Virus record (IMG/VR): IMGVR_UViG_3300046318_000589
Strand: one strand, 5' to 3'
Length of the DNA stretch: 20,939 nucleotides
DNA from: a virus
Taxonomy: Duplodnaviria > Heunggongvirae > Uroviricota > Caudoviricetes
Part shown: piece after piece, positions 1-20,939 of the stretch
How the letters are laid out: each line of letters starts with the position of its first letter
Numbering within the stretch: position 1 is the stretch's first letter
Position numbers and translations under genes: made by a program
Notes under the pieces: model-generated
Seen by the model: the letters and a program-made list of their open reading frames with translations, nothing else
Database searches by the model: none
What the model was told of the DNA's origin: nothing

Positions 1-2
1 GC

Positions 3-1682
3 GACATTAGAAGTTATAGTGCTAAATTATTAAAGCTTGGTGTTTCCCCCGATAATATTGATAACATAGAACAAAAATATGGGGATATGGCAGGACAAAA
101 GCTTAAAGATATATATGAAAGCATAACAAATAAAAGAGCTAGTCAAGCACAAGAATCCAATACTCCTTTATCAATGCAAGAACAATTAGCGAAAAGTAAT
201 GCGGAAGATAGAAAAAAACGGTTAATGAAATATGGTAAAGGTGTTGAGAATGATTTAGGATCGGCAGGTTTTGCACAATTAACCGCAGGTAAATCAGAAA
301 GCGAAATATTAAACTTACTTGAGGGAATGTATAATGCAGATATGCAATCATTACAACTACAAAAACAACAAAAAGCATTGGAAGAATCTCAGGAAAAAGC
401 AAGAAAAGAACAAGAAAAATTAGACAAAGCACAAAGAATACAAGACAATAAAGATCAACGTATAATAAACGCCAACGAAAAAAAGAAAGATCGAGAACGA
501 AAAGAAAAAGAAGCACAAGCCAAAAAAGACAGAGCGGAACTTAATAAGTTATTAAAAAATATAACATCATCAAAGAGTGCAAGATCAGGTGGTGGTAAAA
601 GTGCTTTAGGGTTGTTAGGTTTATTAGGGGCTGTTCCAGGTCTTTTAACTACAGCAATACCATCGGTTGTAGGGGGTATAGGATCAGCAGTGGGTGGATT
701 AGCAGGTTTCGCAGGTGCTATGATTGGTGGTAAAGGAATCAAATCAGCGTACAATGTTATGACAACCCCCAAACAAAAAAATCCTAATAGCATGGGTAGT
801 AAGGCGAAAAGAATTGGTGCTAAAGGGATTAAGGGTATTGGTACAAGGGTTGCATTGGGAGGTGCGGGTATCCTTAAAACTATGGGTAAATTGGGGGGCG
901 GTGTTTTAAATAAAAATCCCCTCTTTAAGTTAGTTCCTGGATTGGGGCAAGTATTGGGTGCGTATGCTATTGGTAAAGGTATTTACAATGCTTGGAATGA
1001 AACGGATTCATGGTCAGGTTTTGGTAAGGAGGCTTTATGGAATACTGGTAGTGAACTTGCGAACATGGTTACTTTAGGGCAAATAGGTTCTGATAATATT
1101 GAAAAATTTGCAAAAGGTGCTTTTGATACAGTAGCGAATATACCAGGTGTTAAGTCTGGTGCTGATACTGCTATGAACGTTGGACGTAATCTCGCTAGTA
1201 GGGGTTTGAAAAATATGTTTGGTAGTGATTTTGGTTTAGGCGGTTCAAATGCAAATAGTCTAACGGAAATGTTTGAAACTTCTTATGGTAATGCTAAGGG
1301 CTTTTATAGAAAACAACTAGAAAATACTTATAAGAGTACAGAAAATTATAACGGTAAAAGATATGAATTTATGAAAGAATTAAATTCAAAGAAATTTACA
1401 AATGAGGCATTGATGAACGCCTTTAGAAAAAGAAGTACGTTCGGTAGTGAATATAACCTTAATATACCTGCGTGGGCTACAAATATGCGAGGGGAATCTG
1501 TTAAAAAAATGAAAGATTTAAGTTTTGGTGCGGAATCATTTAACTTGGGTACAAGTACACAAATGGCATCGAGCAATACCGTGTCAACTACAAATAATGT
1601 AACTAATATTTATAATGAACCAGCAGTTAATAAAGTTAATATGATTGACCATTATGGTAATTTAAATAGAGGATTTAATTAA
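3..1682 (+). CDS. Putative tail tape-measure / baseplate hub protein (T4 gp29-like), 5'-truncated by the window
   Basis: The frame of the 87..1682 ORF is open back to position 3 (DIRSYSAKLL...), so the true start is outside the window. It has a charged coiled-coil N-part (KEQEKLDKAQR...), a Gly/Ala-rich hydrophobic middle and an Asn/Thr/Ser-rich C-terminus. This architecture is typical of tape-measure proteins; no catalytic motif was seen. Confidence 0.5.
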   Translation, partial: DIRSYSAKLLKLGVSPDNIDNIEQKYGDMAGQKLKDIYESITNKRASQAQESNTPLSMQEQLAKSNAEDRKKRLMKYGKGVENDLGSAGFAQLTAGKSESEILNLLEGMYNADMQSLQLQKQQKALEESQEKARKEQEKLDKAQRIQDNKDQRIINANEKKKDRERKEKEAQAKKDRAELNKLLKNITSSKSARSGGGKSALGLLGLLGAVPGLLTTAIPSVVGGIGSAVGGLAGFAGAMIGGKGIKSAYNVMTTPKQKNPNSMGSKAKRIGAKGIKGIGTRVALGGAGILKTMGKLGGGVLNKNPLFKLVPGLGQVLGAYAIGKGIYNAWNETDSWSGFGKEALWNTGSELANMVTLGQIGSDNIEKFAKGAFDTVANIPGVKSGADTAMNVGRNLASRGLKNMFGSDFGLGGSNANSLTEMFETSYGNAKGFYRKQLENTYKSTENYNGKRYEFMKELNSKKFTNEALMNAFRKRSTFGSEYNLNIPAWATNMRGESVKKMKDLSFGAESFNLGTSTQMASSNTVSTTNNVTNIYNEPAVNKVNMIDHYGNLNRGFN

Positions 1683-1706
1683 AAAACCACAACCTTTCGA
1701 TTGTGG
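1681..1706 (-). terminator. Intrinsic terminator for the gp59-gp32 transcript
   Basis: Minus strand reads CCACAAUC-GAAA-GGUUGUGG (8 bp with one GU pair, GNRA loop) followed by U6, between convergent genes. Confidence 0.75.
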
Positions 1707-1750
1707 CAAGTTGGGGTAATTTTAGGTAAAGTATGTCGTAAGTCCTTGAT

Positions 1751-2977
1751 TTAAAAAGGAATATCTTCAATTTCATCTAAAGTGTAGATATGACCACTTA
1801 CATTATTTTGTGATTTATTATCAAAATTACTTACTCTACTGGATACTGTTTCATTTACTTCTAAATCTGTTTCTCGTGCAGAACTTCCTTGACTTTTAAG
1901 GATTGGTAAAGTTGGTTCATAATTATCCATATAATTAAGTCTTTCATCAAAGTTATATATATTAAATGTATTGAATATTTTTAATTTATGAGGCTGACCA
2001 TCAAGGTGGCGATGCAAGTCATAAAAAGCTTTATATTCAAAAATTCTATATTCATTAAATCCTAATCTTGATAGGTTTTCTCTTAGTTTTTCAGGAATAT
2101 ATTTATCTTTAAATTCCACAATTAAATCACGCAAATTAAATTGTCCTGATAGGTCGATTTTTTCAGAGAGAGGATTTACTTCCATATCATCATAAATTTC
2201 CAATGTTTTAGCATTGGGGGACATAGAAAATTTAATTGTGACAGAATTACTTAATGATTTTAAAAAATCATCGAAGTTTAAATCCATCTCTTTGTTAATT
2301 TGTTCAATTTGTCTTTCAATAATAGGTGAGGTATCTTCTTCTTTTAATTCTTTTACCTTTTTAATATTGTCGCTATTGACAATATTAGCAACATTTCTTA
2401 AAGGGGAAATGGTAAATTTTGTAAGTTTAATTTTTCCGTTATTGCTTGGGTTAATTGGATCATTGATAATATAAATTTGAGTAAGAAACTCTTTTCCGCT
2501 ATTTAGACCATGTTCTTTACCAAGACCTTGTTTTTTCTGTTCCATATAATATAGAATTTGAGGAGCAGTTACACCATCCTCTTTTTTAGTTTTAGATTTA
2601 ATCATTAAATCTGAGAAATGTTTATCATACTGGTGTTGTAGATTTTCAGATTTATATCCGCTTTTTATATAATTGAAAGGTGAATTAATAGTAGATCCGA
2701 TAAATTTTTGGTTATCATTATCCCAAGTGGCGTTAAATGTAGCCAATTCAAGAAAATTTAATTCTTTGAAAGGAATTATTACAAATTCATATTTTAATAC
2801 ATTTTTTTTTAACAGGGCTTCCAAGCGTGTTTTTTTAGAAGCATCTTCTGTTTCATCCATAAGCTTTTTAATGGTTGTTTTTAATGATTTATGTGTTTTG
2901 ACAAAATCAATATATCTGTCGTCTTTCTTGTAAACTTTTTTTTGTACTTGTTCGGTTGGTTGGTTTGAATAGAACAT
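1751..2977 (-). CDS. gp32: T4 gp32-like single-stranded DNA-binding protein
   Basis: IYIINDPINPSNNGKIKL matches the gp32 motif (T4 ILVVKDPAAPENEGKVFKY). It has an acidic C-terminal tail, lies directly downstream of gp59 as in T4, and has an AAGGA RBS. Confidence 0.75.
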   Translation of the reverse strand: MFYSNQPTEQVQKKVYKKDDRYIDFVKTHKSLKTTIKKLMDETEDASKKTRLEALLKKNVLKYEFVIIPFKELNFLELATFNATWDNDNQKFIGSTINSPFNYIKSGYKSENLQHQYDKHFSDLMIKSKTKKEDGVTAPQILYYMEQKKQGLGKEHGLNSGKEFLTQIYIINDPINPSNNGKIKLTKFTISPLRNVANIVNSDNIKKVKELKEEDTSPIIERQIEQINKEMDLNFDDFLKSLSNSVTIKFSMSPNAKTLEIYDDMEVNPLSEKIDLSGQFNLRDLIVEFKDKYIPEKLRENLSRLGFNEYRIFEYKAFYDLHRHLDGQPHKLKIFNTFNIYNFDERLNYMDNYEPTLPILKSQGSSARETDLEVNETVSSRVSNFDNKSQNNVSGHIYTLDEIEDIPF

Positions 2978-3012
2978 TATTTATCCTTGGGTTGTTGTTT
3001 AATTTATTATTA

Positions 3013-3041
3013 ATAATAACAGATAATCATTTATTTGTCAA
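3013..3041 (-). promoter_or_regulatory. Sigma70-type promoter for gp32
   Basis: TTGACA-N14-TGT-TATTAT (17-bp spacer, extended -10). Confidence 0.75.
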
Positions 3042-3638
3042 TATTTTTTTAAAGTTTTCTATATCGAAATTAGTCAAAAATGAACTATATTTCAATAATT
3101 TGTTATACTCTTTATGCCATATTAAATTATCCTTTTCTACTTTATTTAAAATCCCTAACATTCCACAGACATTATCAAGTATCAATAAGGTTTCAGTAAG
3201 AATTTCTTTCTTGAAGTAACATGATGTTAATGCACATGACATACCATCTCTTACGATTAAACTGTTTTTAATGGTGGTGTATCTTTTTTTAAGATATGAT
3301 ACATCTCTATCAAACAGGCAGTAAATATTACCAAATATGATAAGCTTTTTATGGAAAGCCTCTTTTAGTAAGGGTAGTTTTTCTTGTATTTTAAAAATGT
3401 CATTTACGTCATGTAAACAACAAGTAATAAAGAATAATTTAATTTGGTCGGGGGTTTCAAAATCTTTCATAAGTTTTTCGTAGGGGAATTTAAATTTCTT
3501 TAAATTAGTTTCGAGGTATTTTTCATGCCCTCTAATGTGATATTTTGACTTTATGCAATCATAAGACTTATTTTTAAAGTGTCTTACGATGCACCTGTGC
3601 CATAATATCACATTGTGTAGATTGTATTCAATCGACAT
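3027..3638 (-). CDS. gp59: T4 gp59-like helicase loader
   Basis: HFKNKSYDCIKSKY...YEKLMKDF...LFFI resembles the gp59 N-terminus (HMNGKYDVIKY...FQKLSEKY...IFI). Size is ~200 aa and it is adjacent to gp32. Confidence 0.75.
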   Translation of the reverse strand: MSIEYNLHNVILWHRCIVRHFKNKSYDCIKSKYHIRGHEKYLETNLKKFKFPYEKLMKDFETPDQIKLFFITCCLHDVNDIFKIQEKLPLLKEAFHKKLIIFGNIYCLFDRDVSYLKKRYTTIKNSLIVRDGMSCALTSCYFKKEILTETLLILDNVCGMLGILNKVEKDNLIWHKEYNKLLKYSSFLTNFDIENFKKILTNK

Positions 3639-3897
3639 TTGATGATTGCGTTAAGTGTTCAACCAAATCATCAAACGTTCCTATTAAATTTGTTTCATAA
3701 TCAAAAATAACAGGAAAAGAACCATTATGTTTATTCTTAAAAAATGAAACTGCAAACATAGCTTCATTAAAATCTTGAAATTCAGCAATATGATATGTTT
3801 TTTTAGATTCAATTAGTTTTTGTTTAATGTTATCTAATACTTCATTTTCTCTAAAAGTATGTGGTTTAATAGCGAATATTTTAAAGTCTGGTGTCAT
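3628..3897 (-). CDS. Glutaredoxin-fold protein lacking cysteines
   Basis: FPVIF and IGTFDDL correspond to the Grx cis-Pro (VPQVF) and GGYTDL motifs. There is no Cys in 89 aa; it follows nrdB. Confidence 0.5.
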   Translation of the reverse strand: MTPDFKIFAIKPHTFRENEVLDNIKQKLIESKKTYHIAEFQDFNEAMFAVSFFKNKHNGSFPVIFDYETNLIGTFDDLVEHLTQSSNVD

Positions 3898-3927
3898 AAG
3901 TAAATTCCTTATAGTTAATGGTTAATT

Positions 3928-5133
3928 TTAGTCGTTCCAGTTATCGTAGGCAGATTCCCATTCGCCAGTTAGTCCATGAGAATCATATTCAGTTACTCTT
4001 TTTTCAAAAAAGTTTGAATGGTCAGAGCCGTTTACAATCCAATCAACCCACTCAATAGGGTTGGTTTTTTGTTTAAAGTTTGGTTTTAATCCGAGTTCTA
4101 TTAAGCGTCTGTCCGTGATAAATTTGACATAATCTTTAACTTCTTCTTTAGTTAAACCTTGTATAGTATAGTTCTTAAATGCTAAATCAATAAACTTTGA
4201 TTCCAATTCATAAACTTTTCTTGCCATTTCATAAATTTTCTTTTTAAATTCATCGTTTACAATATGAGGGTGTTCATTACAAAAAGTTCGGAATAATTTA
4301 GCAAGTCCATTCACATGATAATTTTCGTCCTTTTGAGACCATTCAACAACAGTACCCATTCCTTTCATTTTACCAAACCTTTGGAAGTTTAATAACATAG
4401 CAAATGATGCGAATAAAGTAACACCCTCATTAAATACAGATTTAGCTAAGGCTAATCCTAGCCCTTCAACAGTATTAGGATCAGAATCCAGCATAAAGTC
4501 AAGTTTATCGGTCATTTCAGAATATTCAAGAAATGTATGGTATTCGTCATCAGGTAATCCTAGAGTGTCATTAAGTAATGAATAAGCTGATGTATGTGTA
4601 CCCTCCCGAGTAGCAAAAGTTGATAGCATACTTCTAATTTCATTATTCTTAAATTTTGGAATAAATTTATCGAAATAAATACTACCCACTGCTACATCTG
4701 ATTGAGTAAATAATCGTAGAATGTTTACGATAAAATCTTTTTCATTATCTGACAGTTTACCTGATTTCCAGTCTAAAATATCGTCGGATAAATCAACTTC
4801 TCCTTCATGCCAGTGCATATTATTTTCATGGTTGGTTCTGATTTCATAAGCCCAATCAAATTTGAATGGTTTGTATGTTTTACTTGGACTTGTTGAAGAG
4901 GAATTATCAAAAGCAATATCATGTCTTTGTAATAAATCAGTATAACCACCAACTCTATAATTATCTATAAAAACTTGTGGTACTGTATTAACATGATTTT
5001 CAATATAAAAAAACTCTCTTTTAGTATCATCATCCAAAGATATTTCAGTATATTTTAATTGGTAGTTTTTTAACCAATCCTTAGCATACTTACAATATGG
5101 ACATTTTTTCTTTGTATAAATTACGATATTCAT
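3928..5133 (-). CDS. nrdB: Class Ia ribonucleotide reductase beta subunit with N-terminal glutaredoxin fusion
   Basis: N-terminal CPYC, TVPQVF and GGYTDL make up a Grx domain. These are followed by the R2 metal ligands FTQSD, REGTH, NEG and DENYH, the radical Tyr (SAY) and the C-terminal NFFEKRVTEY. Confidence 0.95.
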   Translation of the reverse strand: MNIVIYTKKKCPYCKYAKDWLKNYQLKYTEISLDDDTKREFFYIENHVNTVPQVFIDNYRVGGYTDLLQRHDIAFDNSSSTSPSKTYKPFKFDWAYEIRTNHENNMHWHEGEVDLSDDILDWKSGKLSDNEKDFIVNILRLFTQSDVAVGSIYFDKFIPKFKNNEIRSMLSTFATREGTHTSAYSLLNDTLGLPDDEYHTFLEYSEMTDKLDFMLDSDPNTVEGLGLALAKSVFNEGVTLFASFAMLLNFQRFGKMKGMGTVVEWSQKDENYHVNGLAKLFRTFCNEHPHIVNDEFKKKIYEMARKVYELESKFIDLAFKNYTIQGLTKEEVKDYVKFITDRRLIELGLKPNFKQKTNPIEWVDWIVNGSDHSNFFEKRVTEYDSHGLTGEWESAYDNWND

Positions 5134-5136
5134 TTA

Positions 5137-7866
5137 TTAACCCTCACACGCTTTACATTCATTATCTGTATTATCTTTATAATCCTTTAAAGAATTTCTT
5201 TCAACCTTTTCACTTAACTTATCTACTTTATTAGACGATTCAGTACGCAAGTAGTATAATCCCTTACACCCAGTTTCCCACGCTTTAAAATGAACGTATC
5301 CCAATGTTTTTTTATCACATTTAGGGGGGAAATAAAGATTTATGGATTGTCCTTGACAAAGATATTTCTGCCTATCAGACGCTAAATAAACGAGGTCTAT
5401 GGGGTCTATTTCTTTGAATGTTTTAAATACTTGCTTTTCATCATGCGATAAGAAATCAAGATTTTCAACTGATCCTTTATCTAAAATAATGTGTTTCCAA
5501 ACTTCATCGGTATTTTTACCATATTTTTCTAGTAATTGCTCAAGTATTTTATTCTTAATTAAATGACTGCCAACACGGCTTCTATGTGTGAACGCATTAG
5601 CATTCATTGGTTCAATGGAGGGTGTAGTACCAGTTATCATTGAGGAATTTGCATTGGGTGCAATCGCCAATAGAAAGGCGTTTCTTAAGCCATTACCAAC
5701 CATATCAGGTGCTTCCCCTCGTTCTTTGCCAAGTTTTAACGATTGGTTTACCGCTTTTAATTTAATATTACTGAATATTTCATTATTAATATCTTTTGCG
5801 TCTTTGTATGTGAACGGTATCATTTTTTTCTGCAAATAAGCATGAAATCCCATAGCACCCAATCCAAGAGAGCGTTCCATTGAAGCACTATATTTAGCTT
5901 TATATAGTTCATTGGGAGCATTATCAATAAAGTATTGTAATACATTATCAAGGAATGTTATTAAATCCTCCACAATATTGGTATCTTTCCACTCATCATA
6001 TAATTCTATATTTAAGGAGGATAAACAACAAACGGCAGTACGTTCAGAGTTAGTTGGTAAGTGGACTTCGATACACTGACCTAATAAAACACCATTAAAC
6101 ATACCCATATTCCGTTTTTGCTCTGTGAAACAATATGTTTTATCAAATCTATCGGTAATTTCAATAGATTTTATTTTAATAAACCTGCTTTGGTTAGTAA
6201 TTAAATGTATTTTATTACTTATTTTTAACCTCTTGGGATTGTACCCTAATTTTAATAACTGTTGAATACCATTATGAGAAACGTGCATTAAATGACTGTC
6301 TTTACAGTTATATAACTTATTTTCGCCTGTACCGTCATTTTTAGGCATCATATATTTACCAGCTTTTCTTTTAAAAGTTATTTTTGAATACACTCCTAAA
6401 GTTTGTAGCAATAATTTAACTTTTTGTAAATTACTATGTTCTATTGAGCATATCTGTATCATTTGTGTATGGGGATTATTAATAACGCAACCATCAGCAT
6501 CAAAATAACCTTCTAGCCAAGATATAGCCTCGCTTACATTCATACCATTTGGAACGTAATCTTTATCCCATTGAGGATGTACCCACATTTTTCTGTCATA
6601 TTTATCATAATCAGAATTAACTCGCCCCACTAAATATGGTATAACAGATTCTTTCGGTCTATACACAAAAGATCTATTGTATCCCCTATTACCATCACCA
6701 CTATAAAATCCTCTGCTATAAGCTTCATTATCAAGTTCTGTTCTTTGTATAATATCACTTGGTAAATTAAATTTTATTAATCTATCCCCCTCATTTAAAT
6801 CTATAGCATCGACCTTTTTAACACCCTTATTATCACCTGTAACAATATAAAATTTATGTTCTTTTGTGCAATCAATATAACTATCATCGTCAAACGTAAC
6901 TTTTATCAATTCTGAATTTTCAGATGTTTGTCGAATTGTGGTTAAAGACCATTCCTCCCCATTCCATACATGAACATCTTGATTTTCTAAAGACGCAATT
7001 TCCTTATAACCATATTCTTTTGTTAATATTAAAGTTTCAGGTGCTACGCACAAATTAGAACCGTTTATTCTCAAGCCTTTATCTTTCATTTCTTGTGGTA
7101 ATGCTTTATTGGCAGTATCAATAAAATGTAAGTATGGCTCACCTGTTCTGTATCGTGTTTCTAATATTTTCTGCCATAATTTTCTAGCGGATACTGTTTC
7201 CTTAACTTCTTTACTGTGTGGACAAATTAAATCAAAATCTTCATTATTTTTAACGGCGTTCATAAAATCATCGCTGATATTAATGCCATGATGTAGGTTT
7301 AAATTTTTACGATTAATATCCCCCCCTGTGGGTGTTCGCATTGTAATAAATTCCATAATATCAGAATTATTAACATTTAAATAAGCGGCGTAACTACCTT
7401 TTCGTGTTGATGCTTGTGTATATGCAACCATATCAGAATCAATAGTATGGAGAAATGGCATAATACCAGGAGATTTTGAACTTTGTGAACGTACTTTACT
7501 CCAATGTCCACCAACACCCCCACCTTTAACCGATAACCATCTTGTTTCTGTGGAATGTTCTATAATATCATGGAGTGTATCTTCCACAAAGTTTAAATAA
7601 CATGATATTGGTAATGCCTTTGGTTTTTGTCCATATATAGGTGCATTTGATAATATTGGGGAGGAAAACATAAACCAATTTTTTGACGCATAATCGTATA
7701 TTCTTTGTGCTAATTCAAAATCACCATAGCAATAAGCCTTTGATGCTCTTGCATAACACTCTTGGGGGGATTTCTCTTCGCTTGTCATATAATAATCTTT
7801 TAGGAGGACTTTTGATTGTTCCGTTAAAAGATTATCTCTCGTTAAATCTATTTTTATTTCTGTCAT
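5137..7866 (-). CDS. nrdA: Class Ia ribonucleotide reductase alpha subunit (no ATP-cone), intein-containing; spliced length 584 aa
   Basis: PISCY, GGGVG, RKGSYAAY, GEPY, SNL|CIE (after splicing), IAPNANSS, QGQSIN, GLYYLR and C-terminal CKAC. The N-terminus is too short for an ATP-cone. Confidence 0.95.
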   Translation of the reverse strand: MTEIKIDLTRDNLLTEQSKVLLKDYYMTSEEKSPQECYARASKAYCYGDFELAQRIYDYASKNWFMFSSPILSNAPIYGQKPKALPISCYLNFVEDTLHDIIEHSTETRWLSVKGGGVGGHWSKVRSQSSKSPGIMPFLHTIDSDMVAYTQASTRKGSYAAYLNVNNSDIMEFITMRTPTGGDINRKNLNLHHGINISDDFMNAVKNNEDFDLICPHSKEVKETVSARKLWQKILETRYRTGEPYLHFIDTANKALPQEMKDKGLRINGSNLCVAPETLILTKEYGYKEIASLENQDVHVWNGEEWSLTTIRQTSENSELIKVTFDDDSYIDCTKEHKFYIVTGDNKGVKKVDAIDLNEGDRLIKFNLPSDIIQRTELDNEAYSRGFYSGDGNRGYNRSFVYRPKESVIPYLVGRVNSDYDKYDRKMWVHPQWDKDYVPNGMNVSEAISWLEGYFDADGCVINNPHTQMIQICSIEHSNLQKVKLLLQTLGVYSKITFKRKAGKYMMPKNDGTGENKLYNCKDSHLMHVSHNGIQQLLKLGYNPKRLKISNKIHLITNQSRFIKIKSIEITDRFDKTYCFTEQKRNMGMFNGVLLGQCIEVHLPTNSERTAVCCLSSLNIELYDEWKDTNIVEDLITFLDNVLQYFIDNAPNELYKAKYSASMERSLGLGAMGFHAYLQKKMIPFTYKDAKDINNEIFSNIKLKAVNQSLKLGKERGEAPDMVGNGLRNAFLLAIAPNANSSMITGTTPSIEPMNANAFTHRSRVGSHLIKNKILEQLLEKYGKNTDEVWKHIILDKGSVENLDFLSHDEKQVFKTFKEIDPIDLVYLASDRQKYLCQGQSINLYFPPKCDKKTLGYVHFKAWETGCKGLYYLRTESSNKVDKLSEKVERNSLKDYKDNTDNECKACEG
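6076..7050 (-). mobile_element. 325-aa intein with LAGLIDADG homing endonuclease in nrdA
   Basis: Begins CVAPETLIL after SNL. Block B is IDCTKEHKF, and the two LAGLIDADG helices are RGFYSGDG and EGYFDADG. It ends FNGVLLGQ followed by Cys+1. Confidence 0.93.
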
Positions 7867-7910
7867 TTTTTACTGTATCTTTTTTAATTGTTAGCTAATA
7901 ATTAGATTAT

Positions 7911-7939
7911 AATCTAACATAATAGAGATAATTTGTCAA
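7911..7939 (-). promoter_or_regulatory. Sigma70-type promoter for nrdAB, overlapped by a 16-bp palindrome (7902-7917)
   Basis: TTGACA-N14-TGT-TAGATT; palindrome TTAGATTATAATCTAA. Confidence 0.65.
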
Positions 7940-7948
7940 TTTAAATTA

Positions 7949-8362
7949 TTAATTTTCCGTAAAGATTTCGTTAATAAAATCATAAACAATAAAAGGTTTT
8001 TTCATTTCCCTTAACCTTTTAATGTTTGCTGTACTACCAGGAGAATCACCGTCATAAATAACAAACCCAAAATCACATTTTTCAGTCATGTCTGAATCTT
8101 TCATGGCGTAAATATTACTATCAGAAACTTTAACTGTTGGAAAATTACCATAATTATTTCTTATTTTACCTGCATAATAAACAGTTACATCTCTATAACC
8201 CTTTCCATGAAAATAATGTTGAATTAATAAATCCGCCCCATAACAATCCCCAACAATTACAGATAATTTTTTATTAATAATGTTTTCAAGGCGATTAATT
8301 ACATTATCATCGAGATGTTTTAGACTTCTTGAACCGCTTATAAAAACAGTTTTATTCTTCAT
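7949..8362 (-). CDS. SLOG-superfamily (YspA-related) nucleotide-binding protein
   Basis: FISGSR, VGDCYGAD, KDSDM, IYDGDSPGS and NIKRL follow the YspA-like SLOG pattern; GAGGA RBS. Confidence 0.65.
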   Translation of the reverse strand: MKNKTVFISGSRSLKHLDDNVINRLENIINKKLSVIVGDCYGADLLIQHYFHGKGYRDVTVYYAGKIRNNYGNFPTVKVSDSNIYAMKDSDMTEKCDFGFVIYDGDSPGSTANIKRLREMKKPFIVYDFINEIFTEN

Positions 8363-8603
8363 TTTTTCCTCTTATATAGCTTGGTGTTTGTCTTGGTACA
8401 CCTTTTTTTATGAATGATTGGTATAGATTATAATGGTGTTTATCAGTAATACTATTTGATATGGACGAAACAAATGACGCAAACTGTGCTGTGTCTTGAT
8501 ATTGGGCGTAGAAATTATCAATAACATTGGGATTATATGTATCGCTATAATCCTGTTTACCGTTACTTATATCCCAAAAATGAGAAAGAGCTGTTTTAGC
8601 CAT
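8352..8603 (-). CDS. gp62: Clamp loader small subunit (gp62-like), short form; probable start ATG 8603
   Basis: YNPNVIDNFYAQYQDT...HYNLYQSFIKKG..R resembles the gp62 core of marine T4-like phages. The ATG overlaps the 3' end of gp44. Confidence 0.6.
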   Translation of the reverse strand: MAKTALSHFWDISNGKQDYSDTYNPNVIDNFYAQYQDTAQFASFVSSISNSITDKHHYNLYQSFIKKGVPRQTPSYIRGKNEE

Positions 8604-9552
8604 TTGTCCCCCCAATGATAGAACCTAAAAATGAAATTAGGTGAATATCAGGTGTATGTCCTGTATCTATTCTATGGATATAAACAGAAGCATGGAAATA
8701 TATTAAAGACATATTTTTATTGTAAATATCATCATTTTTAAATAAATCTTTTGATGTTTCCGCCATAGATAAAAATTTATCAATAGCCTCTTTATGTTTA
8801 AATGTAACATTTGATTTATACCACGGAATAAACCCCTTAAAATCCTTATTCTTAAAGAAGTTTAACATTTCCCGTGCAATAATAGTAGGGGAGGAAAACC
8901 CACTAAAGTTTAATTCTAACTTACCACCCTCTTTATAAACATTAATAGCCAATTCAAGTGTATTAGTCATTGATCTATAGTCAGGGAGGGTATTTGTTAG
9001 AAGTACCTTAATGGAATCTTTCAAATTATCATCAATTTCTATCCCTGCATTTTTTAACATATCATAACAAGCAAAAGTGGATTTTTGATATACCTCTTTT
9101 TTCTCATCGGGCTTTATGTTAAAGTTTATCGCCTCACACCGTGATGTGGATATTGCATTTTCTAATTTGTTGATATGATTTGTTGTTAAGAGGAAAACTG
9201 CTCTGTTGTTATCGGGAACGCAGTATTCGTCCATAAGGTTTTTTAAAGTTTCCAATGCTTTAGAACTTAGATTATCAACCTCATTTATTATAATAATTTT
9301 TCTCAAGGTTGTTTTTTGATCAATGAATATTCTAATATCTTCTAGGGAATCAACGCCTCTACCACCTTTTGTGGACAAATCTAAATTGAGGGTAGGCATT
9401 TTTAACTTTTCAGATAAAAGTCTTGCCGTTAAACTTTTACCAACACCTTGTTCCCCATGAAATAAAAAACTTTGTATGTTATTCGCTGTTAAATTATCAA
9501 CGATATTCATTATCCTAAAGGGGAGTATCATATCCTTCAGTTGTTCAATCAT
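8596..9552 (-). CDS. gp44: Clamp loader AAA+ subunit (gp44-like); probable start ATG 9552
   Basis: Walker A GEQGVGKS, Walker B IIIINEVD, sensor TTN, SRC arginine finger and PDYR sensor 2. AAGGAG RBS precedes the ATG at 9552. Confidence 0.9.
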   Translation of the reverse strand: MIEQLKDMILPFRIMNIVDNLTANNIQSFLFHGEQGVGKSLTARLLSEKLKMPTLNLDLSTKGGRGVDSLEDIRIFIDQKTTLRKIIIINEVDNLSSKALETLKNLMDEYCVPDNNRAVFLLTTNHINKLENAISTSRCEAINFNIKPDEKKEVYQKSTFACYDMLKNAGIEIDDNLKDSIKVLLTNTLPDYRSMTNTLELAINVYKEGGKLELNFSGFSSPTIIAREMLNFFKNKDFKGFIPWYKSNVTFKHKEAIDKFLSMAETSKDLFKNDDIYNKNMSLIYFHASVYIHRIDTGHTPDIHLISFLGSIIGGTNG

Positions 9553-9624
9553 TATTTGCTCCTTTTGCAATAATCATTATTATTACCGTAACCATTTTCA
9601 CAGTTACGGTTTGTTGTTAATTCA

Positions 9625-9834
9625 TTATTTATTTAAAAAATCATTAACATTTTTATGTATTTTATCAAAACGTTCATCGTTCAAATAAAAAGCTATACCA
9701 ACAGATAACAGTAAAGTTAAACCACTACCAATAATAAATGGTAAAAATACCCAGGATAAAGAAGTTAAGACAATCAGTAGGGATGTCTTTTCCATTGCCT
9801 TATTTAGAATGTAATCAATAAAATTTTTAACCAT
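9625..9834 (-). CDS. Small membrane protein (hydrophobic hairpin), function unknown; probable start ATG 9834
   Basis: Long hydrophobic stretch LLIVLTSLSWVFLPFIIGSGLTLLLSVGIAFYL; fits the operon packing. Confidence 0.5.
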   Translation of the reverse strand: MVKNFIDYILNKAMEKTSLLIVLTSLSWVFLPFIIGSGLTLLLSVGIAFYLNDERFDKIHKNVNDFLNK

Positions 9835-9835
9835 A

Positions 9836-10117
9836 TTAATCCCCAATAAAGTTTAATAAATCGATTTGTTCGATTAAAACATCTTTATACTTTTTGTTTT
9901 TAGCTACTTCATGCTTTAAAGATTTTACTATAGTTTCTGCACCATCTTTACCCAATAAAGGAACGAGAGAAGCATTAACCTCCGCTTTAATATCCTCATT
10001 GAGAGATTTTATTTGTGATTTTAAATCTTCCTGTTCGACAAGATAAGATTTAATGATAGACTTAATATTGTCTATCTGTTCTTTAGTTTGGGGTGTTATC
10101 TTGATTGCTTCCGTCAT
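9836..10117 (-). CDS. Possible DsbA/GapR-like dsDNA-binding protein
   Basis: 93-aa helical protein. LKSQIKSLNEDIKAEVNASLVPLLGKDG resembles T4 DsbA (KISGYNELIKDIRIRAKDELGVDG); the similarity is weak and judged by eye. Confidence 0.4.
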   Translation of the reverse strand: MTEAIKITPQTKEQIDNIKSIIKSYLVEQEDLKSQIKSLNEDIKAEVNASLVPLLGKDGAETIVKSLKHEVAKNKKYKDVLIEQIDLLNFIGD

Positions 10118-10313
10118 CGGTAATCTCCTTTAAGGTTAATTGGTACTTTGGGTAGTCTTTATTCTCTAAGTCCTTAACCAATTCGGTTAAGCCACTAAAG
10201 AATCTCTGCTCTATAGGGCGTAAAGCTTCAAATTCCTTACGCTCAAGAATTACTTTTGTTATGTCACGGTTACTGTAAACACTCGCAATATGAATTAAAT
10301 CCTGTAAATTCAT
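10083..10313 (-). CDS. Hypothetical protein
   Basis: GAGAGGA RBS, its own promoter, and overlap with the next gene. Confidence 0.6.
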   Translation of the reverse strand: MNLQDLIHIASVYSNRDITKVILERKEFEALRPIEQRFFSGLTELVKDLENKDYPKYQLTLKEITDDGSNQDNTPN

Positions 10314-10335
10314 AATTTTCCTCTCTTAAAATCAG

Positions 10336-10364
10336 AATATAACATAAGTTTTACTTAAAATCAA
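10336..10364 (-). promoter_or_regulatory. Sigma70-type promoter
   Basis: TTGATT-N14-TGT-TATATT. Confidence 0.65.
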
Positions 10365-10365
10365 G

Positions 10366-11136
10366 TTATTCTTCTAAAATTGACGGAACAAAACGAATGT
10401 TATTCCCCTCATCATAAAAAGAAACCAATTTAACGTCCCCATCAAAATAATAAACGGTTACATTATAACTGTCTAGGGACATTTTAGATAGTTTTTCAAA
10501 ACTTAAAATAAATTCTAAGTTTACTTGTTCGCTTATATCAGATAACTTTAATGTGTAGCCATTATTGGTTGTTCTATCTCTATTGGAAACTTTTACTGAT
10601 TCATCAGATATTATAAACAATAGAAAATCATTTTTAGTGTGGGCTTTCTTTATTTTTGTAAAATGTTCTTTTGTAAAAATAAATTGTAATGATTCATATT
10701 TCGATGAACTTATCTGTGATATGATACCATTACTGATATATGTATCGTGTTGTTCAATTAGTTTTTTATTAGAGCCAAATTGTCTATAGATAATAGATGT
10801 ATCAGATAACCCAATATTACAAGAAAAAGTATCTCTTTCAGTTATAACAATATCAGTACCACCATCTTTAGTGTCTTGATATTTAATTGTAGGATCTTCC
10901 AACATCTTCAAAACGCTTATGAAATGCTTTGCGTCCGATAATAAAATATCATTTGGAACAGCATTATCAAGTACAAACTCCACCCCTGAGTAAATCAGGT
11001 TATCATTCTCTTGACATTCCAATCGTAGAAAATTCTGATTAAACCCTTGTTTTAGGTGTAGTGTATTACTAATATCCATGTTAAAGTATGTTGCCTTAAC
11101 GATATTATCTATATCTTTTTCTGATAGTCTAAACAA
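10366..11136 (-). CDS. gp45: Sliding clamp (gp45-like), TTG start
   Basis: N-terminus FRLSEKDI...LHLKQG resembles gp45 (MKLSKDT...IMLKSG). It is 256 aa, lies between gp46 and gp44, and has an AAGGAG RBS. Confidence 0.7.
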   Translation of the reverse strand: MFRLSEKDIDNIVKATYFNMDISNTLHLKQGFNQNFLRLECQENDNLIYSGVEFVLDNAVPNDILLSDAKHFISVLKMLEDPTIKYQDTKDGGTDIVITERDTFSCNIGLSDTSIIYRQFGSNKKLIEQHDTYISNGIISQISSSKYESLQFIFTKEHFTKIKKAHTKNDFLLFIISDESVKVSNRDRTTNNGYTLKLSDISEQVNLEFILSFEKLSKMSLDSYNVTVYYFDGDVKLVSFYDEGNNIRFVPSILEE

Positions 11137-11158
11137 TTCAAATCTCCTTTTGTAATTG

Positions 11159-11416
11159 TCATGTTTTCATCTTCCAATAAACTTTTATGGTAGGTATATT
11201 ACAACTAATCCTGTCATAAATTTCAATGCCTAAATTATTAAAAATAACCCATTTATCGGTTGGAAGTATGGTGCGTGAAAAGTCCACCTCAATATCGTAA
11301 GATATTAAAGGCATATTATTTACCATGTCTATAACATCGCTGATGGTTTGACTAGATCCAAACTTTTCAACAAGCTTAGATATAAGTATATCCTTATCAA
11401 TAAGATGTTCAATCAT
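11159..11416 (-). CDS. Hypothetical protein
   Basis: Start overlaps the gp46 stop, suggesting translational coupling; no recognisable motif. Confidence 0.55.
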   Translation of the reverse strand: MIEHLIDKDILISKLVEKFGSSQTISDVIDMVNNMPLISYDIEVDFSRTILPTDKWVIFNNLGIEIYDRISCNIPTIKVYWKMKT

Positions 11417-13409
11417 TCTCTGATTCCAAATGCGTGAAGTTATTTTTCATAGTAAAAGTCAATACTTTATCAAAAAACCCTTGATATTTATTAAAGTTAT
11501 GATCAATAACAATCGTAATAATATCTTGGTGGTCGTTTTTGATAAAATCAAATATATTTTCTATACCATCATCGTCTATATGGTCTAGCATATCATCTAA
11601 AAATAACACATTAAAAGAGGCGTAATTTTTAGCTTTGGCAATATCACGAAACGCAAACATAATGGATAAATCTACCCGTTTACGTTGTCCTATAGATAGG
11701 TTTTCATAAGAACATTCCAATCTATAGTCTTTTTTTAGAACCTCATCGAAGTTCTTATCCATTTCAAAATACAGGAAAAGATTTAATTTGTCAAGATAAT
11801 AATTTATTCTTTCGTTCAAAAAAGGAATATACATATCAATAATATTTGCCTTAATACCCTTATCTTCCAAAGCAGATATAACAACATTCTTATGATTTAA
11901 ATCAATATTTAAAGTATCAAGAACTTGTCCTAAGGCTAATAATTCTTCCTCATCTTTTTTAATACTGTTTTCTAAATCGTCAAATCCTTTGCTTTGATAT
12001 TCCCCCAAAGTCTTTTTCTTCATGTCAATATTAAGATTAATCTCATAAAGATAATCTTTTGCACACAAGACGCTTAATCTTTCTTTCAATACATGAATAG
12101 CGTTATCTTTAATACTATCCAAATCTTTCTCTTTCAATATACTGATACTATTAGTAATATTGGTGATTTGTTGTTTCAGATTTTGGATGGTGTTTTTTCT
12201 TTGACTATAAGCATCAATATCATTTTTAAGAATGTTAAGATTTTCCTTATGTTTTTCCAATAAGGTTTCATAAGATAGTATGGAATCTCTTTTTATTTTA
12301 TAAGAGCTTAATAGGTTTTCTCTTTCGATAGTTAAGTGTGTTTTTAAACTGTCATCAGATAGCTTATTTTTACACATAGGACAGGTGGAACTTGTAGATA
12401 GGTTGTCTAGTTGCTCTTTTATTTTCTTGCCGTTCTGCGTCAATATATTTAAGTCTAATTGCATCTTTGCGTGGGATTGTATCATATTGTTGAGGGTAGT
12501 ATTATCATCCCTTAATTTATCATTTAGATTTTTATATTCTCCCTCGTTAAATGATAAGTTTTCCAACTGATCTTGCAAATCTTGCAATACAATTTCATTA
12601 TCTCTAATCTGTTGATTTAGTTTGTCCTGTTCATCTTTGTTGGATTGATTCGTTAGGAAGGATATTTCTTTTTCTAAATTTGATATATCCAATATTTTTT
12701 TATCATTAAATTTTGGTATTTCTATATCAGTTAATCGTATTATATCATTTTTAAGCGTTTCTATGGCTTGTTTATTTTCGTTAATACTTTTAACTAATCT
12801 TTCTTTATCCCTGTATATGTAGGTTTTTTTAGTGTTAAAATGTATTTCTTGTTCGGATATTTTTTTCTTTAATTCCTTTAAATCTTCCTTGGCAATTTTT
12901 TGCATTTCTGAAAACAATTCTATATCGAGGATATTTTCGATAAAGGTGCGTCTTTCATTTTTTGATAGATTTAGAAAGGCTACATAATTTACAAAGCTGA
13001 TTGCCAATAATTGATAGAATGTTTTATAATCACACCCAATAATATCTGTTATTTTTTTATCTAGGATATTTTTATGCGAATCCTCCTCTAGGAAAACACC
13101 GTCAATACTAATTTTTAAAATATCAGGTTTCATTCCTCTTTCTATATAAATTTGTTTCCCATTAACTAAAAGATTTAATTTTACAAGCAATTCTTTTTTA
13201 TTAATAAAATTTATAATATCAGTTTTTTTCACTGAGCGATCAATTCTACCAAATAATGCAAAAGAAAGGGCAGATAGCACAGTTGATTTGCCTGTACCAT
13301 TCTCCCCTGTGATTAATGCGGAAGAATTAAAATCAATAGTTATTGGATTATTCCCCACCGATAAGATATTTTGGTATGTAATTGATATTAATTTTACATT
13401 ATGGTTCAT
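11409..13409 (-). CDS. gp46: Rad50/SbcC-like recombination ATPase (gp46)
   Basis: Walker A GENGTGKS, Q-loop YQL, coiled coil with zinc hook CPMC (12372-12383), signature LSIGQ, Walker B LFLDD and H-loop IDH. Confidence 0.93.
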   Translation of the reverse strand: MNHNVKLISITYQNILSVGNNPITIDFNSSALITGENGTGKSTVLSALSFALFGRIDRSVKKTDIINFINKKELLVKLNLLVNGKQIYIERGMKPDILKISIDGVFLEEDSHKNILDKKITDIIGCDYKTFYQLLAISFVNYVAFLNLSKNERRTFIENILDIELFSEMQKIAKEDLKELKKKISEQEIHFNTKKTYIYRDKERLVKSINENKQAIETLKNDIIRLTDIEIPKFNDKKILDISNLEKEISFLTNQSNKDEQDKLNQQIRDNEIVLQDLQDQLENLSFNEGEYKNLNDKLRDDNTTLNNMIQSHAKMQLDLNILTQNGKKIKEQLDNLSTSSTCPMCKNKLSDDSLKTHLTIERENLLSSYKIKRDSILSYETLLEKHKENLNILKNDIDAYSQRKNTIQNLKQQITNITNSISILKEKDLDSIKDNAIHVLKERLSVLCAKDYLYEINLNIDMKKKTLGEYQSKGFDDLENSIKKDEEELLALGQVLDTLNIDLNHKNVVISALEDKGIKANIIDMYIPFLNERINYYLDKLNLFLYFEMDKNFDEVLKKDYRLECSYENLSIGQRKRVDLSIMFAFRDIAKAKNYASFNVLFLDDMLDHIDDDGIENIFDFIKNDHQDIITIVIDHNFNKYQGFFDKVLTFTMKNNFTHLESEND

Positions 13410-13444
13410 TTTAATCCTGACGTTTGTATTTTTTTCTTTAATAA

Positions 13445-13479
13445 TAAAAAAAGAACAAGATTTTTACTTCTTGTTCTTT
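13445..13479 (-). terminator. Intrinsic terminator of the Ro60 cassette
   Basis: Stem AAGAACAAGA/TCTTGTTCTT (13451-13460 and 13469-13478) followed by a U-tract on the minus strand, just after the Ro60 stop. Confidence 0.75.
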
Positions 13480-13482
13480 AAG

Positions 13483-13511
13483 ATATTATCATAAAATAAT
13501 TTTTTAGTCAA
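13483..13511 (-). promoter_or_regulatory. Probable promoter for gp46, initiating inside the terminator hairpin
   Basis: TTGACT-N14-TGA-TAATAT. The predicted +1 (~13476) removes part of the terminator 5' arm. Confidence 0.5.
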
Positions 13512-15027
13512 TAGATTTTTCATATTCCTCAATGTAATCAATAATCTTATCGGAGAACCCATTAATATGAATCCAATTTCCATTATATCCGACACCGTTT
13601 TTATTGGTGGAAACATTTATCATGTAGGATTTTTTACACGTTGGTTGTGGTACGCTATCATTACTTTGTTCATCTGTAATAACAATAAGTCTATCAATAT
13701 CAAGATTATTAATTTCACCAATAGATTTTCCTAAATAGGTACTTTCGTTTCTATGTTTACAAGCTTTCATAAGTTTAAAACCTTGCAGATTTTTCGATAA
13801 ACGGCGTGTAATCTCTCCATTAACCTTATCAATAATTCTTTCTATGTCATAATTAATTCGATTTATGTACCCATATAAAGAAAATAATTCTTTTAATATA
13901 TCACTTTTTAATGCAGTAGCCTCTTTATCGGTTGCGGATTTTAAGAATATTTTATCAACATCAATTTCATTGTATCCAATAGTTTCTATAATAATATTTA
14001 CTGATTCAATAAATCCTTCATAAGTAATATATTTATTTCTTTCATCTCCAAATATTCTAACTTCTAAATCATCAAATTTTTCACGGGCAATCATTGCTAA
14101 TCCCCCAGCATTTTTCTCCTCACTACCCAGCATAGAACCACTAACATCAACTAATAGTAAAGTTTTACCGTACAGTTTCTCTTTATTAGAGAATAACTCA
14201 ATAAATTTTCTCTCTAAGTCATACTCAAATTGTGGAGTAATATCGTAAGCTTTAATAAAATTGATCGGTAAAAGTTTTGGGTCTTGTATTTGTGAAATTG
14301 CCTTACTAATACCATCATACCCAACAGTTTCCATGTTGCGTAGATTTCGCAGTGTTGCCAAACCACCTAACTGTTTATTATCTAATAAATCTTGCCACAC
14401 AGCACGTTTTTCTTCAGTGGTTTTGCACGCTGAATATCTAACTTCCCATGTGTTTGGTGTAGATAATGTATCAGTAACTATTTTTTTGAATAATTCTTTT
14501 TCAATATCGTTTTTAGGTTTTGGGTGGGTAAGGTTTATAATATCAAAAATATTGTATTCTTTTTTAGAGCCTTTGTATTTAGAGAATTGATATTCATTGA
14601 ACTTAGAAAAACAATCTGCAATCCCTCTAAGTAATCCTCGTGTAAATTTCTTTTTACTATCATCTCTACGATATATAGCTAGAAGTTCCCCCAAATCGTC
14701 CAAGCGATTTACTACTTGAGGAACAATCTTTCTTATTGGATAACCGTTCTCCGATAACAAAGAAATCAAATAGAGAGGAACGTGCCTTAATTTCATAGTA
14801 TGTTTTGCTTCAATGGCAACCTCTATTACAATTTCAGGATCAATATGCTTTACTAAATCTTTAATTCTATCTGCAACGGAAACACCAGATTCATAGAAAT
14901 TGTTTTCCCATAACATGCAGGACATGACTGTACGGCGTAATTGTTGCACATAATTAATTTTTACAGCTTTACCACCATTTTCAGTGAAAATAGTGGGGTA
15001 TTTAATTTTTTTATTTAAAGATGACAT
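13504..15027 (-). CDS. rsr: Ro60/TROVE-domain RNA-binding protein with vWA (MIDAS) domain
   Basis: LRRTVMSCMLWENNFYESG, KLRHVPL, FNEYQFSKY, LTHPKP, TPNTWEV and LGGLATLRNLRNM (TROVE). DVSGS...STYLG...ITDEQ form the MIDAS, followed by YMINV, GVGY and INGFSD. Y RNAs lie directly upstream. Confidence 0.93.
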   Translation of the reverse strand: MSSLNKKIKYPTIFTENGGKAVKINYVQQLRRTVMSCMLWENNFYESGVSVADRIKDLVKHIDPEIVIEVAIEAKHTMKLRHVPLYLISLLSENGYPIRKIVPQVVNRLDDLGELLAIYRRDDSKKKFTRGLLRGIADCFSKFNEYQFSKYKGSKKEYNIFDIINLTHPKPKNDIEKELFKKIVTDTLSTPNTWEVRYSACKTTEEKRAVWQDLLDNKQLGGLATLRNLRNMETVGYDGISKAISQIQDPKLLPINFIKAYDITPQFEYDLERKFIELFSNKEKLYGKTLLLVDVSGSMLGSEEKNAGGLAMIAREKFDDLEVRIFGDERNKYITYEGFIESVNIIIETIGYNEIDVDKIFLKSATDKEATALKSDILKELFSLYGYINRINYDIERIIDKVNGEITRRLSKNLQGFKLMKACKHRNESTYLGKSIGEINNLDIDRLIVITDEQSNDSVPQPTCKKSYMINVSTNKNGVGYNGNWIHINGFSDKIIDYIEEYEKSID

Positions 15028-15063
15028 TTTTTAACTTTCCGAGAAATGCTACGTTGCTAATAA

Positions 15064-15214
15064 TTTATTAGAAATAGAGAAAATAAAACACAGTCTAAAA
15101 TGCTGACGCTCTACCCCTGAGCTACATCCCCATAAAAATAGAGAGGATGGTATCGAACCATCGTCCTTCAGCGAGCCATAAGTATCTGTGTTTATCGCAA
15201 CTACTTCTAATAAA
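15064..15214 (-). ncRNA. yrlA: YrlA-like Y RNA (circularly permuted tRNA mimic)
   Basis: Minus strand order: basal stem TTTATTAGAAGTAG/CTATTTCTAATAAA; AAACACAG/CTGTGTTT; anticodon-stem equivalent GCTGA/TCAGC; variable loop AGGAC; T-arm GATGG-TTCGATA-CCATC; acceptor stem closed by a U-loop; D-arm TA-GCTC-AGGGGTA-GAGC. Confidence 0.88.
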
Positions 15215-15268
15215 AGTACACCCCCTGCACAAGAAATAAAATTTAGGAATGTACTTTTATTAGAAGTA
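15202..15268. repeat. Perfect 19-bp inverted repeat between the two Y RNAs
   Basis: TACTTCTAATAAAAGTACA (15202-15220) and TGTACTTTTATTAGAAGTA (15250-15268). Confidence 0.9.
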
Positions 15269-15351
15269 TCTTCAGGGAAAGTTAGAAACGGAAATGCACC
15301 AAGGTGCGATATAGAAAAATATAAGTAACCGTTTCTTTCGCCACTGAAGAT
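15268..15351 (-). ncRNA. Second Y RNA (YrlB-like, no tRNA module)
   Basis: Terminal stem ATCTTCAG/CTGAAGAT. The 5' strand GGCGAAAG fits the bacterial Ro-binding motif GNCGAAN0-1G with a bulged C. It also has AAACGG/CCGTTT, a pyrimidine-rich loop and a GCAC-CTTG-GTGC hairpin. The 5' end coincides with the predicted +1. Confidence 0.8.
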
Positions 15352-15357
15352 GTTATT

Positions 15358-15386
15358 ATAATAACAAATTATTTATCTTATGTCAA
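15358..15386 (-). promoter_or_regulatory. Sigma70-type promoter of the Y RNA-Ro60 cassette
   Basis: TTGACA-N14-TGT-TATTAT, 3 nt after the gp47 stop; +1 ~15351. Confidence 0.8.
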
Positions 15387-15389
15387 CAA

Positions 15390-16439
15390 CTATTTTGTCA
15401 TTGATGAAGATTTTTCATAGTAATGTAATAAATATCTATAAACTATCTCATTATTAATACCATTCACTTCGATTTTCTTTGAGTAATCCTGAATAATATC
15501 AATGACAGATTTTTGGGGAGCATCCATGCTGTATTGTAAATCAATATCTCTCTTTATTTTATTTTCATTTTCATAGATAATAACACTTAGGGGCTTCATT
15601 TCTCGTATCATTTCTAAACAACTTTCAACGGTCTTATCATCAACACCAAGTGCAACCTTCACATAAACCTTTTTATTAAAACAATCAACTAATTGAAAAT
15701 CATTGTCAATAGTAATATCCACCATGGTATTAACGCCGTGATGATGTTGTTCCAATACATGATTAACCGTATCAAGAAATCCTATCTTTTTAGAATCGTT
15801 CCTATCGTCCTTTTTATGCTGTATTAAGCATCCTAAATATACAATATTGCCAATGGTAGAACCATAATGAATATGCCCTGATATAACGTTTTTGAAGTGT
15901 TTAAATTCAGTGGTGGATATGCCTTTTGATAAGTATGTATCATTGGGGTGTTGTTTAAATCCACCAAATTCAAAATGTCCAATGCAATATTCCATCTTGG
16001 TATTTTTAACCATATCCATGATATTTTCTCTATTATCTTCCGTTATCCATGGAACGAATAATATGTTATCTTTTTCTAAAGGTTCATCAACAATAGTTAT
16101 TCTATCGGAATTGAACATATCATTAAAAATATGCAGGGAATTTACCTTATTAGTATTTTTATAATACACATCGTGATTACCCGTAATCATAATAATACTA
16201 AACTCTTTATACTGCGATAAGAAACTATCCAATAAGTTTTTAATGAATAATACGGATTTCATGTCGGGGGAAGTTCTGCTTTCAAAAATATCCCCCAAAA
16301 ATATAATCGTATCAGCCCCCTTATCAAACATAAGAGGAACTACTTTATCATATATGATTTTTCTAAAAGCCTCATGGTAAAAATCAGAATTACCTTTATG
16401 GAAGTCTATGTGAGTATCTGGAATCAGAATCGTTTTCAT
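15390..16439 (-). CDS. gp47: Mre11/SbcD-like nuclease (gp47)
   Basis: Metallophosphoesterase motifs DTH, GDIFE, GNHD, GHFE and GHIH. Confidence 0.93.
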   Translation of the reverse strand: MKTILIPDTHIDFHKGNSDFYHEAFRKIIYDKVVPLMFDKGADTIIFLGDIFESRTSPDMKSVLFIKNLLDSFLSQYKEFSIIMITGNHDVYYKNTNKVNSLHIFNDMFNSDRITIVDEPLEKDNILFVPWITEDNRENIMDMVKNTKMEYCIGHFEFGGFKQHPNDTYLSKGISTTEFKHFKNVISGHIHYGSTIGNIVYLGCLIQHKKDDRNDSKKIGFLDTVNHVLEQHHHGVNTMVDITIDNDFQLVDCFNKKVYVKVALGVDDKTVESCLEMIREMKPLSVIIYENENKIKRDIDLQYSMDAPQKSVIDIIQDYSKKIEVNGINNEIVYRYLLHYYEKSSSMTK

Positions 16440-16690
16440 ATATTTAATCCCTCAGACAAATCCAATTCTATTTTTTCTTCGTTTATCATTGTGGATAATA
16501 ATTCATTGACAGTATCAACTATTTTTGAACGCTTTTTTAAACAAGCATCTTTAAAAGTAGCTTTTAATTTATTTTTAGATTCCTCATCCATAAATGATAT
16601 TTCGTCAACCTTATTTCTCTCGTCTAAAATAAGTTGTAGGTTTAAAACTTCTTGTAACATAATCTCTTTAAGTTCGGTAGTTTTGCACAT
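16436..16690 (-). CDS. Hypothetical helical protein; probable start ATG 16690
   Basis: AAAGGAG RBS before MCKTT. The stop overlaps the gp47 start (ATGA). The longer ORF-track start lies inside the promoter. Confidence 0.6.
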   Translation of the reverse strand: MCKTTELKEIMLQEVLNLQLILDERNKVDEISFMDEESKNKLKATFKDACLKKRSKIVDTVNELLSTMINEEKIELDLSEGLNI

Positions 16691-16713
16691 AATTTTCTCC
16701 TTTATGAAAGGAT

Positions 16714-16742
16714 AATTTAACATAATTAAACAGTTTTGTCAA
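16714..16742 (-). promoter_or_regulatory. Sigma70-type promoter of the gp47 operon
   Basis: TTGACA-N14-TGT-TAAATT, immediately after a terminator. Confidence 0.7.
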
Positions 16743-16744
16743 TG

Positions 16745-16775
16745 AAAAACCCCATCAGTAAATAACTAATGGGGT
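16745..16775 (-). terminator. Intrinsic terminator of the intergenic RNA
   Basis: ACCCCATTAG-loop-CTGATGGGGT followed by TTTTC on the minus strand. Confidence 0.75.
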
Positions 16776-16945
16776 AAAAATAAATAATGCGTTTTTACAA
16801 CAAGGAGGTAAATAGCAAAATAAATCTTTTTTATACCAAATAGGAGATGGCAAAATAAATCCGATTTACCCCGACTACCAGGAAACCTGTAAGATAAATC
16901 GGATTTATTGCACGAGAAACCCCCACTACGCAGTGATTTACTCGT
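16745..16945 (-). ncRNA. Predicted ~200-nt structured small RNA of unknown family
   Basis: Bounded by a perfect promoter and a terminator. It contains two hairpin domains sharing GUAGU(G/C)GGGGU, a 15-bp perfect stem and two anti-SD repeats; no translatable ORF lies downstream of +1. Confidence 0.65.
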
Positions 16946-16951
16946 AAAGTA

Positions 16952-16980
16952 ATTATAACAAAACAAGTAATCCATGTCAA
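16952..16980 (-). promoter_or_regulatory. Perfect consensus sigma70 promoter driving the intergenic RNA
   Basis: TTGACA-N14-TGT-TATAAT, 1 nt after the gp55 stop; +1 ~16945. Confidence 0.85.
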
Positions 16981-16981
16981 G

Positions 16982-17644
16982 TTAAAAATCATCATCAGCA
17001 TTTTTATGATATTGGTTTATTCCCAAAACAATAGATCGGAGGGATTCTATATTTTCCTCATTCATTAATTGTTTGGGTAATTTTGTCTTTGCTTTTACAT
17101 AATACATCAAATCTTCATTATCCAAGGAATTAACATAACCCCTCGTTTCCAAGGCACTTGTTTTAAAGTTACTATTATCCTCATCGTTACCAAAATCAAC
17201 TTCCATATCATCCAAAAACAATATAAATTCCGTTCTTTTAGCTTTACGCTTATTCTCTTCGCAATATTGTTTGGTAATGGCAGTTTGAACACATCTTGTA
17301 AAGAAACCATAAGCGTTTGGTTTCTTATCGTCCTTATCTTTATAATAATCAGGATTGTAAGAATTTAAAACTTTAAGAACATCCATTAAAACATGACTGT
17401 TCATTTCTTCCTTTTCATCATAGCTTAATCTGCAATGCTTACGACTTTTTAAGTTATTGCGGGATAAATCTATAATACATTTCGATAGTTTATTATCCAC
17501 CAAATGTAACCCATACTTTTCAGTATAGGTTAATTCGGAAGCGTCTTTCCCTAACGATTCGTGGTACTTTTTTAATCTCGCTTTAAAATTCATTACAAGT
17601 GTTTCAAACTCATCTCTATCAATATAATAGTTCTTCTTTATCAT
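16982..17644 (-). CDS. gp55: T4 gp55-like late-transcription sigma factor
   Basis: NYYIDRDEF, KEEMNSH, LNSYNPD and PNAYGFFTRCVQTAI...EENK align by eye with gp55 (NYVNNKEL, KQEMIAD, LHNFDE, NPHAYITQACFNAF...KER). It lies upstream of gp47/46. Confidence 0.85.
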   Translation of the reverse strand: MIKKNYYIDRDEFETLVMNFKARLKKYHESLGKDASELTYTEKYGLHLVDNKLSKCIIDLSRNNLKSRKHCRLSYDEKEEMNSHVLMDVLKVLNSYNPDYYKDKDDKKPNAYGFFTRCVQTAITKQYCEENKRKAKRTEFILFLDDMEVDFGNDEDNSNFKTSALETRGYVNSLDNEDLMYYVKAKTKLPKQLMNEENIESLRSIVLGINQYHKNADDDF

Positions 17645-17665
17645 AAAATCTCCGTCTATAAAGAA

Positions 17666-17694
17666 ATTATGACACTCTTTTTAATTTATGTCAA
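17666..17694 (-). promoter_or_regulatory. Sigma70-type promoter for gp55
   Basis: TTGACA-N14-TGT-CATAAT. Confidence 0.75.
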
Positions 17695-18576
17695 ATTTTT
17701 CTCTTTTTTTCTTTTATCCTTAAAATACCTCTTCATACTCTTCACAAGAACATTAGTGTTGGTGCGGAATATTGGTATATATTCTTCCACATACGAAACA
17801 CCGTCTTTTTTACGGTTTTCCTCCAATGTCGATGTGATGTACACGATTGCGTCCGAAATGTTCTTATTACTCTCCCTGTATAGTTTATGACAAAAATTGA
17901 GGGACGGTACAACTTCAGGAACATATCCAGGTAAAGTCGATAATCCATCAAAGAAGTATATATTTCCAAGTATATAAGAAATACTGTCGTGTAGATATCG
18001 TATATTATGTTTATCTCTTATATATATTTTTATATACTTATTAACTACTTCTTTTCTTTCTTCATAATTTTGGGAAACGAGTATTTTTTCTAAAATATAT
18101 TTGGGGGTAGCGGTATTTCTTTTTAGATATTCAAGATTATGTTCCTCATTTAATAAATCCTTCACATATAAGCAGTAAGCATCTATAATATCTTGTTTTC
18201 TAACTCTTGATTCATAAGTTTCTTCCACAGGATTAAACATTAAATCTAAAAAAGTAAAAGGAATCTCTTCCTCTTCTTGTGTATCTTCTTTTTTTTTAAA
18301 TACTAGACCACCAAAGTAGTTTTCAAACAAAGATAAGTTTTTTGTATTTAATTTTTGATCTAAAGAAGTAATTAAACTATCTAAATAATTATTGAATCCT
18401 TTATGTATTATATTAATATTGGTGAGAGTTTCGTTAAGAAACTCGAACCTATTAAAGTAAATTTTATTACTTATTTTAATATTGCGAAGATGACTAAAGT
18501 CATCTTCCATAAAAATATTGAGTATTTTATCAATACTAAAAATTATTGATCTCTTTTGTTCATGTATATTTAACAT
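17686..18576 (-). CDS. Hypothetical protein
   Basis: 296-aa ORF with GGAGGA RBS and its own promoter; no family recognised. Confidence 0.7.
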   Translation of the reverse strand: MLNIHEQKRSIIFSIDKILNIFMEDDFSHLRNIKISNKIYFNRFEFLNETLTNINIIHKGFNNYLDSLITSLDQKLNTKNLSLFENYFGGLVFKKKEDTQEEEEIPFTFLDLMFNPVEETYESRVRKQDIIDAYCLYVKDLLNEEHNLEYLKRNTATPKYILEKILVSQNYEERKEVVNKYIKIYIRDKHNIRYLHDSISYILGNIYFFDGLSTLPGYVPEVVPSLNFCHKLYRESNKNISDAIVYITSTLEENRKKDGVSYVEEYIPIFRTNTNVLVKSMKRYFKDKRKKEKNLT

Positions 18577-18597
18577 GGTGTATCCTCCGTTAGGAGG

Positions 18598-18626
18598 ATT
18601 ATACCATGGATTCGTAAATAAATCAA
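18598..18626 (-). promoter_or_regulatory. Sigma70-type promoter overlapping an RBS-sequestering hairpin (18582-18599)
   Basis: TTGATT-N14-TGG-TATAAT; hairpin ATCCTCC-N4-GGAGGAT. Confidence 0.7.
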
Positions 18627-18631
18627 ATAAA

Positions 18632-19141
18632 CTAAACTATCGTGATGTCAAGTGTTTGAACTTCAAAGTTCACAGTGATTCTCATCACGGAAGTTGAAGT
18701 TGGATCAAAGGAGGGGTTGCTGATACCAACGGGAAAGCAACCCGTGTATTTTATATAAGCTATGGGAGTTAGATTATCTAAAGAATTTATGATAATTACA
18801 TATATATCTTTATACATACAGGTATTGTCGGGATCGGCTTCGTTATACGTTCCGTATAACTTCATCCAATCCACCAACACCTTATAATTGTATAGATTTT
18901 GTTGTAACTTCATATCTATGATTAATCTTGAGAAGTCATAACGATCAGGGAGGTACTTCGCTGTTCGGTTTCCCAGACCCAGGTAAACTGGGTCTGCGAT
19001 AACCTCAGGCGGAAGCACCGTCTGGATCTTTTGAGTAATGTTTAGATCAGGAATCCATAAGAGAAAATCGTCAGACATCAGGTCTGACGTATTTTCGTTA
19101 CATCTTTGTACTAAATCTGTCAAAACATTTCTACAAATCAT
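18632..19141 (-). CDS. Tail completion / tube-terminator protein (T4 gp3-like, gp19 tube fold)
   Basis: PDRYDFSRL, NLYNYKVLVDW, IIINS, CFPVGISNPSFDPT and VNF follow the gp3/gp19-family pattern. In marine T4-like phages gp3 precedes gp55. Confidence 0.65.
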   Translation of the reverse strand: MICRNVLTDLVQRCNENTSDLMSDDFLLWIPDLNITQKIQTVLPPEVIADPVYLGLGNRTAKYLPDRYDFSRLIIDMKLQQNLYNYKVLVDWMKLYGTYNEADPDNTCMYKDIYVIIINSLDNLTPIAYIKYTGCFPVGISNPSFDPTSTSVMRITVNFEVQTLDITIV

Positions 19142-19160
19142 CTACTCATTTTCCTTATGT

Positions 19161-19357
19161 ACGCTTCGCAATCCTTGACGGATTTGCTCGCTGTTAGTTT
19201 TTACTCTAGGGCTTGTAGCGTAAAGCGAAAAGCCCGATGGTTTCTCTATCTTAATTAGACAATCTGTCTGTTTACTTTAGAACGCTTCGCAATCCTTGAC
19301 GGATTTGCTCGCTGTTTGTTATGAAACGACCGTGCTGTAGCGTTAAGCGAAAGCACG
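19161..19357. repeat. Two ~121-bp units, each with an identical 35-bp repeat and a covarying hairpin; candidate replication origin
   Basis: ACGCTTCGCAATCCTTGACGGATTTGCTCGCTGTT at 19161-19195 and 19282-19316; hairpins at 19209-19235 and 19331-19357. Confidence 0.85.
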
Positions 19358-19513
19358 AAACACCATCTCTTTTTTTAATTAATGGAAACTTTTGTATGAA
19401 ACAAAACACTACGACTTTCTTACGCAAGTCTTGTGTTTTGGAATAAGACGTTTCTCATATATAATAAAATACAAAACCGACAAGAAAAAAAGATTATAAA
19501 AAAAAATAAGTAT

Positions 19514-19546
19514 AAAAAAAACTGTACCCTTTTTACAGGTACAGTT
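19514..19546 (-). terminator. Intrinsic terminator after the 19630-end ORF
   Basis: AACTGTACC/GGTACAGTT 9-bp stem plus a U-tract on the minus strand. Confidence 0.75.
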
Positions 19547-19629
19547 ATAGTGTCTGTTGAAATTACTATATGAGAACCTATAAGGTTTATAATATTAGAA
19601 ACTTTTTATTTTGTTTAAAAAGAAAGCGA

Positions 19630-20937
19630 TTAGGATTTACCGCTTTTACTCCGCCCATTCTTGACTTCTGATTTACACGGATGTTCACCATTAACAAGAC
19701 ACTTCTTTAAATATACAATATTACCAATATATTTAGAGGGGGCATGAGACCCTTGTTTATTTACAGCAGTAGAGATTTTATGAAAACCATCTAGTGACCC
19801 AGTTGCATCATCAATGTTCGTAACTTTCTGGGAGGATAACTGTTCCTTCGTTACTGGTTCGGACGTATTCATCAGGGGACTGTTTAATGGTCGCCCCTTA
19901 GCTTCTGTTAGTTGCCTTACGTTTTTAGTTACTCTAATCTTATAGATGGAGTATTTATTGATGATGTTATTCGCCCCAATGTCCATTAAAAATGAATGCT
20001 GAACGCCAACAATATTATGGAACAGCAAATTTACTTGCGATTCAATAAATTCTTGATCATTACAGTTTCCTAACATTACTTCATTGATACCCCCCCAAGG
20101 ATTTATGCCCTTCGCAAAGAGGTTGTCAACCGAGTGGTTGTTATTATCTTGATGACCGCAATTATTATTAAGGTCATTGGAAGAATTTCTGTTGGTAGCT
20201 ATATGAGAGCGTACCATTGAATATACGTCATTTAAATGTTTCTCAATATGATTATGGTTAATTGAGCTATTATTATAAACATTCTTAATGTCTTGTGTAT
20301 ATTCGTTATATTTATTTAAAAGTATTTCGTTTAATTTATCATTATTATTAACATTCATAGTTTTGAATGTCTTTGCGTAGGGTGATTTAAAAGCTAGTTC
20401 ATTATACTCTTGTTTTGAACGACAATTATAAACACCCACTACAAAACTATCACCTCTATTAAAGCATCTTTTCATTTCATTTGATGCGTAGCGAGAATTG
20501 ATATAGTTATAGAGAGCAACAGCATCTCCCTCCGTTACATCAAAACGTGTTTGAGGAACGAAATGAACCTTACCAACCGTCTTATCAGTGATAACATAAA
20601 TATTTTTTGAGAAAGTATTAATTGCGGGTTGTATTGTGTCAAGGGTTACTACTTGCTCTGGTAGAAGTGCTCTTTGTTCGCTCAATATTGTATTGATAAC
20701 TCTTTTAGTGTGAGAACATACATTATCTAAGCAGTTCACATCGGAAGTAATAAAATCCACCAAATTCTTGTCATATACGTTTTTATCTGCGGAAGTAATA
20801 CTATCAATCACATGATTATTTATTCTATGAAATTCCTTAACAATCAATATTATTTTATCATCATGTTTACCATTAATAAGATCATTAATATGTAAAGCAC
20901 AAGATAACATTGCACCAATTTGGATTTTAACTGCATA
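19630..20937 (-). CDS. Hypothetical protein, 5'-truncated by the window
   Basis: The frame is open from the window end (YAVKIQIGA-MLSC...). It has an Asn-rich central region and no recognised family. Confidence 0.65.
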   Translation of the reverse strand, partial: YAVKIQIGAMLSCALHINDLINGKHDDKIILIVKEFHRINNHVIDSITSADKNVYDKNLVDFITSDVNCLDNVCSHTKRVINTILSEQRALLPEQVVTLDTIQPAINTFSKNIYVITDKTVGKVHFVPQTRFDVTEGDAVALYNYINSRYASNEMKRCFNRGDSFVVGVYNCRSKQEYNELAFKSPYAKTFKTMNVNNNDKLNEILLNKYNEYTQDIKNVYNNSSINHNHIEKHLNDVYSMVRSHIATNRNSSNDLNNNCGHQDNNNHSVDNLFAKGINPWGGINEVMLGNCNDQEFIESQVNLLFHNIVGVQHSFLMDIGANNIINKYSIYKIRVTKNVRQLTEAKGRPLNSPLMNTSEPVTKEQLSSQKVTNIDDATGSLDGFHKISTAVNKQGSHAPSKYIGNIVYLKKCLVNGEHPCKSEVKNGRSKSGKS

Positions 20938-20939
20938 TT

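What the first reader, a model, noticed from the sequence alone, without database searches (positions are those of the whole stretch)
13445..15386. Autonomous phage Ro60 / dual Y RNA cassette inserted between gp47 and gp46
Seen: promoter, Y RNA 1, hairpin, YrlA-like tRNA mimic, Ro60 and terminator, followed by a restart promoter for gp46. The cassette splits two genes that are normally neighbours; no rtcB is present in the window. Established: bacterial Rsr/Y RNA complexes tether PNPase for structured-RNA decay and are often linked to RNA repair; a few phages are known to encode them, with unclear function. Inference: an early-expressed RNP that redirects host RNA decay or decoys tRNA-targeting defences such as anticodon nucleases.
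Basis: partly seen in the sequence, partly recalled or inferred. Interest (0 to 1): 0.85.

Follow-up and report, generated by a model that had tools for sequence, protein, structure and literature searches.

The report
Phage Ro60 gene with two Y RNAs
A divergent freshwater T4-like phage carries, between its Mre11-like and Rad50-like recombination genes, a self-contained unit of one Ro60 RNA-binding protein and two small Y RNAs (one a tRNA look-alike); this is a real but already known kind of phage RNA-protein particle whose role in infection is still unsettled.

Summary
On the minus strand, 15386-13440, lie a near-consensus sigma-70 promoter, a short Y RNA (Y1, 15352-15267), a long hairpin (15268-15202), a YrlA-type tRNA-mimic Y RNA (Y2, 15209-15069), a 507-aa Ro60 (TROVE + vWA) gene (15027-13504) and an intrinsic terminator. 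The unit sits between gp47 (Mre11-like) and gp46 (Rad50-like).

A covariance model built only from Y RNA modules of other phage loci ranks Y1 (E 9e-8) and Y2 (E 0.003) as the two best hits in the whole window. Rfam YrlA matches Y2 at E 2e-4, below its gathering score. The predicted protein structure matches only Ro60 structures, best the Thermus phage phiLo Ro60.

A relative (L004) has the cassette at the same gp47/gp46 site. Its Ro60 is as diverged (57%) as its flanking genes (55%, 50%), so the cassette is an old resident. Distant T4-like phages have gp47 and gp46 adjacent and no Ro60.

The kind is known: Y RNAs beside phage Ro60 genes (2014), phiLo Ro60/Yrl1/Yrl2 binding host PNPase (2025), and a Ro60-like counter-defence gene in phage Bas63. 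This is a new member, with a lineage-specific 79-aa insert in the vWA domain. The anticodon-nuclease decoy idea is weak, because Y2 has no anticodon loop.

The parts
15358..15386 (-). Sigma-70-type promoter: TTGACA, 17-nt spacer, TG-extended TATTAT. The predicted start is about 15351-15352, at the first base of Y RNA 1.
   Evidence: 11 of 12 matches with TG. Sequence read.
15267..15352 (-). Y RNA 1, YrlB-like (no tRNA module). It has an 8-bp basal stem, a 5' loop UGGCGAA that matches GNCGAAN0-1G as GGCGAAAG, a 7-8 bp inner helix, the motif GUUACUU, and a U-rich 3' loop.
   Evidence: R2, a model built without window sequence, gives 38.2 bits, E 9.2e-8, full-length match. The minimum-energy fold shows this architecture, z -4.85. 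The orthologue L004:1417-1490 keeps the helices through compensatory changes.
15202..15268 (-). Long near-perfect hairpin (18 perfect bp plus about 4 more, loop about 20 nt) with no U tail. Its 3' arm overlaps the 5' strand of the Y2 basal stem. It is a candidate RNase III processing site that would separate Y1 from Y2 (inference).
   Evidence: Fold. Found as a hairpin by chance miRNA-model matches. Absent from the relative L004.
15069..15209 (-). Y RNA 2, YrlA-type circularly permuted tRNA mimic. Its parts are: a 9-bp basal stem; a 5' loop UUGCGAU; an inner helix; an anticodon-like stem at 15172-15168 / 15106-15102; a T arm at 15162-15146 (GGUUCGAUACC); a 7-bp acceptor-like stem closed by UUUU at 15144-15127; and a D arm at 15122-15108.
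   Evidence: Rfam YrlA 32.3 bits, E 1.9e-4. R2 21.2 bits, E 0.0028. T-arm and D-arm pairs covary across 5 modules. Fold.
15039..15053 (-). Short 5'-UTR element CG-UAGCAUUUCU-CGG abutting the Shine-Dalgarno GGAAAG (15040-15035). It is conserved in L004 and resembles the two strands of the Y RNA internal loop joined in one small hairpin. It may be a Ro60 autoregulatory site (speculative).
   Evidence: conserved only between the window and L004; the other loci have plain AAAGGAG leaders.
13504..15027 (-). Ro60 orthologue, 507 aa: a TROVE/HEAT ring plus a vWA domain with an intact MIDAS site (D294, S296, S298, T430, D452).
   Evidence: 6584 homologues; invariant columns; AF2 pLDDT 83.7; Foldseek: 9KOP E 1.1e-16; 1YVP, 2NVO.
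13783..14019 (-). Lineage-specific in-frame insertion of about 79 aa (residues about 337-415) in the vWA domain. It is predicted helical at low confidence and matches no Pfam family.
   Evidence: Absent from all aligned homologues. Kept in frame with residue-level conservation in the 79%-identical P0004. pLDDT 42-60. No Pfam hit.
13440..13479 (-). Intrinsic terminator: 11-bp stem, 8-nt loop, T-rich tail.
13483..13511 (-). Weak promoter-like site (TTGACT-17-TAATAT, with TG) overlapping the end of the Ro60 ORF. Its predicted start lies inside the 5' arm of the terminator. It may restart transcription for gp46.
   Evidence: 9 of 12 matches, not above chance.
15390..16439 (-). gp47 (Mre11/SbcD-like nuclease), the upstream neighbour.
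   Evidence: Metallophos; phrog_100 E 7e-48.
11409..13409 (-). gp46 (Rad50/SbcC-like ATPase), the downstream neighbour.
   Evidence: phrog_77 E 1e-108.

Best explanation
This is an early-expressed phage Ro60-Y RNA ribonucleoprotein module.

Shown:
- The cassette encodes a full Ro60 orthologue (TROVE ring plus a vWA domain with an intact MIDAS site).
- Upstream on the same strand lie two RNAs with the Y RNA architecture found next to Ro60 genes in other phages.
- Y2 carries a tRNA elbow (T arm, D arm, closed acceptor-like stem) but no anticodon loop.
- The unit has its own near-consensus host-type promoter and its own terminator.
- It has been inherited together with gp47 and gp46 in this phage lineage.

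Inferred:
- Host RNA polymerase makes one Y1-hairpin-Y2-Ro60 transcript.
- The long hairpin is cut (RNase III-like), which frees Y1 and lets the Y2 basal stem form.
- Ro60 binds the conserved internal loop and helix of each Y RNA.
- The RNA module, above all the tRNA-like one, tethers the particle to a host 3'-to-5' exoribonuclease, most likely PNPase. This would change which structured RNAs are degraded during infection, as shown in vitro for Thermus phage phiLo and in vivo for Deinococcus and Salmonella Rsr.

I put identity as a Ro60 / Y RNA cassette at about 0.95 and the PNPase-tethering mechanism at about 0.45.
For: - Protein: TROVE and phrog_850 matches. The nearest solved structure is the phage phiLo Ro60. 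The top 13 Foldseek hits are all Ro60. MIDAS residues are invariant across 60 homologues. The ORF is intact in contigs of four freshwater metagenome runs.
- RNAs: model R2 was built from 11 modules of other phage loci; 97.8% of cells pair against 63% in shuffles, and 15 of 17 pairs show double changes. R2 ranks Y1 and Y2 first and second in the window.
- Specificity of R2: it finds modules only beside Ro60 genes in two cultured phages and none in six T4-like control loci.
- Y2: Rfam YrlA hits at the equivalent place in the window, L004 and L007. The T and D arms covary.
- Motif: the GNCGAAN0-1G motif of Chen et al. 2014 (PMC4201824) is present in Y1.
- Promoter and terminator.
- Same locus in L004, with matching divergence.
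- Mechanism by precedent: phiLo Ro60 with Yrl1/Yrl2 binds host PNPase and reduces its activity (PMC12135203).
Against: - No expression, binding or PNPase data exist for this phage, and its host is unknown.
- Y2 scores below the Rfam gathering threshold.
- The Y2 5' loop reads UGCGAU rather than GNCGAA.
- The hairpin is absent from the relative L004, so processing there must differ.
- The pair counts come from an alignment fitted to the model, which favours the structure.
- The one genetic result for a phage Ro60-like gene (Bas63 gp130) points to counter-defence, not RNA decay.
Confidence: 0.55

Rival explanations
1. Counter-defence particle. The Ro60-Y RNA complex, or the tRNA-elbow RNA alone, blocks or distracts a host anti-phage system. 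Candidates are a ppl-type system or a nuclease that recognises the tRNA body rather than the anticodon loop.
For: - The Ro60-like gp130 of Bas63 was identified and validated by complementation as a counter to ppl (bioRxiv 10.1101/2024.10.10.617714).
- The host-type promoter predicts early expression.
- The T and D loops needed for a tRNA elbow are kept.
- The lineage-specific 79-aa insert in the vWA protein-interaction domain could be a new partner-binding surface.
Against: - No defence system or host is known for this phage.
- Y2 lacks an anticodon loop, so it cannot be a substrate decoy for PrrC, RloC or colicin-type anticodon nucleases.
- The Bas63 result is a single preprint with no mechanism.
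Confidence: 0.25
2. RNA repair or tRNA quality-control helper. The particle presents damaged or misfolded tRNA or rRNA to repair or trimming enzymes, working with RNA repair genes encoded elsewhere in the phage genome.
For: - In other phages Ro60 sits inside tRNA gene clusters.
- In L007 an RtcB ligase lies 2 kb downstream.
- In Salmonella, rsr-yrlBA is co-transcribed with rtcBA (PMC7790460, as listed).
- Earlier unchecked notes of this scan report a Pnkp-like kinase-phosphoesterase and an Rnl2 ligase elsewhere in this genome.
Against: - Neither RtcB nor any tRNA gene lies in this window.
- The repair genes named in the notes could not be checked here.
- Here the cassette sits in the replication/recombination cluster, not in a tRNA cluster.
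Confidence: 0.15
3. Decaying or neutral passenger. The cassette is a leftover of an old acquisition and no longer matters to the phage.
For: The JGI contig L003 carries three clustered substitutions that create a TAA stop inside the insert, so that annotation splits the gene into 351 + 88 aa.
Against: - Contigs from four other runs carry the intact allele, with no differences over the 2 kb laid.
- Ro60 is conserved at the same level as the core genes gp47 and gp46.
- Both Y RNAs keep their helices through compensatory changes.
- The promoter is near consensus.
Confidence: 0.04

Closest known systems
Thermus phage phiLo Ro60 with Yrl1 and Yrl2 (PDB 9KOP, 9L5Y; PMC12135203)
   Same: A phage-encoded Ro60 with two Y RNA-like genes directly upstream on the same strand. 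It is the best match by sequence among solved structures (E 9e-12) and by fold (E 1e-16). A CGA-containing internal loop is flanked by two helices.
   Different: Only about 20% identical. The host is a thermophile and the phage is not T4-like. The phiLo protein has no insert in its vWA domain. A tRNA-like module was not described for Yrl1 or Yrl2 in the passages I read. The window's Ro60 belongs to a shorter subfamily of about 430 aa, plus the 79-aa insert.
Bacterial YrlA / YrlB with Rsr (Salmonella, Mycobacterium smegmatis; Chen et al. 2014, PMC4201824; Rfam RF02553)
   Same: - One tRNA-like Y RNA plus one hairpin-type Y RNA.
- Both are encoded within 2 kb upstream of Ro60 on the same strand and are probably cut from one precursor, as in M. 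smegmatis.
- The GNCGAA-type motif lies near the 5' end.
- The tRNA layout is permuted: T arm, then a closed acceptor stem, then the D arm.
- The acceptor-like stem is 7 bp, as in M. smegmatis YrlA.
   Different: - Below the Rfam gathering score (32 against 69 bits).
- The Y2 motif is degenerate (UGCGAU).
- A strongly conserved GUUACUU follows the inner helix in this phage group.
- There is no rtcBA next to it.
- It uses a host-type constitutive promoter rather than sigma-54/RtcR control.
Bas63 gp130, a Ro60-like counter to the ppl defence system (bioRxiv 10.1101/2024.10.10.617714)
   Same: A phage Ro60-fold protein that probably works with nearby tRNA-like RNAs. It is the only phage Ro60-like gene with a genetic phenotype.
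   Different: Its sequence relationship to the window protein was not tested here. The Bas63 gene lies next to a tRNA array, whereas the window's gene lies between gp47 and gp46.
Small ORFs between genes 47 and 46 of T4-type phages (two ORFs in Escherichia phage JoYop, one in Prochlorococcus phage P-HM1)
   Same: The same intergenic slot in the gp55-gp47-gp46-gp45 cluster is used for accessory genes.
   Different: Those are one or two small overlapping ORFs of 70-90 aa with no promoter, RNA genes or terminator of their own. Here the slot holds a 1.95-kb transcription unit.

Membership tests
Ro60 / TROVE proteins (Rsr) | TROVE domain recognised by a curated profile | tested here: met
   Pfam PF05731, 45.4 bits against a cut-off of 23. 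phrog_850 E 2.5e-27 over residues 15-503.
Ro60 / TROVE proteins (Rsr) | C-terminal vWA domain with the MIDAS residues DxSxS...T...D | tested here: met
   D294, S296, S298, T430 and D452 are invariant columns in a 60-sequence alignment. The model shows the beta-alpha-beta pattern.
Ro60 / TROVE proteins (Rsr) | Helical-repeat ring plus vWA fold shared with solved Ro60 structures | tested here: met
   AF2 model pLDDT 83.7, pTM 0.78. Foldseek ranks 1-13 are all Ro60, TM 0.51-0.62, E 1e-16 to 3e-9.
Ro60 / TROVE proteins (Rsr) | Binds Y RNA and misfolded RNA | not testable with these tools
   Needs RIP or EMSA.
YrlA (Rfam RF02553) | Score at or above the Rfam gathering threshold (69 bits) | tested here: not met
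   32.3 bits, E 1.9e-4 in a 3-kb search. No hit at gathering level.
YrlA (Rfam RF02553) | tRNA-like module: T arm with a GGUUCGAnnCC-type loop, D arm, closed acceptor-like stem, and an anticodon-like stem leading into the Ro-binding helix | tested here: met
   Fold. The Rfam alignment covers model positions 1-114. T-arm and D-arm pairs show compensatory changes across 5 modules.
YrlA (Rfam RF02553) | Encoded within 2 kb of a Ro60 gene on the same strand (criterion of Chen et al. 2014) | tested here: met
   Y2 ends 42 nt upstream of the Ro60 start codon, on the same strand.
Bacterial/phage Y RNAs in general | GNCGAAN0-1G motif near the 5' end (Chen et al. 2014) | tested here: met
   Y1 has GGCGAAAG, an exact match. 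Y2 has UGCGAU, a degenerate form. The L004 modules have AGCGAU.
Bacterial/phage Y RNAs in general | 5' and 3' ends pair in a stem interrupted by a conserved internal loop, and the helices are kept through covariation | tested here: met
   For the 11 modules from other loci, 97.8% of cells pair and 15 of 17 pairs show double changes; slid controls give 40-44%. Both window RNAs match this model over its full length.
RYPER (Ro60 - Y RNA - PNPase) complex | Y RNA tethers Ro60 to PNPase | not testable with these tools
   The host is unknown and no binding test was run. Precedent only (PMC12135203).
rsr-yrlBA-rtcBA RNA repair operon | RtcB and/or RtcA encoded next to rsr | tested here: not met
   No window ORF of 200 aa or more matches RtcB. 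A different phage locus, L007, does have RtcB 2 kb downstream.

The most novel reading that the evidence does not exclude
In this T4-like lineage the Ro60 particle has been re-tooled as a stand-alone early counter-defence or host-takeover device. The 79-aa helical insert in the vWA domain would be a new docking surface for a host protein. The tRNA-elbow RNA would act as bait for a tRNA-recognising host factor. The small Y-loop-like hairpin on the ribosome-binding site would let free Ro60 repress its own translation, keeping protein and Y RNA in balance.
Probability: 0.15. Interest if true: 0.6.

Novelty: new member of a known kind. Interest (0 to 1): 0.4.

Why it matters
Ro60-Y RNA particles are conserved from bacteria to humans, where Ro60 is a lupus and Sjogren autoantigen. 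What they do in phages is still open.

- This cassette is compact and self-contained (1.95 kb from promoter to terminator). It could be moved as a unit into E. coli to test RNA binding, PNPase capture and counter-defence.
- It shows that such particles also live in T4-like phages, in the replication/recombination cluster rather than in a tRNA array.
- The covariance model built here finds unannotated Y RNA arrays beside Ro60 genes of cultured phages (Rhizobium phage RHph_TM30, Microcystis phage Mvi-JY20). Those arrays could be annotated and studied in culturable systems.

Tried and rejected
- **Intron or mobile insert inside Ro60.** The 79-aa extra segment lies where a JGI contig has a stop codon, so I considered a group I intron. 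I rejected this for three reasons: the segment is in frame and conserved at residue level in the 79%-identical P0004; Rfam finds no intron, even at E up to 10; and no junction with a 5' exon ending in U and an intron ending in G preserves the frame (reading).
- **Rfam at gathering thresholds and ARAGORN.** Neither finds anything in the window.
- **A simple two-helix geometry scan.** It is not discriminating in this AT-rich DNA. About 0.4% of random positions reach a perfect score, and two unrelated sites on the plus strand do as well. I replaced it with covariance models.
- **MAFFT alignments of the modules.** They misplace the basal stems. Only a two-sequence seed (A10) was usable.
- **Model R1 (two-sequence seed).** It did not reach the window at E up to 1.
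- **Model R2 with default filters.** It gave only a partial Y1 match at E 0.26. The full matches needed the filters off.
- **Whole-genome searches for RtcB.** Not possible: no genome or record is held for the window or for L003.
- **IMG/VR searches.** A scan with gp46 found no close relatives of this phage. With a gp46 alignment, the relatives found were at most about 28% identical over the full length.
- **INPHARED.** It has no DNA-level relative, and the nearest cultured gp46 is about 28% identical.
- **Expression.** No RNA holder is listed among the public runs. Expression is therefore untested.
- **Pfam on the insert alone.** No family matched.
Full report
**What is there**

All genes of the window run on the minus strand in the order typical of T4-like phages. 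They are: a gp55-like late sigma factor (17644-16982), a 95-aa ORF, gp47/Mre11-like (16439-15390), the cassette, gp46/Rad50-like (13409-11409), the sliding clamp, the clamp loader, and ribonucleotide reductase genes.

Directly after the gp47 stop codon comes TTGACA-17-TATTAT with an upstream TG (15386-15358; 11 of 12 matches). The Ro60 start codon is 330 nt further on, at 15027, and the stretch between has no ORF. The 507-aa ORF (15027-13504) is followed by an 11-bp-stem terminator with a T run (13479-13440). gp46 starts at 13409.

**The protein**

- Pfam TROVE scores 45 bits against a cut-off of 23. PHROG 850 ('RNA-binding protein') matches over residues 15-503.
- More than 6500 homologues were found, and the named ones are Ro60/TROVE proteins.
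- By sequence, the only solved structures matched are the Thermus phage phiLo Ro60 entries 9KOP and 9L5Y (E 9e-12).
- An AlphaFold2 model from a 60-sequence alignment has pLDDT 83.7. Its 13 significant Foldseek hits in the PDB are all Ro60: phiLo, Xenopus, human and Deinococcus.
- The MIDAS residues of the vWA domain are invariant.

Compared with every homologue except its nearest relative, the protein has about 79 extra residues (about 337-415) between the second beta strand of the vWA domain and the following helix. The extra segment is not an intron. In P0004 (79% identical) it is present, in frame, ungapped and conserved at the residue level. It is predicted helical at low confidence and matches no Pfam family.

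The JGI contig from which a near-identical copy was fetched (L003) differs from the window at only three clustered positions, 13989, 13976 and 13972. One of these creates a TAA stop, which is why that annotation splits the gene into 351 + 88 aa. Contigs of four freshwater metagenome runs match the window exactly across the 2 kb laid. The intact allele is therefore the one these assemblies carry.

**The RNAs**

I collected Ro60 loci from other phage-like contigs (L001, L002, L004-L007, L009, L011). Upstream of Ro60 they all carry 1 to 4 copies of one module. The module has five parts:
- a basal stem of 8 or more bp;
- a 7-nt 5' loop of the type U-R-G-C-G-A-W;
- an inner helix of 7-8 bp;
- the near-invariant GUUACUU;
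- on the way back, the inner helix, a U-rich 8-10 nt loop and the basal stem.

The 5' loop corresponds to the GNCGAAN0-1G motif that Chen et al. (PMC4201824) proposed as the Rsr recognition site. Some modules carry a tRNA-like insert and others only a small hairpin. This matches the YrlA / YrlB pairs described in that paper.

From a two-sequence seed I built a covariance model (R1). I searched only the other loci with it and rebuilt the model from the 11 hits, giving R2. On that alignment 97.8% of cells pair, against 63% in shuffles and 40-44% when the partners are slid. Fifteen of 17 pairs show changes on both sides. The caveat is that the alignment is fitted to the model.

R2 contains no window sequence. 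Run over the whole window on both strands with filters off, its two best hits are full-length matches:
- 15352-15267 (38.2 bits, E 9e-8);
- 15209-15069 (21.2 bits, E 0.003).

Everything else is above E 0.1.

As a specificity check, R2 finds five modules in the unannotated gap upstream of the TROVE gene of Rhizobium phage RHph_TM30. It finds two just after the Ro60 gene of Microcystis phage Mvi-JY20. It finds none in six T4-like gp47-gp46 loci that lack Ro60.

Independently, Rfam's YrlA model matches Y2 at E 1.9e-4, and it matches the equivalent RNAs of L004 and L007 at similar values. All three are below the gathering score.

Y2 folds into a permuted tRNA:
- an anticodon-like stem GCUGA/UCAGC that opens into the Ro-binding helix;
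- a T arm with GGUUCGAUACC;
- a 7-bp acceptor-like stem closed by UUUU;
- a D arm GCUC-AGGGGUA-GAGC.

The T and D stems covary across five modules. ARAGORN finds no true tRNA in the window.

Between Y1 and Y2 lies a hairpin of about 22 bp with no U tail. Its 3' arm overlaps the 5' strand of the Y2 basal stem, so the two structures exclude each other. Cleavage of the hairpin by an RNase III-type enzyme would both separate Y1 and allow Y2 to close. This is inference; the relative L004 has a third Y module there instead.

**Context and history**

L004, an ENA freshwater-type scaffold, has this order: gp47, a 68-aa ORF, 435 nt holding three Y modules, Ro60, a 137-aa ORF, a Dam-like methylase, and gp46. 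Between the window and L004, gp47, Ro60 and gp46 are 55%, 57% and 50% identical. The cassette's G+C content (30.8%) equals the window's (30.5%). The cassette was therefore already at this site in the common ancestor of these two phages.

In T4-type coliphage JoYop two small ORFs lie between genes 47 and 46. In cyanophage P-HM1 there is one, and in phage C48C1 the two genes overlap. Of 24 more distant loci from IMG/VR, 16 show both gp47 and gp46, and in these the two genes are next to each other. None of the 24 has Ro60.

The nearest cultured gp46 is about 28% identical, so the phage belongs to a poorly sampled freshwater lineage.

In several other phages Ro60 lies in or next to a tRNA gene cluster (L001, L007, RHph_TM30, Mvi-JY20). 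In L007 it lies 2 kb from RtcB. Here it has no tRNA or RtcB neighbour.

**What is known**

- Chen et al. 2014 reported YrlA-like RNAs next to Ro60 in 254 bacteria and 22 phages.
- A 2025 paper solved the Thermus phage phiLo Ro60 structure. It identified two Y RNA-like genes upstream of the gene and showed that the particle binds host PNPase and slows it in vitro (PMC12135203).
- A 2024 preprint found that the Ro60-like gp130 of phage Bas63 counters the ppl defence system.
- A Listeria phage study proposed that very abundant early RNAs near an Rsr-like gene are Y RNAs (PMC12282133).
- Eighty-one deposited phage records encode a homologue of the window protein.

The cassette is therefore a new member of a known kind. 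Its own features are the T4-like host genome and the gp47/gp46 site, the vWA insert, the strongly conserved GUUACUU, and a short conserved 5'-UTR hairpin next to the ribosome-binding site that looks like a collapsed Y RNA internal loop.

**Mechanism**

The most likely reading is an early Ro60-Y RNA particle that captures a host 3' exoribonuclease, most likely PNPase, and so reshapes structured-RNA decay. I give that about 0.45. A counter-defence role gets about 0.25 and an RNA repair or tRNA quality-control role about 0.15. A decoy for anticodon nucleases is unlikely because Y2 has no anticodon loop. Nothing about expression or binding could be tested here.

Noticed in passing
window 13972-13989 (inside the Ro60 insert); L003:11032-11049: The JGI source contig L003 is identical to the window over 2 kb except for three substitutions within 18 nt. 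One of them makes a TAA stop, and the JGI annotation splits the gene into 351 + 88 aa. Contigs from four other freshwater runs carry the intact allele.
   Followed up: yes
window 15039-15053 and L004:1792-1807: A short element (C)CG-UAGCA-(A/U)U(U)CU-CGG abuts the Shine-Dalgarno of Ro60 and is conserved between two phages whose proteins are only about 55% identical. It resembles the two strands of the Y RNA internal loop fused into one hairpin. It may be a Ro60 autoregulatory operator.
   Followed up: partly
L015 (Rhizobium phage RHph_TM30) 2765-3727; L016 (Microcystis phage Mvi-JY20) 3889-4105: Model R2 finds five unannotated Y RNA modules upstream of the TROVE gene of RHph_TM30 and two directly downstream of the Ro60 gene of Mvi-JY20. 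Both genes lie inside tRNA gene clusters.
   Followed up: partly
L007:3317-3851, 7187-8404: A phage-like contig has four tandem Y RNA modules upstream of Ro60. Several tRNA genes, a Fic-domain gene and an RtcB RNA ligase lie within 3 kb of the Ro60 gene.
   Followed up: partly
L005:5001-5081: The called Ro60 ORF of this NCBI contig (P0008) has a 27-residue N-terminal extension that is really the second Y RNA module read as protein. The conserved start (MSSLN) is at 5082.
   Followed up: yes
window 5137-7866 (-): The ribonucleotide reductase large subunit is interrupted by an intein with a LAGLIDADG homing-endonuclease domain. The neighbouring small subunit (3928-5133) is fused to an N-terminal glutaredoxin.
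   Followed up: no
Model R2 gives only chance-level scores there (E 1.6 and 3.4), so it is not a Y RNA.
   Followed up: partly
L004:3100-4310: In the relative, the gp47/gp46 slot also holds a 137-aa ORF and a Dam-like DNA methyltransferase downstream of Ro60. The slot therefore accumulates accessory genes in this lineage.
   Followed up: no

Follow-up and report, generated by a model that had tools for sequence, protein, structure and literature searches.

The interval between the gp55-like and gp47-like genes of an uncultured phage raises the question of whether it holds a gene for a stand-alone structured RNA and, if so, what such an RNA might do. The window that we analysed, a stretch of 20,939 nucleotides, is part of the genome of a freshwater phage that is distantly related to T4, with 30% GC and contigs of ~146 kb. 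Nearly all genes of the window lie on the minus strand. The Shine-Dalgarno (SD) sequences of its genes are of the AAGGAG type. PHROG and Pfam scans gave their order on that strand as tail tube, two unknown genes, a gp55-like gene, the RNA locus, an 84-aa ORF, a gp47/SbcD-like gene, a 362-nt gap, Ro60/TROVE, a gp46/SbcC-like gene, clamp, clamp loaders and NrdA/NrdB (Table 1). In the original prediction this locus had been singled out as a stand-alone RNA of ~200 nt, abundant and early, with a regulatory or decoy function and possibly working with the nearby Ro60.

A consensus promoter and an intrinsic terminator delimit the RNA locus

Read on the minus strand, the locus is a compact unit (16980-16744) made up of a promoter, ~200 nt that hold no credible ORF and a strong intrinsic terminator. 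The promoter, P1, carries TG at -15/-14 and is the sole 12/12 match to TTGACA-17-TATAAT in the 20.9-kb window, where 0.05 such matches would be expected. In positions 14000-20939 of the minus strand, the four strongest promoter-like sites (12 or 11 of 12 matches), which precede gp55, the RNA, a 296-aa gene and the Ro60 cassette, all have TG before the -10 element, as does P2 (10 of 12), the promoter of the gene that follows the RNA; this shared feature points to one genuine early-promoter class. From the promoter spacing, we infer that the RNA would begin at A16945, which is the seventh base after the -10 element and also the first base of the ACGAG/CUCGU stem. The terminator at the other end lies 55 nt upstream of the next start codon. 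These results bear out the original prediction, which had called P1 the best promoter of the window, had placed the start on the first base of this stem and had set a terminator at 16745-16775.

Contigs from 10 different samples agree in every letter of the RNA region, so that this is no assembly artefact, and our search for RNA-seq runs found none with the phage or the RNA sequence. It is highly probable, in our judgement, that the locus is a real, independent non-coding RNA gene. The predicted stand-alone RNA under a strong early promoter is supported by the anatomy of the unit, by the lack of a credible ORF and by the finding, described below, that the unit is lacking in four relatives, whereas the abundance that had also been proposed is an expectation drawn from the quality of the promoter.

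Table 1. Features of the RNA locus and of its neighbourhood, in window coordinates.
Feature	Position	Strand	Remarks
gp55 promoter	17694-17666	(-)	
gp55-like late sigma factor gene	17644-16982	(-)	PHROG/Pfam
Insert absent from related phages (P1, RNA and terminator)	16743..16981	(-)	~239 bp between gp55 stop and P2; from alignment
Promoter P1: TTGACA 16980-16975, 17-nt spacer ending TGT, TATAAT 16957-16952	16952..16980	(-)	perfect sigma-70 consensus with extended -10
Hairpin 1 (predicted): ACGAG/CUCGU stem, bulged U, AAAUC/GGUUU stem; motif copy 1 GUAGUGGGGGU (16929-16919)	16912..16945	(-)	z -2.8; begins at the putative +1
Hairpin 2 (predicted): perfect 15-bp stem 16909-16895/16868-16854, inner CAGG-UUU-CCUG hairpin; motif copy 2 GUAGUCGGGGU (16878-16868)	16854..16909	(-)	z -6.6, 0/200 shuffles
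Hairpin 3 (predicted): 5-bp stem UGCCA/UGGUA, 9-nt loop UCUCCUAUU; anti-SD CUCCU 16846-16842	16834..16852	(-)	predicted mean unpaired 0.77
Hairpin 4 (predicted): 5-bp stem UUUAC/GUAAA, 9-nt loop CUCCUUGUU; ACCUCCUU 16809-16802	16794..16812	(-)	predicted unpaired 0.65
A/U-rich single strand, then intrinsic terminator: 11-bp stem 16775-16749, TTTTT, U-run to 16744	16744..16793	(-)	z -5.5
Promoter P2 of next gene: TTGACA-17-TAAATT with TG	16714..16742	(-)	counterpart of promoter directly after gp55 in relatives
84-aa ORF	16690-16436	(-)	directly after RNA locus
gp47/SbcD-like nuclease gene	16439-15390	(-)	PHROG/Pfam
Ro60-cassette promoter, TG-extended	15386-15358	(-)	
CGAA-containing stem-bulge-stem module and 19-bp hairpin	15275-15350 and 15205-15268	(-) for the module	between Ro60-cassette promoter and YrlA-like match
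Ro60/TROVE gene	15027-13504	(-)	PHROG/Pfam
gp46/SbcC-like gene	13409-11409	(-)	PHROG/Pfam

The unit is an insert that four related lineages lack

Relatives of the phage are scarce. Among 5.8 billion proteins, only four relatives of the gp55 protein were found (48-55% identity), and a search with gp47 yielded a fifth lineage. The junction downstream of gp55 is visible in four lineages (L011, L013, L035 and L164), and in all of them a promoter whose -35 element overlaps the last gp55 codons, then an SD and an ORF that begins ATGTGC, follow within ~40 nt after gp55. In the alignment, the window's counterpart of this context (ATGTTA-A-ATT, SD, ATGTGC) is P2. Since the promoter-RNA-terminator unit is missing in four related lineages, it is, as judged from the alignment, a lineage-specific insert and an autonomous cassette. 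Its absence from relatives makes the RNA gene accessory, and does not imply that the structure is unconserved.

The right end of the insert has the form of a PeSL, that is, a terminator stem-loop abutting an early promoter, a composite known from T4-type phages, where it marks the borders of indels in hyperplastic regions (PMC2839356, PMC4122927). In particular, the terminator (16775-16749) is followed by the TTGACA of P2 at 16742, at the border of the indel relative to the four relatives. The gp55-gp47 interval is itself hyperplastic, with one to three different small genes in the relatives; in one relative (L162, 86% gp47 identity), the contig starts 251 nt before gp47 in unrelated DNA and the gp55 junction lies off the contig. 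Throughout the phage clade, gp55 is followed by a conserved small ORF of 80-84 aa, which begins with Met-Cys and has a TG-extended promoter to itself (window 16436-16690 on the minus strand; L011:916-1161, L013:1174-1419, L164:2204-2446). It matched no family, and a longer, 95-aa reading of the window copy gave a weak ParG-like signal alone.

Searches for the RNA elsewhere returned no homologue by blastn against 50,697 phage records, no exact 18-mer in IMG/VR, and nothing significant when the contigs of the relatives and the remainder of the window were searched by blastn and nhmmer. A pattern made from the two G-rich motifs of the RNA (see below) had 19 matches in IMG/VR, all of them low-complexity coding repeats of the Gly/Ser type, and a stricter version of it matched 0 metagenome contigs and 0 genome contigs. 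Neither gp55 nor gp47 had relatives in IMG/VR, and relatives of Ro60 reached 33-38% identity only. A search for partial gp55 fragments was likewise negative. The contigs of four low-share runs that matched 14900-17700 contained no variants of the RNA and no joints across the locus; they gave short identical pieces of the same phage together with unrelated short matches. Elsewhere in the window, one 121-nt unit of a duplicated hairpin region (19196-19316), upstream of the tail-tube gene, is missing in the contig of another sample (L157:9865-10231 compared with L156:12026-12513), which indicates that this region varies in copy number within the phage population.

The RNA is predicted to fold stably and matches no Rfam family

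To evaluate the fold, we compared its energy with that of 200 shuffles and took unpaired probabilities from the partition function. The whole 207-nt RNA has a predicted energy of -62.5 kcal/mol (z -5.35), and 0 of the 200 shuffles folded as well. Hairpin 2, whose perfect 15-bp stem had been part of the original prediction and is present as described, has the lowest z of the individual elements (Table 1). The region between hairpin 2 and the terminator is weakly structured (z -1.6), as would fit a seed region.

The original prediction had matched the RNA to no family and had proposed an Rfam/Infernal search as a check. No family reached its threshold: at gathering thresholds Rfam had nothing in the window, and permissive covariance scans of 16600-17100 and 16850-16950 gave matches at the level of chance, the best of which was anti-hemB (21 bits against a gathering score of 49.5). 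The RsaOG model scored 15.7 bits against a gathering score of 50, and no tRNA or tmRNA was found. We also set aside several classes of RNA on other grounds. Type III antitoxin RNAs of the ToxI kind consist of near-identical tandem repeats of ~34-45 nt, whereas the two units here have just 11-17 nt in common. On inspection, the two units have no common hairpin-plus-handle of the sort expected of a CRISPR-repeat or guide mimic, there is no reverse transcriptase gene nearby as for a retron ncRNA, the shape is not the rod with a bubble of a 6S-like RNA, and the strong terminator speaks for a discrete RNA and against a replication-origin primer.

Two predicted loops expose anti-SD motifs

What, then, might the RNA do? 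The weakly structured region contains two sequences complementary to SD sites, motifs that we noticed after the fact. CTCCT occurs ten times on the RNA's strand of the 21-kb window, and two of these occurrences fall within the 78 nt that separate hairpin 2 from the terminator, where 0.024 would be expected. In the window, ACCTCCTT, the 3' tail of 16S rRNA, is confined to the RNA locus, and ACCUCCUU of hairpin 4 equals that tail. The RNA thus has two CU-rich anti-SD motifs in loops that are predicted to be unpaired (0.77 and 0.65), and it combines them with its own promoter, an intrinsic terminator and the lack of a credible ORF, a layout that is typical of trans-acting small RNAs with SD-pairing loops. 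The two loops, predicted to be open, make the regulatory role that had been proposed plausible, but they fall short of a proof of regulation.

We consider a trans-acting RNA that pairs with SD sites to be the likeliest role, at somewhat less than an even chance. According to this model, the locus would be a self-contained gene, acquired by horizontal insertion, for a ~200-nt non-coding RNA, which host RNA polymerase would transcribe early in infection from the consensus sigma-70 promoter and which would end at the intrinsic terminator. Hairpins 1 and 2 would form a stable structural 5' domain, and the weakly structured 3' half would display two redundant anti-SD seeds, CUCCU and ACCUCCUU, each in a 9-nt loop, ahead of an A/U-rich stretch and the U-tail of the terminator. 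The RNA would then pair in trans, conceivably with the help of a chaperone, with ribosome-binding sites of the GGAG type on early mRNAs of the host, the phage or both, and would block binding of the 30S subunit much as alpha-r14/AbcR and RsaE-type small RNAs do. In the case of NfeR1, whose loops are redundant, anti-SD pairing over 8 nt at the start region suffices for silencing (PMC10746234).

Several observations weigh against the anti-SD model. No homologues were found in the collections searched, and the stems of hairpins 3 and 4 are just 5 bp long and A/U-rich. In a scan for exact complements over the window and 10 kb more of the genome, no phage mRNA exceeded the generic complementarity of 6-7 nt to an SD, and duplex folding against 21 start regions returned loop-ridden A/U pairings alone. 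The model also leaves the duplicated G-rich motif of the 5' domain unexplained.

The duplicated G-rich motif could point to a protein partner

The motif GUAGU(G/C)GGGGU occurs twice in the RNA, as GTAGTGGGGGT (16929-16919) and as GTAGTCGGGGT (16878-16868), just where the original prediction had seen it. The two copies are 51 nt apart, each on the 3' side of a stable hairpin, and with up to one mismatch allowed the whole window would be expected to have 0.16 matches; placed side by side, they have the string CUG(C)-GUAGU(G/C)GGGGU-NNN-UCG in common. This arrangement raises the possibility that the motif pair on hairpins 1 and 2 binds, titrates or recruits a host or phage protein, a protein-binding or decoy function that we regard as unlikely, though less so than the readings that follow. 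The two copies may stem from a simple duplication. In the predicted fold, moreover, all three GGGGU runs are largely paired (the G-runs of the motifs are unpaired at 0.21 and 0.22), and there is no candidate protein.

In favour of such a partner, the strand UGGUAGUCGGGG(U) in hairpin 2 is identical over 12-13 nt to the loop E/helix IV strand of Bacillaceae 5S rRNA (L063, L062), which makes an rRNA-binding factor conceivable, and GUAGUGGGGGUUUC in hairpin 1 matches the same strand with one gap. Local alignments to the 5S strand as good as these were reached in 3/2000 and 0/2000 shuffle trials, figures that apply to 5S genes preselected with a pattern containing the motif, so that the match is selection-biased. 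Among four 5S genes taken regardless of the motif, none (0/4) contained it, and the 5S covariance model RF00001, which includes the three-helix junction and both loop E strands, had no match in the RNA. As a side observation, the repeated motif (16929-16919 and 16878-16868) corresponds to the Bacillaceae 5S strand when this is written as GGUAGUCGGGG, a match subject to the same selection bias. The motif may also be similar to GGUAGUG(G/A)G, a segment found in the human RNAs Y1 and Y4.

Filler, a cis-acting element or an rRNA mimic as unlikely alternatives

The unit could also be transcribed filler left in a hyperplastic slot, in which case the early promoter and the terminator/promoter composite would be there for recombination and transcript insulation, and the RNA itself would be inert. 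An orphan sequence missing from four relatives would be expected in that case, as would an interval between gp55 and gp47 that differs in every relative, even to the extent that the DNA upstream of gp47 is unrelated in L162 with its 86% gp47 identity, and the right end does resemble a PeSL (PMC4122927). A 12/12 promoter, a fold with z -5.35, a 15-bp stem, a duplicated motif and two anti-SD loops are unexpected in decaying DNA, however, and in its strand composition the unit does not resemble decayed coding sequence from the phage. We therefore consider filler to be rather unlikely.

It is more doubtful still that the locus acts in cis, either as a long 3' UTR and terminator of gp55 or as an attenuating leader for the small ORF, gp47 or the Ro60 block. 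Transcripts from the gp55 promoter must cross the RNA locus, and the proximity of the terminator to the next start codon would suit an attenuator. Against this, P2, the ancestral promoter of the downstream gene, is still in place immediately behind the terminator, and P1 would be purposeless in a mere 3' UTR; no antiterminator pairing is evident beyond 5 bp, and riboswitch and leader families had no match.

When the 5S-like strands are combined with the copy of the 16S tail, a further possibility arises, namely that the RNA mimics rRNA. The 16S tail ACCUCCUU and CUCCU, together with the two strands that resemble 5S loop E/helix IV, would act as a sponge for a host factor that attacks rRNA or keeps it under surveillance. 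The trapped factor may be the Ro60/PNPase surveillance machinery or a toxin of the MazF or RelE type that cleaves within the anti-SD region. Toxins that cut the anti-SD region exist (PMC12274833, PMC12620021), and the pseudo-ToxI of phage phiTE is an RNA-based counter-defence (PMC3475682). We view this idea as a long shot.

The RNA lacks the Y RNA features that we examined

The suggestion that the RNA works with the phage's Ro60 was not borne out. Y RNAs have a 5'/3' terminal stem with a bulged helix and a motif of the CGAA type, and the latter was used to find the Y RNAs of phage phiLo (PMC12135203). The RNA has neither: its 5' end pairs within hairpin 1 and its 3' end is the terminator, and the CGAA motif is absent, as are a T-arm and a D-arm. 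The YrlA model, which combines tRNA-like T- and D-arms with the Ro-binding stem, found no match in 16600-17100 at E 10 or better. In contrast, a YrlA-like match (RF02553), a permuted tRNA mimic, lies just upstream of Ro60, at 15084-15192 on the minus strand (32.3 bits against a gathering score of 69; E 3e-5), with the T-arm preceding the D-arm. Together with the modules upstream of this match (Table 1), it indicates, as far as sequence can, that the real Y RNAs of the phage are at about 15084-15350, in the gap 15028-15389.

That the RNA is a third, Y-type RNA of the phage is for these reasons very improbable. The distance to Ro60, which is downstream, is 1.7 kb, the two units are alike in being accessory, and hairpin 1 consists of a stem, a 1-nt bulge and a stem and begins CGAG, all of which would suit a Y-type RNA. 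However, Ro60 already has its own promoter and Y RNAs, and the RNA is separated from it by its own terminator, P2, two genes (the 84-aa ORF and gp47) and the promoter of the Ro60 cassette. The co-occurrence of the two units is uninformative, since L011 lacks both the RNA unit and Ro60, and L163 and L162 have Ro60 with the gp55 junction off the contig.

Comparison of the gp47-gp46 slot among relatives gave observations of its own. In L163 (1815-3119; 55% gp47 identity), a Ro60 gene (434 aa) lies between gp47 and gp46, followed by a 137-aa gene and a D12 methyltransferase gene, and in L011 (3138-4774; 53% gp47 identity) the slot is without Ro60 and contains a 146-aa gene, a DUF7173 gene and a methyltransferase gene; Ro60 is thus variable cargo of this slot. 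In L162 (1320-1568, compared with window 15028-15389), the first Y-type module is kept with stem changes from GGCGAAAG to GGTGACAA and from TTTCTAAC to TTTTTAAT and with an altered loop, and the YrlA-like tRNA mimic is wholly missing although Ro60 (507 aa) is present.

The locus is most unlikely to encode a protein

We put the chance that the locus encodes a protein of 69 aa (or 56 aa) lowest of all: although a 69-codon frame is open in DNA of 30% GC, its ATG, at 16975, is the last base of the -35 hexamer, as the original prediction had it in placing the start of this ORF inside the promoter; no SD precedes either ORF, gene callers placed no gene at the locus in any of 10 contigs, the 69-aa product has no Pfam or PHROG match and is predicted to be rich in F, L, Y and C, the RNA strand, with 42% T and 24% A, is T-rich in a way that is unlike the phage's genes, which have 31% T and 39% A, and in 7% of dinucleotide shuffles a frame of at least 71 codons is open. 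The plus strand of the locus has no ORF of at least 20 aa; a plus-strand gene behind AAGGAGGT, the sequence opposite the anti-SD, was rejected for this reason and for want of a start codon at a usable distance.

Discussion

To our knowledge, hardly any work has been done on small RNAs in virulent T4-type phages, and the annotation of uncultured phages stops at their proteins. Against this background, the locus is, on present evidence, a clean candidate and not a discovery: it is plausibly an orphan RNA of a known regulator kind that is carried as a mobile cassette. If the RNA is made and pairs with ribosome-binding sites, it would give the phage a compact, mobile means of damping SD-dependent translation early in infection, and it would mean that RNA genes, and not ORFs alone, can be carried between the terminator/promoter composites by which T4-type phages reshuffle their hyperplastic regions.

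In low-GC Gram-positive bacteria, the C/U-rich loops of RsaE/RoxS and of the RNAIII hairpins pair with SD sequences, and these RNAs have an extended -10 promoter and an intrinsic terminator. The phage RNA resembles them in its pyrimidine-rich loops, its extended -10 promoter and its intrinsic terminator, and differs from them in having no Rfam match. It is also like alpha-r14 ('cuckoo', NfeR1/CcsR) and AbcR1/2 of Alphaproteobacteria in being a stand-alone small RNA gene with multiple hairpins that present redundant CU-rich loop seeds on differing stems; in alpha-r14, several hairpins with differing stems display the same anti-SD motif, so that the seeds are redundant (PMC10746234). What sets the phage RNA apart from these is that its gene belongs to a lytic phage, that a further stable domain, with the duplicated G-rich motif, lies at its 5' end, and that it uses CUCCU and ACCUCCUU as seeds in place of the ultraconserved CCUCCUCCC. 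Sequence and covariance models reveal no relationship to them, and membership in the alpha-r14/cuckoo sequence family was rejected because the RNA has no CCUCCUCCC loops and reaches the threshold of no Rfam family.

With YrlA (RF02553) and with Yrl1/Yrl2 of the Thermus phage phiLo (PMC12135203), the RNA has in common that it is small and structured and that the phage also encodes Ro60, whereas it fails every Y RNA feature that we checked (the YrlA model, the terminal stem, CGAA and adjacency to Ro60). The nearest parallel to the cassette as a whole is with the PeSL cassettes of T4-type phages, in which, as here, a terminator stem-loop adjoins an early promoter at an indel border in a hyperplastic region. 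PeSLs have been described as flanking protein-coding ORFs (PMC2839356, PMC4122927), whereas the cargo of the present cassette would be an RNA.
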